Shown here: in pieces, positions 1 to 64,000 of the stretch
How the letters are laid out: each line of letters begins with the position of its first letter
Numbering within the stretch: position 1 is the first letter of the stretch
Program-made: the position numbers and the translations under genes
Notes under the pieces: generated by a model
The model's input: only the letters and a program-made list of their open reading frames with translations
The model's database searches: none
Told to the model about the DNA's origin: nothing
IMG/VR virus record: IMGVR_UViG_3300029288_000060
Span: 160,001 to 224,000 of that record
Direction: 5' to 3' (one strand)
Source of the DNA: a virus
Taxonomy: Duplodnaviria > Caudoviricetes
Length of the DNA stretch: 64,000 nucleotides

Positions 1-1167
1 TGTAAACTTAGTTGAAGCACGTTTACCATTAATTGGTCCAGTTTTTATTTTTTTGGAATCTAATTTCCTTCGATAATCATTAAAAAACTCTAAAAGAGAT
101 TTTAAATCTTCTGGATTTTGATTAAAATATTTATCCAGCTCCATTTTAATTTTTGGCATAAGATTATTAAATGTATCTTTTCTACTAATTAACTTACATT
201 TATTTTGAGCTGAATAATCTGGCTTTTCCAGTTCTAAAGAAAAATATATTCTTAATCCAGATAAACTATCCCCAGGTTGAAATTTAAAATCAGTTTTTTT
301 AGTTTTATTAATAAAATAATCTTTAAGGATATCATAAAAACAGTTAACATGTGTCCCACCATCATCCACCGGTAAAAGATTAATAGATGAAATAATTCTT
401 GGAGTTATAGAACCATCGAAGGAATAACAAAATCTAACATTGAATTTTTCAAAATTATCTTTTGTGTTAATATCAATAATTTTAGAAAGCTCACTATCTC
501 CATTTAAACAATATTTTTTAAAAAATTCATCTTTTGTTAACTTAATAACTTCTCTTTTATCATCAACATTTAATACTAGTGTTGTATCTGGAATCTCAAC
601 AGATGCTATTAATAATCTTTTTCGTACTCTATCAATATCTGGAATTATTGATTCGAAAAATTTTCTGCTTGGTTTAAACATTATTTTTGTTGAAAATGGT
701 GGATCTCCATTAAAATCTTCAATTTCTTTTTGTTTTAATTTAGTATCTTCAAATATATATTTGGCATGCTTTTTATCTCTATATATTTCAATAATATAGA
801 AATCTGATAAAGCTAATATTGTGATTAACCCTATTCCATTTTTTCCTGCAACAATTTTATAAGCAGTTTTTGATGAATTGAATTTTGCGCCTGTATGTAA
901 TTTAGAAGAAATTAATATAGGGATATCATTTTCTAATGGTATTCCTCTCCCATTATCCATCACACTGCATATATTAGTTTTTGTATCAATGTTAACAGCA
1001 ATAATTTTTGCATATCCAGAAATTGCTTCATCAAGAGCATTATCAAGAGCTTCCTCAATTAAATGAACAGGATTGGATGTTATTCCTATATACATTCCTG
1101 TAGATTCTTGAACATGTTCAATATCAGTTAGAGTTTTAATATCTTTATGTGTATAAGTCTTTGTCAA
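1..1167 (-). CDS. Type II topoisomerase B/ATPase subunit (GyrB/ParE-like), N-terminal part; runs off the left edge
   Basis: Absent from the ORF track; translated by hand. TTG at 1167 with AGGAGG RBS. MTKTYTHKDIKTLTDIEHVQESTGMYIG..HLIEEALDNALDEA..DNGRGIP..LHTGAKF..GKNGIG..GGTHV are the GHKL/GyrB motifs. Confidence 0.92.
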   Translation of the reverse strand, partial: MTKTYTHKDIKTLTDIEHVQESTGMYIGITSNPVHLIEEALDNALDEAISGYAKIIAVNIDTKTNICSVMDNGRGIPLENDIPILISSKLHTGAKFNSSKTAYKIVAGKNGIGLITILALSDFYIIEIYRDKKHAKYIFEDTKLKQKEIEDFNGDPPFSTKIMFKPSRKFFESIIPDIDRVRKRLLIASVEIPDTTLVLNVDDKREVIKLTKDEFFKKYCLNGDSELSKIIDINTKDNFEKFNVRFCYSFDGSITPRIISSINLLPVDDGGTHVNCFYDILKDYFINKTKKTDFKFQPGDSLSGLRIYFSLELEKPDYSAQNKCKLISRKDTFNNLMPKIKMELDKYFNQNPEDLKSLLEFFNDYRRKLDSKKIKTGPINGKRASTKFT

Positions 1168-1187
1168 TGTATTGTAATCCTCCTAAT

Positions 1188-1775
1188 TTATTTAGAGTAA
1201 TCTATAAACGTCCATAAATCATTTCTTCTAACTATTTTCCCAACTTTATTTTCATTTATTTCTAAATCATATATGGTCGAATATTGTCCCATAGGATCTC
1301 CAGTATCCCAGCCGTCTCCCATGATTTTAGAAGGATGTTGAGCAAAAGAAAATTCTAAATCACCTTCTACTTCTTTGAATGCCTCTTTAAAAATTTCAAT
1401 AATTTTATCTATATAAAAATAACCGGGAGACTCAGTTAATATGTCTGATAATAAAGAAATAGAACAAAATAATTCATTAACAATTCCTTCTACATCAGCT
1501 AATGAATAACTAGAAATTTCCATTCCAAAATCAAGATAACCATTATTTTCATCATTTGAGTAATTACTAACAATTTTTGCTTTTAAAAAACATGCATTAT
1601 CAAAATTAGAAATTTTAGAAGGCTTTTCAATAGAGAATTTTTCATCAATATTATTTATAATTTTCTCTAAACATATTTCATTTTTTAAATTATGAGGTTT
1701 TAAGGAACAATTATATTGTAAAATAAAACTTGTACTAGAACTATTTGTTACAAAATCAGTTTTGATTTTCATCAA
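1188..1775 (-). CDS. Hypothetical protein with N-terminal MKIxxDFVTNSSSxSF motif
   Basis: N-terminus MKIKTDFVTNSSSTSFIL matches a widespread uncharacterised motif; overlaps the upstream ORF stop. Confidence 0.7.
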   Translation of the reverse strand: MMKIKTDFVTNSSSTSFILQYNCSLKPHNLKNEICLEKIINNIDEKFSIEKPSKISNFDNACFLKAKIVSNYSNDENNGYLDFGMEISSYSLADVEGIVNELFCSISLLSDILTESPGYFYIDKIIEIFKEAFKEVEGDLEFSFAQHPSKIMGDGWDTGDPMGQYSTIYDLEINENKVGKIVRRNDLWTFIDYSK

Positions 1776-2074
1776 TAATTCCTTTTTATTATTTTTATTC
1801 CTCTAAGAGATCGCTTAATTTGTTCTTTATTTTTTACAATTAATTCTATAAATTCAGGTATAACATTTTCATTATTTTCAAATAATTCAGTCAATTTTTG
1901 TTTTAAAATACTTTCCTGCTCTGCATTTTTTTCTGCAATTTTCCTGTCTCTTTCAATCATTCTTGCTCTCATTGTGTTATTTCTCATATGATTTATTGCT
2001 TCTCTACTTGAATGAAATTTATATCCATCAGGTGTTGTATAAAATTTATTTATACCAAATTCATATAATGTCAT
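1772..2074 (-). CDS. Hypothetical protein
   Basis: 100-aa ORF overlapping both neighbours; AAAGGAG RBS. Confidence 0.7.
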   Translation of the reverse strand: MTLYEFGINKFYTTPDGYKFHSSREAINHMRNNTMRARMIERDRKIAEKNAEQESILKQKLTELFENNENVIPEFIELIVKNKEQIKRSLRGIKIIKRNY

Positions 2075-3074
2075 TTTTATCTCCTTTATTTAAAAAAGCC
2101 TTTAATTCTTTATTTGTCACAGTCGCAGTTCCTAATTTTGAAACAACAATTCCGGCAGCAAGATTGGATATTTCTGCAGCCTCTAAAAAAGTAGAATCAG
2201 TTGCAAGACACAATGAAAAAGTTGCAATTACTGTATCCCCAGCACCACTAACGTCAGACACATCTACCACTCTTGCTGGAAAATATGTATGAATTATTTC
2301 TTTATTCTTCCTTTCAAAGAGACTCATTCCTAATTCGCCTCTTGTGATTAATATAGATCTAAAATTCATTCTTGATAATAGTATTTTGCCTATTTTTACT
2401 ATATCTGTTTTTTCTCCAAAATTTAAACCACACTTTTCTGCTTCATAATGATTTGGTGTAATAACGTCTACACCATTATAAAATGATAAATCTATACGTT
2501 TTGGGTCTGCACAAACTATAATATTTGTTTTTAAAGTTATTTTTATTATTCCTTCTATTAAACTTTTTGTTATTGTACCTTTTCCATAATCAGAAATTAT
2601 AATAACATCAATTTCTTCTTTTTTTGACTGAATATATTGTAGAATTTTTTTAGTAATTTTTGGAATTACATTTTTTTTAGTTTCTTGGTCAAATCTTGCA
2701 ACTTGTTGGTTATGTGAAATAATTCTTGTTTTTAATGTGGTTTGTCTAGTATCATCAACTATAATCCCATCTGTATTAATTTTTCTCCTTTCAAATTCTT
2801 GAAAAATTACTTTTGATATATCATCTTTTCCAACAAGACCAGTTGCGTATACTTTACCACCCAACTCAAAAATATTATTGATTACATTTCCGCTTCCACC
2901 TAAAAAAATTTTACTATTTTGAACATCCACAATAGGTACAGGGGCTTCAGGTGAAATTCTAGATGTTACTCCATAGATATAATGATCAACCATTAAATCA
3001 CCCACAACAAGAATGGATGTATTTGAAAAGTTGTCAATAATGGTTAGTGCTCTATTAATATCTATGATTTTCAT
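2061..3074 (-). CDS. rfaE1: D-glycero-beta-D-manno-heptose-7-phosphate kinase (RfaE/HldE domain I, standalone)
   Basis: VVGDLMVDHYIYGVTSRISPEAPVPIV, GGSGNV, TLKTRI, ISDYGKG, ITPNHYEA, DVSGAGDTV: ribokinase-family HldE kinase signatures. Confidence 0.92.
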   Translation of the reverse strand: MKIIDINRALTIIDNFSNTSILVVGDLMVDHYIYGVTSRISPEAPVPIVDVQNSKIFLGGSGNVINNIFELGGKVYATGLVGKDDISKVIFQEFERRKINTDGIIVDDTRQTTLKTRIISHNQQVARFDQETKKNVIPKITKKILQYIQSKKEEIDVIIISDYGKGTITKSLIEGIIKITLKTNIIVCADPKRIDLSFYNGVDVITPNHYEAEKCGLNFGEKTDIVKIGKILLSRMNFRSILITRGELGMSLFERKNKEIIHTYFPARVVDVSDVSGAGDTVIATFSLCLATDSTFLEAAEISNLAAGIVVSKLGTATVTNKELKAFLNKGDKNDII

Positions 3075-3105
3075 TTTTTACTTTGCTATCCTTTCAAATT
3101 TTTTA

Positions 3106-3180
3106 TCGGGATGGTTGGATTTGAACCAACAACTTCATGATCCCAGGTCATGATCTCTATCCAAATTGAGTTACACCCCG
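3106..3180 (-). tRNA. tRNA-Pro(UGG), CCA not encoded
   Basis: Reverse complement folds as a cloverleaf: acceptor CGGGGTG/CATCCCG, anticodon stem CATGA/TCATG with loop CCTGGGA, T arm GTTGG-TTCAAAT-CCAAC, discriminator A. Confidence 0.88.
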
Positions 3181-3187
3181 AATTTGT

Positions 3188-4453
3188 TTATTTTGGTATT
3201 CTGACTATGTAACCTGTTCTATCAATATTTTTACTTATTCCATTATTTGTTAATACATAAATTATTTTTTTTGGCAATAACATTCTGTTTTCTTGGTTTA
3301 AATCGTCACAATACCCATCTGTAAATACTAATGTTACATCCGTGTTTAGCTCTCTACATCTAATAAGAGCTGGAAGTAATATAGTTCCGCCCCTACCTTT
3401 TATATCAAATTGAATATCTTTTATTTTTTTAACTTTATATTCTTTTTGAATTTTAGCGTCTGATTCAAGAACTGTAGTTAAGCAATCTTTATCATTCTCA
3501 ATTATGTTTTTAATTCCTGAAAGACCCTCCATGATATCTTTAATGTTCATACTTCCCGAGGTATCTAATACTATAGAAATATTAAATGAATAATCTTTAG
3601 TCTTACCTGGAAAAGGTGAAATAATTGGTACATTTTTATCTTTAATAAAAAATGAATATATTCTTTTTTTATTAATTCTTGTATAAGCTCTCTTTTGTTT
3701 TGATAATCTGCTTCCTTTAACTAATTTTTTAATTATATCATAATAAGGAAGTTGGGGAGGATTTAACAGTTCATTAATTTTATCTGTAATATATGATGGG
3801 ATATTTCCTTTGTTTCTTACATTGTTATATGATTCTTCTAGAGCTTGTTCTGTATATTGTTCTAATCTACTTGCTAACGAACCAATATCAGAAACTTTTG
3901 AAATGTTTTTTTGCCAGGAATCATGATCATCTATATTACAAACCTCATTTTGTTGATTTTTCCCTTCTTCTTCTTTATCATCTGGAATATTCTGATTGTA
4001 AAAATCAGCAGTTTTCTTTAAAGGTAATTTATACATATCAGGATGAATAATTCGAACCTGCGTGGTTCCTAATGTATATGTTTTATTTATTTTAATAATA
4101 GAATTAACTGCACAGTCAGAAGCTAAATTCCATCTTTTTATTTTTTTACTTTTTTGCTCAAGATTTACTTCATCTGAAATTATTCTTAATAATCTTGGAA
4201 TATGATTATTTAAAAGATGTGTTCCTTCGTGCTCAATTGCTATTTTTAAAAAATCATCATCCATCAAATCAATAAATTGTGGGTTATATAAAAGAATTAT
4301 TGAACCATCTATTTCTGCACCAACACCCATAGGACATGACAATGTAGTATCTCTAGCTCTATTAATTCTAGAAAATAAATAACCCCAATAATCATCTTTA
4401 AAAATATATTCTGTTATTAAGTTTTTAATTCTCTCAGATGGTTCTGTTTTCAT
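3188..4453 (-). CDS. DUF2201-type metallopeptidase + VWA domain protein
   Basis: HEGTHLLNNH (HExxH), WNLASDCAVN, MIDAS DTSGSM, GRGGT, VFTDGY; directly downstream of an AAA ATPase. Confidence 0.85.
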   Translation of the reverse strand: MKTEPSERIKNLITEYIFKDDYWGYLFSRINRARDTTLSCPMGVGAEIDGSIILLYNPQFIDLMDDDFLKIAIEHEGTHLLNNHIPRLLRIISDEVNLEQKSKKIKRWNLASDCAVNSIIKINKTYTLGTTQVRIIHPDMYKLPLKKTADFYNQNIPDDKEEEGKNQQNEVCNIDDHDSWQKNISKVSDIGSLASRLEQYTEQALEESYNNVRNKGNIPSYITDKINELLNPPQLPYYDIIKKLVKGSRLSKQKRAYTRINKKRIYSFFIKDKNVPIISPFPGKTKDYSFNISIVLDTSGSMNIKDIMEGLSGIKNIIENDKDCLTTVLESDAKIQKEYKVKKIKDIQFDIKGRGGTILLPALIRCRELNTDVTLVFTDGYCDDLNQENRMLLPKKIIYVLTNNGISKNIDRTGYIVRIPK

Positions 4454-5697
4454 TGTTGATTAACCCTACGATTTATTGAAATCATAGACTCATAAAAATT
4501 TGTTTTATATTCTGGAAATTTTGCTACCAATGAAACATGTATACCAGTAACATATTTAAATTCCTCAGATTTTACATCAAACGTATGTAATCTAGATAAA
4601 AAAGTTACGCCAATATCAGATGGAATATCTGTTAAAAATAATGAAATATTTTTTAATTCAACATCTCCATATTTTGGTTTTGAAGTTGTTAAAAAGGTTA
4701 CAAAAGATTCAACTAATTGACCCATTTTAATATTATCAGAATTTTTAGCAAAATTAAGAATATCATTTCTTACTTTATCATAATTATAAAAAACATCTTT
4801 TGGACTGATATCTTTTCTATCTCTAATAAAACTAATAAACATTCTGGTCATTGATTGATTTAATAGACCAGAAAATAAAGTATTTAAAATATCCAAATTT
4901 TTAAGAATACCGTCATCTTTATCATAACCCCAAAGAATATTTGAAACTCTTTCATAGCTGGCTGGATTTGCGTATATCATACCTATTTTTTGAGCGTTAA
5001 AATCATAAAGGTAGTCTGGATGTATTTGTATAAATTCAATTACTAATGGATGAAAATTAGATTTAATACCATGATCTAAAAATGCTTTTACATTTACTTC
5101 TGAATATAAATGTAGAACTCTTCTTAACCCAGCTGCGTCTTCAATCATATTTAAAGAATATTCTTGATCTTCTGGATTATCTAAACAAAGTACAAACCAC
5201 CCTTTCGGAAGTTCTTTTGTATGTATTCTACATTCATTTTGAACCGCCCATAATAATTGTTGTAATGATGAATCGCCTCTTGATAATTCATCTATAATAA
5301 ATAAACCATAAGAATCATTATCTAAAGGTACAAAGTCAGAATATAACATTTTAAATTTTGAATTACCATTATCAATAACAGGAAAAGGACATAAAAAATC
5401 ATCTCTTGATAAAACTGGAGCTTTAATTAAAATATGTTTAAAATCAATACCTGTCTCTTCACTTAATTCTTTACATATTTGCAATGAAATTTGAGTCTTG
5501 CCTATTCCAGCAGGTGATACTATACGAAAAGTCTGCTTTTCTATATCTAACCCATTTCTCCAGCATTGAATTGTATTTTTAATGTTTGTTTTAACTATCT
5601 CTTTGATATTATCAATTGAAACTGGAATAATTCCTAATTTTTGATAATATTTTTTCTCTTCTCTTTTATCACCATTCGCCATAAATTCACCCTTCAC
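4450..5697 (-). CDS. MoxR/AAA+ ATPase (partner of the VWA protein)
   Basis: Walker A PAGIGKT, Walker B LFIIDELSR, LPKGWFVLCLDNP, AGLRR. Confidence 0.85.
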   Translation of the reverse strand: MKGEFMANGDKREEKKYYQKLGIIPVSIDNIKEIVKTNIKNTIQCWRNGLDIEKQTFRIVSPAGIGKTQISLQICKELSEETGIDFKHILIKAPVLSRDDFLCPFPVIDNGNSKFKMLYSDFVPLDNDSYGLFIIDELSRGDSSLQQLLWAVQNECRIHTKELPKGWFVLCLDNPEDQEYSLNMIEDAAGLRRVLHLYSEVNVKAFLDHGIKSNFHPLVIEFIQIHPDYLYDFNAQKIGMIYANPASYERVSNILWGYDKDDGILKNLDILNTLFSGLLNQSMTRMFISFIRDRKDISPKDVFYNYDKVRNDILNFAKNSDNIKMGQLVESFVTFLTTSKPKYGDVELKNISLFLTDIPSDIGVTFLSRLHTFDVKSEEFKYVTGIHVSLVAKFPEYKTNFYESMISINRRVNQQ

Positions 5698-5709
5698 ACT
5701 ATTTATTTT

Positions 5710-5742
5710 GGGATTGTATATATAAATATTATATACAATCCC
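5710..5742. terminator. 13-bp inverted repeat, probable terminator or processing hairpin
   Basis: GGGATTGTATATA-7 nt-TATATACAATCCC in an intergenic gap. Confidence 0.5.
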
Positions 5743-5763
5743 TTCAATACTTATTCTATTTCT

Positions 5764-6669
5764 TTAAAATTCTACGTCCTCAAGTGAAAATTCATTTTGT
5801 TTTACATTATTTACAGATTGTTCAGGAGCAGAATTATTAAAATCAAACTTTTGACTTTCTTGAACAGGGTGCGAAGAGTAATCAGAGTTACCTGTTTTGG
5901 ACCAGTCAAATTTTTCTTTAAATTTACCCAATGTTTCTTTACTTTTATTAAGAACTGATTTTACTGTATCATTTGAAAGTGGCGCACCTGTCGTATTCAT
6001 CTCAAAAACATCTTTTAAACCATAATTCGTTGATTGTTTTGCAACAGTCACTTTGGTTATATATCTTTTATTATTAACATGAGCTCTTTCAAATTTCTTG
6101 CTTTCATCAGTTACTGGAGTGACAATTGGTTCAAAATCATCTTTTTTAGCTAAATCAGATAGATAATTTGCAACGTTACCATATTTTACTCCCTTTGCCC
6201 TAATAAAAACAAACGAAGGTTTTCCATTAACCATAAATGGTTTTCCTGTTGCTTCATCAATATATATACCACTAATAATAAGTTGCGACCTACAATCCTT
6301 ACAATATGGATCAGCTGCACGTTCAGTTGAATTTTTCCCGCACGTATGTCCGCTCGTTCCTTTCCAAGGCGGTGTTCCTGCCTGATAAGAAAAACACTCC
6401 ATCCTTTCCCTATTATTATCACCTCTTACGGATTTAACTAAAACTGATTTTACATTAACAATTATCATGTTAATTTCATCCAAGTTACTTCTAAGGCCTC
6501 TGATTTGAAGTTTTCCTGGCATTTCAGTCTCACCAATATGATTCTGCCTTTGTTGTCCAGAAATATAAATTGCATGAAAAAATTCATCCTCTGGTGCTAC
6601 TGGAGCTTTTACATCAAACCCACTTTCATTTGCCAATTCAGAATAATCTGAAAAATCAATACCTGACAT
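5764..6669 (-). CDS. Putative single-stranded DNA-binding protein
   Basis: 301 aa, Cys cluster (C..C..CKDC), acidic/aromatic C-terminal tail FSLEDVEF typical of phage SSBs. The function is inferred. Confidence 0.45.
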   Translation of the reverse strand: MSGIDFSDYSELANESGFDVKAPVAPEDEFFHAIYISGQQRQNHIGETEMPGKLQIRGLRSNLDEINMIIVNVKSVLVKSVRGDNNRERMECFSYQAGTPPWKGTSGHTCGKNSTERAADPYCKDCRSQLIISGIYIDEATGKPFMVNGKPSFVFIRAKGVKYGNVANYLSDLAKKDDFEPIVTPVTDESKKFERAHVNNKRYITKVTVAKQSTNYGLKDVFEMNTTGAPLSNDTVKSVLNKSKETLGKFKEKFDWSKTGNSDYSSHPVQESQKFDFNNSAPEQSVNNVKQNEFSLEDVEF

Positions 6670-6727
6670 TTTTAATCTCCTTTTTAAGTAGTTTTTTAAG
6701 CATTATACAAAATAAGAAAAATATTTC

Positions 6728-7321
6728 TTAATGATTAGGAATCAAACACCAGTTAGATGAATTTCTATCTTCCGGCAACGTTACAATTGAAAAATTGTCA
6801 TCAAACCAACATTTCATATATGAATCTAATAAATCATTTGAACTAAAACTAATAATATTTTTATATTCTTTCATGGTTGTTGATAAATTAGGATCATCAA
6901 TTGTTATCGGACTTACTTTTCTCACATTAGAATCGGTATATTCCTCTCCTAAAATTTTTATTAATTTCGGGTGAGGACAATACACAATTACTAACCTATT
7001 ATCATCAACTTTTCTAAAAATTTCATTTTTATAGAAAAAAGTTTTTGTATCCAAATCATATGCTACATTTTCTCCATTTAATACTCTATTAATCGAGGTA
7101 TGCTGTCTACATGTATCATGTTTATTTTTTTTACGTTTACATAATTCACAATCAGTATTATCAACTAGAAATTTATATCCTCTTAATTCAAAATCACTAT
7201 TAGTTGCATAATTAAAATAAGATAGTATTTTTCTTTTATTCAGTAAAAATTTAATAAATGTGATAGGATATACCTCAACTCCTAGTTTCTCTACAAATTT
7301 TTCTGTTGATATTTGTTTCAT
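6728..7321 (-). CDS. Hypothetical protein with possible Zn-binding CxxC..CxxH motif
   Basis: Start moved to ATG 7321 (AAGGAG RBS); the ORF-track start lies inside an upstream hairpin. Confidence 0.7.
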   Translation of the reverse strand: MKQISTEKFVEKLGVEVYPITFIKFLLNKRKILSYFNYATNSDFELRGYKFLVDNTDCELCKRKKNKHDTCRQHTSINRVLNGENVAYDLDTKTFFYKNEIFRKVDDNRLVIVYCPHPKLIKILGEEYTDSNVRKVSPITIDDPNLSTTMKEYKNIISFSSNDLLDSYMKCWFDDNFSIVTLPEDRNSSNWCLIPNH

Positions 7322-7372
7322 TTTAATCTCCTTAATTGTATTAACAACAAAAACTTTCATAAAATATACTTT

Positions 7373-7432
7373 CCGCATGATGCATTGCTAATCTAGAATT
7401 TTTAATTCATGAATTAGCAATGCATCATGCGG
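7373..7432. repeat. 20-bp perfect inverted repeat
   Basis: CCGCATGATGCATTGCTAAT (7373-7392) / ATTAGCAATGCATCATGCGG (7413-7432). Confidence 0.9.
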
Positions 7433-7471
7433 CGCTATTCTTTTTAATAAGACTAATATATAATTTTATAA

Positions 7472-7687
7472 TTATTCTTTTTCTTTTTCCTGCGGTGTTA
7501 TATCTAATAACGTTGCAAGTGCTAAAATCTTTTCCGGTGGTAAATCCTTTCTCAATTTTTCTTCTATTTTTCTTCTTATTTTTTTAGTTTTTTCATCATG
7601 AACATTTTCAATGATATTATTCACCTCCTTTTTTAACAAAAATAATTTCAACGGATTAAAAGAAATACTAATAAATCTTTTAATCAA
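7472..7687 (-). CDS. Hypothetical small protein
   Basis: 71 aa, TTG start with AAGGTGAG upstream; preceded by the CTACATATATTAAT motif. Confidence 0.55.
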   Translation of the reverse strand: MIKRFISISFNPLKLFLLKKEVNNIIENVHDEKTKKIRRKIEEKLRKDLPPEKILALATLLDITPQEKEKE

Positions 7688-7710
7688 CTCACCTTAGTTT
7701 TATTTCAATA

Positions 7711-7724
7711 ATTAATATATGTAG
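7711..7724 (-). promoter_or_regulatory. Putative phage promoter motif A (CTACATATATTAAT)
   Basis: Identical copy at 58255-58268 and a 1-mismatch copy at 18610-18623; all intergenic and upstream of - strand genes. Confidence 0.55.
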
Positions 7725-7746
7725 GTCTTTATTTTTAAATGAATTT

Positions 7747-8013
7747 TTATTTATTTCCTGTGGGTTCTACTATTACAGGTCTATTATAATCTAGCAAATC
7801 AAAAATTAAGTTTGCAGTTGGAAAACTGTTAGATGTATTTCTAATAATATCTTTTGTATGTATTGGCATATACTGATCTGTGTAGTAAACTTGAAAACCG
7901 CCTTTAAATGTAAACACAACACCATCATGACTTTGTTCTGCGGTAATCAAATTAGATCTGTCTGTTTTGATTAACTCCATTGTTCCTTTTTTAATAACAA
8001 TAGTATCTTTCAT
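7747..8013 (-). CDS. Hypothetical protein
   Basis: 88 aa, GAAGGAG RBS. Confidence 0.7.
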   Translation of the reverse strand: MKDTIVIKKGTMELIKTDRSNLITAEQSHDGVVFTFKGGFQVYYTDQYMPIHTKDIIRNTSNSFPTANLIFDLLDYNRPVIVEPTGNK

Positions 8014-8014
8014 T

Positions 8015-8611
8015 TTACAATTCTCCTTCTAAAGATTTTAATACAATCAACATTTTATCTTTTTCTAACTTACTTTTTAAAAAAGTAATTAACCCTTCTT
8101 TAGTATTTGTTCTAAGAAAAATAGAAATTAACTCATTATTTTCATTTTTAATTAAATTGTTAATCATTATATTAATTTTATCAAAGTTTAATAATAGAAA
8201 CTTATCTACATCCTTTTTTAATAGATCAAAATCTAAACCTGTTATAATCTTTGCAATAATACCTATATATTCATATTCTAAAAATTCAATAAACTTTAAA
8301 AAATTATTGATATCTTCAATGTTATCAAAAGTTAAACTGGGTGTAAACTCAAAATTATATATTTCAGTTACTTTATCATTTAACTTTTGACATAATTCTC
8401 TCTGTCTTTCAAAATCAAGAGAATTTATTTCATTGATTAAATTTAAAAATATAAACTTAAATTCTTCCGTCCCTAAATGATTAATAATATCTATAAAATC
8501 AGCATCAATTTCTGCTTCCGGAATCATATAATCTAAATTAGATTCTTCTTCGTCATCAACTTCATCTAACGGAATTGATGTCCCTATTAAAATCTTTTCA
8601 TAATCAGACAT
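8015..8611 (-). CDS. Hypothetical acidic protein directly downstream of RNAP beta
   Basis: 198 aa, abuts the beta stop codon. Confidence 0.75.
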   Translation of the reverse strand: MSDYEKILIGTSIPLDEVDDEEESNLDYMIPEAEIDADFIDIINHLGTEEFKFIFLNLINEINSLDFERQRELCQKLNDKVTEIYNFEFTPSLTFDNIEDINNFLKFIEFLEYEYIGIIAKIITGLDFDLLKKDVDKFLLLNFDKINIMINNLIKNENNELISIFLRTNTKEGLITFLKSKLEKDKMLIVLKSLEGEL

Positions 8612-11600
8612 TTATGTTCTCTCCAATATCAATGAAATAAAATATGAATTTAATAAATCCTTTGCAGGTGATATTTTTGCATCTCTATAATTTGCAGATC
8701 CTGTTTGAACAATATCCGAAATAATTTCATTTTTAGTTGTTAGATCATCACTTAAAGGCCCCATTAGTTCTGATAATAAAGTTGGACAATTGTATGAAAT
8801 TAAAGAATATGTGTCTGCTTCACCTAACCTCTGTCCACCTTCTCTTCTTTTTCCTGATGTAGGTTGTAATGTTTTTCCAGTAACTGGGCCTGTACTTCTT
8901 CCATGCAATTTCATATCCGCCATATGCTCTAATTTACTAAAATACATATATCCTACTGGTACTTCACTTTTTGTTTTTGTTCTATATTGTGGTAAAAATA
9001 ACTCATACCCAGGTTTTAAACCCAAAAAAGACAAAGCTCTTTTAATTTGGTCTTGTTTTGGAGCTTGAAATGGTGGAATTATAATTGGAACAAAAGCTGT
9101 ATTTTTTATCTGGTTTATTAAATTTAAAAACTCTTTATCGCTTAAAACAGATAAATTTGCTATCAATCTGCTTGTAAATTGTTTATTAGGGGAACTATCT
9201 AAAATTGAATAAACAGATTTCATTAAAGTTAAAATTTTATCTTTTCTATTTAGTTGACTAATTCTTATTGCTAAATCTTTTGCAATTAACCCACAATACA
9301 ATTCATATAATTGTCCTATATTACTTCTTCCAATAATACCAATAGGATTAACAATTATATCCATTGTTTCAGACCACGGGGCTGGAGTTCTTGGCATATT
9401 TTCATCTTTTTCTACTAAACATATAATTCCTTTTGCTCCAAATCTGTTACAAAGTTTATCACCAAGATTAATTTTTAATTCTTGCTCAATTTTAAATCTT
9501 ATTAAGATACCATGTATTGTATTACCTTTAACTGAAAATTTTTCTGTTAGAGTGGTTTGATACTTTTTCCTTGTCCTATTAATTAATTCTTGTAGTATTG
9601 GAAATTTATTCTCATCAAGATTTGAAAAAACATCAATGTCAACAATTTTCCCTCCAGGACTTTTCTTAATAAATTGTTGACCTATAACTTCTTCTCCCTC
9701 TTCTTCAGAAAATCCGAGCAATTGTTCAATTTCACCCATCGTTTTCTTTAGAATTGGTTTACCTTTTTCAACATATTCACCAATTTTTGCGATCTCTAAA
9801 ACTCTATCCTTTTCAAAGATTAAAACTTCATCAATTATACCATGAATAGATGTTAATTTATCTTGGTTAATTAATCTTTCATTAATAACAATACCATCTT
9901 CAAAGTTATACCCATCGTAGGGCATTACCGCAGTTAATAAAGTTCTTCCTAAAGAAATGGTTCCATTTGAAATACAACTACCTTCAGCAATAATTTGATT
10001 TGTATGAACATTTTGATTTACTTTAACAATTGGGTTAAAAATGCTAAGAGTATTTTTACCGGTTCCTGACTTTAAGTGTATGGGGCTAATAGGAATTTCT
10101 AAAGTTTTTTTATCTTTACATAAAATAGTAATTGAATCGTTTGTAATATTTATAATTTTGCCATCACAAGGAGCTTTTTTAATAAAATTTTCTGATAAAC
10201 CATTTGTAAACAAAGACTCGTAACCAGATCTTACTACAGGTGGTTCTGGATTTTTTAATGGAATCATCTGTTTAGCTTGGTTTGTAGCCATTATAATTCT
10301 AGCGCCATCATTATTTTCAATAAATGGAATCATACTTGAGGCAACTGATAATATACCAGACTTTTCATTATCAGAAAAAGCTTTTTTAGAAAACAAACCT
10401 CTGGCAGATGTTATAGAAGCACCAATAGATAATTGTTGAGAGATACCAATCATTTCACCTTCTGGAGTATCTAATGGGTCAATATTTCCATAATAGGAGG
10501 GATGAATATTTCTCGCTTCATTTTGTATAGATCTTTTATCGGGAATACCACCAATATTTTTTCCGATGGGTGAAATTCTAGTCATGACTGCCATTTCTTC
10601 GATTGGATTGGCGAATTCCATATTTGCAACTATTTCGGATCTATTAAATTCACTAAGTAGTTTAGTTTGGTTTATTTCAAACTTTGCATTTTTATTACCT
10701 GATATAATTTGTTGTTTATAAATTGTATAGGCAGCTAAAATTTGTTTTTGAACTAGATGAACTAAAACTTCAGATCCTCTAATTCTTTGGTTTAGAATAT
10801 CATTACGATCTTCAACATAACCAATAATTATTTTATATGACATATAATACATAATATCTTTTAACGTTGAAGGTAATTGTTGATTAATTAAAACTTGTTT
10901 TGCAACAGGATCAACAATATTTTCTAAATTTGATAAAATTAAAAATGTTGTGTTAACTTTACCTGTTAACTTAAAAATAACTTCATTAAAATATTCTACA
11001 CTAGCAAATTCTTTTTTAATATCTAATGTATCAATTTTAGCAACAGAAAAGGATGTTATTAATTCTTTCTTTAATTCACTATCTACATTATCAAAATAAA
11101 TATAATTTATATTATCAATTTTAACTACATATTGTTGAGTCTTTTTAGGTTTATCTTGACTAATTTTATATGTTATTCCATACTGAGCTAAAATATGTTC
11201 AAACCCAAAACTAAAAAATAATAGAATTGATAATGGTAACCATGTATTTGCGATAAATATTTCTAAATATTGTAAATTTCTAGTTCTTTTACTTCTTATT
11301 CTAAAAACAGAATACGAGCTTTCAAACCTAGATTCAAACTTTTTAGGAAAAGTTATTGGACATAAAACAATTTGGTTAACTAAACATTTTCTTTGACCAT
11401 TAACTCTAAACGTTCCCGTCTTTTCATCAATTCTTGGAATCTCGATTTGTATATAATGTACTTTTCCATCTTTATCTGTTACAGTTGTTTTTATTAAATT
11501 AATATCTGATTTTTCAATTTCTCCAGCTTTTTGCCTTTTTCCAACTATTTCAATAGGACCTATTTTTAATGGTAATTCTTTAGTCTCTAGTACTTTAAAA

Positions 11601-12732
11601 GAATTTTCTAAATCTTTTTTCAAATTTACTTCAAAATCTATTAATCTTTTTTGAAATAAATGTTGCGGAGACTTATCAGAAACTACTTTTGGAACATTAT
11701 AGGATTTTACAATTGCATCATTTGAAGTATTTATAGGTTTTTGCTGAGTTAATATCTGATCAGAATATTGACTATCAATAATTTTTAGTGAATTACCAAC
11801 TTTTTTTTTGATATGGAATTTGTAATTTTTTTAGCTTTGTTTACATCTCCACTAACTTTACTTAAAATAGAGGCAACCCCAACTTTTTCAAGCCCACTTG
11901 CAGATACTTGTTTTGAGGCTATTTTTTCTTTGGCGACAGGATCTTTTTGTAAATATGATTGAACAGCATCTCTTACTTGTTCTTTATTTTCTGGTTTGAT
12001 TTTAGCATGTATTGTATTCATCACTTGGTCAACAATCTGATCTGTTTCGTCATCCTCTACTTCATCACTTGTATCTAACGAAGTTTCAATTTTACCTGAT
12101 TTAATTGTTTTTAAGATTGTTACAATTCTTTCAAACTTAAAATTTTTATTCTTAACTAATAATCTATATCTAACACCAGACGAAGTGATTAAACATAATA
12201 TTAGATGATCAAATTCAAAAGTTCCTTCTTTAAGTTGTTGAACAATAGGAAAGAATTTTCTATCAACAAATTTATTTAAGTTGTCTTTCGTTAAATCTAT
12301 AGTATACATCAAAACTTTTTCAAAATTATTAAAATCTGAATAAGATTGATTTACAATATTTTTTATAAACAAACTTAATCTTTGACGATAATTGGAAGGA
12401 TTAAAAGTTGAGTCAATAGCATTTAAATAAACAGTTAAATCATAAAATACATTTTTAGATGTAGGAACTTTCATAATTGAAGAATATGAATATATTCCAT
12501 ATTTTTTAAATGCTTTGATTAAATTTTGAGTTATTCTAGTTCTAGGAATTCTAGTCACTGGAATTATATTAATTTTTATATCTACAAGTTTTAAATTTAA
12601 TTTTGGATAGTCTTCTAAAAAACTAGAATTTTCAGAAAAATATGTAACTATGAAATTCTCACCTGGTTTATTAGGAAACCTTATTCCATCAACAACATGT
12701 GTATATTGTCTTAGAGACTTAAATTGAATCAT
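8612..12732 (-). CDS. rpoB: Phage multi-subunit RNA polymerase beta subunit; ORFs 11785..12732 and 8612..11623 joined by a -1 shift at A9 (11801-11809), about 1373 aa
   Basis: RpoB motifs GTFRVNG, HPSYYGNIDPLDTPEG, GYNFEDGI, GDKLCNRFGAKG, NPIGIIGRSN, KLEHM..GGQRLGE. The beta frame is open back to the A9 run, with no Met and no RBS before TTG 11623. Confidence 0.9.
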
Positions 12733-12747
12733 TTTTTAGACTCCTTT

Positions 12748-15700
12748 TTAATCTTCTATTTCTTTTTTCTCAACTAAAGTACCAGTTAACAATCTTTCTA
12801 AGACTGAAGGTGGTAATTCAGTTGTAGTAATCAATCCAGTATTTAGAGCATTATTTACATTCTCAAAAGCTAATCCTTGTAATAATCCGCTATTAAATAT
12901 ATTTTTCTTTATATTCATTAAAACTGGTTTTAATGGATCTTTTCCAACTCTTGCTGGAATAACAGGATTATTACTATCTCTTAAAACTTGACTAATTAAT
13001 ACTTCCATATGCACTAAATCAATACTAGAAATATCACTATATATTTTATAAAATTTTAAAAATAAATGGTTAATATCTTTAAATCTTTCTTTACCAGACA
13101 TTAATCGTTCAACATATAAAACTATTTCTTTTAAATCCTGCTTTTGTAAAGGAACTTCTAACATTTCATAATCTTTATTAAACAATAAATTAATAACATC
13201 TTTAGTCTTATTTATAATTTTAGAATATTTAATAATAACAGGGTAATCTAATATTAAATCAAATGATAAATCTGGAAAGTTTACCTTTGAAATTAAACCA
13301 TTTAAATAGATAGTGTTTTCTTCTTCATTAATAATAAAATTATCACCAATTTCATAACTTTCTAAATCTATTATCATAGAACATAAATCTGTACAATATA
13401 AATTATTTTCGATTTGGTTTAATTTTGTTTTAAGTTGGTTAATATTTAATAAAGGATCATTTTCAAAAATATCTTTTAGAATATCTCTTGTAATAACTTT
13501 AATTGCGGTTGAATGAAATGTACGCATTATCAACTGAGTATTTCGTTCTGCAATATTCTGCGCAGCAATGATTCCAATGTATGGACTTTTATGTACTTGT
13601 AAAAGTTTACCATAACAAGTATGACAAATTTTTAATGATTTACAAAAAATTGGACTTCTTAAATGAATTAAATCACCTGATTTAAAATTAGATGCTTTAA
13701 ATTCTTCTAACTTACCCCTTCTTATTATAAATCTTCCATTAAGTCTGCTGATAATATCTTCATTAAGTTTTATATCCAATGTTAAATCAGTTCCACAATC
13801 TTTTAATGTCCAATCCAATTCAACAGAATTTAGCAAATATGCTAATTTTCTTGCAGTATATCCAGTATCTGCAGTATTAATAACTCTATCAATTATTCCT
13901 GCCCTACTACCACCTGCAGCATTAAAGTATTCTGTCGGAGTTAAACCATCAGATAAAGAACCTTTAATTGGTGGCAAAATTTTACCAGTTGGATCTGCCA
14001 TAATACCCTTTGCAACTAAAATTTGTATTGGTTGATCCCACCCTTTTGTAGAACCCGACTCAACTAAACTATATAACCCAGTATCTTTTAAATGGTTAAT
14101 CATTATTGCTCTCATTTTACTAATTATTTCAACTGCTTCTTCAGTTGTCGCTTTATCTAAATTCTTTTTAAGTTCATATATTTCTGGTGGTATTGTAATT
14201 TCATCTAAATTTAATGATGGTGCTAATAATGTCGAAAATTTAAAACCAATATTTTTTAAACTATTTGCCACTTCTCTGCCTTTTTCATCACCATATTTAT
14301 TAACAACTTCAAAGATTAATTTATTTACAACTTTTTTAGTTACTAAATCGTTTATAAATCTAAAATCTTTTGGAAAGCAATTATTTAAAATTGCTTTTCC
14401 CATTGTTGTATTTTCATTTTTATAAATTACTGGAATATAAGGGTTTGTTGCATTATCTAAATCATCTTGTGATACTTTTATTGGTGATTTAAATTCCTTT
14501 TTGCTGTCTTTTGTTAATAAATATAAACCAACGCACATTTCCTTACTTAATTCAAAAGTGATACTTGTAAACGAATTAGATGACCTTGCTAACATCATTC
14601 TTTTTTTTGCTTCTTCTTGAGATTCAATTGTTAATGGATGAAAAATCGCCATTTGGTCACCATCAAAATCTGCATTAAAACCGCCAACAACAAGTGATGA
14701 AATTTGAACAGAATTACCTTCAACTATAACCGGGTAAAAAGCTCTAACAGATTCCGCATGTAAAACAGGATCTCTTTTTGCTAAAACTACTCTATCTCTT
14801 GATGCTAAAACTGTGGCTTCAAAAAAGATATTATATAATTTATCTGGAACAGTATCATTATTCTTTAAACTTCTTAAAATAATTGAAATACTATTTGTTG
14901 ACAAATCCAAATTTGTAAAATCTTTAATTAAATTCTCAAGTTCTATTTTATTTATCTTGCCAGAATATAATAGAATATGTATAATAAAAGGTTCAAATAA
15001 ACTTAAAGCTAATCTAAATGGAATCCCAATCTGGTCGGCTTTTAATTTGGGATTACCTATAATTACAGCTCTGCCAGAAAAATCTGTTCTTTTACCTAAT
15101 AATTGAGATCTAATTAAACCAAACTTTTTTCCTATTTTTGTTCTTATATAATCATCTAAATCATTAACTGATTTTTGTAATGACCAATTCATTAAATCGA
15201 ACATTGTACCTTCTGTTCCAAATGATTTAATAGAAATGGCTTTTCTTAGTATAGTCAAATATAAATCATTAATTTTATCTTGACTATATCTTCCAGTTTC
15301 ATCTTTATAAATTGGTCTTTGTTCTGGAGGTATTATCGGTACATATTTTATAAATAATGTTTCATTTTGATATGATTCTTGTAGAACTTTTATAAATTTA
15401 TCTCTATCTTCTGATTCACCTCTTATAGATAATTTTGGGTATAATTTTATAAATTCACTTATACCAGTTACTCCACTATCTTCTGATAACAATAATTCAT
15501 TACTATCCAATCTAAAAAAATTTTCTGTAGAAAACATTTTTTCTAACTTTCTGTCTAATCTTAAAAAAATTTTAAATGCAGTTGGATGAATAACTTGCGT
15601 ATTTAAATTTATATAAGAAAAAGTTTTCTTTCTTGCAAGAGAATTTTGGACTCCAAATATTCTCTCAGAAAAGATTCCATCCGGATGAAACTCTTCTGTA

Positions 15701-15777
15701 CGAGTATGGATTAAAGTACTTGTAACTGGTTTTAAACTTTTTACAAAATCATCCAGATTTAAAAATTTTAATGGCAT
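12748..15777 (-). CDS. rpoC: Phage multi-subunit RNA polymerase beta' subunit
   Basis: Catalytic NADFDGDQM, LLGKRTDFSGRAVI, RDPVLH, bridge helix TADTGYTARKL, Zn site DCGT..CKSLKICHTC, trigger loop TQLIMRTFH. Confidence 0.96.
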   Translation of the reverse strand: MPLKFLNLDDFVKSLKPVTSTLIHTRTEEFHPDGIFSERIFGVQNSLARKKTFSYINLNTQVIHPTAFKIFLRLDRKLEKMFSTENFFRLDSNELLLSEDSGVTGISEFIKLYPKLSIRGESEDRDKFIKVLQESYQNETLFIKYVPIIPPEQRPIYKDETGRYSQDKINDLYLTILRKAISIKSFGTEGTMFDLMNWSLQKSVNDLDDYIRTKIGKKFGLIRSQLLGKRTDFSGRAVIIGNPKLKADQIGIPFRLALSLFEPFIIHILLYSGKINKIELENLIKDFTNLDLSTNSISIILRSLKNNDTVPDKLYNIFFEATVLASRDRVVLAKRDPVLHAESVRAFYPVIVEGNSVQISSLVVGGFNADFDGDQMAIFHPLTIESQEEAKKRMMLARSSNSFTSITFELSKEMCVGLYLLTKDSKKEFKSPIKVSQDDLDNATNPYIPVIYKNENTTMGKAILNNCFPKDFRFINDLVTKKVVNKLIFEVVNKYGDEKGREVANSLKNIGFKFSTLLAPSLNLDEITIPPEIYELKKNLDKATTEEAVEIISKMRAIMINHLKDTGLYSLVESGSTKGWDQPIQILVAKGIMADPTGKILPPIKGSLSDGLTPTEYFNAAGGSRAGIIDRVINTADTGYTARKLAYLLNSVELDWTLKDCGTDLTLDIKLNEDIISRLNGRFIIRRGKLEEFKASNFKSGDLIHLRSPIFCKSLKICHTCYGKLLQVHKSPYIGIIAAQNIAERNTQLIMRTFHSTAIKVITRDILKDIFENDPLLNINQLKTKLNQIENNLYCTDLCSMIIDLESYEIGDNFIINEEENTIYLNGLISKVNFPDLSFDLILDYPVIIKYSKIINKTKDVINLLFNKDYEMLEVPLQKQDLKEIVLYVERLMSGKERFKDINHLFLKFYKIYSDISSIDLVHMEVLISQVLRDSNNPVIPARVGKDPLKPVLMNIKKNIFNSGLLQGLAFENVNNALNTGLITTTELPPSVLERLLTGTLVEKKEIED

Positions 15778-15832
15778 AAACTATTCTCCAATGACAATTA
15801 AAAAAACTACAATTTTTATATAATTATATATT

Positions 15833-16291
15833 CTAACTTTCATCTTTATTTCTCAATATATTAATATTTTTCTTTAATAGAATCATTGCTTTTGTTAAAT
15901 TAGCTTTTCTTGCTGCAACATTTGGTGGAGTAGGAATATCTTTTGAATATGAGGTATTTAACCTATTCAATTTCCTAATAGAAATTTCTAAAAAGCCCCT
16001 ATCAACATCTTTTCTTCCAGCTAAACGATTTGCTAACTTCAAAGAAAATGCAATCATATTTTTATCTGTTGCACCATTTCTATTACATATTGGTAAAATC
16101 ATATGATCTGTATTTCCAAGCCGAACAGGAAGCCAACATTTTGGATGTTTTTCACATAAACTTTTTCGTGTTTGTTTATCCATTACTGTTCTCAATTCAT
16201 CTCTAAATGAAATTGGAGAAACTATGTCGTTAACTTTTTGAATAAATTCAGATAATTTATCTACTTCATTTAATATTTCTTTCGTTTTCAT
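15833..16291 (-). CDS. Hypothetical basic protein
   Basis: ATG 16291 with GGAGG RBS preferred over the ORF-track start; Cys motif C..KCWL..LPIC. Confidence 0.7.
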   Translation of the reverse strand: MKTKEILNEVDKLSEFIQKVNDIVSPISFRDELRTVMDKQTRKSLCEKHPKCWLPVRLGNTDHMILPICNRNGATDKNMIAFSLKLANRLAGRKDVDRGFLEISIRKLNRLNTSYSKDIPTPPNVAARKANLTKAMILLKKNINILRNKDES

Positions 16292-16336
16292 ATTTATTTC
16301 CTCCAAAATAAACAAAAAAATATAAAATTTAATATT

Positions 16337-16350
16337 TATAATTTGTTCTA
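16337..16350 (-). promoter_or_regulatory. Putative phage promoter motif B (AGAACAAATWAT)
   Basis: TAGAACAAATTATA upstream of the operon containing RNAP; recurs at about 25440, 31500, 39760, 42020 and 58295. Confidence 0.5.
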
Positions 16351-16373
16351 AAATTTTGTTAAATTCACATGGA

Positions 16374-16424
16374 AAAATACCATTGTAAGATTTTAATATT
16401 CAATAAATCTTACAATGGTATTTT
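16374..16424. terminator. 20-bp perfect inverted repeat, probable terminator
   Basis: AAAATACCATTGTAAGATTT (16374-16393) / AAATCTTACAATGGTATTTT (16405-16424), right after the stop at 16430. Confidence 0.7.
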
Positions 16425-16429
16425 CTTTT

Positions 16430-16690
16430 TTACTCAAACCTTAAAAAAATTAAATCTGTATACATACAGGTTAAATCCCAATTCCTGTATGAATGACATT
16501 CTTTTGATTTATACCCAAGCTCGCCTAGTTGTAAATCATGACTATTTAAAATTTTTTTAGCATTTTCACAACTATCAATTACCGCTAATTCTACGGTATA
16601 ATTTATAAAACATAATTCAGTATTCTTGACCTCTTGATTGTTCTTCCTGTCATAAAATACTGCAATCAGACCTTTATTTTTGTTTTTCAT
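16430..16690 (-). CDS. Hypothetical protein
   Basis: 86 aa, AAAGGA RBS. Confidence 0.6.
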   Translation of the reverse strand: MKNKNKGLIAVFYDRKNNQEVKNTELCFINYTVELAVIDSCENAKKILNSHDLQLGELGYKSKECHSYRNWDLTCMYTDLIFLRFE

Positions 16691-16712
16691 TTTTTATCCT
16701 TTCAAATTTTAT

Positions 16713-17114
16713 TTATAACAATGGCAAATGACCAGTTATTTCATTAATTTTTTCATTATAATCTGGGCCAATCGCACAACAAGTTAATGTTTTAACTCCA
16801 TTAAATTCTGTTAAACCAGAATCTTCAATTAAAGCGCATATCATTTTTTCATGTTTTGCTTTGTTATAAATATCTAGTAATTCTTTTTCGCTATTTACAT
16901 ATACTACAATCTTGGTGAAAAGATTTATAAGCCATTCATCAATTATATTTATTTTAAAAGATACTTCATCATTCCATAACACATTACTTCTAAAATTTTT
17001 TGGTGCGTAATTTAAATCTAATAAACATTTCATACTTGCATGCGCGCACTGAGAAGCTACCTTCCCCATTCTCATATGTAAATCTTTTCTAACAATTATA
17101 ACTTGCTTTAGCAT
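16713..17114 (-). CDS. pth2: Peptidyl-tRNA hydrolase, Pth2 family
   Basis: KQVIIVRKDLHM..GKVASQCAHAS..KIVV..LIEDSGLTE..TCCAIGP..ITGHLPLL. Confidence 0.92.
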   Translation of the reverse strand: MLKQVIIVRKDLHMRMGKVASQCAHASMKCLLDLNYAPKNFRSNVLWNDEVSFKINIIDEWLINLFTKIVVYVNSEKELLDIYNKAKHEKMICALIEDSGLTEFNGVKTLTCCAIGPDYNEKINEITGHLPLL

Positions 17115-17115
17115 A

Positions 17116-18567
17116 TTAAAAATCCTTATACATTAACTCTTTCATTTGATTGAATTCTTTTTCAAGCTTATTTCCAAAAAACATTGTGTAAAATTGAATC
17201 ATTTCCATTTCAATTCTACTTAATGGCACACCCATTAAATTATTCCCATCAAAAATATTCACAAATTCAACTCTAGATATTCTTCCAATAAAATACCCAA
17301 GCATATTAGCAAATAATAATTTGCTTTCAAAACCAAAGAAATTATTGATGGATTGTGATATATCAATAAACTCTTCCATTGCTTTAACTTTATAAGTTGT
17401 AGCAACAGCAGTTTCTTTCTTTGGATAGTAACTTAATAAAGAAAATAAATTTTTATATTCTGATAAATTAAATACTCTTCTTAATAGATTCTGAGTATAA
17501 ACAGATAAAACCATTGCATGGTCAGGTGCTAAAGTTTTGAAGTGAACAAAAGGAATTGAAGTTATCTTTGAGAGAACTGGGTAAACTAAAGATTCACACA
17601 ATGGAGAAATAAATTCAATCTTACCAATTCTATTTTGAAAATTAACAATTGATTGATCTGTATTATCATAATTAGCAGAAAATAAAAGAATTGAAGATCT
17701 TTCTAAATTATCATAAATTTGTTCAAACGCAATACCTTTTAACCTTCCTAAAGTATCATTGTAAGTATATGTTTTTAAATTGTCTACTGTAGAGCCATGA
17801 ATATCTTCTGTACTAATAGTATCATCATAAATTATTTGACTTTTATAAACAGATCTTAAAAACCAATTTATAGATTCTTGAACTACAGAAGAAAAGTAAA
17901 TTATTGGGTTTTTATCTTCCTCACATAAAAGTAAAATTGAGTTCATAATAAAATTAAAAATTTCAATGATATGAACATCAATTGTTTTACAATGAATCAT
18001 TTTAATATAATCCCACATATATTTATCAGTTAGATTATATCTAAATGTTTTTGTACTTATCATATTAAATATTTTTGTAATTACTTCACAGTCTTTATCT
18101 AATATCTCCGCAGCAAATTCATTATAAACTTTTTTATGCAATCTAGCATCTAATTTTAATTTTTCACTGTTGGAGATTAATGCATAAATTTTTAAATAAC
18201 AAGATAATCTTATTATTTTTTCAATTTCTTCTACGTTAAATAAAATACTTGTTTTCTTAGCTTTTGTTTCATCCACAAACTTTTTAGTATCTATATTTTT
18301 TACCTTTAAATAATCATCCACATATTTTTTAATTACAGGAATATTTTTTTCAATAATTAGATATTTTTCGACCTCTGTAGTATATTCAATCAAAAAATTA
18401 CAAAACCAATCATTAAAACCTTCACATGTTTTAGATACATTTTCAATAAAATTAGTTATAATAAAAAATTTATTTGTAACAGTACTTGAAATTAAATTAA
18501 TTGTTAAAAGATCTTCTTCATCATTAAAAATTTGTAGTTTTTTTTCCGCTAAATTGAATCTCACCAT
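17116..18567 (-). CDS. Hypothetical 483-aa protein, candidate sigma-like RNAP specificity subunit
   Basis: Helical-looking protein; segment KNPIIYFSSVVQESINWFLRS loosely resembles sigma region 2.3-2.4; close to the RNAP genes. The CDS is clear, the function is speculative. Confidence 0.35.
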   Translation of the reverse strand: MVRFNLAEKKLQIFNDEEDLLTINLISSTVTNKFFIITNFIENVSKTCEGFNDWFCNFLIEYTTEVEKYLIIEKNIPVIKKYVDDYLKVKNIDTKKFVDETKAKKTSILFNVEEIEKIIRLSCYLKIYALISNSEKLKLDARLHKKVYNEFAAEILDKDCEVITKIFNMISTKTFRYNLTDKYMWDYIKMIHCKTIDVHIIEIFNFIMNSILLLCEEDKNPIIYFSSVVQESINWFLRSVYKSQIIYDDTISTEDIHGSTVDNLKTYTYNDTLGRLKGIAFEQIYDNLERSSILLFSANYDNTDQSIVNFQNRIGKIEFISPLCESLVYPVLSKITSIPFVHFKTLAPDHAMVLSVYTQNLLRRVFNLSEYKNLFSLLSYYPKKETAVATTYKVKAMEEFIDISQSINNFFGFESKLLFANMLGYFIGRISRVEFVNIFDGNNLMGVPLSRIEMEMIQFYTMFFGNKLEKEFNQMKELMYKDF

Positions 18568-18609
18568 TCACTATTCTCCTTAAGAAAGTATTATTTTATT
18601 ATTTCATAA

Positions 18610-18623
18610 ATAAATATATGTAG
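18610..18623 (-). promoter_or_regulatory. Putative phage promoter motif A (CTACATATATTTAT)
   Basis: 1 mismatch to the copies at 7711 and 58255. Confidence 0.5.
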
Positions 18624-18647
18624 TTGATATTTCTATAATTAAAAATA

Positions 18648-19382
18648 TTATTCATCATCGTCATCATCCGCAAATAAAGCTTTTAATCTATCAATTCCTG
18701 CTGAAAATGAATTTTCTATCTGAGTATTAACATATGATATTTGATTTGTAACTCTATTGATTGATTGAATTGTAGGTCCAGGAATTCCTTGATTACTCAA
18801 AAACTCATCAGTATTAAAATTTCCATATGTATCAATATTAAACATTGTTAAAAAAGATTCTAATTGAAATAATCTTGAAGTTATATCAGTTCCACAAATA
18901 TTGCTCATACAAGTTAAATCTTGTAATGATTCAGGAACTAATAAATTCATTTTAGATGAATCAAGATAATCTGTTAAATTTGTAATTGTGTTTGCTAAAT
19001 TAAACTCTGTTGGTAATGCAGTAGCTAAACTGCCTAAAACATTATTTGCATTTAATTTAACAGAGTCCATAATACTTCTCGCTAATGTTGATGGTTTTGA
19101 TAACATAGAATCATTTTTTGTAAATTGACAAGAATTTGCTAAAGTAGGAATTTCATTAAATTGAGCTATATCTGGAACCATAGAACTTAAATTAGATACC
19201 ACATCTAATTCAAATTGTTTAATTGCAGAATGTGGAGAAAAACCGCTTGATGTGGCTATATCTAATTTTAAAATATTAGTAAAACTAGTTATTTGATTAC
19301 CTGTACAGGTAATCAAATTTAATCTTTTATCAAATTCATCAGTCAATTTAGAACAAAATCCTTGTTTTAATACACTAAACAT
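18648..19382 (-). CDS. Hypothetical protein, possibly baseplate-associated
   Basis: 244 aa, downstream of the gp5-like gene. Confidence 0.7.
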   Translation of the reverse strand: MFSVLKQGFCSKLTDEFDKRLNLITCTGNQITSFTNILKLDIATSSGFSPHSAIKQFELDVVSNLSSMVPDIAQFNEIPTLANSCQFTKNDSMLSKPSTLARSIMDSVKLNANNVLGSLATALPTEFNLANTITNLTDYLDSSKMNLLVPESLQDLTCMSNICGTDITSRLFQLESFLTMFNIDTYGNFNTDEFLSNQGIPGPTIQSINRVTNQISYVNTQIENSFSAGIDRLKALFADDDDDE

Positions 19383-19402
19383 AAAAACTCTCCTATAAAA
19401 AT

Positions 19403-20299
19403 TTACCTGTCACCACTCGGAGTTGCACCTGTAGCACTAGTTGCTGGTCCAGCAGCCCCACAATTTTCATTTATTTTAGAACCATCCATATTAACTGGAC
19501 CACCTGCTAATTCATTTATATTACCTCCTGCTTGTATATTTACATTTCCGTCTCCTTTGTTATTTATATTTCCTGCTGCGTGTAAATTAATATCTGCCCC
19601 TGCTTTAAAGTGAATACTATCAGCAGCTTTCATATAAATACTTCCATTAGATTTAATATGAATATCTGACTGTACGGAAATTTGTAATTTCTGATTCTCC
19701 ACATCAAAATTTATATAATCCCCTTTGTGACTTCTAAATAAAATTTTTTCCTTGCCTGCTCTTTCATCAATTAAAATTGTTGTTTGATTGCCATCAATGG
19801 TATAAACAGACGATGTATCACCAACTGGTGGCGATGACAATTGTCTCTTTTTTCCAGTAATCTCAACTCGCTCATCAGAGGTATCATCAGAAATTACTAT
19901 CGTTCTGCCAGAATGACTTTTATATATAACCCATTTTTTTTCTGGACTACCACCCAATTGACATTCTGGTAAAACTTTTGTATTTTCTAAATCTAGTCCA
20001 CATAAATAATATGGTTTACTTGGGTTTTCATTTTCAAAAAACACCAATACCCAACTTCCTATAGGAGGGACATAACATGACCCAGCATAAAAATGTTGTT
20101 CATTTCCACTAGCATTTAAACCTGATATTGGATTATTTGCAGGTCTTGCCCATGCAACCTCATTACCAGTAACACCTGGCATAGTATCAGGAATTTTAAC
20201 CCTAACTCTTCCATGCATCTGGGGATCTTTATTATCAGTTACTTCTGCTCTAAAGAACCCACTTAATTTAGATTTATCTTCTTTTTCAGTTCCCATCAT
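19403..20299 (-). CDS. Baseplate hub/spike protein (T4 gp5/VgrG-like OB fold + beta-helix, no lysozyme domain)
   Basis: AEVTDNKDPQMHGRVRVKIP, VPPIGSWVLVFFENENPSKPYY; C-terminal 8-residue IxxxAGG-type repeats. Confidence 0.88.
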   Translation of the reverse strand: MMGTEKEDKSKLSGFFRAEVTDNKDPQMHGRVRVKIPDTMPGVTGNEVAWARPANNPISGLNASGNEQHFYAGSCYVPPIGSWVLVFFENENPSKPYYLCGLDLENTKVLPECQLGGSPEKKWVIYKSHSGRTIVISDDTSDERVEITGKKRQLSSPPVGDTSSVYTIDGNQTTILIDERAGKEKILFRSHKGDYINFDVENQKLQISVQSDIHIKSNGSIYMKAADSIHFKAGADINLHAAGNINNKGDGNVNIQAGGNINELAGGPVNMDGSKINENCGAAGPATSATGATPSGDR

Positions 20300-20311
20300 A
20301 TCTTTATATTC

Positions 20312-21208
20312 CTATTTAAAAAATAACTTTGAAATTTCAATAATTCTCAAAAAACTATCCTCATTATATTTTGAAATGTATGTTGGAACTATATTAGATC
20401 CTTTCATACTGATAGATGTCATGATACAAATAAATCTAGCAAAATCCTCAAGAGCAGGTAAAAAACTTATTCCTGTAGTTCTAAAAAATTTACTAGTAAA
20501 TGAATATTTATCAATTCCTGGCATAACACCAAAATCAGATAATGATTTAATAAAATTTTCAATATTAGTAAAATCAAAAGTGTTTAGTTTATCTTCAATA
20601 TCACTATAATTAAAAGAAGATACTGCTGATGCTAATTTGTAAGATTTATTTCCTGTAACTCCAAAAAATGATGACAATACATAACAATTAACTAGAAAAT
20701 TCAAAATACCAATATTTGATGAATACATTCCTAGTAATCCATATTCTTTTCCAAATAAACCAATTATCATACTAAAAAGGAAATTAGCAATAGGAATAAA
20801 ATTGTTGGTTTTAATTTTTTGACTGGATTCAATTAAATTTTTAAATAGAATACCATAAACTAATTGAGTATATATATTTTTCGGATCTGGTTCTGTTGAA
20901 TAGATATCATCTACATTAAAGGGAGATAAATTTAATATAATTTGTTTTGTAGGTTTATTATATGAAACATGTAAATTATATGAAGGATGATTAATAACAG
21001 CAACTATTTTTCTTTTTTCAAGATCAGAAATTAACTTATAAACTTTATCTTTGGTATAATGATTAATCCTATTTTTATTTAGTTCTAAAACAATAAAAAT
21101 TTTTCTTGGACCATTTGATACTGAATAACTTTTTATTTCTTTTGAACTTAAAGTTAAAATATTAGGTACACCTTTTAATAAAATAAAATTTTCTTTTATA
21201 GTTACCAT
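20312..21208 (-). CDS. Hypothetical protein, probably virion-associated
   Basis: 298 aa between two baseplate genes. Confidence 0.7.
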   Translation of the reverse strand: MVTIKENFILLKGVPNILTLSSKEIKSYSVSNGPRKIFIVLELNKNRINHYTKDKVYKLISDLEKRKIVAVINHPSYNLHVSYNKPTKQIILNLSPFNVDDIYSTEPDPKNIYTQLVYGILFKNLIESSQKIKTNNFIPIANFLFSMIIGLFGKEYGLLGMYSSNIGILNFLVNCYVLSSFFGVTGNKSYKLASAVSSFNYSDIEDKLNTFDFTNIENFIKSLSDFGVMPGIDKYSFTSKFFRTTGISFLPALEDFARFICIMTSISMKGSNIVPTYISKYNEDSFLRIIEISKLFFK

Positions 21209-21597
21209 TCAATTTTCTCCAATGTATCAACATCATCTTTTTTACTAAATTTATCATCACAAATTTGAATTATAGATTCTATTGTAGGTAAAACAACTTT
21301 AGAAACATCAAAATCCTCAGGAGAAAAAACACCATTTACATACATCAATAAGTACTCAAGTGTGACAACACCGTATTGATCATAAGATAATAACCAAGGT
21401 TTTCTGATATATTTTGGTTCTAAATCAACCTCAATAGAATTCTTTAAAAGAAAAAATAGATTTTTTTCAATTGTCCATAAGGAAGGTGAAGTAAACGTAT
21501 ATATCCCATTTGAAGTTTGATATCGATCAGCCATAAAATCAAGATCAAGTGGAATCCTAATTCTTTGGTTTACTTCAGCATCAATAGTTTTTGACAT
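21202..21597 (-). CDS. Baseplate wedge protein (T4 gp53-like, LysM-like)
   Basis: KYIRKPWLLSYDQYGVVTLEYLLMYVNGV matches the gp53 RPxxxSxxxYGxxxxxWxxxxxN pattern; near gp5. Confidence 0.7.
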   Translation of the reverse strand: MSKTIDAEVNQRIRIPLDLDFMADRYQTSNGIYTFTSPSLWTIEKNLFFLLKNSIEVDLEPKYIRKPWLLSYDQYGVVTLEYLLMYVNGVFSPEDFDVSKVVLPTIESIIQICDDKFSKKDDVDTLEKIEW

Positions 21598-21598
21598 T

Positions 21599-22207
21599 TT
21601 ATTTAACCATTTCCTCCAAACCAGGATAATTATCTGCAGACCAATTACAATTATGATCAGTTATCGACAATCTATTATTAATAATTTCTAAATCCTCTTC
21701 ATCTAAATATTTAGAATATTCTTCTAAATATGCAGTAAAATTACCTTTGATTAAACTTTTAGGAATATTTAAAAACCCATTATGAAATTTTTCGTGGATT
21801 GATGAAACTAAAACAGTAAAACCTATCCAATTTTTAAAATGTAATTCAATGGTTTTCATTGCAATATCAAAACTACAAAATGGTTCTTCTTTTTCTAATT
21901 TTTCATTTACTAAAGATTTCACAACTGTAAATAAACTAACTGGATGATGATGTATCTCAATTCCACACTGATCCATTCTTTCTTCTGTTATAGCACAAGA
22001 TTGGATTTGTAAAACATCAGTTATATAATTTCTCCATAATTTATATTCTAAACAACCTCGAATCAATTTTTCACAATTCTTTATAAATTTATTATAACCT
22101 GCTTCATCTTCAAAATTTTGAATTCTCAAAGATAAATTAAATGGATAATTATCACTATATAATTCTAGTTTTTCTACATTACTTTTAATTTCATTTTCTT
22201 CTGTCAT
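21599..22207 (-). CDS. HNH-like protein
   Basis: SCAIT..IEIHHHP..HEKFHNG pattern. Confidence 0.5.
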   Translation of the reverse strand: MTEENEIKSNVEKLELYSDNYPFNLSLRIQNFEDEAGYNKFIKNCEKLIRGCLEYKLWRNYITDVLQIQSCAITEERMDQCGIEIHHHPVSLFTVVKSLVNEKLEKEEPFCSFDIAMKTIELHFKNWIGFTVLVSSIHEKFHNGFLNIPKSLIKGNFTAYLEEYSKYLDEEDLEIINNRLSITDHNCNWSADNYPGLEEMVK

Positions 22208-22208
22208 T

Positions 22209-23240
22209 TTAAGAAATCCTCTTTAGGTAATTAGATATAGTTTGTTTTGATTCTCCTACAAGTTTTTTAATTGAAACAGATGTTTTAAAGAATGGACTAG
22301 ATGCTCTCTTGATATCTTCTAATTTTTCATATACTTTTCCTTGTTCTTTACCAAGGGATGAATAAATGAATTGGTATGAAACAGTGGAACATAATCCATG
22401 AAATTCTTTCATACAAAAAATAGCTCGTTTATTTACATCATCCATAGCAACAAATGAATTCCAACCTAGTTTATGAAGTTTATGAATTCCTCCTGCATTC
22501 TTAAAAAATTGACTATCAGTCATGTCTGCATAATTTAATAAACAAAAAACAAATCTTTTATGGAATGTTGATGCCCATAAAATATCTTTTTCTGGATCAC
22601 CAGTTATAACTCTATCTTTTAAAAATGGTACTCTTAGTCCTCTACATAATGACCAAAAAGATCTAATTACTTTTCTATAAATTCGTAAACCTAAAACATC
22701 AAAAAACTTCATAGATGCATCTACCGTTAATAAATCTGCCAAGGAATAATCATCTTTTGATTTAACTGGAACTGGTATAACTTTAACACCGATTATTCTT
22801 GTACCTGTTGTGGTTGTGACTATTGTATAAGTAGGTTCTAAGGAAAGATTTTGATCATCAGGCATATCAACTCTAACTGTTCCTAAATCTCTAAGACTTC
22901 TTGTTGTATCTAATGCAGTTTGTATACTTGAAGATTTCTTTTCTCTTTCATATTTGTCCACATCCATAGCAAATTTTATTTTTTCTCTTTCTTCTTGTTC
23001 TGGAGTCTTCATCTTGTCTTCTGATAAAACATTACTTGATTCATTAGCAGTTTTTGCCACAATACTCGAAGCTGCAGCTGCAGCAAGTTTACCACCAACT
23101 TGTAAAATTTTTAACCCTGTTATTTTCATAATTGCATCTAATTCATATATTAAAACAAATCTTTCTAGAGCTTTACACACTCCAGGAAGTGCATTTAATG
23201 ATACACTCTCATCAGTAAGCATAGGAAACACAACAATCAT
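22209..23240 (-). CDS. Hypothetical protein, possible internal virion protein
   Basis: 343 aa, GGAGG RBS; L/I-x-E-type motifs (ANE, LSE, VGE). Confidence 0.7.
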   Translation of the reverse strand: MIVVFPMLTDESVSLNALPGVCKALERFVLIYELDAIMKITGLKILQVGGKLAAAAASSIVAKTANESSNVLSEDKMKTPEQEEREKIKFAMDVDKYEREKKSSSIQTALDTTRSLRDLGTVRVDMPDDQNLSLEPTYTIVTTTTGTRIIGVKVIPVPVKSKDDYSLADLLTVDASMKFFDVLGLRIYRKVIRSFWSLCRGLRVPFLKDRVITGDPEKDILWASTFHKRFVFCLLNYADMTDSQFFKNAGGIHKLHKLGWNSFVAMDDVNKRAIFCMKEFHGLCSTVSYQFIYSSLGKEQGKVYEKLEDIKRASSPFFKTSVSIKKLVGESKQTISNYLKRIS

Positions 23241-23269
23241 TTATTTGTCCTCCAATTAATAATTTAAAA

Positions 23270-24241
23270 TCATAACAAAAATATAGATTCTTTTTTTGTT
23301 TCTGGTTGAATTTCTTCAAAAGAAATATCTATTTGTTTTTCTTTAATTTTTTTCTCTTTTTTACTATAAGGTTTATTCATTTTTGATTCATCTTTTTCAC
23401 AATATGATACATAAGGACACCATTTACATTGTTCCATATTTGAATTTATTGGTTCTGGTACTATTTTTGTATTAACACAATTATGTAACAAAACTGCATA
23501 TTCTAAAAAAGAAATAGCAACTTTATCATCAATAGGTAAATCAATAGTGTAAGGTCTTCTTTTTAAATTATCTCTAAAAAAATAAACTAATGTTATAGTT
23601 TTAATATCATAATTATATTCTGTATTTAATATATAAGCATAAATAATTGGTTGGTAATAATGTTCTGTTATATATTTTCCAGAAAATTTTGATTCATCTA
23701 ATGTTTTAAATTCATATAAAACTTTATCATTAATTGCATCACATCTGCCTTTAACTTTATATTTTTCACTTACTATTGTTTTTTCTATTTCTGTAAAATT
23801 GTATATTTCTTGTACATAATCATGGACTGTATTACCAACTGCATTAATCAAATCTAAATATGCAAAATTAAATTGTTTCTTTAAATCAGTAGAATACTTT
23901 AATCTTGAATAATATGATTTTCTTAAACAGTAAAATAATTCAGATACAGATATATAAGGTCTTTCATAACTTTGTAATTTTTTATAATTATCTATTAGTT
24001 TTGATCTCATTAATGTTTCAAATTTTTCAACATCAAAACCAACGGAATTACTTGAAAGTTGAGGAGTGTCAAGACTAGTTTTTTCTTGGCACTCCTCAAT
24101 TATTTTCTTTGTAGAAGTAAGTTCTGTTTTCTTTGAAATATCTTCAAAGCTTTTAATTTTGTTTATCTCATTTTTTTTAGTTTTAAAACTAGGTCTGTTT
24201 TGTTTATCTAAATAAGATAACAAAATTTCATATTCATTCAC
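23270..24241 (-). CDS. Cas4-like PD-(D/E)XK exonuclease (solo)
   Basis: SVSELFYCLRK, GNTVH, KGRCDAI..YEFKT, QPIIY, C-terminal CKWCPYVSYC (Fe-S ligands). Confidence 0.85.
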   Translation of the reverse strand: MNEYEILLSYLDKQNRPSFKTKKNEINKIKSFEDISKKTELTSTKKIIEECQEKTSLDTPQLSSNSVGFDVEKFETLMRSKLIDNYKKLQSYERPYISVSELFYCLRKSYYSRLKYSTDLKKQFNFAYLDLINAVGNTVHDYVQEIYNFTEIEKTIVSEKYKVKGRCDAINDKVLYEFKTLDESKFSGKYITEHYYQPIIYAYILNTEYNYDIKTITLVYFFRDNLKRRPYTIDLPIDDKVAISFLEYAVLLHNCVNTKIVPEPINSNMEQCKWCPYVSYCEKDESKMNKPYSKKEKKIKEKQIDISFEEIQPETKKESIFLL

Positions 24242-24277
24242 ATACGCCCTCGCTATATTATTAAATCATTTTGTAAC

Positions 24278-25065
24278 TTATACTAGTGCAGCCATTGCTT
24301 CTGGTAAACTCTTTCCTGTTGCATTTGCAAGTCTTTGTCCAAAACGTAACTTTAAAGCATGTAAACTAGATGGATTTAATTTACCTGCAGCAGACAACGA
24401 ATTTCTTTGGTTTTTGAACATACTTATTATAGGTTTTACAAAAGGACCTGTTATACCTTCATCAACAATTTCTTCGTCATCTACTTTTTTTTTATTTCTT
24501 CATCAACATCATTTTCAAGAATATTCATTGCTGCTTCTACAAGATTATCCCTTAAAATTTTATAGGCGTCTTCAATGATTTTTCCATTCCAAGTATTTAG
24601 TTTATTAATTTTCTTTGATTCAGTAATAGCCCGACCAATTAAAAGATTATCTATAGCTAATGAAAATGCTTTTGTTCGAATTTTTTCCTGGACAATCTTT
24701 TCAATATCAATCTTGTTATTTTTTATCTTAGAAATAGATTCACGTAATTCAGTTTTGACACTTTTTCTTCCTTGTTTTGAGGTTACCAACTTTTTACAAT
24801 TTTCTCTTGCAATAATAGCACTTTCCCTTGCCATTTTTCTTAAACCACTAGCATCTACCTTTTCAGTCAGCGTAGATGGATTATGTTTTACTAATTTATA
24901 CATTTCAATAACAAGAGACATTAAAGCACCTTTTATTGAAAAATACTCCTCTACAAAAACAGGGCAACAAACGTTTACCTTAGATACAGGTTTACCAAAT
25001 AAAACATAATCTAATGAATAAAAATTTTCAAGCACTCTGATCTTTGATTCTTTTTTCAATTTCAT
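24278..25065 (-). CDS. Hypothetical protein: 194 aa (24481..25065), extendable to about 262 aa by a -1 shift at A9 (24485-24493)
   Basis: Ends ATA AAA AAA AAG TAG; the -1 frame stays open for 68 codons (VDDEEIVDEG..EAMAALV*) and fills the gap to the next gene. Confidence 0.7.
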
Positions 25066-25096
25066 TTCTATCCCTCCGTAAAGTTATTACTTTTTT

Positions 25097-25396
25097 TTAT
25101 TCTTTTGGTCTTATTTTGAAAGCTGATTTTTCATCATCAATAATTTCAATAAAAATATCTTTCTTATCACCTGTAAATTTAGTGTTCTTAGCTGCTATGG
25201 TAATAATTTTAATTGATTCTATACATCTACCTTTACGACCAATTATTTTTCCAAAATCAATTGGATTGGCAACTATTTGGACTAGAATTGATTTTGTTGT
25301 TGATGTAACTTGAATATTTACTTCATCTGGTTTATCAACAATTTCTTTTACTAAATACTCAACCAATGTTTTTATTGATTCTGTTATTTCATTCAT
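25097..25396 (-). CDS. khpA: KH-domain RNA-binding protein (KhpA/UPF0109)
   Basis: LVEYLVKEIVDKPDEV..DFGKIIGRKGRCIESI (GxxG loop). Confidence 0.88.
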   Translation of the reverse strand: MNEITESIKTLVEYLVKEIVDKPDEVNIQVTSTTKSILVQIVANPIDFGKIIGRKGRCIESIKIITIAAKNTKFTGDKKDIFIEIIDDEKSAFKIRPKE

Positions 25397-25433
25397 ATTA
25401 AACTCCTTATTCGAAATTCATATTTTTACTAGA

Positions 25434-25451
25434 TTTATTATTTGTTCTTAG
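25434..25451 (-). promoter_or_regulatory. Putative phage promoter motif B
   Basis: CTAAGAACAAATAATAAA; identical 18-mer at 39756-39773. Confidence 0.55.
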
Positions 25452-25501
25452 AATAAGTTAGAATCAGTATCTCAAGTTTGTTTCTTGTAGATACAGTATT
25501 T

Positions 25502-25690
25502 TTATTGTAAAGGTTCATGTAATTTTTTATATGTCTTTGTTTTAAATAATTTACTAAAAAAACCAACAGGACCACTCAACAACCATTTTGCAAATTCAGG
25601 ATCTAATTCTTCAAGTGTTCTCGCTCCTGCTTCCCATCTCTTATTAAATTCTTCACTCGTCAATTGTAGAGGTGGCGGTACGAATCCCAT
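25502..25690 (-). CDS. Hypothetical small protein
   Basis: 62 aa, AAGGAG RBS. Confidence 0.6.
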   Translation of the reverse strand: MGFVPPPLQLTSEEFNKRWEAGARTLEELDPEFAKWLLSGPVGFFSKLFKTKTYKKLHEPLQ

Positions 25691-25712
25691 ATAATTCTCC
25701 TTAATATTTATT

Positions 25713-27206
25713 TTACTTCAATTCTTTTTCTAAATCCATTAGTGCTGACCATAAAGAAGGAATTGTTTTTTCATGTCTTCCTTTTAAATAAAAACTTTTT
25801 CCACCATCTGCAATAGTTCTTACAAGTATTGTCTTCCATGGTCTAAAAAAGTTTAAAGGTTCATCTTTCATAGGTAATGAATTTATATTTTCTGGTAAAT
25901 CATGTAAATCACAAACCAATGTGGTAAAATTATTTAACTTCTCTGATTTTTGATTACTTACATTTCTTGACATACTCAATGCTTTTAAAAAAACTTCTGG
26001 AGCCATTGTTGCGCTACCAAAACTCATCAACACTCCATTTTCAAGTTTACTTACATGATTTGTAAATTTTAAAAAATCAGTGTAGGACATTTCTCCAGTT
26101 GCTGCACCATTAAAATTTGGATGTTCATGAATAATATCATATCCGATTCCTACATGAACAGTTATTGGTATATTTAAACTAAAACATGTACCAAAAATAC
26201 TAAGTTTCTTATTTGGGTAATTTGATTTCCAAATTTCTTTTCCTACAGCTTCACCAATTCCAATATATTCTTTTTTTAAAAAACTTTTATTTATAATTTC
26301 GTTTATATTTCCAGTTTCTTTCCATAAACCAAATTGTCCATCTGATATATATGTTGATACATTCTCTGATGTTGCTCCAATTAAAGAAAATTCATAATCA
26401 TGAATAAGACAGGCCCCATTTGTAGCAATACAAGTTATATAACCCCTTTTTAATAGATCAATAATATATTTTTGCATGCCAGTTTTTATAACGTGAGCGC
26501 CCATCATAAAAATAATTTCTTTATGTTTTTTCTTTGCTTTTATAATCTCAATAGCAACAGTTCTTGTATCATTATTATATAAACTAGTTTTTGTTAACTT
26601 TTTTATATTAGATAAATTATAATCATGTTTTCTTTCTGAAAGTGATTTTAGAATTAACTTATCTCTATTAAATAAATTATTTTCTTTTCCATACCATATA
26701 TATTCTAATATATCTTGCCAAGTTTTCGCTAAAAAATCTGGTTTAATAGAAAAATTTTCTACAGAATTATTATTAAATAATATAGTTTTACAACCTGCAT
26801 TTTTTCCAGCTTCAATATCTGTTAATCTATCACCAATCATATATGATTTTGTCAGGTCAATTTTATATTTTGAGGATGCCCAGAAGAACATTGTAGGTGA
26901 AGGTTTTCTACAAATACAATGTTCTTCTGGTTTGTGTGGACAATAATAAACAAAATCAATTTTTATATCATGTTCTTTTAAAAGTGAAATAACTTTAAAA
27001 TGTACAGCTTTAAATTGTTCTGATGTTATTTTACCTCTATTAATACCAGATTGATTACTAATAATTATCAATTTAAACTTTGTTTGTAAAATTTTTAAAG
27101 TATCTATAATTCCTGGTATAAGATTCGCATGGTCTGGATTACTTAAATAATTCAAATCTTCTATTATTGTACCATCTCTATCAAGAAATATTGCACGATT
27201 AGTCAT
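25713..27206 (-). CDS. gmhB: Fusion of heptose-1,7-bisphosphate phosphatase (GmhB, HAD) and a deoxyhypusine-synthase-like domain
   Basis: N-terminal FLDRDGTI, ISNQSGI, CPHKPEEHCICRKP, MIGDRLTDIEAG. C-terminal MMGAHVIK..IATNGACLIHDYE..IGYDIIHEHP..FGSATMAPEVFLKAL. Confidence 0.85.
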   Translation of the reverse strand: MTNRAIFLDRDGTIIEDLNYLSNPDHANLIPGIIDTLKILQTKFKLIIISNQSGINRGKITSEQFKAVHFKVISLLKEHDIKIDFVYYCPHKPEEHCICRKPSPTMFFWASSKYKIDLTKSYMIGDRLTDIEAGKNAGCKTILFNNNSVENFSIKPDFLAKTWQDILEYIWYGKENNLFNRDKLILKSLSERKHDYNLSNIKKLTKTSLYNNDTRTVAIEIIKAKKKHKEIIFMMGAHVIKTGMQKYIIDLLKRGYITCIATNGACLIHDYEFSLIGATSENVSTYISDGQFGLWKETGNINEIINKSFLKKEYIGIGEAVGKEIWKSNYPNKKLSIFGTCFSLNIPITVHVGIGYDIIHEHPNFNGAATGEMSYTDFLKFTNHVSKLENGVLMSFGSATMAPEVFLKALSMSRNVSNQKSEKLNNFTTLVCDLHDLPENINSLPMKDEPLNFFRPWKTILVRTIADGGKSFYLKGRHEKTIPSLWSALMDLEKELK

Positions 27207-27268
27207 TAATCTTTTACCTTTAATATTGATTGCCCTAATCCTATAAACATCTTTCAGATTTCAATCTA

Positions 27269-28723
27269 TTAAATATTTAATTCCAATTCAGTAGTTTCCT
27301 CTATTTGAGTTGAATTTGCTTTATTGAAAACTCCTTCAAAACTATATTTATCAAGAATCTCAGATTGAATTGTTTCTTTAACAGCTTTATCAAAGCCCTC
27401 TTTAAAAATCAAATTTGTTCTGTACACTTCAGGAAAGTCCTTAGTCCTCATTTTCACGGTTGGTAAGTCCACCAAATAATTCCACGCTCCTGTAGCCATT
27501 CTTTTATTATCTACTAAAAATTTGTAATTTGTGTGCAGATTGCTAAAACCTGTAACAAAATTACCAGCAATACTAATTTTGATATTCGGAGAAAATAATT
27601 TATTTTTGACACAATGTACTTCTGCAAAATAACCATCAAATCCTTGTTTTTCTATTGTAGTGGATTCTTTAGCTTTCATTTCTAATAAGTGAAAAGCATT
27701 AAATTTTAAAGCATTTCCGCCAGGCATAGTTTTACCTTGAGACATATACTTTAGTTCTTTTGCTGGCGCAAAGTTGCCAATACTGATTACATCTCTTAAC
27801 TGATTTACTGCTATTAAACAAATATTATATGTTGCCAATTTAGCAACATATTTTGGAATTAACAATGATAATAGTCTACCCTTATAACCAATTACTGAGT
27901 TAATATCCTCCACTTCTCTTTCTTTTTGAGTTAATGTATTTGCAACAGAATCCCACAAAATAATTGAAGGTGTGTCAATAATACCTTTTAATTCTTTATA
28001 TAAACACATTCCTTCAAGAAATTTAAAAACTTTTTCGACTGTAATATCATTATAAGGTTTTATTTTTGGATTTCTTACTCCTAGATTTGAACATCTAATT
28101 GTGGTGGTAGCTTCTTCTGAGTCTAACATTGAAACTAAAATATTACCGTTATATTTCCTCTGTGCCGCCCCCATAACCTGAATCGCAATCATTGACTTCC
28201 CAGAACCAGGATTTCCAGTTATGACTTCCATAGCGCCAATTGCAAAACCACCACCCAATATTGCATCTAACAAATCTATTCCTGTAGGAATAGTTTCTTT
28301 GATTCCTGTATCAGATTTAATATCAGTTTTATCTTCTAAAAAACTATTAAACTCCATATATAAATCTTTAGTTTTTTGATCCATACCATCAGAAATTTCT
28401 TCATCAGTCATTTCATAGTTAACTTCTTTTGGAGTAGGAATATCTTTTTTGACCGTTCCTGGTTTTCTTCCTGGTTTTTTCTTTTCTGGAGGTGGAGGCA
28501 CTTCTGCATTATATTTTTCTTTATCTTCCGCTGAAATATCTATTTTGAGCGAGCTAATACTTTTATTTATTTCTGCTAGATCTACTTCTGGAAATGGTTC
28601 TTCCGTATTTTCAGAATTCTCTTCATATATTTCTTCGTTCTCATTTACTATTTCAACTTCTTTGTTCTCTTTTTCTTCGTTATTCTCAATATTCACATTA
28701 TCTGTAATCAATTCTTCCATCAT
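27269..28723 (-). CDS. RecA/UvsX-like recombinase with a long acidic N-terminal extension
   Basis: IPTGIDLLDAILGGG, GNPGSGKS, LDSE, WDSVA, VNQLR, PGGNALKF, VKNK. Confidence 0.9.
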   Translation of the reverse strand: MMEELITDNVNIENNEEKENKEVEIVNENEEIYEENSENTEEPFPEVDLAEINKSISSLKIDISAEDKEKYNAEVPPPPEKKKPGRKPGTVKKDIPTPKEVNYEMTDEEISDGMDQKTKDLYMEFNSFLEDKTDIKSDTGIKETIPTGIDLLDAILGGGFAIGAMEVITGNPGSGKSMIAIQVMGAAQRKYNGNILVSMLDSEEATTTIRCSNLGVRNPKIKPYNDITVEKVFKFLEGMCLYKELKGIIDTPSIILWDSVANTLTQKEREVEDINSVIGYKGRLLSLLIPKYVAKLATYNICLIAVNQLRDVISIGNFAPAKELKYMSQGKTMPGGNALKFNAFHLLEMKAKESTTIEKQGFDGYFAEVHCVKNKLFSPNIKISIAGNFVTGFSNLHTNYKFLVDNKRMATGAWNYLVDLPTVKMRTKDFPEVYRTNLIFKEGFDKAVKETIQSEILDKYSFEGVFNKANSTQIEETTELELNI

Positions 28724-28731
28724 AATCTCCT

Positions 28732-29145
28732 TTACCTTCCTAGTTCACTGACTAAATTACCAGTTATTTTATTATCGTTTTCTTCAATTTTTTGTTCTAC
28801 TTTTTCCTTTTCTTTTCTTAAACGATCAACTTTTTCAGCTAACTTTTTAATATCAAATATTCCTTCTATATCATCCTCATCTTTACCAATTATTTTTCTT
28901 CTTAATTCAAATTCATCTTTAGTAACTTTAGATATCTCTTTTCTCATATCTAGAATTGTTTTAAATAACTCAGTAACTGTTTTTATCTTTTCTTCAAAAA
29001 ATCTCATATATCTTTTATCAAGAGAATCTGGTAAAATTGTATTAACTTTATCTTTAAATTTTTCCAAATCTTCAATCATTTTCTTCAGAGCATTTCTTTG
29101 CTCTGAAAATTCTAAAATCAAATCATCAAACTCATCTTCTTTCAT
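28732..29145 (-). CDS. Hypothetical coiled-coil protein
   Basis: 137 aa, K/E-rich. Confidence 0.7.
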   Translation of the reverse strand: MKEDEFDDLILEFSEQRNALKKMIEDLEKFKDKVNTILPDSLDKRYMRFFEEKIKTVTELFKTILDMRKEISKVTKDEFELRRKIIGKDEDDIEGIFDIKKLAEKVDRLRKEKEKVEQKIEENDNKITGNLVSELGR

Positions 29146-29155
29146 TCTTAATTCC

Positions 29156-29437
29156 TTAAATAATTTCTTTAGAATTTACATCATGAACTAAACAAACTTT
29201 TTTACATTTTAGTGTTAATTTAATATTTTTTAAATCATCTATTTCAGTTTCAAACCAAGATAACATCTTAACTTTTCCAATTTCAATTTTATCTAATTGC
29301 TCGTCAAAGGGCTTTAGTTCCATGTTACAATTTATATAATTTTCAATGTCTGTGAAATCTCTTGGTTTAATTTCTAAACTATCATACCAATTTTTTAATT
29401 CATCATATGTTCCATATAAAATCAATTCTTCTTTCAT
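29156..29437 (-). CDS. Hypothetical protein
   Basis: 93 aa, within the operon. Confidence 0.6.
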   Translation of the reverse strand: MKEELILYGTYDELKNWYDSLEIKPRDFTDIENYINCNMELKPFDEQLDKIEIGKVKMLSWFETEIDDLKNIKLTLKCKKVCLVHDVNSKEII

Positions 29438-29454
29438 TTCTAACCATCCTTTAT

Positions 29455-29664
29455 CTATTCTTGTATCACCTTCATTTTTCCTGTTTCATCATGTTTACTT
29501 CTATATTTATTTTCAATAAAAGCACCTTGTTCTGTAACAAAATCACATGTAAAAATAGATTCTCTAGTTGAATCAGCACCTTTACAAAATGAATTTGTTG
29601 AATTATTATATGGACAAGCAGTTGAAAATGGACATACTTGTTTTGGTTTTAAAAACAATGACAT
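29455..29664 (-). CDS. Small Cys-rich hypothetical protein
   Basis: CPFSTACPY..FC..TC; AAGGAGG RBS. Confidence 0.65.
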   Translation of the reverse strand: MSLFLKPKQVCPFSTACPYNNSTNSFCKGADSTRESIFTCDFVTEQGAFIENKYRSKHDETGKMKVIQE

Positions 29665-29666
29665 TT

Positions 29667-31454
29667 TTATATCGCCTCCTTTGATATTGCAATTTCACAT
29701 GCCTCAGCTTCATCATCTGTACTTTTTTGACAATTGCATTCAATATCACCATCATCAATTGAATCAGAAAATCCAATAGTTTGTTGACTAACTATATCAA
29801 AAAGTTCATCCTCACCAATTTTATTATATACCTGTCCTCCTCTTGATTCATCAACATATATTGTAACCCCTTTTAAATCTCTAATATATTCTAAAAGATA
29901 ATTATTTAATTGTTCTGAAGTTGTTCCTTTGGGCATATTAATAGTTTTTGAAACAGCGCCATCTGTATATTTTTGTACAATAGCTTGGACTTCAAAATGA
30001 TCTTTTGGAGTTAGATCAGATGACTCAACAAACCAATCTGGAATATTTTCACCAGATAAAAGTAATTGTTTATATTTAGGATGAATATAAATTCGTTCTC
30101 CAACCCTATCATTTCTTCTGTATGCTTTAAACATTAATGGTTCAATACCTGACGTTACTTCTGGTAATAGTGAGATTGTGCCATTAGGAGCCATTGCCAT
30201 TCCTGATACACATCTTACTCCATATTTTTTAATATCCATTCTTAATTGCGCAGGAAGTTTTCTAATAAAAGATGCGTTACCATATTGAACTGGTTCAAAT
30301 TTTGGAAATGACCCTTTCTCAACAGAAAGTTCAATCAATGTTTGGTAAACTGTATCACGAATAAATCTCATTAATTTTTCTATTTCAAGTATTGCTTCTT
30401 TTGAACCATATCTTAATTCTTTAGCAAATAAATATTCAGCCAAACCCATCATTCCAAGACCAATTCTTCTAGAATTATGTGTTTTGATGTCTATTTCTTT
30501 TAAAGAGTATTTATTAGCATCAATTACATTGTCTAAAAATCTTACTGCTAATTTAATAGTATTTTCTAATTTTTTCCAATTTGTATTTACATTACCTGTA
30601 ATAAAATTTGGTAATACTAATGAACCTAAATCACATGATTCATAATTTGACAAAATTGCTTCTCCACATGGGTTAGTAGAAACTACAGGATCATAATAAT
30701 AAGAATTATTTTTATACAAATTTGTTTTATTTAAAAGACCTGGTTCAGCCTTTGAAATCATATTATTTACAATTAAATTCCATATTTCTCTCGCCTTAAT
30801 TTTTTCATATTCTTTTTGTTTAAATTTAAACGTCCAAACTGAGTCAGATTCTACCGCTTGAATAAATTCTTCATCAACTAATACTGAAATATTAAAATGA
30901 GATATTTCTCCTTCTACTAACTTTGAATTAATAAAATTCATTATTTCAGGATGAGAAACATCACAGCAAGCTAAAGCAGCCGCTCTTCTTTGACCGCCGC
31001 TTTCAATAGTTTTTGAAACTGAATCTGCAGCTTTAATAAAACTTACCATACCAGAAGACTTTCCACCCTTTCCCAAAATTGGTGTATCTTTTGGTCTCAA
31101 AGGTGAAAAATTGCATCCTACTCCACCTCCTTCACTCCATAATGTTAAACTATCAGCTATAAATTTTCCAATTTCTTCAATTGAATCACCTATAGGAACA
31201 ACATAACAGTTCATTAAACTACCTTTTGATCTAGAAGCATTTCTTAAAATTCTTCCAGCAGGGATAAAATCCATATAATAAATCATTTCTGCGAATTTTT
31301 CTGCCCAACTACTTTTATTTTTTGTTTCCACTTCCGCTATTGAATCAGCAACTCTTTCTGTACATGGTTCCCAATTTTCCCCTTCATTAAAATATCTGGT
31401 TTTTGCTACCGTTTCTGAATTTTTTGATAAAATCACTTTTTTACTAGTTGTCAT
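29667..31454 (-). CDS. nrdJ: Ribonucleotide reductase, class II (adenosylcobalamin-dependent) type
   Basis: FIPAGRIL, NCYV, TNPCGE..SCDLGS, RRIGLG, APNGTIS, SGIEP; C-terminal Cys tail; no ATP cone and no adjacent R2 gene. Confidence 0.85.
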   Translation of the reverse strand: MTTSKKVILSKNSETVAKTRYFNEGENWEPCTERVADSIAEVETKNKSSWAEKFAEMIYYMDFIPAGRILRNASRSKGSLMNCYVVPIGDSIEEIGKFIADSLTLWSEGGGVGCNFSPLRPKDTPILGKGGKSSGMVSFIKAADSVSKTIESGGQRRAAALACCDVSHPEIMNFINSKLVEGEISHFNISVLVDEEFIQAVESDSVWTFKFKQKEYEKIKAREIWNLIVNNMISKAEPGLLNKTNLYKNNSYYYDPVVSTNPCGEAILSNYESCDLGSLVLPNFITGNVNTNWKKLENTIKLAVRFLDNVIDANKYSLKEIDIKTHNSRRIGLGMMGLAEYLFAKELRYGSKEAILEIEKLMRFIRDTVYQTLIELSVEKGSFPKFEPVQYGNASFIRKLPAQLRMDIKKYGVRCVSGMAMAPNGTISLLPEVTSGIEPLMFKAYRRNDRVGERIYIHPKYKQLLLSGENIPDWFVESSDLTPKDHFEVQAIVQKYTDGAVSKTINMPKGTTSEQLNNYLLEYIRDLKGVTIYVDESRGGQVYNKIGEDELFDIVSQQTIGFSDSIDDGDIECNCQKSTDDEAEACEIAISKEAI

Positions 31455-31587
31455 ATTTATTTTTTCTCCCTTATATTTATTAATTATTCAATTAAGTATA
31501 TATTTGTTCATAAAAATAAAAATAGTTTCTAAAATGGCATGAAACTAACGTAAAACCTACAAGATTGTAACTAAGAAGTAATAAATT

Positions 31588-31616
31588 GGATTTTAAAACG
31601 GCGGGATTTTAAAACG
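31588..31616. repeat. Tandem 13-bp direct repeat upstream of RNR
   Basis: GGATTTTAAAACG at 31588-31600 and 31604-31616. Confidence 0.7.
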
Positions 31617-31646
31617 AGGTTTTTATATTAAACATAAATTTCTATA

Positions 31647-32054
31647 CTATTTTTCAACTTTACCTTTAAAAAATGCGTATACTTTTTTAGAATAATTTCT
31701 GGATTTTGAGAATGTTGCTGTATTTACAAAATGATAAATTCCTTTAAGTTTCTTTCCTTTAAAGTCAACAACTATATGAGCATTTGTATATTTTATTACA
31801 TTACAATTTCCTTTATCAACTTCTTTGATTGTTCCTGCACCATACTGTCCTTCAGGAATTTTTCCTGTAAATAATGCTTCTTGTTCACTATGATCGTTAC
31901 TGCGCGGGATATAGATTCTTTTCCCAGGTTCTGTAGGTGGAAATGTGTTCATTGAAAAACTTGCCCAATTTTTTGAGTTAGGAATTTGAAATCTAAGATC
32001 CCAATGTTTCCCCCTTTTAATTGCATCATGTTCATGTAAAACAAATTTTTCCAT
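31647..32054 (-). CDS. Standalone LigD-type 3'-phosphoesterase (PE domain)
   Basis: FVLHEHDA..HWDLRF..NDH..FTGKIPEGQYGAGTI..DKG. Confidence 0.88.
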   Translation of the reverse strand: MEKFVLHEHDAIKRGKHWDLRFQIPNSKNWASFSMNTFPPTEPGKRIYIPRSNDHSEQEALFTGKIPEGQYGAGTIKEVDKGNCNVIKYTNAHIVVDFKGKKLKGIYHFVNTATFSKSRNYSKKVYAFFKGKVEK

Positions 32055-32084
32055 TTATTTTTATCTCCATCCACAACTTTTCAA

Positions 32085-32585
32085 TTATTTTATTAATTTA
32101 TTTATTGAATCCTCTGCAAATCTGGCTAGCGAATAGGCATCACATAAATTATCATCATTAAAGTCAACTCCCCATTTTTTATATACTTCTTTTAACATTA
32201 AATTTTTCTTTACATTTCCTTTTCCGGTTACAAATTTTTTCAATGTAGTAGGTGATACTACAATATAAGGAATGTTATTATTAAATAAAAAAATTCTGAT
32301 AAAATAATTTAAAGCTGCAATTTGCAGAATTGCTTCTCCAGTTGAACCATAACTGAGTCCCTCCAAACAAACTAAATTTAAATCATACTCATTCATATAA
32401 TATAAAAGTATATTTAACTCGCTTGCTATATATAAAATTCTTTTTTCAATATCAAACTGTGTATCTTGATGTTTTGTTGTAATTAGCATTTGTTTGATAA
32501 CGTTACAATTACCATCAATAATTACAACACTTGTTCCGCTAAATGAAGCATCTATACCAACAAAAAGTTTTTTATTTAAGTCCAT
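32085..32585 (-). CDS. ruvC: RuvC-like Holliday junction resolvase
   Basis: VGIDAS, CLEG, PTTLKKFVTGKGNVKK, DNLCDAYSLA. Confidence 0.9.
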   Translation of the reverse strand: MDLNKKLFVGIDASFSGTSVVIIDGNCNVIKQMLITTKHQDTQFDIEKRILYIASELNILLYYMNEYDLNLVCLEGLSYGSTGEAILQIAALNYFIRIFLFNNNIPYIVVSPTTLKKFVTGKGNVKKNLMLKEVYKKWGVDFNDDNLCDAYSLARFAEDSINKLIK

Positions 32586-32866
32586 ATCAATTCCTTTGTT
32601 ACCCTTTCTAAAGTTTCTTTTCTTTCAACAATTTCTGAGTTATCCATATAGTTTTTCAATTGACTTTTTATTTCGTTTGTTAAAGATTTTATAAATTCTT
32701 CTGATAATACATAAGTATAATTTGATATTTCTATTAGATAATCACAAACTTCACTTACTTCATCATTTGAAATTCTGGTATACTCACTTAATTTTTCACA
32801 TAAATCTTGTAATTCATTATATTCCATATATCCCTCCCTATTTATAGTTATTCTCAGATGTTGCAC
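32576..32866 (-). CDS. Hypothetical protein
   Basis: The likely start is the internal ATG (MEYNEL) with a GGAGG RBS. Confidence 0.6.
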   Translation of the reverse strand: MQHLRITINREGYMEYNELQDLCEKLSEYTRISNDEVSEVCDYLIEISNYTYVLSEEFIKSLTNEIKSQLKNYMDNSEIVERKETLERVTKELIWT

Positions 32867-33710
32867 CTTTAATTTCCATCCAATCTTTCTTTTCTCTTAC
32901 TCGTTCGTTAATATTATCAACTGATTCTAAAATTTCAATATCAAAATTATTTTGTTTACACCAAAAGATGAATGATTTCAAATCCTTAGGGAAGCATTTC
33001 CCGCCAAAACCCAACTGAAAATCAAAGCCTGGAACTTTAGTATGGGAATCTGTAATTCTATTATCTCCTACAAATAATTGTCTTACATTTTCATACTCAA
33101 CTCCAATTTTTTCACATATTTTATAAATTTGATTCATAAAAATTACTTTAGTTGCAAAATAACAATTACACATATATTTTAATAATTCTGCCTCTTCATA
33201 CTTTACTTTAAAAATTGGAGTATATTTAAATCTAACTCGATATAATTCTTCTACCTTACTATGAGCACCATCTATTCCTGGATCATCCGTTCCTAAAACT
33301 ATTCTAGTTTGATTTAAAAAATCATTCAATGCAGTTCTTTCTGTTAAAAATTCTGGATTAAAAATGAAATCAAATTGTTTAAATTCATCAGCTAATTTTC
33401 TTGTTGTGCCTGGAATTATTGTAGATTTTATAACTAAAATTTTACGTTCTTTTGTAACTTCATTAATAGAATTAACTACATCATATATTGATGATAAATC
33501 CTGTTCATAATTTTCCTTGAATGGAGTAGGAACACAAATAAATAATACTTCAGCGTGATCAACTGTATCTTGCAATGTGCTAAAACCTTTAATAAACTTA
33601 TCATAAATTTTAATATCAAAATATGGAGAAAAGCCATTATAGAGTGCACTTCCCACAAATCCTGCTCCAATAATAGATAACTTATTCATATTTTTAATTC
33701 TCCTTTTCAA
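32838..33710 (-). CDS. UDP-glucose/GDP-mannose 6-dehydrogenase family protein (short form)
   Basis: GAGFVG, FICVPTP, IKSTIIPGT, FNPEFL, AELLKY, GFGGKCFPKD; no C-terminal domain. Confidence 0.88.
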   Translation of the reverse strand: MKRRIKNMNKLSIIGAGFVGSALYNGFSPYFDIKIYDKFIKGFSTLQDTVDHAEVLFICVPTPFKENYEQDLSSIYDVVNSINEVTKERKILVIKSTIIPGTTRKLADEFKQFDFIFNPEFLTERTALNDFLNQTRIVLGTDDPGIDGAHSKVEELYRVRFKYTPIFKVKYEEAELLKYMCNCYFATKVIFMNQIYKICEKIGVEYENVRQLFVGDNRITDSHTKVPGFDFQLGFGGKCFPKDLKSFIFWCKQNNFDIEILESVDNINERVREKKDWMEIKGATSENNYK

Positions 33711-34429
33711 ATATTATTTAGTTTTTGACGTATTTCTTCACTTTTTCCACATGATCTAGTTCCTTCACTACATCTTCCATTAAAACATGATGGTCCAGCA
33801 TTTTGAAATATTATTGGTGAAATAGGCTTAACTAATTTTAACATTTCTAAAGCTAAATTCCTTATTTCCCATTGAGCCCGATTACATAAACGTAGACGAA
33901 AAAAATAAAGTAGTTCTCTTGCATTCATTGTAACTATAATTTTTGTCTCTGTAGCATTTGGTAAAACAAAACGAGCATCCTCTCTTGCATGCTCGTTTGT
34001 ACGTCCAGAACGTTTTAATACTTCTACTAATTTATTATAACTATCTTGAATTAATTTCATAGTGTTTTCAAAATCATCTTTTAATTCAATATTTTCTTCA
34101 ATTAAAGGAGGAATAATATATTGAAATTCCTTTTCGTTAACATAACGTTGCGATTGTTGACTATAAGATGCTAAGCGATGTCTTACAAGTTGGTGAGAAC
34201 ATGCTCTAGATATACCTTCAATTGCAAAAGTAAATGACGCATGTTCTATTGGACTATGGTGACCTGATTCTAGTAAATCTTCCAAAAGAGTTTTATAATC
34301 AACATTATCATTAATTGTTATTACTCCTTCTATATCAGATGGAGAGTAACAAATTTTAGCAGCAGAATAAATTGTTTTTTCTGGTTCTGGTGTATATTTT
34401 ACTAAAAGCACTTTTAACTTTGTTTGCAT
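33707..34429 (-). CDS. thyX: Flavin-dependent thymidylate synthase
   Basis: GHHSPIEH, SHQLVRHRLASYSQQSQRY, EDARFVLP, AQWEIR. Confidence 0.96.
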   Translation of the reverse strand: MQTKLKVLLVKYTPEPEKTIYSAAKICYSPSDIEGVITINDNVDYKTLLEDLLESGHHSPIEHASFTFAIEGISRACSHQLVRHRLASYSQQSQRYVNEKEFQYIIPPLIEENIELKDDFENTMKLIQDSYNKLVEVLKRSGRTNEHAREDARFVLPNATETKIIVTMNARELLYFFRLRLCNRAQWEIRNLALEMLKLVKPISPIIFQNAGPSCFNGRCSEGTRSCGKSEEIRQKLNNI

Positions 34430-34482
34430 TACAAATTGCCCCCCAGATTCAATATAATAAAAATTATTTATTTTTTAATTCA

Positions 34483-35199
34483 TCATCCAAATGAAACGAC
34501 AACGTTAGTCAGAGATCCAGCAATTAATTTTTCAATTACTTCTGCTCTCTTTTCTTTTCCTTCATCAAAAATCTCAGATGATAGGGGAATTGTACCAAAT
34601 GGTGTTTGTAAATTATCTCCATATTTTTTTCTTATTCTTCCAATTTTCATCATTATATCTGCAAGACATAAGTCGAGAAAATACATTTGTAAATCATTTG
34701 GAATAGTTGAAAAATCAGACGCGTGAGCTCTTTCATATTCTATAGCAATCCATTGTTCTGTTGTTGGTGTAGGTCTAATAGAAAGTATGTTAGGATGCTT
34801 AAAGACATGTGTATAATTAAAAGACGAAAAAGATTTTACCCACCCTGCCATTTCAACATCAAATGCCCATTGTGAAAGTTCCCCCATACTCATCGGACCA
34901 AGTGGCGGATGACCAAATAAATATAAATTTCCTGCGGAATAATAAACATGTGAAACTGATAAAATTTCTCTTCCTTCTGGATCACTTATATAATATTCAT
35001 TAGCTTTATTTGGTACTTTATTTGATGCAGTTTGAACATTTAAACCTATAGTATTATCATCCGGAAAATAATGTGCAAAAGTTGCCATCGTATATTCAGT
35101 TATATGCTCTAAAATTTCCTCATCTGTTAATTCCACGAATTGCCATGGAAATCCAATTTCTGATTTTATATATTTTAATACCTTAGTTGAATTAAGCAT
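34483..35199 (-). CDS. Head completion/neck protein (T4 gp13-like)
   Basis: YIKSEIGFPWQFVELTDEEI..IGRIRKKY..IFDEGKE follows the gp13 family pattern. Confidence 0.7.
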   Translation of the reverse strand: MLNSTKVLKYIKSEIGFPWQFVELTDEEILEHITEYTMATFAHYFPDDNTIGLNVQTASNKVPNKANEYYISDPEGREILSVSHVYYSAGNLYLFGHPPLGPMSMGELSQWAFDVEMAGWVKSFSSFNYTHVFKHPNILSIRPTPTTEQWIAIEYERAHASDFSTIPNDLQMYFLDLCLADIMMKIGRIRKKYGDNLQTPFGTIPLSSEIFDEGKEKRAEVIEKLIAGSLTNVVVSFG

Positions 35200-35206
35200 C
35201 TTTTAA

Positions 35207-36349
35207 TTATCCTCCGTTACTCTGGTAATAAATACTATCTAAAGAATCATCTGTTATGTAAATTCTGCTCATTTCTAAAGCCTTTCTCATAACTTCAATA
35301 TCAGTAATTTCTTTATTCTCTAAAATATTTTCTATTATTTTTCTTTTTTCTAACATTTCAGTATTAATTGGATTATCTAAAAATCTACTTAAAATTTCAA
35401 ATGAAACCAATTTTAAATTGTTTGAAATTAGTTTTTCACTTTTCTCTTTTTGAATGATTGTATTTATATATTTGTTCGGATGTGAGTTTAAATCTAAAGG
35501 AAAAATTTCTCTTCCTTTTAAAACATTATTATACAAATTTTCTATCCCACCTACTAAATTTACTACGTCTTTTATTATTTTCTCGACCGTTTTTCCTCCA
35601 ATTCCTTTTATACCTTGTACATCATCTCCTGTATCACCTATAATTGCCATTGTTAAAGGAAGATAATCATCTGGGTAATTATTTGTAAACTTTAAATATG
35701 ATTTTAAAGATTGTCCTTTTTTAATTAGTTTTTTAACTTTTGGAACCTTAACATAAACATAAACATCATCATTTAGACATTGTAATAAATCATGATCATT
35801 TGAATATACTATATGTCCAGTTTCTGCATTTCTTTTTACTAAATTTCTAGTAATCAAATAAAAAGGTACAAAATCTGCTTCTAGATATGGTAAACGAATT
35901 AAATAAATATTTGGCATTTTATTTAAAGCTTTTTCTAATAACATGAAATTCTTTTGTATCACATGAAAAAATAAGTCTCTTTTTTCTCTATCCAAACCAT
36001 ATAAATCATCAATTCTTCTTGAAATTTTATATTTTTTAGAAATATTCAAATGATAATTTGATTTACCTGATTCTAAAAAAATATAAAAATTTGCTTTAAT
36101 ATTTCTATTTATACAATATGTTTTATGAAATGATAAAAAACTAAGGACTGATTCAAATATAGATGAATCAGTCCTCTTACTCAACAAAGTGGTTTCAATA
36201 ATATTCTCAATCTCATGCTTCATATATAACGTCTGTAAATTATTTTTTAAATCAAAATAAAAATTTAAAGATTTATAATTACCGGTTGATAATACTTCAT
36301 CTAAAATAGAATATGTTGGATAGTAACTTAATATCGTTTGACTTGCCAT
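35207..36349 (-). CDS. 5'-3' exonuclease / flap endonuclease (T4 RNase H, PolI N-terminal type)
   Basis: LEADF, SNDHDLLQ, IIGDTGDDVQGIKGIGGKT (helix-3-turn-helix). Confidence 0.88.
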   Translation of the reverse strand: MASQTILSYYPTYSILDEVLSTGNYKSLNFYFDLKNNLQTLYMKHEIENIIETTLLSKRTDSSIFESVLSFLSFHKTYCINRNIKANFYIFLESGKSNYHLNISKKYKISRRIDDLYGLDREKRDLFFHVIQKNFMLLEKALNKMPNIYLIRLPYLEADFVPFYLITRNLVKRNAETGHIVYSNDHDLLQCLNDDVYVYVKVPKVKKLIKKGQSLKSYLKFTNNYPDDYLPLTMAIIGDTGDDVQGIKGIGGKTVEKIIKDVVNLVGGIENLYNNVLKGREIFPLDLNSHPNKYINTIIQKEKSEKLISNNLKLVSFEILSRFLDNPINTEMLEKRKIIENILENKEITDIEVMRKALEMSRIYITDDSLDSIYYQSNGG

Positions 36350-36528
36350 TATTTTTTCTCATCCTCAGAATCTTCAGGTCCAGTTGAAGTAACAAGATCA
36401 TGAGTATATATAATTACAACTATAAGAGCAAGTAAAAGCCAAAACTTTGGATTTCGTATTGCAACCACATCTGATAAAAAAGCTCCAAATAAAATTAAAA
36501 CAAAAAAATGAAAATAATATTCAATCAT
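36349..36528 (-). CDS. Small two-TM membrane protein (59 aa)
   Basis: Absent from the ORF track: MIEYYFHFFVLILFGAFLSDVVAIRNPKFWLLLALIVVIIYTHDLVTSTGPEDSEDEKK; ATGA and TAATG overlaps with its neighbours. Confidence 0.7.
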   Translation of the reverse strand: MIEYYFHFFVLILFGAFLSDVVAIRNPKFWLLLALIVVIIYTHDLVTSTGPEDSEDEKK

Positions 36529-37049
36529 ATTTGCTCCGATAATAATATTGTAGTAACAATTTCTGTACGCATTTTTAACACATCTAAACTTTTATTTATT
36601 ATTTCATAGTCTGCTACAATTGTATCTTGTTCAGTTTCTGATATATGTTTGTTTTCTTCCTTATTTTGTTTTAAACTTGGTCTGATTATTCTAATTATTT
36701 TTCCATGAAAAAAATGGATCATATCAACTTCATTTTGAAATCTAACATCATGGATAACAATTAATTTTTTTCTATCAATCTTTGATATTTTTTCTGTCAT
36801 TTTATTAACCCAAAAATTGTCACTAACTTGTTTTCTAATAATTTCTGTTCCAATCTTTTGTAACATCATTCTAGAAAATTTTGTTTTTTTATCCCATAAT
36901 TCTTCTTTACTACAAATACCTGCATTATAAATCATTTCTTTCAAACAATCACCAAATGCAAGTAATATAGTATTTGGATACAAATCTTTTATAAAATTTG
37001 CAGTAGTAGTTTTTCCAGAATATAACTTCCCTGTTATTCCGATTAGCAT
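36525..37049 (-). CDS. Deoxynucleoside monophosphate kinase (T4 gp1-like)
   Basis: IGITGKLYSGKTT, RMMLQKIGTEIIR, DVRFQNE, HISE. Confidence 0.9.
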   Translation of the reverse strand: MLIGITGKLYSGKTTTANFIKDLYPNTILLAFGDCLKEMIYNAGICSKEELWDKKTKFSRMMLQKIGTEIIRKQVSDNFWVNKMTEKISKIDRKKLIVIHDVRFQNEVDMIHFFHGKIIRIIRPSLKQNKEENKHISETEQDTIVADYEIINKSLDVLKMRTEIVTTILLSEQI

Positions 37050-37059
37050 AAAAAACTCC

Positions 37060-37803
37060 TTATTCAGTTTCGATCATACTTGCTCTAGTATATAGATTTG
37101 TATTGATACTTCCAATTGTAGTTGAAAAAGAATTGATTACTATATTATTTCCTGAATCAAACATTTCCATTGTAATATCGCCATCATGATCAATAATAAA
37201 TGGAGTTATAACTAAATTAACAGAATGATTTAACTCTCTATTTGAAACTATATTGCTAACAAATTTTGCAAAATCATTTTTATTTTGAGTTGCTGTAGAT
37301 ATACTTGCCATCTCACCTTCAAAAATAGTTTGTAAACTATTAACATGAAAACTAGATGAAATTATTCTCATTCTGTCAGAAATCTTTTTTGAAATATTAG
37401 TAGAAAGGATTAAATCCTCTTGATTAATTATTATAACTCTGTCCAATTCTTCTTTGTTAATAAACTTATTATCTAAGAATTCTAATAAAGGATTTTTTAT
37501 TTTTAACATTGAATACTCATCAGATATAGTGAAACTATCTGGTTCTGTTAATATAGATACTTCTTGTCCTGAGAAACATTTAAATATATCTAACTTTGTT
37601 TTTAAATCTGTAATTGGAATATTCATTGTTGAAATAAGTGATGTTAAATCAATTTCAAATACTGTTGCGCTATCATTACTTCTTTGTCTGATAAGACCAT
37701 CTCTAATATCTACATCACCACATATATCTTTTAAAACAAACAAAACTCTTAATAATTCATCATACTTTGTTGCATCCAAATTTACTTGCACGACATTTTC
37801 CAT
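37060..37803 (-). CDS. Putative sliding clamp (gp45/PCNA-like)
   Basis: 247 aa, acidic, alpha/beta pattern; in the replication cluster near the clamp loader. The function is inferred. Confidence 0.55.
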   Translation of the reverse strand: MENVVQVNLDATKYDELLRVLFVLKDICGDVDIRDGLIRQRSNDSATVFEIDLTSLISTMNIPITDLKTKLDIFKCFSGQEVSILTEPDSFTISDEYSMLKIKNPLLEFLDNKFINKEELDRVIIINQEDLILSTNISKKISDRMRIISSSFHVNSLQTIFEGEMASISTATQNKNDFAKFVSNIVSNRELNHSVNLVITPFIIDHDGDITMEMFDSGNNIVINSFSTTIGSINTNLYTRASMIETE

Positions 37804-38177
37804 ACTTTTTCACCTTTCCTTTTTTCTATAATAACTTCACTTTTATCTATGAATAAATCAAATGGAGAAATATAAAATTTTCCAATTTTATAATCTGCAT
37901 AATTTACAATACGTTTTTGAAAATAAACTTTTACATAATCCATCTCAGTTCTATATTCAATATAAAATACATTCTTGTTTATTAATCTCCACTCTTCTGA
38001 TTCAGGTATTTTTAATTTTGAAAAAGAAATAAAATTTTGCTTTTCAAATTCTATATATGGACCACGTTTACCAATTACTATTCTATTATAACCTTTAGCT
38101 AAAATATCTGATTTTGTATATAAAAATAAATCTTTTGAACCGTTTATTGAAATTTTTAACCTATCAATATAATTCAT
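37782..38177 (-). CDS. Hypothetical protein (GYxRIVIGxRGPYIEF motif)
   Basis: 131 aa, overlaps its neighbours. Confidence 0.7.
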   Translation of the reverse strand: MNYIDRLKISINGSKDLFLYTKSDILAKGYNRIVIGKRGPYIEFEKQNFISFSKLKIPESEEWRLINKNVFYIEYRTEMDYVKVYFQKRIVNYADYKIGKFYISPFDLFIDKSEVIIEKRKGEKVWKMSCK

Positions 38178-38562
38178 CTTCTTTTATACTTTTGATAATT
38201 GTCATATAATAAAATTTATCTTCTTTTACATTCTTTAAATCCATGTAATCAACAGTAATAAAACAATCTTCAACAAGTTTTAAAATATCCATTATTCTTT
38301 CTGAAATATGTTTATTATCATTATTTGTATTTATTGTAATTGGTATTGAAAAAATTATCAGAATAGAATCGATATTATTATATTCATAATTAAACATTGA
38401 AACATTACAATTTAAAATACTAAATAACTTATTACTTGCTGTTGATTGGCATAATAATGAATAATAGTCTAATTCATCTATAGTACCTGTATATTTTAAT
38501 CCTGTATCAATTGTAGTTTCAAAAATTTGTTTGAGTCTGTCTGTTGGATCAATTGTATTCAA
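38164..38562 (-). CDS. Hypothetical protein
   Basis: 132 aa, AAGGAG RBS. Confidence 0.65.
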   Translation of the reverse strand: MNTIDPTDRLKQIFETTIDTGLKYTGTIDELDYYSLLCQSTASNKLFSILNCNVSMFNYEYNNIDSILIIFSIPITINTNNDNKHISERIMDILKLVEDCFITVDYMDLKNVKEDKFYYMTIIKSIKEDELY

Positions 38563-38580
38563 ATTTAGTTCTCCTTATTT

Positions 38581-39564
38581 TTATAATATAAATTTTTCTA
38601 TATTTATAGTATTTTCTCCAAAATCTTTTGCTGCTTTATTATAATATACTTCCATCTTGTTTATAATATGTGAATTATACTTTTTTATTTTTTTATAATA
38701 ATCTAAACTAATACCTCTATCTGATAAAATTGTAACATCAATTCTATAAATTTTTTCGTTAAATACTATACTTTTAATCAAAGAAGTATAAGATGTTGAT
38801 AATGCCGCAGCATATAATTTTGTATGATTCTTTAATTTTGTGTAATCATATATATGTTCATTATAAATATCAAATATTCCTTCTCCAATTATTACATGGT
38901 TTGAATTATAATCTCCTCCTACTAATTTATAATAATCTAAAAATCTTGTTGCGTCAAGAAAAAGTTTAAAAAATTTAAATTCTGCAGTTTGATCTATATT
39001 TCTAAAAATAACAACTGATTCTTGTTCTGTCAAAAAACCAACAAAGTTTGATTGCAAATAAGGTTTAACTCTTAATAAATTATCATACATTGGAACATTA
39101 TTTTTATTTATAAATTCATCTACATCAAAAATCAATCCTTTAATATTTTTAAGATTTTGTATTGAATATTTTAACCTTCCTTTTAAATATAAAGTTTTTA
39201 ATTTAAAAAAATCTTCTTTTAAATCTGGAAGGATTAAAGGTTGTTTCTTAGTAGGAGGACTCAATTTAACATCATGTTTTTGTATTTGTTTAATTTTTTC
39301 CTTATCAATATATCTATCTGATGTATCTACTCCAGATATTTTATCCATTAATTTTGAAATTGTTCCATTGGTATTACAACTTGAATGAAAACAATGAAAT
39401 ATAGGTGCATCTAATGAAATGTACAAATGATAATGTTTTTTATTTCTGTTGTTGTGTTCTCCGCAAAAGAAACAAGGTATAATTATATTTTTTGATGTTA
39501 TTTTAATATTAGAAGTATATTGTTTTAAATAATTTAAAAATGAATCGTGATATATTCCAATCAT
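38581..39564 (-). CDS. DNA primase (T4 gp61-like: Zn finger + TOPRIM)
   Basis: CFFC..HCFHSSC zinc finger; IIGEGIFD, LSD, KDFGE. Confidence 0.75.
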   Translation of the reverse strand: MIGIYHDSFLNYLKQYTSNIKITSKNIIIPCFFCGEHNNRNKKHYHLYISLDAPIFHCFHSSCNTNGTISKLMDKISGVDTSDRYIDKEKIKQIQKHDVKLSPPTKKQPLILPDLKEDFFKLKTLYLKGRLKYSIQNLKNIKGLIFDVDEFINKNNVPMYDNLLRVKPYLQSNFVGFLTEQESVVIFRNIDQTAEFKFFKLFLDATRFLDYYKLVGGDYNSNHVIIGEGIFDIYNEHIYDYTKLKNHTKLYAAALSTSYTSLIKSIVFNEKIYRIDVTILSDRGISLDYYKKIKKYNSHIINKMEVYYNKAAKDFGENTINIEKFIL

Positions 39565-39582
39565 TTTTCTTCCTTAATTTCT

Positions 39583-39738
39583 TCACACAATTTTATTTTC
39601 CTCCTCTTTTAGTTTAGATCTTAAAGCTTCTCTAATAAAAATTGATAGAGGAATTTCTCTTTCTTTACAAATTTTTTCTATTTTTAAAAACATTTCTTGT
39701 GACATTGTGCAATTTACATTCTTTTCAAATTTAACCAT
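39583..39738 (-). CDS. Ribbon-helix-helix (CopG-like) DNA-binding protein, 51 aa
   Basis: Absent from the ORF track: MVKFEKNVNCTMSQEMFLKIEKICKEREIPLSIFIREALRSKLKEEENKIV; AGGAG RBS, downstream of motif B. Confidence 0.72.
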   Translation of the reverse strand: MVKFEKNVNCTMSQEMFLKIEKICKEREIPLSIFIREALRSKLKEEENKIV

Positions 39739-39755
39739 ATTATCTCCTAATATCT

Positions 39756-39773
39756 TTTATTATTTGTTCTTAG
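39756..39773 (-). promoter_or_regulatory. Putative phage promoter motif B
   Basis: CTAAGAACAAATAATAAA, identical to 25434-25451. Confidence 0.55.
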
Positions 39774-39821
39774 GAAACAATGATATTAAAAAATATTCAA
39801 CCTTAATTACTTTTTTTAATT

Positions 39822-40028
39822 TTATTTATTAACTCCAAAAATATTTTCTAACCATGTTAAATAACCTTGACCATTACAAACTTTACATTTTTTTGTAGTA
39901 TAATCTTTTCCTAGAATTGCTCTTGTTTCATTAGTTTTTGTCCCAAGACTTCCCCATCCATCACAAGCTCCACAAATTTGATAACCATCGGGTAATTTAA
40001 ATTTTGGTTTTTTACTTACTAATTTCAT
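39822..40028 (-). CDS. DnaJ-type zinc-finger small protein
   Basis: CGACDGWG, CKVCNGQG. Confidence 0.7.
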   Translation of the reverse strand: MKLVSKKPKFKLPDGYQICGACDGWGSLGTKTNETRAILGKDYTTKKCKVCNGQGYLTWLENIFGVNK

Positions 40029-40351
40029 TGTTTAACTCCAATCATATATTGAAGCCAAGTTACAATTCCATACCCTTTACAAAAAGAACAAATTGAATTT
40101 AATTTACTATTGCAATAAGGACAATAATAGTATTTAATATTTATTTGCTCTTCAATAAAATAACCTATTCCTTTACATTCATCACAATATTCATTATTCC
40201 ATGAATATCCATCGTATAATTTATCATAAATTAAGCCAGTTCCGTTGCATGACTTACATTTAATTTCTGCAACATCCTCAGGATGACACTGTTCAATAAT
40301 AAATTTATGAATTTTATTCACATATTCAATGTCACTATATTGAAGTATCAT
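40025..40351 (-). CDS. DnaJ-type zinc-finger small protein
   Basis: CKSCNGTG, CDECKGIG, CSFCKGYG. Confidence 0.7.
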   Translation of the reverse strand: MILQYSDIEYVNKIHKFIIEQCHPEDVAEIKCKSCNGTGLIYDKLYDGYSWNNEYCDECKGIGYFIEEQINIKYYYCPYCNSKLNSICSFCKGYGIVTWLQYMIGVKQ

Positions 40352-40355
40352 TTTA

Positions 40356-41342
40356 TTATTTACCAGTTAATTGTTTATATTTTTGTAATACTTGTATTAT
40401 TTCAAAAATCATACTTAATAAATTCATATTTGGTAATAAACAATCTGGATGACTATTACTATATTTATTAATAATAATTTTAGCTGGAGCAGGTACGTTA
40501 TTTCTGAAAAATAAATCAGAATATATTGTTCTATAATCTAAATCTAATTCTCCAAGAAACTTTACAATATTGTTCATAACTCCATTAATCTTATGATCTT
40601 CTTTAGTTTGAATAAAATTTATAATTTCCACTATATTACTAATTATAGTCTTTTCAGTAGACAATGTTATATTTCTATCTGTTACTAATTTTCCTGTTAA
40701 GGAACTTTTTTGCATTGTATTAACAATTCTTCTGATGTCTGGATATAAACTATCAATAATAAATTTAAGGTCTTTTTCTTCAAAAGTTATTTTTTCTAAA
40801 TCTAAAATATTTTTACAATAACTAAACACAAATTCAACTGGCATTTGTTTAAATACATAAGGTTGACATCTAGATTGAACAGCATCTTCAATTTTAGATA
40901 CATAATTACAAGTTAAAATAAATCTACTATGAGTAGAATATTTTTCCATTATATGACGCAAAGATTTAAAACTAGCATCAGTTAATTGGTCACTTTCATC
41001 TATAAATACAATTTTATATAAGTCTGGATTAGCTGGAGGTATTTTCAAATATTGTTCAACTACATCTTGAATAAAAGTTATCCCTCTGGATTCTTTTGAA
41101 GAACCATCTACTTCTAGAACATTGTCATTTTTATTTTCAATAATTCCATTCTTAGAAGTCAGAATTTGAGCAATACATGTTTTTCCAGAACCTGGAGGCC
41201 CAGATAATAATAAATGGGGTATTTCTCTTCTTTTGATACATGCTTCAAAATCCATTTTATATTTTTCAGGTAAAACAAGTTCTTCTAATTTTTTTGGTCT
41301 GTATTTTTCTACCCATAAACTATTCACAATATTTTGATTCAT
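40356..41342 (-). CDS. Clamp loader ATPase subunit (RFC small / T4 gp44-like)
   Basis: LWVEKYRP, GPPGSGKT, FIDESD, LTCNY, QSRC, PDIRR. Confidence 0.93.
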   Translation of the reverse strand: MNQNIVNSLWVEKYRPKKLEELVLPEKYKMDFEACIKRREIPHLLLSGPPGSGKTCIAQILTSKNGIIENKNDNVLEVDGSSKESRGITFIQDVVEQYLKIPPANPDLYKIVFIDESDQLTDASFKSLRHIMEKYSTHSRFILTCNYVSKIEDAVQSRCQPYVFKQMPVEFVFSYCKNILDLEKITFEEKDLKFIIDSLYPDIRRIVNTMQKSSLTGKLVTDRNITLSTEKTIISNIVEIINFIQTKEDHKINGVMNNIVKFLGELDLDYRTIYSDLFFRNNVPAPAKIIINKYSNSHPDCLLPNMNLLSMIFEIIQVLQKYKQLTGK

Positions 41343-41352
41343 TTATTACTCC

Positions 41353-41751
41353 TTAGCAAGAATACCCATCCGCCATACTTAAAAGATATAAACTTTTTTG
41401 ATCTTCTATGAAGTCATGAATTATTTCTTTTTCTTGATTTCTAAAAAATAATTTAGTTGCTTCTTCTCCATCGATATATTTACCATTTTTATCAAAAATA
41501 AAATCATCACCAATATAGATTCTTTTTGAATTTTTAATTTTGCTTAATAATAAAGTAATTCTGGCTGAAAAATTTGGTAGTGTTGAAACATGAAAGTTTA
41601 ATAATATTTCATTATCTTTGCAAGAAATTAACATATTTTCAGCAAATATAAATGTTTCTCTATTTTGTTGTTTATCAACTTTAAAAACTTCTACATCATA
41701 TTCTTTTAATTTATTAACAATTTTTTCTTCTAAAGATAATGATAAACTCAT
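41353..41751 (-). CDS. Hypothetical protein
   Basis: 132 aa, ATGA overlap. Confidence 0.7.
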   Translation of the reverse strand: MSLSLSLEEKIVNKLKEYDVEVFKVDKQQNRETFIFAENMLISCKDNEILLNFHVSTLPNFSARITLLLSKIKNSKRIYIGDDFIFDKNGKYIDGEEATKLFFRNQEKEIIHDFIEDQKSLYLLSMADGYSC

Positions 41752-42038
41752 TCTTTATATTCCTCTGTATATTTAGTCATATGTACTAAAACATTTGCTA
41801 AAAACTTATCTGGATTTATTTTTTTTTGCTGGATTTGACTAGTTAAAATATTTTTTAGGGATGCAAAAAAATTATCAAAATTAATTAATTGACCAGATGG
41901 AGCCTTTTCTTTTGCCATTGGACATTTTTCTCCAACTTTTAAGGGTGGATGAGAAAAACCACACTGACTACAAATTGAATGAGACATTAAATCCATACAT
42001 ACCTCACTTTGTCTTTTATATATGTTCTTTACAAACAA
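41748..42038 (-). CDS. Small Zn-ribbon hypothetical protein
   Basis: CSQCGFSHPP..CP; the true start is probably an internal Met. Confidence 0.65.
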   Translation of the reverse strand: MFVKNIYKRQSEVCMDLMSHSICSQCGFSHPPLKVGEKCPMAKEKAPSGQLINFDNFFASLKNILTSQIQQKKINPDKFLANVLVHMTKYTEEYKE

Positions 42039-42069
42039 AAAAATTTCCTAAACCTTGAGTAAATCTAAT

Positions 42070-42118
42070 ACTTCTGTCAAAATTTTAACTATTTAAAGGT
42101 TAAAATTTTGACAGAAGT
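42070..42118. terminator. 20-bp perfect inverted repeat closing the accessory-gene block
   Basis: ACTTCTGTCAAAATTTTAAC (42070-42089) / GTTAAAATTTTGACAGAAGT (42099-42118). Confidence 0.7.
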
Positions 42119-42128
42119 TTTTACATAT

Positions 42129-42512
42129 TTAAAAAACATCAAATGGTCTTTTTATAAGTTCTACTTCTTGGTTCCAAGTCCAAGAAACTTCATCAAGATC
42201 TACTGTATTTGGATCGCCATTACAATTTTCTGTATGAGCTCGCCATTTTCCGTCATCAAAAATTACTTCATAGATTCCATCTAAAGAATCAATTCTAACT
42301 AAATCCCCTCCATATATTTCTCTATCATATTTATCACAGTACATTGTAAATTGTTGGCTCTCATTTCTTGTATCAATTTCATTTAGTGCCCAAGATATCC
42401 ATTCACCTTCTATATTTCCCCAATAAAACCATTCTAAAAATTCACCTTCTTCGTTTTTAATTGGTTGTCTAAATTTAATTTCATATGGTATCATGACACT
42501 GATTTTATCCAT
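42129..42512 (-). CDS. YopX family protein
   Basis: EIKFR..QQFTMYCDKYDREIYGGDLV..YEVIF. Confidence 0.75.
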   Translation of the reverse strand: MDKISVMIPYEIKFRQPIKNEEGEFLEWFYWGNIEGEWISWALNEIDTRNESQQFTMYCDKYDREIYGGDLVRIDSLDGIYEVIFDDGKWRAHTENCNGDPNTVDLDEVSWTWNQEVELIKRPFDVF

Positions 42513-43445
42513 TCATTATATGTATTGCATAAAAGCAATATTTCTTCAAAAACTAAATTATTCCATTTTATTTTATCATCTTCTGAAAGATACTCATTCT
42601 CTTCATATTCTTCAAATAACTCAGTTAGTTTATCAAAAACGGAATAACTACAATGTTTATGACCATAAAAATAATAAATGGGGCAATTAATGCAGCAATC
42701 ATCACCTTGAACTAGAAATAAATTACATAAACCACATGTATCCACAGAGTCAGGTTCTATACACTCATTAGATTTTGCAATTAAATACCACTTACTAAAA
42801 GTTTTTTCCCACGCCTCTTCTAAAGTTATAGCGCTCTTTTTAGGAAATAAATATTTTGGAACTATTATTTGATTATCTGAATCTATACCAATTTCCTCAA
42901 ACCATTTAGACAGGATATTAAACAACTCTTCATTACTCATTTTTTAACTCCATTTTATCTATTTTTTCAATTATTATTTTGAGAATATAACAAAAATCAT
43001 TCTCATTACATATATCATAAATTGAACATCTTGTATCACTACAACATTTTTTCTGATCTATATTAGACAAATTAACTAATAAATCATATTTTTCAGATTT
43101 ACTTAATTCTTTATTATTTTTATATTCACCTGGTAAATAGTTATTTTCTAAATTTGCTGTCCAAATTGGATATTCACATTTACACCTATAATAATGTTTT
43201 CCACATATTTTACATATTCGATATAGCATACCAGAATTTTGAAGTCTTTCTTCAATATCAAGACACTCACAATCTTTTATTTCTTTTTCACATTTCTTAC
43301 AAAACATTTTGCCTTTAACAATTTCAAAATTATCACTTGTCAATAACTTTTTATTTTCTAAGTTCATTCCATACTCCAAGAAATATAAATATACCTATAA
43401 GTAAAACAATAAGCCAAAAAGTCATATTTTTATCCTCTTTATTGT

Positions 43446-43907
43446 TTAGTAAGTTGGTAAATTATCTATCTCATCACTAATGAACATTCCATACCCTATT
43501 ATATTAAACAACTTTGAATGTTTATATATTTTTGCTAATTCTAAATTTGATAAATATTCTGCTTCTTTGTTCGATATTTCAATCAAATATTTTGATAAAT
43601 TTGTTGATTGTTGAAAATTTTCAACACTGCCATTAATAATAGTATTTTTAGAATTTTTATCTGATTTATAATAAGCATTTTTAATTAACGTAACGTTTTT
43701 TCTCAATGTTGTAATTTCAACATCTTTAGCTTTTAATTGTGGATAAAGATATATACCATAAGATACCATAAATATTACAATGAAAAAAACAATCCCTGTT
43801 GCAGCACTTCCAACTATATTTATATTTTCTGCCAAAACATAATTTACTCTTTTTGGAACAATTATTGTAACAGTAATTAATATTATGAAAATGATAATAT
43901 ATAACAA
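43446..43907 (-). CDS. Membrane protein with two N-terminal TM helices
   Basis: Hydrophobic segments followed by a coiled coil; AAGGAG RBS. Confidence 0.65.
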   Translation of the reverse strand: MLYIIIFIILITVTIIVPKRVNYVLAENINIVGSAATGIVFFIVIFMVSYGIYLYPQLKAKDVEITTLRKNVTLIKNAYYKSDKNSKNTIINGSVENFQQSTNLSKYLIEISNKEAEYLSNLELAKIYKHSKLFNIIGYGMFISDEIDNLPTY

Positions 43908-44922
43908 ATTAATCTCCTTATTATTTTTTGCTTAACATCTATTGAGTATATAGTGATAGTATACTAGATAAAATTAGTAATATAAAATTATTTTCATTCA
44001 TAAACAATGTCTATGTTTCTTTAGATTTAAAAATAATTTTTATACTTATCTAGTAATACTATACCTATCAAAAGTATGACTAACCCTAAGGATACACCAA
44101 AAAAGTATATATGAGCACCCATTAGTTTAAGTACATGAAAAAAAGCTGACCATATTATAAATGCTCCTATTGAAATCATACATATTCCAAAATTTTTTAA
44201 GAAATTTGCGCGGGTTTTGTTCATTTTTCCTCCATTACTTATTTCAAAAACTTTTATATTTCTTTCTTCATTTATTAAAATCAATATTATGTATCTTTAT
44301 CTTAGCTTTATTTTTATTTATGATTTATACATCTTAATTTCACATTTACATATAGGACATATTGAACATTTTGAATATTTGTCATATTCCATAAAAATTT
44401 CTGATCCACAAGAAGTTTCATAATAATTTTCGTCTAGTTTTTCCCAAATACATTTTTCATCTTCAACCTCATATTCATCTTTATCCGCCCAAATCTGGTC
44501 TGAGAACCAACCGGCTATAAATCCACCAATGAATATCAATACTATACATATGATTCCTAATATTAAATCCATTTAAAATCTCCTTATGTGAGTTTAAATA
44601 TTAATCCAATTATTTTTAATTATTTCAATTTTAAAACTTTGAATATCATTTCTCTTAATCATTATCAATCCATCTTTAAAGTGTAATACATATTTATCTG
44701 ATTGTGGTCTTGAAAAGTACCATATGTAAAAATCTTTCCATGGAGTAATCGTATCTACATTATTTTTCTGTTCACATTCTAAACTAAAAGTATCTTTATT
44801 AATAAATTTAATACTTAACTTATTTAAAAAAGTTTCAACCTCTATTTTTATCTCATCTTGTTGTTTATTTTTCTTAAAAATATTCCATCCCATTAATGTC
44901 ACTCCTTTTATAAAATAGTTAA

Positions 44923-45375
44923 CTATACATTTTTTAAAAATTTATTTTTTATGTAAAGTTCTTTTGTGTAACCTATAGCATCTTTCATCCTTTTAAATTT
45001 TTTTACTGATTGTCCACCATTAGTAGATATATTACCTTTTGAATCCCAATAAAATTTATATAACTGAAGGCCAAAATATTTGCTATTTTTAAATCGATAA
45101 ACTATTCCAATTACATGATTATGTAAGTAGATCAAGTGCCTTCCATTAGGAAATAATTTAGTAGTTATATCATTATCACTTGTTGCTTCCATTAAGTTTT
45201 TATGTTTGGTATTTATAGCCTCATTCTCTGGCGGATCTTCAAGATCAGGAATACCAAATGTATGTATATTTTCATCTATAGTTAAATCAAAACTGTCTAA
45301 TGCTTCTAATAAATTAACTTTATGTGCAAATTCATTTATTCCGTCTTCTCCATGCCTTTTTACTTTATTTTTCAT
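44923..45375 (-). CDS. Hypothetical protein sharing its N-terminus with 53037..53327
   Basis: MKNKVKRHGEDGINEFAHKVNL. Confidence 0.65.
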   Translation of the reverse strand: MKNKVKRHGEDGINEFAHKVNLLEALDSFDLTIDENIHTFGIPDLEDPPENEAINTKHKNLMEATSDNDITTKLFPNGRHLIYLHNHVIGIVYRFKNSKYFGLQLYKFYWDSKGNISTNGGQSVKKFKRMKDAIGYTKELYIKNKFLKNV

Positions 45376-47550
45376 GAATTTCCAACTCCGAAATAAGTTT
45401 TGATAGAGTTAAAAATTCTTCTCCTGTAAGGAAAAAAGAATTACACCTAGTTAAAGTAGGGTGATAAGAAACTATGTATCCTCCTGTCCCAGTCTTTAGA
45501 ATAGTGAATTCTTTTAACTCATATAAAGATTCAATTGTATCATATTTATTTATACTCATTATTTCTCCTTTTTTACCATTTAATATTTAATAATGCTAAA
45601 AGAGACGCACAAAACCATGCAATGGCCGCGTCATAATTTTTCCTTTTGATGTATAATACAAAATTAATAAGTATCAAAAGCAATGCTATAATATCAAATG
45701 CCATCATTATTCCTTAGCCCATTCAGCAGTATCCAACAAAGCATGAATAGCATCTATAACATATGCCTTATCTTGTTCTGGTGCTATAGTTGACCGAATG
45801 GCTAACACCAAGCGTTCCAACTCTGTTTTGTCATCTGATCCAATTATTTGAATAAGAGCTCTTCTGAGTTTAAGTATTGCCTCTTCAGCTTTTCGTAATG
45901 GATGTTTTTTACAAATTCTAATATGATCAGTAAGAACTTGAATATCAGCACCACTTGCTGGCGTTCCTGCTGGATATTCTTCACCACAATATACACATGT
46001 TAAAATATTATTATCCATATTATTACTCCTTTTTATTTCACTGCTCTAATCTATTTAAAAACTGGCTAATTAAAGCACTTAAAACTCCGAAGCAAATAGA
46101 GATTACGATACCTATAATGTCTGACATTTCTTCTGTTCCTCAACTTTTAATTTCTTCAATTCATAATGTTTACATTCTCCAGGATTTGAAGGAAGTTTAA
46201 AAGTCGTATAAACTTCCCATTCTCCTTTTGCACACCAATATCGCATTCGTGTATGTAGAAAATGTTTACAAGTAGGACAATTTCTAATTGGTATTCCTTC
46301 ATTAATAACTTCAAATTTAAGTAAAAAGTTTGATGCCGCATATCTTGTCTTGAATCCCTCAACCAAACCAATTGATTGTGGGAGTCTATGTAGTGCACTC
46401 CAGCCCTTATTTTTAAAGAAAAATAATTGTCCTATATAAATATCCCCGATATAAAATAAAGTGTCAGTTTTTCTCTTCTTCCATTTCCAATCTAAAACTT
46501 TACCCTCTATTACTGACGATAACTTCAAACCATGCCTCCTTCGCACATTCAGGAAAAGGAATAAACAATTTACTTAATGTACTACCAGTAGAATAATCAA
46601 TTTTAAGTTCCGCATTGATTACTAAGTAGCATTTGTTATTGCGGGAAATTTTGATTTTATCTTCAATATTACCTATTTTTTCAACATACAAAAATTCTTT
46701 CATATTCTCTTTTTATTCCTTCGCCCATTCAACCTAAATCTACCAAAATCCTTCGAATTAACTCTGGTATACTCTTTTTCCTTATATCCACTCCACGGTC
46801 CATACTTTCGCAAGCCTCAGCATACATCCAGCCGATAGCTTTGGCTCGAACGTCCTCAACATACTTTTCAAGTTCATCATAAGCCTTGCTTGTCGGATAA
46901 ATGCCACAATCTCCTTCGTTGTCCAACATCTCACTTATAATCTTGCATATTACAGTTCTATCCTTATCCATTTGTTTCCTCTTTTTTATGTCGTTGTTAG
47001 ATTTAAGTAAATATACATCATCAGATTAAAAAACTTTATTATTAGAATAATAATACTCGTTATAGTTACTACTAACCATACAGGAGTTACCCACCAATCA
47101 TCATCATAGTTATCTTTTGAAGAGCACATTATTCCTTCTTTTTTCTCTGGTACTATCTTCACTTTACCTCCTTTGTCCATTCAGCTTTTACTTTACCTTC
47201 CCCATAAGGAAGTTCATACCATTGCTTTTCTAATCCTATAGATTCTAAGTCTGAAACAAGACCAACTCGAACAAGACAAAAATCTTTTACATGCTTTGTT
47301 CCACAAGTAATAAAAGGTAGAATATAAAACCCTCTTATTTTGCCATCTATTGTAATATTCTGAAAATCCTTTAACTCTTCGTTTGTAAGATTTAAAACTA
47401 CTTCGTGATAGTTCCACGATTTTTCTTTGACAGTATTATTAGGAATCAAGTTGAATATTCTACAGAACCACTTTTCAATTCTATTGCGTGGTGTTGGCAC
47501 AAATATGTCTTCATAAGTATACCAACTAAATAAATATTGGTGTTGCATTT

Positions 47551-48060
47551 TTATTCCTCCTTTGCCCATTTAGCGACGATACGGCCTGTACCGTTGCAAT
47601 TTTGACAATAGAATTCATTTTTATTAACACCATAGGGCGTAACATCCCCTTTGCCTTCACATTCAGGACATTCCTCCCATCCCCATTTCTCTCTTGTTTC
47701 TGGCAGTGCCAACCATTCGGAGAGTAAGACCATGATGCGTGGTTCGCCTTCGTCGGTGAGGGAGAAGAGCCATATATAATTGCTTTGTATTGTGAAAGGT
47801 CTTTTATCGGTATCAAACCAACGTTCCCACTGCCAACCGCCGAACGCTTCCCACATCTCCCTCTTCTCCTTCCAAAACCACTGCAAGAAGGGGAGGTGGG
47901 TGTTGGGGGAGGAGTAGTCGGGATTAGGATTGAAAAAGTTTCTTAGTTCAATTTTCTCTCCACATTTAATACAGCTTGTATATCCTTTCTCTGTCAAATA
48001 TGGGAATGGTTCATGAAAGCACTTCCCTTCAAACAAGCACAACAGTTTATGGTTTATCAC
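47551..48060 (-). CDS. Cys-rich hypothetical protein with C-terminal DnaJ-like finger
   Basis: GTG start at 48060 with AAAGGAG RBS; CPECEGKG..CQNCNGTG. Confidence 0.65.
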   Translation of the reverse strand: MINHKLLCLFEGKCFHEPFPYLTEKGYTSCIKCGEKIELRNFFNPNPDYSSPNTHLPFLQWFWKEKREMWEAFGGWQWERWFDTDKRPFTIQSNYIWLFSLTDEGEPRIMVLLSEWLALPETREKWGWEECPECEGKGDVTPYGVNKNEFYCQNCNGTGRIVAKWAKEE

Positions 48061-48272
48061 TTTTTTATCTCCTTTGTAGGAAACTTGCAGTCTGTCATCC
48101 AATTTCCCCATGAAGAAATGATAGGAACACCACCTTGTGCAATACAAGCGTTTATAGACTTCCTTCTTGCATCGGCATATTCCTGATCTGAAATTGTGTC
48201 GGTAGGACTACAACCCACTAAAAGAATTGCAACCAAAACAAGTATTGAAAATAAGAGTTTATGATTTATCAT
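48057..48272 (-). CDS. Small lipoprotein
   Basis: ATG 48272 after GGAGG; lipobox LLVGC. Confidence 0.7.
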   Translation of the reverse strand: MINHKLLFSILVLVAILLVGCSPTDTISDQEYADARRKSINACIAQGGVPIISSWGNWMTDCKFPTKEIKK

Positions 48273-48327
48273 CTTGACCTCCTTCGAGAGCATACAGAAA
48301 TATTATAAGTCTATACAATCTCCAATT

Positions 48328-48759
48328 TTATAGTAGTTTTTGAGTTACTTCCTCATGCTCACAGTTTTCACACTCATAAACATACCACCATTCTGTAACC
48401 GCTCCAGTTCTTGAATCGTAATCACCTTCTCTTTTAAATTCCAATTTTTTCTTATATTTATGTTTACATTTTTTGTGAACATTGAGCGACTTAATCACAC
48501 GGCTAAGACACTCACATAACTCTGTACATTGTTCTATTTTTTGCATTGGGCAATCTGAACAGTCCATTTTATATCGGTATCTTGCAATATCTTTTAGTTT
48601 ATCCCACTTCTCGGCCTTCTCGATGGTGGGGGCAAGGAGGGAGAGGATAGAATCAGCAACTTTATCTGCATCATAGTCACATTCACAAGAGGACATATAA
48701 TCTTTCTGAAAGCCACTATGGGCTATGGTACATATCTCTCTTTTCAGTTCATCCTTCAT
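48328..48759 (-). CDS. Array gene: MKDEL module + EKAEKWDK module + Cys cluster
   Basis: GGAG RBS; modules shared with neighbours. Confidence 0.7.
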   Translation of the reverse strand: MKDELKREICTIAHSGFQKDYMSSCECDYDADKVADSILSLLAPTIEKAEKWDKLKDIARYRYKMDCSDCPMQKIEQCTELCECLSRVIKSLNVHKKCKHKYKKKLEFKREGDYDSRTGAVTEWWYVYECENCEHEEVTQKLL

Positions 48760-48770
48760 CTCTCATCTCC

Positions 48771-49034
48771 TTAACATAGTGGGCATTCATCTATCCCGCC
48801 AAGTTTGCCGTGAATGGGACAGTCGTATTCCTCGATAATCTTAAAGCCTTCCACCTCATTGTAAACCACATATCTTGCCTTCTCATCCTCAAGGGGACAC
48901 CAAGCGGGGATACCTTCTTTTTCAACTATCTGGTCAGTACCCATGCACCTGTCGATAGTGGTAGTTCCGTCCCCCGCCAATTCTTCATACGACCACGGAC
49001 ATTCCCCGCAGTTCTCAACCTTGATTATTTTCAT
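48771..49034 (-). CDS. Array gene: MKIIKV-CxxC..CPLEDEK module
   Basis: Start corrected to ATG 49034 after GGAGG. Confidence 0.7.
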   Translation of the reverse strand: MKIIKVENCGECPWSYEELAGDGTTTIDRCMGTDQIVEKEGIPAWCPLEDEKARYVVYNEVEGFKIIEEYDCPIHGKLGGIDECPLC

Positions 49035-49035
49035 C

Positions 49036-49323
49036 TTAACCTCCTTCGAGAGCTTCGACGATACTCTTTGCATATACACAAAGTACCTCTTCGCATGTTA
49101 TCAGGGGGCAGGTATCGCACGTTCGAGTATTTCTCAACGCCGCTATCTCCTTCACCTTATCCCACTTCTCGGCCTCCTTCTCATCCTCAAGGGGACACTC
49201 TTTAGGAATGACATTACTATCAATAACTCTGCCTGTTACTCCGCATCGTTTTATCCCAAACACTATCAGACCGTTGTTAATTTTAGGACAATCGAAACAG
49301 CTTCTAACCTTGATTATTTTCAT
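49036..49323 (-). CDS. Array gene: MKIIKV..CPLEDEK + AEKWDKVKE + Cys + VEALEGG
   Basis: Start corrected to ATG 49323 after GGAGG. Confidence 0.7.
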   Translation of the reverse strand: MKIIKVRSCFDCPKINNGLIVFGIKRCGVTGRVIDSNVIPKECPLEDEKEAEKWDKVKEIAALRNTRTCDTCPLITCEEVLCVYAKSIVEALEGG

Positions 49324-49693
49324 CTTGACCTCCTTCGAGAGCTTCGACGACATCCCTGAATATACAACCACCGTACTCCAAGGTACAGGCATCTTCTTTC
49401 CATAAAGGGCATTTGCACGGTGGTCTTGAATCTGCACACTCCTTCACCTTATCCCATAGGCGAGCCTTCTCGATGGCAGGATCAGGGTGTTGAATATCAG
49501 AAAGTATAGCTTTTGTCAACATTTCTTTTAGTTCTGGTTTAACATCGTCCATAAAGAAATGTAACCAGCGTTTTACTGTTTTTAATTCTTGTTGTGTCTT
49601 CTCAGCTTTCTTTAACTCAATCCTTATTTCATCAAGGATAGCACCGTTTTGAAAGTCTTCTATTTTAAGTTTATCAAACTCTTTAACTGTCAT
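49304..49693 (-). CDS. Array gene: KAEK..WxHFF + EKARLWDKVKE + Cys + VEALEGG
   Basis: Modules shared with neighbours. Confidence 0.7.
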   Translation of the reverse strand: MTVKEFDKLKIEDFQNGAILDEIRIELKKAEKTQQELKTVKRWLHFFMDDVKPELKEMLTKAILSDIQHPDPAIEKARLWDKVKECADSRPPCKCPLWKEDACTLEYGGCIFRDVVEALEGGQDENNQG

Positions 49694-49870
49694 TCTTGTA
49701 CCCCTCTTCGTGGTCTTCTGTTGACAATGAAAACCATCTAACTTGACTCAAAGGAATATGTCTATTTGTCCCGTTCGACAATCGCATCCATAAAAGATAA
49801 GCTCCAAACCGCACTTCGGAGCATTCAAATACTTCTCTGTAACCGTCCCACCACCTTACATTAACTGTTT

Positions 49871-50194
49871 TCATCCCTTACCTCCTTCGAGAGCATCGTT
49901 AATATCTTTGCAGACGGCACCAGGGTACAAATGGGAACCGCAGATATAATTCAGGAAGCACTTGTCACATGAGGTTTCGAAGAGGGATTTTAGTTTATCC
50001 CACTTCTGAGCCTTCTCCCGCGTCTCGTTATCCTCTGCACCCGCCAGTTTTATAATCCTGTCAGTATGGGCTTCGGATAGTTTTTTCTCAAGTTCTATAC
50101 ACTCAGGGCACTCAATCCATGCCCTAACTATAAGTCTTTCGGGTACTTCGTTTGATACTTGTTTGCCACATTTCGAGCATTTAACGTGACTCAT
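49871..50194 (-). CDS. Array gene: Zn ribbon + EKAQKWDK + Cys + DALEGG
   Basis: Modules shared with neighbours. Confidence 0.7.
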   Translation of the reverse strand: MSHVKCSKCGKQVSNEVPERLIVRAWIECPECIELEKKLSEAHTDRIIKLAGAEDNETREKAQKWDKLKSLFETSCDKCFLNYICGSHLYPGAVCKDINDALEGGKG

Positions 50195-50489
50195 CTTTCA
50201 CCTCTATAAGAGCTTCTTCAAGTATCTGAATAACAGGAGTAGCCGATTTTACCATTGCTTCTTCTCTATCTGTTCCAACATCTCTTGCAAAGAAATGGAA
50301 CCATACTTTCACGGATTTCAATGTCTCTTTCATCTTCTCAGCCTTCTCAAGTTCGGGGGCAAGGATTGAGACGATTGAATCTGCAAACTTCCTTCCTTCG
50401 GATAGACAAAGAAGAAAGTCCCAATATTTTCCGTAACGATATTTTGCATAGAGTTCGGCTATCTTCTCTTTCAGTTCATCTGTGTTCAT
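50181..50489 (-). CDS. Array gene: DELKE + ADSIxSxLAP + EKAEK..WFHFF
   Basis: Modules shared with neighbours. Confidence 0.7.
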   Translation of the reverse strand: MNTDELKEKIAELYAKYRYGKYWDFLLCLSEGRKFADSIVSILAPELEKAEKMKETLKSVKVWFHFFARDVGTDREEAMVKSATPVIQILEEALIEVKDESR

Positions 50490-50788
50490 CTTTATATTCC
50501 TCTAATTTAAAATTTTAAAAAGTATCGTGTAAATTATAGCGAATATTGTAATCCATATGATTAAGACTCTTATGTCAAGCATTTTTTATACCTTGCCAAA
50601 ATTTTTCATATTTTTCTTGTACAGTACCGTTTCTTACGTCCTCTGGAAGATTCATATAATTAGGATAATCCTTAAATAAAATTATCTCCGGCCAAGAGGA
50701 CAGGTCTGTAACCTTCCAAACTATTATCCCGATTCCATTCTTAACTATTTTGACGGCTTTCTTTCTATTCTTATAGGTCAATATTTCA

Positions 50789-51001
50789 TTAAACATCTTT
50801 CACTTCGAGAGCTTCGACAAGTATATCCATCATGCAACGCCTACGTCGATCACAATAACGTTCAATAGGACACTTCACATTCTCCAACCCTACAATACAT
50901 GCGTTTTCCTCTATCTCCTTCACCTTATCCCATAGGCGAGCTTTCTCTTGGAGTCCTTTCAATTCCCTATCATCAATCATGGTCATATTCATGCTAGTCA
51001 T
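50789..51001 (-). CDS. Array gene: EKARLWDKVKE + Cys + VEALEVKD
   Basis: Start corrected to ATG 51001. Confidence 0.65.
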   Translation of the reverse strand: MTSMNMTMIDDRELKGLQEKARLWDKVKEIEENACIVGLENVKCPIERYCDRRRRCMMDILVEALEVKDV

Positions 51002-51362
51002 CTTTCTTGCCCCCTTCAAGGTTTTGTACAACCATATAACAAGCATCTATCAAATCATAATTGTTGTATGTTTTTCTCGCGTTATCATCTACGGGAATGT
51101 TTGCTATTCGCTTTACACTATTCCATTTTTCAGCCTTCTTAAGTTCAGGGGTAATGATGGAGAATGTTTTATCGACAATAAGATTTGTCAGTTTTTTTAC
51201 TCTGGCGCGGAAGAGGGGGTCGGTATTAAATCTGCCAATAGCATATTTTTCTTTGTTGTTTATTACATTTGCGGTAGTTGTACTTAAGTATACCGGGTAG
51301 AAAAACTGGTCGAGCAAAATGGTCGTAATGTACTGTATTTCATGAAATAGTTCATCCTTCAT
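50994..51362 (-). CDS. Array gene: MKDEL + KKAEKW + LEGG
   Basis: Modules shared with neighbours. Confidence 0.7.
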   Translation of the reverse strand: MKDELFHEIQYITTILLDQFFYPVYLSTTTANVINNKEKYAIGRFNTDPLFRARVKKLTNLIVDKTFSIITPELKKAEKWNSVKRIANIPVDDNARKTYNNYDLIDACYMVVQNLEGGKKDD

Positions 51363-51714
51363 CCTTCACCTCTATTCGTTTACCACACTTATGACAGAAA
51401 GTATAACCTTCATAAAATTCAAACATACCACATGAAGTTATATATACGTCTTGACCATGTATTTGCCAATCATCCTTTGTCCACACGCATCTCTCAGCGT
51501 TGACAAGGGAGAGAATGCGGTCAGCAACTTCGTATTTATCCCAATATGGTGGGTCGTAACATCCTGCTTCGCTTGCTATTTCCTCTCTCAGTTCATCCTT
51601 TACTTGGTTTTCTTGTATCTTTTCCAAGAAGGTCTTACCATGCTTGAGGTAATATTCTTCATCCTCTTCCCTAATCTTTTTTACTTCTTCAATAGCTTTG
51701 TTAATGTTGTTCAT
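51352..51714 (-). CDS. Array gene: KDEL + ADRILSL + Zn ribbon + IEVKDE
   Basis: Modules shared with neighbours; GGAGG RBS. Confidence 0.7.
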   Translation of the reverse strand: MNNINKAIEEVKKIREEDEEYYLKHGKTFLEKIQENQVKDELREEIASEAGCYDPPYWDKYEVADRILSLVNAERCVWTKDDWQIHGQDVYITSCGMFEFYEGYTFCHKCGKRIEVKDEG

Positions 51715-53036
51715 CTTCCTCCTCCAAATACACTAATGCTGGATGCTTTCTTGTGCCGGAGCCGTGACAGGTTGAACATTTTTTACCATTAATCTGTAAA
51801 CTATTGATTGTACCATCATCCATTATCACACCACACTTAGGACATTTCTTTATTCCCCACTCCCGATACTTTGAAAGATAGTTAATGAGATTATCCATAT
51901 TAAGTTGAGCGTTGAGTTGACCAATAAATGAATTTGTATCATCGTTTGCATGACAAGTCATATGAGCCATTTCCTCAAGATAAGATTCCCACACCTCCGG
52001 TAATTCCCGTTCCATATATTTCTTAACATAACCGAATTTATCAAGAGAAGAATCAGAATAAATTTGACTATAGTTCATGTTGACAAGCTTGGCTAAAAAC
52101 ATATCCTTATCCATATTTGCCTCTTTTCTCCTTTGTTTTTTCCTCTTATCTCTTTTAAGTTGACACATGATACACGTCGCTCCATCATAAAAATACTTTT
52201 TACAAGTATTATCTGGGCAACAGATAACAATATCATTTTTCATGGATTATCCTCATAAACATGCTTCCAATAACCCCCGCACCACGTAGATGGTTTATAC
52301 CATACGATTTTAGTGAATATCCAGTATTTTCTGTAAATCAATTCTCCGATTGTTTCATCATAAAATGTCCCGCCACATTTGGGACAACACGTTCCTTCTA
52401 TTGGGACAGCGATTTTGCATTTCAGACACCCTCTTATACTAACATAATGTTCATACATGATTATCTCCAAGACCGCAGAAACCATGTCTGTCGGGTTTTA
52501 TTCTTGAGTACTCTATAGTGGCCGGGCTTATATTGTTTTTTGACCATCCATCTTCTTCACAACATGGAGTAGGTCTATCATACGTAATTTCTATTTCAGG
52601 TTCAGACCATTTCCACAACTGACAATCAGAAGCATCACATTTGATTTCATCCATTTTGTTAATTTCAGATGGAAGATAAAAGTTTGGAATTGTTAACACT
52701 GCCGCTTTGTACTTTGGACATATTGTCTTTCTTGCCTCTTCTTCAGTCATTTATTCCTCGCTTGGTAAATGAATCATACCAACCTGATATCTTTTTTGGC
52801 ATCTCCTACAAACTGTATATAATTTAGCATGTCTTCTTCCAATACCATCCGTAATATATTCTTCAACTTCAAAATATCTATTACAATCTCCATCTATACC
52901 ATCACCATAATAACCAGGTTCAGGCCTATGACCAAATAATTTACAAAGAATCATTTTTTCACTCCTTTTTTATCTTCATATAACTTATTAATTTCTATTT
53001 CTCCTAAGATTTATATATCCCCCAAAAAATATCAGT

Positions 53037-53327
53037 TTATTCACTTATAAAAGATCCTTTCTTACGATATTTACTGTTATTTGTAAAAAAATCCCCTGGA
53101 TAGCTAGTCCCGTCGTCATAAGGAATACCGATTGCATTACGAGTTTCAATCGCATTTAATTCGAGAGTTGTTTCATTCAGCGCTTCTCTTATCTCTGATT
53201 CAGGATCTTCAATCAAAATAGACCATTTACCCCCTTCGTCTGCTACCTGATCTAGATTGACATTATGAGCAAATTGATTAATATCTTCTTCTCCATGTCT
53301 TTTTAGTCCTTTCTTTTTATTTTTCAT
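53037..53327 (-). CDS. Hypothetical protein sharing its N-terminus with 44923..45375
   Basis: MKNKKKGLKRHGEEDINQFAHNVNL. Confidence 0.65.
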   Translation of the reverse strand: MKNKKKGLKRHGEEDINQFAHNVNLDQVADEGGKWSILIEDPESEIREALNETTLELNAIETRNAIGIPYDDGTSYPGDFFTNNSKYRKKGSFISE

Positions 53328-53341
53328 ATTTCTCCCACCTT

Positions 53342-53755
53342 TTAATTTCTAGAATCAATTAAAATAAAATTTTCTATACTATTTTTTGGTATATGAAAAC
53401 TTAAAATAACTCCTGAATTTTTATGTATTTTAAACACTCTTTCAACAGAAGAAAATGGTGCACTACTGGTAAGAGTCATAGTTACATATGATTCAGTTAT
53501 AGAATTTACATCCTCATAAATCTGACAATATTTTGAGTTTACAATTCCGAAATTAGCTGCTCCATTTTTAATATAAATAAATTTTATTAAAATTTCAAGA
53601 GTTGAAGATGAACTTCCAAGAAATTGACCGTGACTTAAAACTTTTGATGTATTATTTATTTGTTTTAATGGGTATGTCTCCGTAGCAGTTTCTTGACACC
53701 CAACTAAAAAAATACCACACAATACAAAAATAATCATGATTGTTTTAATTTTCAT
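53342..53755 (-). CDS. Putative lipoprotein
   Basis: Signal peptide with lipobox FLVGC. Confidence 0.65.
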   Translation of the reverse strand: MKIKTIMIIFVLCGIFLVGCQETATETYPLKQINNTSKVLSHGQFLGSSSSTLEILIKFIYIKNGAANFGIVNSKYCQIYEDVNSITESYVTMTLTSSAPFSSVERVFKIHKNSGVILSFHIPKNSIENFILIDSRN

Positions 53756-55314
53756 CTTTCACCTCAAATTTCATAATTACTCCTTTAGCCTTACTTAGGT
53801 ACTCCTTATGCTGTAGTAAATGGTAGATTATTTTCCACTATTAAGACTAAACTATCATCATCTTTTATAATACAACCAAGAACAACCTCTCCATCCCAAC
53901 TTAAATAGGGAAAACATTTATGGGAATATACGGATACTCCATCTATATCAGATGGAGAGTAACCATTCATCTTGGATAATTTTTTAAATTTATCTATAAG
54001 ACCATCTCTAGTGTATAATTTCAATTTTCCTCCATTAAAGTTTTGAACTATCTTTTTTATTCTTCTAAGTTTTCTCCTAATTGGATTAATAATTTTTTTG
54101 CTTCCTCATATGCAGTTCTTGTTTCCTCACTATTAGCATTAATCGAAATACTCAACACTAAGTTTTTTAATGACATCTTCATTTTTTTATTTTTTTCTAC
54201 CTCTCTATATAACTTAGCCGTTGGTGAACTATGTATTTTTTCTAAATCTCTTTCTGCTTTCTTTTTTTCTCGTTCTGCTACGGTCTCTGGATGATGTTGT
54301 TTACAAAATCCGTCTTTCCATTCTTTTCGAGAACATCTAGAACTACGCCATGATCCTGAAAGCCAAACTCTTGCTGTACATTGCATTTTATTCTCCTATT
54401 TCCTTTATTAACCATATTGACCATCTTCGCCCAAATATCCTTGTTCACCATGGTCCCATTCTGTAGGAGCCATGTACTCTATTTCTTCTTTGGACTCTTT
54501 CTCTAAAGGAACATTTAGGTGCTCGTAATAACCTCTGGGGTTATGGGTATTGTGCCATCTATCCTTATGCTTATTACAACAAAATTTAGGTCTTTTAGTT
54601 TCTTTCCCGCACCATAGACATCTATTCATTTTCATCAAAAGTCTTACCTACCTCTTATAAATTTGTTTTTTATGACATTTACATTTTTCATTATATATTT
54701 TACCCATATCCTCCCACCATCCCCGTCCAGTAAAATCTTTAAAATTATAACAAAATTGTTCTTGCATTTGACCACATTTTTTACAATATCTTCTATATGG
54801 ATTATATTTATCATAACGAAATAAAAATAAATTTCTTAAAAAATCAAAAACCATTTTATTTATCCTCTTTATCAACTAGCTTCCAAAATTCTTTATTAAT
54901 AAGTTTTGCATATTCAGGAGGTAAATCTTGGCTATTAATTTTTTCTATTATTTTAATTGATTCCACAAGTTCATCATAACTACGAGATTTCTCTAGTTGG
55001 TTGGCAGCGAAGAGAGCCAGAATTTCATTCATTATTATTACAACTTTGGTATCATTTAAGAAACCAATTCTAATTATATCTGTTACCTTTTGTCGTAGTT
55101 CAAGTTCATTCATGTTTTCATTTTTTACTAAATAATTTTCTTCATGCAGTACTTCAAGAAATGCTTGAATTAAATCAACAATTTTAGATCTTTCCCATCC
55201 TTTAAATTGGAAATTCGAATTAATTACAAGTTTATCATGTCTATCTAAAACTTTTTTTGCAACCAATAAAAAATCAATCTCCATAATAACCTCTATTTTC
55301 TCTCTTATTGATAC

Positions 55315-55713
55315 TTATTTCCCAGTTGCAAGGTCTACGTCTGGAACTATTATCTGTGGACGGAAAATAACCTTGTAGTGATAAACATTCACTGGAGCTT
55401 CTTTTAATTGTTCAGCAAAATAGGTCACATTATCCGAAAGACCAAGATAATGTTTCTTATACTCTGTATTTGATGTTTTACACGTTACGGTAACAACCCT
55501 TTCACTAGCTCTTATATCAATTGAACATCTTCCTTCTATTGAAAGCATATATTCTTTTTGTATAGAGTTATAAAAAACAATACGTCGTTCTATTTGAAAT
55601 TGGTCTGCTGCAACAGAAATATTATGTGAAGCCACGTCTGCTTCTTTTGAACATCCTACAAGCAGAATAATACAACTTATTAATAATAACATCAACTTTG
55701 CTAAAATTTTCAT
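55315..55713 (-). CDS. Phage lipoprotein
   Basis: Lipobox LLVGC; ADVASHNIS..RRIVFYN..EGRCSI..YKKHYLGLSDNVTYF. Confidence 0.75.
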   Translation of the reverse strand: MKILAKLMLLLISCIILLVGCSKEADVASHNISVAADQFQIERRIVFYNSIQKEYMLSIEGRCSIDIRASERVVTVTCKTSNTEYKKHYLGLSDNVTYFAEQLKEAPVNVYHYKVIFRPQIIVPDVDLATGK

Positions 55714-56045
55714 TTTTTCTCCTTTATCTCTTTTGAGAATTTTATTAATTCAGTTCTTGCCTTCTTATTTTTTGTTTTTTTAGTCTATTATATATATTCC
55801 ACTTATAATAATATTTATAATTGAATAAGTATAGAAAAAACTTTTGAACTTTATTAAGATTTATTTTTGTATAAATATCCCATTCTTCTTTATTTGGTAT
55901 ATAATTACCATAAATTATCATTTTGACAAGCCTCACTTGTTTTCTTCAAGATCAACCACCTTTCTTACCTCCTTCAGGAACTTTGACAACATTCCGATAT
56001 TACTACGTTTAACAAAACATGAAAATGATTTTAATTTATTAAAAA

Positions 56046-57284
56046 TTAAACTATCAACATTAATTTTTCTTTAGCTCTGGTACATGCAGTATATAACCAT
56101 TTTTTCATATACTCATCATCCCAATAATAACTTTTTTCTAAAAAACAAATAACTTTTTTAAATTCGCTTCCTTGACTCTTATGAACACTAATACAATATC
56201 CAAAATCACAAACATCAATTGTATTTGTATTCACATTCTTCATAGTTTTTTTATTCTTCTTTATAAGTTCTGGTAACATACTTAAAGAATCTTGATATTG
56301 TTCTTTTCCAAAACACCCATTATAAACTAAACCTGAGTAAGTTCCTTCAGTATTATCTAACTCTATTGTCATATTATAAATATTTTTTGCTTCATATAAT
56401 AAGAATAAGTTTTTTCCTATCATGCCATTAAAAACTTTTGAATTGTAATTATTTTTTAAAAAGATAACTCTTTCACCTGGGTATGGTTCTGGGTTAATAA
56501 ACCCTAATTTATCTCTTATTAATTGATTTACACTTACCCTTGTTTTATTTAAACCACATAATATAATCATGTCTTCATCAACAAAATTTAAATTATCAAA
56601 AATTTGTTTACATTCTTTTGAATTCCAAGAAATTTTAAAAATACCCTTATTGTTTTTATCATAAAAACCCATTGGAATATCTTTACCATTTCTTATATCC
56701 TGTGATAATCTAATTATTGGATTATCTAATGCTTGTCTCATGATCTCTGTTAGTAGGTAATCAGGTTTTTTCATTAAATTAAATTGTTCTCCTACCGGAG
56801 GAAGTTGACCATGATCACCTACTGCTATAATTGGTATTTCATATTCAATTAAATCTCTCCAAATTTCCCTATTAACCATAGAAGCTTCATCGATAAAAAT
56901 TAAGTCATATGGAATAAAATCTTTCTTAATCCAATTAATTACTACCATTTTATGAATATTTTTATCATATCTTAATTCTGGTTTATAAATTAAACTATGT
57001 ATAGTTCCAACAAAATCCCCTTCAAAAATAGCATTATTTTCAACCAACTTACTTTTTAAAACACTTGATGCTTTACCAGTAAACGTTGCAAAAGCTACAT
57101 TTGTATTTTTAAATTTATCTTCTATTTCATTTCTAATTATTGAAATTAAAAAAGTTTTTCCAGTTCCTGCTAATCCACCAATTGTTATGTATTTAAAATC
57201 AGGTAAGATATTTGATTTACTTAATGATACACCAAGTCTATCCATAACTTTCTTAAATACATAATTCTGATCATTTGTTAACAT
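56046..57284 (-). CDS. SF1B helicase (Dda/RecD-like)
   Basis: GLAGTGKT, IDEASM, GDHGQLPPV, LTEIMRQ, SVHKSQGSEF, LYTACTRA. Confidence 0.93.
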   Translation of the reverse strand: MLTNDQNYVFKKVMDRLGVSLSKSNILPDFKYITIGGLAGTGKTFLISIIRNEIEDKFKNTNVAFATFTGKASSVLKSKLVENNAIFEGDFVGTIHSLIYKPELRYDKNIHKMVVINWIKKDFIPYDLIFIDEASMVNREIWRDLIEYEIPIIAVGDHGQLPPVGEQFNLMKKPDYLLTEIMRQALDNPIIRLSQDIRNGKDIPMGFYDKNNKGIFKISWNSKECKQIFDNLNFVDEDMIILCGLNKTRVSVNQLIRDKLGFINPEPYPGERVIFLKNNYNSKVFNGMIGKNLFLLYEAKNIYNMTIELDNTEGTYSGLVYNGCFGKEQYQDSLSMLPELIKKNKKTMKNVNTNTIDVCDFGYCISVHKSQGSEFKKVICFLEKSYYWDDEYMKKWLYTACTRAKEKLMLIV

Positions 57285-57287
57285 TAT

Positions 57288-57647
57288 TTACTTCTTATTT
57301 ACTTTATTATCATAATATTTTGTAATACTAGAAGGTTGAACTTCAAATATATCTCCCTTAAATTCAAATCTTTGCATATTAATTGCTTTTGTTACTTCTC
57401 TTTCATAAATAATTTTACTTGCTGAAATACCAATAAAAATACCAAAAGCAATAAATATAATTGTAGTAAAAGCATGTCTTTGAAACCATTCCCATGAATT
57501 CATTAATTTATTTTCTTTTATCATATTATTCTCTCCTTCATATTCATATACCATTGTTTTTTCTGATTCATTGCAAATTTCATCTGGATCTTCTAAAGGA
57601 ATTGGATGTTGATTAGCAACTGCATCATTTAGTGGACTATTACTCAT
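57288..57647 (-). CDS. Single-TM membrane protein
   Basis: AFTTIIFIAFGIFIGISA; next to the transglycosylase gene. Confidence 0.65.
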   Translation of the reverse strand: MSNSPLNDAVANQHPIPLEDPDEICNESEKTMVYEYEGENNMIKENKLMNSWEWFQRHAFTTIIFIAFGIFIGISASKIIYEREVTKAINMQRFEFKGDIFEVQPSSITKYYDNKVNKK

Positions 57648-57648
57648 T

Positions 57649-58212
57649 TTATCTCCTTTTATTTTTCAAATTTTTTGCTAACTTTATTACTTTGTCTGCA
57701 TAATCATAAGATTGTTTTGGTGGATTTGTACCACCATTATAAGAAGCAAGAGCGTATCTTAAATTATTATTCCTATACTTAATCCAATCCTCTAATTTTT
57801 TTGCTCCTCTCATAATATCAATAATTGCAAACTCATAAACATCATGTTTTGTAGCTTGCATAATTCCTTTATAACCAGCAGAAGATTTTGCATTCTTATC
57901 CATCTTTGATTCATAATATGCAATTGAAGTTAGTAACTTGTCATCTATGTTTGTAACTTCCGAAGCAACTTTAATTGAGAAACTAACTTCTTTAACATAA
58001 TTATTAGACTTTGATAAATTAGGAATTAACGTAATTAAATCTTGTTGAATTTGTTCCGCTTTATCTGCTTTATCATTTATCTTTATCGGTGTAATTATTT
58101 TATTACTAAGCTGAAAAATTATGCAGCTTATTAATAAGATCAATAAAAAAGTTTTAATTATTGAAGAAAATAACCTAAAAAATAACTTTATGTTACTTAT
58201 ATTCTTATTCAT
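57649..58212 (-). CDS. Lytic transglycosylase (SLT domain) with N-terminal TM anchor
   Basis: IAYYES, AKSSAGYKGIMQ, ALASYNGG. Confidence 0.88.
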   Translation of the reverse strand: MNKNISNIKLFFRLFSSIIKTFLLILLISCIIFQLSNKIITPIKINDKADKAEQIQQDLITLIPNLSKSNNYVKEVSFSIKVASEVTNIDDKLLTSIAYYESKMDKNAKSSAGYKGIMQATKHDVYEFAIIDIMRGAKKLEDWIKYRNNNLRYALASYNGGTNPPKQSYDYADKVIKLAKNLKNKRR

Positions 58213-58254
58213 TTTTTAATCCTCCTATTAAAAAATACACCCCCTTATTCTAAA

Positions 58255-58303
58255 ATTAATATATGTAGTATAAAAAAATAAAACTAATTATTAATTTGTT
58301 CTG
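58255..58303 (-). promoter_or_regulatory. Tandem motif A (58255-58268) and motif B (about 58290-58303) at the head of the leftward transcription unit
   Basis: CTACATATATTAAT and CAGAACAAATTAAT on the - strand. Confidence 0.5.
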
Positions 58304-58487
58304 ATTTAAAATATAAAAATCTATGTAGTTCTAGAAACAAACTATTTTTTAGGAAACTTTTTTTATTTGTTAGAACAAACTTTTGGTTGGGAGAGAGGAC
58401 ATGAAACTTTGATTAATATTATAAATCTAGGTTTCTAAATAAAAACTTAAAATAATAATTTAAATAAAAAAGATAGATTAGTTAGAA

Positions 58488-58767
58488 TAACACCCAGTGC
58501 TGTGGGCACCCGCCCCCAAGGCGGCGTGGACGCACATCACTCACTGGGGGGTTAAAAAAGACACTAACTGTAGCGTGCGCAACCGCGCAAGACGCTACGA
58601 TATAAACTAGATATATAATAAAATACAGGTACAAAAATTTCTACAAAAAATTCTTGAATAAGTAAATCTAATTATAATAGAGAAAATCTATATTAAAGTG
58701 TGCAGAAGAAAACACACTTCTCAATTCGACCACGCTTGGTGCGGGTCTCCTTTCAAGTGTTTTCTTC
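58488..58767. other. Three GC-rich stem-loops in the divergent intergenic region (candidate origin or ncRNA)
   Basis: CCCAGTG/CACTGGG enclosing CCGCC/GGCGG; GTAGCGT/ACGCTAC enclosing GCGC/GCGC; GAAGAAAACAC/GTGTTTTCTTC enclosing GACC-CGC/GCG-GGTC. Confidence 0.6.
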
Positions 58768-58905
58768 CTTCTTTTTGTTAAAATTTTTATAGAAAAAAAT
58801 TAAAACTATTAGAACAAATGTTTAAATAAGTTATAGCTCTAGTCATAACTATATTTCAAATGATTTTTCAAAGGAAAGGGTTGAATATTTAGTAGAACCA
58901 GGAAA

Positions 58906-58938
58906 ATATTTTGACATTTGAAAAAGTCAAAATATAAC
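58906..58938 (+). promoter_or_regulatory. Sigma70-like promoter overlapped by a 10-bp inverted repeat
   Basis: TTGACA (58911-58916), 16 bp, TATAAC (58933-58938); ATATTTTGAC/GTCAAAATAT. Confidence 0.55.
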
Positions 58939-58978
58939 TTTCGTAAGGATTTAAAAAACATAGAAAAAGGAGATTTAA

Positions 58979-60985
58979 ATGTATAACCAGGATAATTCAG
59001 ATAAGGTTTTCTTCAACCAAAATGTTATTTATTACAAAGATAAAAATTATAATTCAGGAGGAAGTTTAGAAATTACAATAAGTAATAATACTAATGATTA
59101 TAAAACTTTTTCTGCACCTATCTTACTAATTTCAGTAATCGGAGAAAATAATCTCAGACGTTTGTGTACTTTAACATATGTTGATAGTGTAGATTTATAC
59201 AATTCAATAAATTTTATTATTCAAAACATAGAAAGTATTTACGCTACAAATAGGTCAAACGTATTAGCTAAGAAATATAATTTTGATAAAACTTTAAAAT
59301 TTGAGTTTATCCAAATTCCTGGAATAAATGATAGAGTAGTTTCAATTTCAATAATTCATAATACTTCTGATTTTACTAAAGTTGTAATACCATATTCAGT
59401 ATTTATTTCTTTTGCTATTGGTATTTTAAAGTTTTTTGTAAACCAATACATAGATATATCCTTTTCAATGTCTACAAGAAATTTATTAACTGAAATACTA
59501 GAGCAAAATAAAATGATAAGAAATGGTATCACAGTTTTACCTTCAACATTATTTGAGATAGATAATAAGATTAAGGTAGAAGAAAGTAATCAAGGTTGCG
59601 CGACAGATTTTGCTGTTTCTGGTAATCAAGAAGTAACTAATGATGATATAGTAAAAACTATTGATGACTTTGACAAATTCTTAGGTAAAGATATGGAAAA
59701 TATTGTTTTAGACGACCTTAATAGTAAAGCTATTACAGAAGAAAAAAAGAGTAATAATGTTGAAGTTACTAGTTCATTTATAACTAAAACCTTGACAAAT
59801 GATATGTCAGTTTTAGAAAGTATGTTAACATCTGCAGTCACAAGACCTGATCCAATGATTTCTTTATTTGAAGGTTTTAGAAGAAGCATGAATTTAGATG
59901 AATCATTTACATTTTTACCTTTAATTTCTTCACAAGATTTAAAATCCTTCTTATATATATCTAAAATAACTCATGATTATTATTTAAATTCTTTTATAAA
60001 TAACAATAAATCAATACCAAGTGGTTTTTCAGTTTTAAAATATAATATAGAAGACCATAATAAGGTTGATTTTATAAATACACAAATATCGTATGATCTT
60101 TTATTAATTACAGGTTTTATGAAAATTTTTAGAAACAAAATTGAATCTCGTGAAGCAGATATTAATAAAAATGGTTCTTTATTTTATTTAAGACTAAGAA
60201 CATTTTTAGATCCGTTAGTTTATTCATTTTTAGATGAAACAAAAGGAAATATGATTAATACAATCATATGTAGTAATTTTGATAAATATTCATCTCTTGG
60301 CTTTTTTAATCATTATCAAAAAATATTAACTGAAAATAAATTTGAGGAAATAACAGTTAATGATATAAGAAATTTTTGTAATGAAGTCAATGATAGAATA
60401 TTAGTAAAAGGTTTATTATCTGTAAATATTAATGATATTCATGATAACTTATTTAAAACTGGTTTTTTAAGAATAAAATCAGATAGTAAGTTAAGTATAG
60501 AACAAATAATAAATGAGTTAATTCCATTAGAGATTATGGAAAAAAATGGAATGGAACTAAAAGAAGGGTCTGAAGAACTTAAAAAAGTTTTAATTAATTA
60601 TACTATATCAGATGATGTATTAAATGCTTTTTTTAGAAAAGAACCAAAAATAGAAAAAATAACTAACATTTTAAAAACTGTTAAATTTTATGACAATGAA
60701 GTTCCAGAAAAATGTAAAAAAGAATTTTTTGATTATATAGAACAATTAAAAGAATTAAATTTTGATTTTTCAAACTCTCCATTTGAAATAGAAGAATTTG
60801 GAGAAAATATTATTAAGTCTTTATATGTCTGGAATGAAAGTGATAATAAGAGAGAACATTTAACTTCTTATAGAGAAAAAGTCGAAGAATGTTTATTAAC
60901 AAAAGATTTGATTTTAGCAAAGTATAATAATGTAGTATCAGATACTAATAATAGCGAAGATTGGAATTTAGATCTGTTTGATTAA
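58979..60985 (+). CDS. Large hypothetical protein (668 aa)
   Basis: AAGGAG RBS; acidic/aromatic C-terminus EDWNLDLFD. Confidence 0.85.
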   Translation: MYNQDNSDKVFFNQNVIYYKDKNYNSGGSLEITISNNTNDYKTFSAPILLISVIGENNLRRLCTLTYVDSVDLYNSINFIIQNIESIYATNRSNVLAKKYNFDKTLKFEFIQIPGINDRVVSISIIHNTSDFTKVVIPYSVFISFAIGILKFFVNQYIDISFSMSTRNLLTEILEQNKMIRNGITVLPSTLFEIDNKIKVEESNQGCATDFAVSGNQEVTNDDIVKTIDDFDKFLGKDMENIVLDDLNSKAITEEKKSNNVEVTSSFITKTLTNDMSVLESMLTSAVTRPDPMISLFEGFRRSMNLDESFTFLPLISSQDLKSFLYISKITHDYYLNSFINNNKSIPSGFSVLKYNIEDHNKVDFINTQISYDLLLITGFMKIFRNKIESREADINKNGSLFYLRLRTFLDPLVYSFLDETKGNMINTIICSNFDKYSSLGFFNHYQKILTENKFEEITVNDIRNFCNEVNDRILVKGLLSVNINDIHDNLFKTGFLRIKSDSKLSIEQIINELIPLEIMEKNGMELKEGSEELKKVLINYTISDDVLNAFFRKEPKIEKITNILKTVKFYDNEVPEKCKKEFFDYIEQLKELNFDFSNSPFEIEEFGENIIKSLYVWNESDNKREHLTSYREKVEECLLTKDLILAKYNNVVSDTNNSEDWNLDLFD

Positions 60986-61003
60986 TAAAAAAGAGGATAT
61001 AAA

Positions 61004-61615
61004 ATGAGTTTGAAATTAGGCAAATCATTTAATAGAAATTATGTAATTAGATTACCTTTCCTAGATGGATTTTATGATATTGGGTTATTTTATAATACAA
61101 AATCATCTTTTTTACTATTTAGTGTTGACTCAGATTTTTCACAATCTAAAAATAGAGAGTTAAAACATAGTAACAAAGTTAACATGTTTAAAAATATTGA
61201 ATCTTCAAAATTTTGTGAAACTTTTTTAAATTTACATAATTATAGAAGTACCTCTTTAGATATTTTAAATCAATTTAAAGAAATAAAAAACGATTATACA
61301 TTAGATGTTAATTTTTTATTTAATGAAAGTATAGTCATGTCAAAAATTGAAACAGATGAGTCAACATTTTATGACACATTAAATTTATATTGCTTTACAT
61401 TATCAGCATATATAAATGAATTTTTATTTTTAATTGCTGAAAGACAAAATATTATTTCCAAACTTCATAAAAAAGTTGTTAGAAGTAGCGCTATTCAAAT
61501 TTCAACTTCATCTCCATTAGAACTGATAGATGAATTTTATGAAGAAGCAAGAAAAAGTAAAATAATAGACGTAACAAAAAGAGTGCCTACAGATGGAATT
61601 ATAAAAATAGAGTAA
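61004..61615 (+). CDS. Hypothetical protein
   Basis: 203 aa, GAGGA RBS. Confidence 0.75.
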   Translation: MSLKLGKSFNRNYVIRLPFLDGFYDIGLFYNTKSSFLLFSVDSDFSQSKNRELKHSNKVNMFKNIESSKFCETFLNLHNYRSTSLDILNQFKEIKNDYTLDVNFLFNESIVMSKIETDESTFYDTLNLYCFTLSAYINEFLFLIAERQNIISKLHKKVVRSSAIQISTSSPLELIDEFYEEARKSKIIDVTKRVPTDGIIKIE

Positions 61616-61634
61616 AAATCTGGAGATTTAAAAC

Positions 61635-62855
61635 ATGGCTGATGAAGATAAAATAGAAACTAGATATAACTATTTTTGGATACATAATGTATTTGGAAAT
61701 TTTGTCAAGGATACAATGGATTATTTTTCTGATTATCTTTATCCCAGATTTTCAGATTGGAAAATTATTGGCACATACGACAAAGCTGTTGAACATCTTA
61801 GTAAAGAAATTCAACACGCAAGAGAGATGGATCAACCATTAAGACCAGCTCTTGTGCTTGATCCATCTGGAGATTTTAATTTTGATGAAACTTATGGAAA
61901 GCAACTCTGGAGATTTCCGAATCTTGCTCCAGGTCTTATAAAATATTTATTTAACCCCATATATCAAGATGAAAATATTTTAATCACTGTTGGTTTTAGT
62001 AGACTTGTGGGCGAATTTAATTTTACAGCATTATTATCATCATTTTATGAATATACTGACATGAGAGTTTTTTTAAACTTAATTTTTGGAGGTACAGAAA
62101 GACAAATTTATCCGAGATGGTTTAATTCATTTATTATTTTACCTGAAGAAGTCTATAATTATAGATATTCTAATGACGTTACTGGATTATCTTATAAAAT
62201 CAATATAGAGGATTCTTATAATCAATTAATAAAAACAACAAATACAAATGAAGTTGTTTATCCATGTACTATTTTACCAAGATATAAATTAACTGGAATG
62301 ACAGATTCTTCAGGAAGATTAGGTGGAGTTGATAATTTACCTGATTGGAAATTAGGCTTTACTATTTCATATGAGATTGAAATTCCTACTTTTATAGTTT
62401 TGGAAACTAATTATTTAGTTGAAAAATTTACAATTAACGTTAAATATGGTTCATGTTATACAGCAAATAAAGCATATGAAACGTCTGAAAATCCTCCTGT
62501 AAATATAGAATCATTTGATGGTAATTTAGATTTTGGATTAGATTCAACAGCAAATTCAACTATTACATATCCAGATGAAGCTGTAATTGATAATATAAAA
62601 TCAAGATTGGTCAAGACTAGATATTATCATATTGTAACTGAAAGTGAAGCTGCGTCAACTACATATGTTGATATAACTATTCCAGAAACTGTTACTGATA
62701 ATAATTTACTTAGGTTAAATGGAAAATATGGAAATCTAGTTTATGGAGATAATTATACTATAATAGATAGCGGAGTAACAATAAGAATAAATAAAGAGAA
62801 TGTAACATTAGAAAAAGATGATATTTTAGAAATTTTTATTTATGAATACATTTAA
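61635..62855 (+). CDS. Hypothetical protein, probable virion structural protein
   Basis: 406 aa, beta-rich Ig-like-looking C-terminus; GGAG RBS. Confidence 0.7.
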   Translation: MADEDKIETRYNYFWIHNVFGNFVKDTMDYFSDYLYPRFSDWKIIGTYDKAVEHLSKEIQHAREMDQPLRPALVLDPSGDFNFDETYGKQLWRFPNLAPGLIKYLFNPIYQDENILITVGFSRLVGEFNFTALLSSFYEYTDMRVFLNLIFGGTERQIYPRWFNSFIILPEEVYNYRYSNDVTGLSYKINIEDSYNQLIKTTNTNEVVYPCTILPRYKLTGMTDSSGRLGGVDNLPDWKLGFTISYEIEIPTFIVLETNYLVEKFTINVKYGSCYTANKAYETSENPPVNIESFDGNLDFGLDSTANSTITYPDEAVIDNIKSRLVKTRYYHIVTESEAASTTYVDITIPETVTDNNLLRLNGKYGNLVYGDNYTIIDSGVTIRINKENVTLEKDDILEIFIYEYI

Positions 62856-62867
62856 AAGGAATTTAAA

Positions 62868-63458
62868 ATGAAGTTAGAGGATCAAATTGTTGAAGTTTTT
62901 AATGAAAGTTATTTTATAAAAAATAGTTTTATATGTAATAATGTTGAAAAATTAATAGAAGTTATTAATAAAATAATAATGACAATTAAGTCAGGAAATA
63001 AAATTTTAATTTTTGGAAATGGTGGATCAGCATCTGATTCTCAACATATGGCATCAGAGTTTGTAAATCGTCTTAAAATTGACAGATCTCCATTACCAGC
63101 GATTTCTTTAACTACGGATACATCCATAATAACAAGTATTGGTAACGATTATAGTTTTTCTGAAATATTTTCTAGACAAGTTAGAGCAATTGGTAAACCT
63201 GGAGATATTGCATTTGGTATCACAACAAGCGGGAATTCAATAAATATAATAAAAGCATTTGAAGAAGCTAAAAAAATAGGTTTATTTACAGTTTGCTTAA
63301 CTGGTAATAATGGTGGTAAGATTAATGATATATCTGATTTATCATTAATTGTATCTTCTAATAATACTCAAAGAATTCAAGAAACTCATATAATGATAAT
63401 ACATATTATATGTGAATTAGTTGAAAAATACTTTAGCGAGGGGTATTTTAAAATATGA
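62868..63458 (+). CDS. gmhA: Sedoheptulose-7-phosphate isomerase
   Basis: KILIFGNGGSASDSQH, LPAISLTTD, IGNDYSF, TTSGNS, TQRIQETH. Confidence 0.95.
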   Translation: MKLEDQIVEVFNESYFIKNSFICNNVEKLIEVINKIIMTIKSGNKILIFGNGGSASDSQHMASEFVNRLKIDRSPLPAISLTTDTSIITSIGNDYSFSEIFSRQVRAIGKPGDIAFGITTSGNSINIIKAFEEAKKIGLFTVCLTGNNGGKINDISDLSLIVSSNNTQRIQETHIMIIHIICELVEKYFSEGYFKI

Positions 63459-63991
63459 AATTATATCAAGAATTTTTAATGGGTCAAGATGAAAAAGTTG
63501 AAAAAGAAATTAATGTAGCAGGAGCAGTAATTATAAGAAGAAATGAGGAAGATTCATTTTCAGTTTTAATAATACAAAGAGCTTCAGATGACCATTGGCC
63601 TTTAATACATGAATTTCCCCGAGGGAAGTGTGATAAGGGTGATAAAAATAAACTTCATGAATGTTTAAAACGAGAAGTTAAAGAAGAAACTGGACTTAAT
63701 ATTGTTATTATCAAATATATAGATAAATATGAATATATTGCAGACGAAGGAAAAAGAAAATCCACACAATATAATTATTTATGTATGATGACTAATCCAG
63801 ATCAAAAAATTAAGTTATCTAAAGAACATCAAGATTATAAATGGGTTTCAAGTATGGGTGAGGTTGAGTTACTTGTGCCATCAGAAATGAAGAAAACTAT
63901 TTCTAAGGTTCTTAATAAAAAAGAACAAATCGTTTATTATCCTAAGACTGATGAAGTTATTGAAGAAACACAAAAAAGATGGATAAAATAG
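63455..63991 (+). CDS. NUDIX hydrolase
   Basis: FPRGK..LKREVKEETGL Nudix box; LSKEHQDYKWV. Confidence 0.9.
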   Translation: MKLYQEFLMGQDEKVEKEINVAGAVIIRRNEEDSFSVLIIQRASDDHWPLIHEFPRGKCDKGDKNKLHECLKREVKEETGLNIVIIKYIDKYEYIADEGKRKSTQYNYLCMMTNPDQKIKLSKEHQDYKWVSSMGEVELLVPSEMKKTISKVLNKKEQIVYYPKTDEVIEETQKRWIK

Positions 63992-64000
63992 AATGTTAAA

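Follow-up and report, generated by a model that had tools for sequence, protein, structure and literature searches.

Jumbo phages of the phiKZ type carry two multisubunit RNA polymerases (RNAPs), and jumbo-phage RNAPs tolerate split beta and beta′ subunits; in phages of the phiKZ/AR9 type each piece is an independent gene that has its own start, and it is the catalytic core that is split. Bacterial RNAP slips efficiently on runs of 9 A or T residues, and the dnaX gene (tau/gamma) of Thermus thermophilus is subject to transcriptional slippage on a run of nine; work cited in the same source on the AT-rich endosymbionts Buchnera and Blochmannia puts the share of transcripts corrected at long A runs at 12-50% (PMC5009743). 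In Citrobacter rodentium and Yersinia, the tssM gene is interrupted but is rescued at a poly-A run, from which two isoforms result, both of them required (PMC4256274); the propensity to slip differs greatly between polymerases (PMC6260861); and E. coli survives a frameshift in rpoB with 5% suppression (Huseby et al. 2020, PMC7022156).

Here we describe a run of nine A residues (A9) in the beta gene of one of two multisubunit RNAPs of a phage. On the evidence of sequence comparisons the run is probably a real, evolutionarily maintained recoding site, with a slip of the transcribing polymerase as the likeliest event; the slippage itself, its level, and the step at which it occurs are what we infer. 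The phage, a jumbo phage, is represented by a 268.8-kb IMG/VR record (27.8% GC, estimated to be 74% complete), of which a 64-kb part was analyzed (the window, meaning that whole stretch; coordinates refer to it unless the record is named). The A9 run lies at 11801..11809 on the minus strand (T9 on the plus strand), reads TCA AAA AAA AAG in the 0 frame, and contains the heptamer A_AAA_AAG. It falls near the 3′ end of a 315-aa ORF (11785..12732, minus strand) which starts at an ATG of its own, preceded by a strong RBS, AAAAGGAG; most neighboring genes have GGAG-type sites. The ORF ends ...ATA TCA AAA AAA AAG TTG GTA ATT CAC TAA, so that it comprises an N-terminal domain (NTD), a 4-residue out-of-frame tail (LVIH), and a TAA at 11785-11787, and terminates 13 nt past the run. 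The -1 frame (8612..11830, minus strand; 1072 open codons) encodes the beta core with Rpb2 domains 3, 6, and 7, which are the fork, the hybrid-binding/active-site domain, and the clamp anchor; it is bounded by a TAA at 11831-11833, 21 nt ahead of the run, and its first ATG, GTG, or TTG is a TTG at 11623, 62 codons from the start of the run, at which no SD-like sequence was found. The intervening 59 beta-frame codons, from the run to this first possible start (11624..11800, minus strand), include no start codon and would therefore be translated only if the frame changes at the run. One added A gives a 1373-aa joined protein with the junction ..ITNSISKKKVGNSLKIID... The preliminary description had given this geometry correctly: a 315-aa ORF ending as above, a -1 frame opening just before the run (the distance is 21 nt), about 60 startless codons followed by a TTG without an RBS, and a joined product of about 1373 aa.

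The beta-frame piece matches PF04565 at 9e-10 and PF00562 at 7e-47, with PF04560 below its cut-off, and several phage RNAP-beta PHROGs; since the matches of NCBIfam rpoB models (1e-90 to 1e-101) do not reach the equivalog cut-offs, it is a divergent member of the Rpb2/RpoB superfamily. The NTD (the 315-aa ORF) has no match in Pfam, PHROG, or NCBIfam, and no paralog was found in the phage genome. An AlphaFold (AF2) model of the 315-aa ORF (pLDDT 81) has an alpha/beta fold over residues 1-210, followed by helices over 222-307, and its confidence collapses at residues 309-315, at and after the slip site (approximately residue 308-311). Foldseek against BFVD pairs this model, at probability 1.0 and TMq 0.43-0.47, with large proteins from PBS1 and further phages; the annotation of one of these proteins is RNAP subunit. 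A P-loop-NTPase or Rossmann-like assignment was considered and rejected, as Foldseek against PDB and VIA-align returned only generic matches with Z no higher than 7.7, in the noise range. The phage has two multisubunit RNAPs: a second beta′/beta pair lies at 130157-136096 of the record, 24-30 kb before the start of the window, with beta′ (920 aa) and beta (1036 aa) both unsplit and without an N-terminal module. This second beta aligns with the window beta only from residue 177 of the long piece, and since it lacks the NTD, the 315-aa part is a lineage-specific N-terminal module joined to the beta core and not a canonical beta domain. The interruption of beta proposed at the outset stands with this qualification. 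Against phage GenBank records, neither megablast nor tblastn with the NTD gave a match, and for the beta core the matches are confined to remote rpoB genes of jumbo phages and of cells (22-30% identity).

Directly upstream of beta lies a 1009-aa beta′ gene (12748..15777, minus strand) with Pfam Rpb1 domains 1, 2, 3, and 5; the two are probably in the same operon, and the order beta′-beta is also found in most relatives. A conserved 198-aa ORF (8015..8611, minus strand) abuts the beta stop, and several relatives have a comparably sized ORF after beta. The window contains 20 copies of the octamer AGAACAAA, where 7.6 would be expected and none of 100 shuffles has as many; 13 of them are on the minus strand. 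One copy (16342..16349, minus strand) lies upstream of the 160-aa ORF that leads the beta′/beta operon, and the octamer may serve this operon as a phage promoter element. Mobile elements were seen in several related loci. In one broken relative (L059/L060) an IS200/IS605-type pair, consisting of a Y1 transposase and a TnpB/Cas12f-like gene, occupies 1448-2913, approximately 1.6 kb upstream of beta, and no beta′ gene is called within 4.5 kb upstream of beta; in L070 beta′ and beta are separated by a NUMOD3 (homing-endonuclease-type) ORF at 217-1023; and a 1720-aa beta protein (P0132) contains a LAGLIDADG_3 domain, probably an intein. Among three otherwise identical contigs of relatives, L005 differs from L004 and L006 by a T-to-A change near position 3218 that converts a TTA of the beta core to TAA; this may be a true nonsense variant or an error from low coverage.

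The NTD has 111 longer homologs, and all but two are single NTD plus beta proteins of 1333-1391 aa that carry the Rpb2 domains (of the other two, one has 1045 aa and the second, with an intein-type domain, 1720 aa); since nearly all are single proteins, fused NTD-beta is the normal form. Another 12 protein clusters of 311-324 aa, 54-72% identical, end at the same alignment column as the 315-aa ORF. DNA was recovered for 11 distinct broken lineages on 20 contigs from JGI, ENA, NCBI, and Logan, representing several projects and assemblers. All 20 contigs have exactly A9 at the break and need one additional A; the joined products are 1368-1377 aa wherever the locus does not run off the contig; the first beta-frame ATG, GTG, or TTG lies 62-255 codons past the run; and the 0-frame stop follows the run by 13-22 nt. 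No relative read has A10 or A8 at the site. Four fused sister lineages, one for every broken group, carry A9 in frame, reading AAT AAA AAA AAA GTT in L016, ATC AAA AAA AAA GTT in L070, TCA AAA AAA AAG CCT in L002, and TCA AAA AAA AAC TTA in L015; in these, the protein would stop after 308-330 aa upon a +1, -1, or +2 slip. The rest of the clade carries A7 or lacks a run, and its genes are fused; all distant relatives are fused without a long run. Because many close and all distant relatives are fused in this way, a free NTD is not generally required. Annotation pipelines call the genes of relatives as a hypothetical protein of 313 aa and an N-terminally truncated beta. The preliminary description had suggested checking whether homologs are fused or keep the shifty site, and had held that its reading would fail if all relatives carried an in-frame gene without a conserved A run; in fact both forms exist, more than 100 homologs being fused and 11 lineages being broken at A9.

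The startless stretch evolves as coding sequence. Over the 62 codons past the run, eight broken lineages give dN/dS values of 0.07-0.46, align without frame-breaking indels, and differ at third positions 641 times compared with 341 at position 1 and 259 at position 2. Within purely broken clades dN/dS is also low (0.066 at dS 0.92 for L003-L020, and 0.18 for L007-L009), and for this reason the stretch has been kept as beta-frame coding sequence throughout the broken state of the gene; as it offers no place for initiation, ribosomes must come into it out of the NTD frame, at the run or beside it. With fused homologs, the same break in 11 relatives, and purifying selection, the central claim that the A9G run interrupts an RNAP beta gene and that a -1-equivalent event is needed is well supported. 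The beta tree requires at least 4-5 changes of frame state, in which the broken state arose or reverted, a result borne out by local trees built for the NTD and for the junction region. That the break originated once and was then inherited was considered and rejected on the trees and on an AU test, which excludes a single broken clade at p = 4e-5 for a group defined after the first tree had been seen. For the origin of the in-frame A9 sisters, nucleotide alignments fit both an indel next to the run and the loss of one A from A10.

We envisage that standard decoding of the genomic A9 would yield the 315-aa N-terminal module and then stop, and that a one-base slip at the run would yield the 1373-aa NTD-beta fusion, for which more than 100 relatives have one uninterrupted ORF of 1360-1370 aa. 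The transcribing RNA polymerase would stutter on the T9 template and add one A, giving an A10 mRNA; a -1 ribosomal shift or sliding on A_AAA_AAG could be an alternative or a contributor. The broken and the in-frame A9 states would be expected to give the same two products in reciprocal ratios. Much of what characterizes transcriptional slippage is found here: A9 at the junction, a continuation frame without starts, and a layout conserved together with selection. Nine also matches the 9-10-bp RNA-DNA hybrid. RNAalifold on nine lineages found 0 conserved pairs near the run, the local fold at the run is no better than that of shuffled sequences (z = +0.64), and no SD-like (GGAG-like) element upstream of the run is visible by eye in the alignment, all of which agrees with the earlier remark that no strong hairpin or internal SD was to be seen; with neither a conserved stimulatory structure nor an internal SD-like element, polymerase slippage is favored. 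The length of the run points the same way. The codon before the lysines is TCA, ACA, GCA, or CCA in the 11 broken lineages, its fourfold-degenerate third base always being A, and a run that stays at 9 when the heptamer needs only 7 favors a length-dependent polymerase slip. The conservation of the run goes only modestly beyond codon bias, however, because AAA already makes up 89% of Lys codons in these genes, and 53% of the fourfold sites of Ser, Thr, Ala, and Pro end in A.

Two other accounts leave the gene interrupted but would produce its core by other means. A -1 ribosomal frameshift, by tandem slippage on A_AAA_AAG or by poly-A sliding, would make full-length beta and leave the site a real recoding site; we regard this as possible but unlikely. 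The heptamer is in the correct 0-frame phase in 11 of 11 broken lineages (as A_AAA_AAA in L004), A_AAA_AAG is the shift site of E. coli dnaX (PMC5009743), and ribosomes slide on iterated AAA codons, as another report states (PMC4363877); but there is no conserved downstream structure and no SD-like element visible upstream, the run is held at 9 through a degenerate third position that the heptamer does not need, and L004 has AAC, not AAG, after the run. Far less probable is a truly split subunit, in which NTD and beta core are separate and the core is made by non-canonical initiation or by reinitiation. Such an arrangement would accord with the general tolerance of jumbo-phage RNAPs for split beta and beta′, with a break at a domain boundary of low pLDDT, and with a 0-frame stop only 13-22 nt past the run. 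Yet the beta-frame piece lacks the start and RBS of its own that each fragment of a split gene should possess, there being no ATG, GTG, or TTG for 62-255 codons; in the beta frame the run is followed directly by conserved residues (V-G/E-N-x-L), whose codons show synonymous CTA/TTA changes and which precede any plausible reinitiation point; and independent initiation does not require an invariant run.

The true genome might have A10 and an ordinary intact 1373-aa ORF, an artefact to which we assign very little probability. The phage lineage is known from a single contig, and A10 would make its protein exactly colinear with the fused relatives; against this, A9 is present in 20 contigs of 11 related lineages from different projects and assemblers, no A10 or fused version of any broken lineage is found among the matches, and the in-frame A9 of the sister lineages is correctly called; elsewhere, in L045, an A10 is called. 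The position of the run goes beyond chance: the genome contains six A9/T9 runs and none longer, and the end of a long frame meets the opening of another at only 5 of 384 long homopolymers. Of these five the beta site alone is an A9; the remaining four are A7 runs, one of them between two overlapping ATG-started ORFs. In 474 kb of related loci, 22 of 25 A9/T9 runs are the beta-junction site, and other A7, A8, and A9 runs do not break genes, which argues strongly against a systematic homopolymer error. Pattern scans of IMG/VR for the A10/A9 junction returned 80 loci and were unspecific, the only relative being L136 (the L002 contig), and none of the A10 matches was a relative. On the comparative data, an A10 miscalled as A9 in the phage contig is unlikely. 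Least probable of all, in our judgment, is a DNA-level contingency locus that toggles between A9 and A10 to give on and off subpopulations, or the decay of a dispensable RNAP set. Phage homopolymer contingency loci have been reported (bioRxiv 10.1101/2025.10.21.683753), the frame state has changed at least 5 times in the clade, and the phage possesses a second RNAP set. Tract-length polymorphism among near-identical genomes, the mark of a contingency locus, is nevertheless missing: at the site every contig has A9 and none A10 or A8, including three near-identical contigs from three samples which are the same over 2.7 kb except for one substitution; and A9 is what the in-frame sisters carry as well, though its register is different. 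Decay is excluded by strong purifying selection across the whole gene inside broken clades, and the joined ORFs of 1368-1377 aa are intact in all loci that reach the end of the gene.

We wish to distinguish the existence of a polymerase slip site from its purpose. A free NTD is not generally required, and the site could be a tolerated "saviour" slip and not an adaptive device. It is doubtful, though conceivable, that A9 is a tuned expression device in which the yield of full-length beta and the ratio of NTD to beta are set by the transcribing polymerase, and in which the free NTD is functional. That polymerase might be the host RNAP or the other phage RNAP set, which lacks the NTD; assembly of the NTD-beta RNAP might thereby be timed or self-limited; and the repeated A9 frame flips might be a phage counterpart of paramyxovirus P/V editing, in which the default product differs among genera. 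A dependence on the polymerase is reasonable in principle, since slippage propensity varies between polymerases (PMC6260861). If slippage at the run is confirmed, a polymerase subunit would be made only through an error-like slip, possibly one committed by a polymerase; a beta gene would have toggled at least five times between "slip to extend" and "slip to truncate" on the same A9 tract; the clade would offer a natural experiment on how far core enzymes tolerate recoding, and on the rise and persistence of slippage sites in AT-rich phages; and the RNAP of this phage group would prove to be systematically mis-annotated.

The window contains another A9G run that may be a second slip site. It lies at 24485-24493 on the minus strand, within ORFs spanning 24281-25065; here a 194-aa ORF ends ATA AAA AAA AAG TAG, and the -1 frame adds a 68-aa tail. 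Relatives of the 194-aa protein are either approximately 185-190 aa or 264-334 aa in length and have non-conserved C-terminal tails; no homolog of the 68-aa tail was found, and it is unlike the tail of any relative. The 0-frame stop after this run is TAG, and ARAGORN predicts a tRNA with anticodon CUA (an amber suppressor) at 263759-263829 of the record, outside the window.

How does the beta junction compare with the systems described at the outset? The closest is Thermus dnaX, also a bare A9/T9 run in a polymerase-subunit gene for which no stimulatory structure is needed (PMC5009743), and where RNAP stuttering gives long and short products with a common N-terminus, both of which would be expected for phage beta. 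In Thermus, however, the long product is in the genomic frame, whereas the long and presumably essential phage product would need the slip; the four in-frame sister lineages have the dnaX-like polarity; and Thermus dnaX encodes a replicase clamp-loader subunit, the phage gene RNAP beta. The tssM gene resembles phage beta in being interrupted, with A residues added at a poly-A run to give truncated and full-length forms (predicted for the phage), but it has 11 A's, is a bacterial T6SS gene, and requires both forms, whereas any role of the short phage form would be hypothetical. The endosymbionts share an AT-rich genome in which frameshifted genes persist at poly(A) tracts; theirs are scattered lineage-specific lesions under relaxed selection, in contrast to a single site in 11 lineages under strong purifying selection. 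The ribosomal frameshift of E. coli dnaX uses the identical heptamer, A_AAA_AAG, in the identical phase, but is accompanied by an upstream SD-like element and a downstream hairpin or stem-loop; the phage site has the in-phase heptamer, and neither of the other elements is conserved there. The E. coli rpoB frameshift is likewise a beta gene kept viable by recoding at a nearby shifty sequence (PMC7022156), but in a laboratory mutant, by ribosomal suppression, on a non-homopolymer heptamer, and without evolutionary conservation; together with tssM it indicates that such a lesion can be viable. Finally, phages of the phiKZ, AR9/PBS1, and phiR1-37 types are jumbo phages with two multisubunit RNAP sets and a beta core of 22-30% identity to that described here; unlike theirs, the beta and beta′ of this phage are unsplit, and the break is a change of frame at the boundary between NTD and core. 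No description of recoding in the RNAP beta gene of a phage turned up in our literature search, which, as the search was incomplete, is weak evidence of novelty. The type of recoding site is already known; this one lies in an unusual and central gene and has an unusual history of repeated flips of frame.

Follow-up and report, generated by a model that had tools for sequence, protein, structure and literature searches.

A run of nine adenines as a probable programmed slippage site in a jumbo phage, with the same run in its RNA polymerase beta gene

Genomic context and organization of the core locus

The source record is 268,812 bp long with overlapping ends and a GC content of 27.8%. The window, which is the whole stretch of 64,000 nucleotides analysed here, represents bases 160001-224000 of this record. 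It encodes Rpb1-like and Rpb2-like RNA polymerase subunits, a UvsX-like recombinase and a Cas4-like PD-(D/E)XK nuclease. The source is accordingly a jumbo phage that encodes a multisubunit RNA polymerase of its own. No close relative was found among 50,697 deposited phage records by tblastn and megablast. The region 48001-52000 of the window has a GC content of 39% against 25-31% in the rest of the window, and no tRNA was found there.

The locus under study lies between a KH-domain gene and the nuclease gene. This position is constant among relatives, and a UvsX gene is usually found near. The following features were assigned.

24481..25065, minus strand: core ORF, encoding the short isoform as it stands, 194 aa, all-helical, with the TAG stop at 24481-24483
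24484..24493, minus strand: putative slippage site, A9 then G; frame 0 reads A AAA AAA AAG with TAG directly after
24278..24484, minus strand: extension of 68 codons in the -1 frame, codons at 24281-24484 and TAA at 24278-24280

The core ORF ends with ATA AAA AAA AAG TAG, in which the A9 run occupies 24485-24493. Reading on from this run in the -1 frame gives KKK and 68 further residues up to the TAA at 24278-24280. Both the ending and the 68 open codons agree exactly with a preliminary description of this DNA, which had also placed the extension in an otherwise empty gap of about 200 bp; the gap upstream of the PD-(D/E)XK nuclease gene (start 24241) measures 239 bp and is indeed filled by the extension. 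In L002, a relative without extension, the corresponding gap is only 16 bp. Given the off-frame stop frequency of this genome (0.1175 per codon), the probability that an off-frame stretch stays open for at least 68 codons is about 2e-4. The extension frame is accessible only through a frame change at the A9 run. Its first ATG occurs 21 codons past the run and opens a 47-aa ORF (24278..24421) inside the extension. Gene callers annotate the 194-aa ORF alone at this locus.

The AF2 model of the core protein is composed of helices only (pLDDT 87). Its fold had no Foldseek match in PDB or BFVD at E <= 0.001, and the VIA-align matches were all generic helical bundles (Z < 6). No match to the core, the extension or the N-terminal fragment of RNA polymerase beta described below came from Pfam, PHROGs or NCBIfam. 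The extension of the window consists of an acidic linker, a GPF motif and a basic C-terminal half, and a search of the genome for motifs like DEG..GPF found them at this locus only.

Conservation of the run and the extension in relatives

Homologues of the core protein number 534; the majority have 183-195 aa and a minority 259-325 aa. About 105 loci were fetched for comparison, with several more obtained by exact protein look-up. Thirteen loci from 13 assemblies, including the window, carry a run of A8-A11 where the core domain ends, a stop in frame 0 one to two codons on and an out-of-frame extension that reaches the nuclease gene (WIN, L122, L035, L120, L039, L044, L046, L050, L121, L051, L086, L029 and L111). 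Twelve of these extensions comprise 61-152 codons, and that of L120 is cut by the contig end after 29 codons. The peptide following the run is conserved as KKK-[VL][VITD][SDNKE][ED]. In all 13 loci, 8-79 codons separate the run from the nearest potential start codon of the extension frame. To reach the extension, a shift of -1 is required in the ten A9/A10 loci and in L111 (A11), and of +1 in L120 (A8) and L121 (A11); +1 is likewise needed in P0004 and P0005, as read from their KKTS endings. Length of the run varies even in close relatives, as L120 (A8) and L035 (A9) have the same extension and the group of L050, L123 and L121 shows A9, A10 and A11, respectively.

The extension type of the window was found in only one other locus, L122, which belongs to another phage and comes from an NCBI assembly. 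Its core is 78% identical and ends with CTA AAA AAA AAG TAA. The first 34 residues of its -1 extension show 47% identity and 82% positives with that of the window (E 6e-9), and DEG..GPFVK is common to both. The search for the extension in relatives proposed in the preliminary description has thus found a homologue. Synonymous and non-synonymous counts between the two extensions were saturated. Because the conserved part lies upstream of the first ATG in the window, the alignment indicates that translation of the extension proceeds across the junction. Longer fused proteins with this extension type were searched for and none was found, which is weak evidence. Independent initiation of the extension was considered and rejected: the conserved residues precede the first ATG, and ATG, GTG and TTG are all absent from the first 60 codons of the L122 extension.

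In several other relatives, namely P0009, P0040, P0042, P0043, L036, L049 and L123, core and extension are joined in one frame with the KKKV junction kept. The junction of L036 is GTT A9 GTA. Those of L049 and L123 have A10, and with a contig coverage of about 1-3 these run lengths are less certain. L021 has an in-frame A9G and its -1 frame stops after two codons. If slippage occurs, both arrangements, with either the short or the long form in frame 0, would give a short and a long product.

The frames that do not lead to the extension are closed quickly. Without exception in the 16 run-bearing loci that were measured, each of these two frames meets a stop 0-3 codons past the run, with a mean of 0.66 codons against 7.5 expected. 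L021, L036 and L003 were among the loci assessed, and L111 was omitted, its run being outside the scan. The double stops span about ten different junction sequences, such as GTAGATGA, GTAAATGA, CTAGTTAG and CTAACTGA.

Read-through of the TAG codon was rejected as a route to the extension, as TAG read as sense would add only 10 residues at the core gene and hardly moves the coding density (0.869 to 0.873). Since coding density is barely altered, there is no genome-wide TAG recoding; TAG ends 30 of 282 long ORFs. A tRNA with the anticodon CUA, of the amber suppressor type and labelled Pyl by ARAGORN, lies outside the window at genome 263759-263829 on the plus strand. The frame-0 stop is TAG at 9 of the 13 sites of the core-gene family, a preference that probably reflects the conserved [GC]TAG junction.

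The same run in the RNA polymerase beta gene

A second gene of the window is interrupted at an A9G run.

11785..12732, minus strand: RNA polymerase beta (Rpb2-like), N-terminal part, 315 aa in frame 0, with the stop four codons after A9G
11801..11809, minus strand: A9 run of RNA polymerase beta, TCA AAA AAA AAG TTG
8612..11809, minus strand: remainder of RNA polymerase beta in the -1 frame, 1065 codons and stop, joined to the N-terminal part only after a frame change

The -1 part contains Pfam PF04565, PF00562 and PF04560, which are Rpb2 domains 3, 6 and 7, in order. The upstream gene of 1009 aa contains PF00623 and PF04998 (Rpb1-like), and PHROG RNA polymerase beta families also match. The polymerase genes at 8612-15777 (minus strand) are arranged as beta' (Rpb1-like, 1009 aa) followed by beta (Rpb2-like), the reverse of the bacterial order rpoB-rpoC. 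Gene callers report beta as two proteins of 315 aa and 1003 aa.

With the 315-aa fragment as query, eleven relatives were retrieved; they have 311-324 aa and 54-72% identity and lie on contigs of up to 108 kb. All eleven end with ITNxxxKK(K/N) and 4-9 further residues, KKK being present in nine and KKN in two. In addition to the window, the DNA of seven related beta loci was read (L124, L125/L126, L127, L128/L129 and L116), which represent six distinct sequences. They show NCA AAA AAA AA(G/C), conserved beta residues follow the run in the -1 frame without a start codon there, and length and phase of the A9 run are invariant across the six sequences. In the window, the 60 residues that follow the run before the first start codon align over their full length with the in-frame beta of L003 and G001/L004. 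The beta gene of L003 has the same A9G in frame, with a stop in the -1 frame after one codon, while that of G001 has no run. Since eleven N-terminal fragments are broken at the same lysine run and beta continues in the -1 frame, a clade of these phages is inferred to need a frame change for full-length beta. A split beta with a separate start of the C-terminal part was rejected, as the conserved sequence sets in at the run itself and the next start codon is about 54-60 codons away. A literature search found no report of a conserved frame change in a viral multisubunit RNA polymerase gene.

The core and beta sites have the same A9G signature in the same phase, as the preliminary description had claimed, and both need -1. 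Its consensus NNA AAA AAA AAG T holds at both sites of the window and is not kept among the core-gene relatives, in which run length, phase and the following base vary. The layout of a recoding site is retained in both genes, with A8-A11 and an extension in 13 core loci and a break after the same lysine run in 11 beta relatives, and the recoding interpretation is supported by these sequence comparisons.

Avoidance of A9 runs in the genome

A genome-wide census of A9G runs against ORF breaks had been proposed earlier. The 268,812-bp genome was found to possess six A9/T9 runs. Two are at the recoding breaks, one is the T-tract of a terminator, one closes its gene as KKK-stop and two are in-frame A9T. 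The terminator-type run, an A9G outside the window at genome 249131-249139, is non-coding and belongs to a minus-strand hairpin resembling an intrinsic terminator (GGGGGA...TCCCCC). The two in-frame A9T runs are as follows.

41819..41827 of the window, minus strand: control A9 then T, in frame, ORF unbroken
19585-19593 of the genome, plus strand: A9T in frame inside a gene

No A10 or T10 was found in the whole genome, so that A9 is the longest run. The preliminary description had given the third A9 of the window as followed by T in an unbroken ORF, and had seen no A10 in the window; the first point is confirmed and the second now extends to the complete genome. It had also inferred a genome-wide recoding signal. 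Recoding at two genes is supported, as relatives keep both breaks, while the signal is restricted to these two genes and does not represent a general code.

Only three A9 runs are present in the window against 35 +/- 9 expected from shuffles. KKK is written AAA AAA AAA in 2 of 53 cases against 32.6 expected, despite AAA being 85% of the lysine codons, and AAA AAG AAA is used for KKK 26 times against 5.7 expected. A9 is therefore strongly purged from coding sequence elsewhere in the genome, and the strength of this purge shows that such runs have real consequences in this phage system.

Assembly error, decay and real breaks

A run of nine adenines at a gene break raises the question of whether the true sequence is A10. 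The break could be a homopolymer under-call, a recent frameshift with a dead C-terminal remnant, or the extension could be an independent small gene. Assemblies err most often by a single base in a long homopolymer, gene callers see the 194-aa ORF alone, and the 47-aa ATG ORF within the extension would suit a small gene. The exact 194-aa ORF is, in turn, present in the ENA MEGAHIT contig and in the Logan contig of SRR8542065. The exact 315-aa beta fragment is found in MEGAHIT, Logan and NCBI contigs, with A9G in all three, and the NCBI contig represents a second strain with 11 differences in 2,945 bases. The break is thus reproduced in MEGAHIT, Logan and NCBI assemblies, and in 13 independent datasets for the core gene and 7 for beta. 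The 13 out-of-frame assemblies include A8 and A11, which a one-base under-call cannot explain. The extension ORFs remain open for 61-152 codons against about 8 expected, and the conservation ahead of the first ATG in the window, together with the startless L122 extension, does not suit a separate gene. In view of these comparisons the artefact or decay reading seems largely refuted already and is hardly tenable; the A10-to-A9 assembly error, which the preliminary description had kept as its alternative, is very unlikely when runs of A8-A11 with extensions lie at the same place in 13 loci from 13 assemblies. When the genome was scanned for pairs of ORFs whose open frames overlap and in which the first start codon is far off, no general pattern of broken genes emerged, and the beta site was the clearest outlier with 54 codons to the first start codon.

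Mechanism of the frame change

At the core gene, the sequence comparisons establish that the site exists and is conserved, that the extension is coding and how the stops are arranged. On this basis the following route is proposed. The A9 mRNA, as templated, would give the 194-aa core protein ending with KKK before TAG. Most likely, RNA polymerase would slip on the nine-T template and add one A in a fraction of the transcripts. Ordinary translation of A10 transcripts would then lead from KKK into the 68-residue extension and yield a long isoform of 262 aa. With any other run length, such as A8 and A11, translation would end no more than two codons further on, and the product would in essence be the short isoform. 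RNA polymerase beta may use this device too, in the same phase, and its shifted product would be the full-length subunit. The ratio of the isoforms, and a tail on the long form that serves in localisation or partner binding, are inferred.

Three features of a slippage-type site are present, namely A9 in a coding region, a conserved continuation in the reached frame and nearby stops in both other frames; a fourth, mRNA with more A's than the DNA, is predicted. A stop in a frame that a ribosome shifting by -1 never enters makes sense only with heterogeneous run lengths in the mRNA. Likewise, the variation of run length and shift direction across the core loci fits heterogeneous polymerase slippage better than one ribosomal event. 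We therefore regard the A9G run of the core gene as a programmed slippage site, with the frame change at the RNA level, at a probability of roughly 0.6; the frame change is inferred without RNA, read or protein data. Efficient slippage at A9 would cause both in-frame A9T genes to yield truncated products as well. These two genes count against efficient slippage, as some of their product would be lost.

A AAA AAG is the classic and best bacterial -1 heptamer, of the E. coli dnaX and IS911 type. In a programmed -1 frameshift on the ribosome, tRNA-Lys bound at the P and A sites would slip back one base on this heptamer, aided by the stop, and the mRNA would stay A9. The heptamer is in phase at both sites of the window and at most related sites, with A AAA AAC at the others, and the frame-0 stop follows it directly in 10 of the 13 core loci. 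G follows the run at most sites in two unrelated genes, which would favour the ribosome or may merely reflect a Val codon, and the invariant length and phase of the beta run in the six sequences read as DNA suit a ribosomal signal but are expected from common descent alone. Every site has at least 8 A's, more than the heptamer requires, and a uniform shift direction is not found, as L120 (A8), P0004, P0005 and L121 (A11) need +1. Both other frames are closed at once, including the one that a -1 ribosome never enters. The remaining hallmark, a stimulatory structure or Shine-Dalgarno-like (SD-like) element, was not found. When the 60 nt past 12 sites were folded, no conserved downstream RNA structure was seen; 11 of them have z-values of -1.0 to +1.2, and the single well-folding site (L005, z -3.1) belongs to another gene. 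No consistent upstream SD-like element was seen at the folded sites. Unstimulated or stop-assisted ribosomal shifting is not excluded by these results. Ribosomal frameshifting could contribute or even be the main route, and as the explanation of the site it is possible though rather doubtful. The earlier inference of recoding into short and long isoforms is supported by conservation, and polymerase slippage is more likely its basis than a phase-specific ribosomal signal.

Heterogeneity may instead reside in the DNA, where replication slippage would maintain mixed A9 and A10 genomes with one isoform each and the assemblies would show the majority allele. The tract does mutate, as run length differs among close relatives (L120 and L035; L050, L123 and L121), and the double-stop design fits length heterogeneity of any origin. 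An A9 genome would, for all that, be without full-length beta, yet A9 is the consensus in seven independent datasets. Out-of-frame alleles are moreover the majority in 13 of 16 run-bearing loci, a state hard to maintain if the long form came from in-frame genomes only. Phase variation of DNA alone is quite improbable, and polymerase slippage remains the preferred reading.

Comparison with known systems

Tailed phages possess tail assembly chaperone genes of the lambda G/GT type with a conserved ribosomal -1 shift on heptamers such as G GGA AAG. This frameshift is also mentioned in the review of Atkins et al. (PMC5009743). As in the present phages, a minor C-terminally extended product is made by a frame change that is conserved over divergent phages, even when their sequences have drifted apart. 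The chaperone site differs in having a fixed place in the tail module, whereas the sites described here are homopolymers with 8 or more A's and belong to a DNA-metabolism module and to RNA polymerase beta.

The same review (PMC5009743) describes the layout of Thermus thermophilus dnaX, with stops nearby in both other frames, and reports that RNA polymerase slips efficiently on nine consecutive A or T. The likeness to dnaX tau/gamma includes the slippery sequence (A9 or A AAA AAG), the two isoforms and the stops in both other frames. Relatives also differ in which isoform is in frame 0 (PMC5009743), as do the phages, since L021, L036 and L003 have the long form in frame 0 and quick stops after a slip. 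In contrast, frame 0 encodes the long form in Thermus and E. coli and usually the short form in the phages; the SD and stem-loop stimulators of E. coli were not found at the phage sites, and the proteins are unrelated.

In tssM of Citrobacter rodentium and Yersinia, a poly-A run precedes a stop, and added A's give the full-length protein beside a truncated one (Gueguen et al. 2014, PMC4256274). According to that study, the two forms are required, and so is their ratio (PMC4256274). The phage gene resembles tssM in having two length variants with a common N-terminus and a poly-A run before a stop inside the gene. It differs in its A9 in place of A11, in belonging to other gene families than a bacterial secretion gene, in bearing hypervariable extension cassettes and in resting on comparative evidence only, tssM slippage having been demonstrated experimentally.

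AT-rich genomes in which long A runs interrupt genes, including essential ones, and polymerase infidelity allows their expression are a further likeness, found in insect endosymbionts; Tamas et al. are said to have described in 2008 frameshifts in poly(A) tracts that are rescued there by transcriptional slippage. The breaks of endosymbionts are seen as tolerated decay, whereas those of the phages are kept across lineages at 52-81% protein identity, and the phage has a dedicated stop design and has purged A9 from the rest of the genome. Genome-wide slippage spectra are given in PMC5574713.

Extension cassettes and implications

The extensions are hypervariable, and several have a hydrophobic stretch, paired Cx3C motifs and a lysine-rich end. 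The cassettes are bounded by a conserved junction of an A-run and GTAGTTA[AG]TGA, and their order appears shuffled in relatives. In L049 (1060-1240) a second junction, A7 + GTAGTTAATGA, divides two extension cassettes, and in L121 (1070-1375) two cassettes are likewise divided by A5 + GTAGTTAGTGA. P0040 and P0042 contain the same two cassettes in opposite order, each after KK(K)VV(N/S)E. This pattern suggests that the cassettes may be shuffled at the junction motif. The long form is inferred to be a minor species that tethers or localises the core protein, a function which is likewise inferred.

A further site was noticed in G001 (IMGVR_UViG_3300014204_000115; L005, minus strand, about 1489-1497), where TCA AAA AAA AAG TAG ends the gene of a very acidic 290-aa protein. 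It has a -1 tail of 32 codons beginning with KKKVEDEGII, and its downstream 60 nt give the z of -3.1 mentioned above. The orthologue of this acidic gene in G000 (genome 10261-11169) has no run and no tail.

It is conceivable, although unlikely on present evidence, that a clade of jumbo phages has a small regulon resting on one slippage signal, A9 with G or C after it. Such a regulon would dose the swappable C-terminal cassettes on the conserved core protein and gate the synthesis of RNA polymerase beta. With the output of polymerase tied to polymerase slippage, a feedback loop linked to fidelity would arise, and the 313-aa N-terminal fragment of beta would be a functional product in its own right.

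Slippage on A runs to give two isoforms is of a known kind. The notable points are the conservation of the site, its presence in a viral RNA polymerase gene and the cassette-like tails. Both genes are split or truncated by gene callers, which makes the annotation of these loci systematically wrong in this phage group. For recoding research, the break in beta would be a new natural system in which run length, phase and context differ among dozens of variants. The combination of a conserved core with hypervariable tails, several of which look membrane-anchoring or Cys-rich, suggests a device for dosing alternative C-terminal modules.
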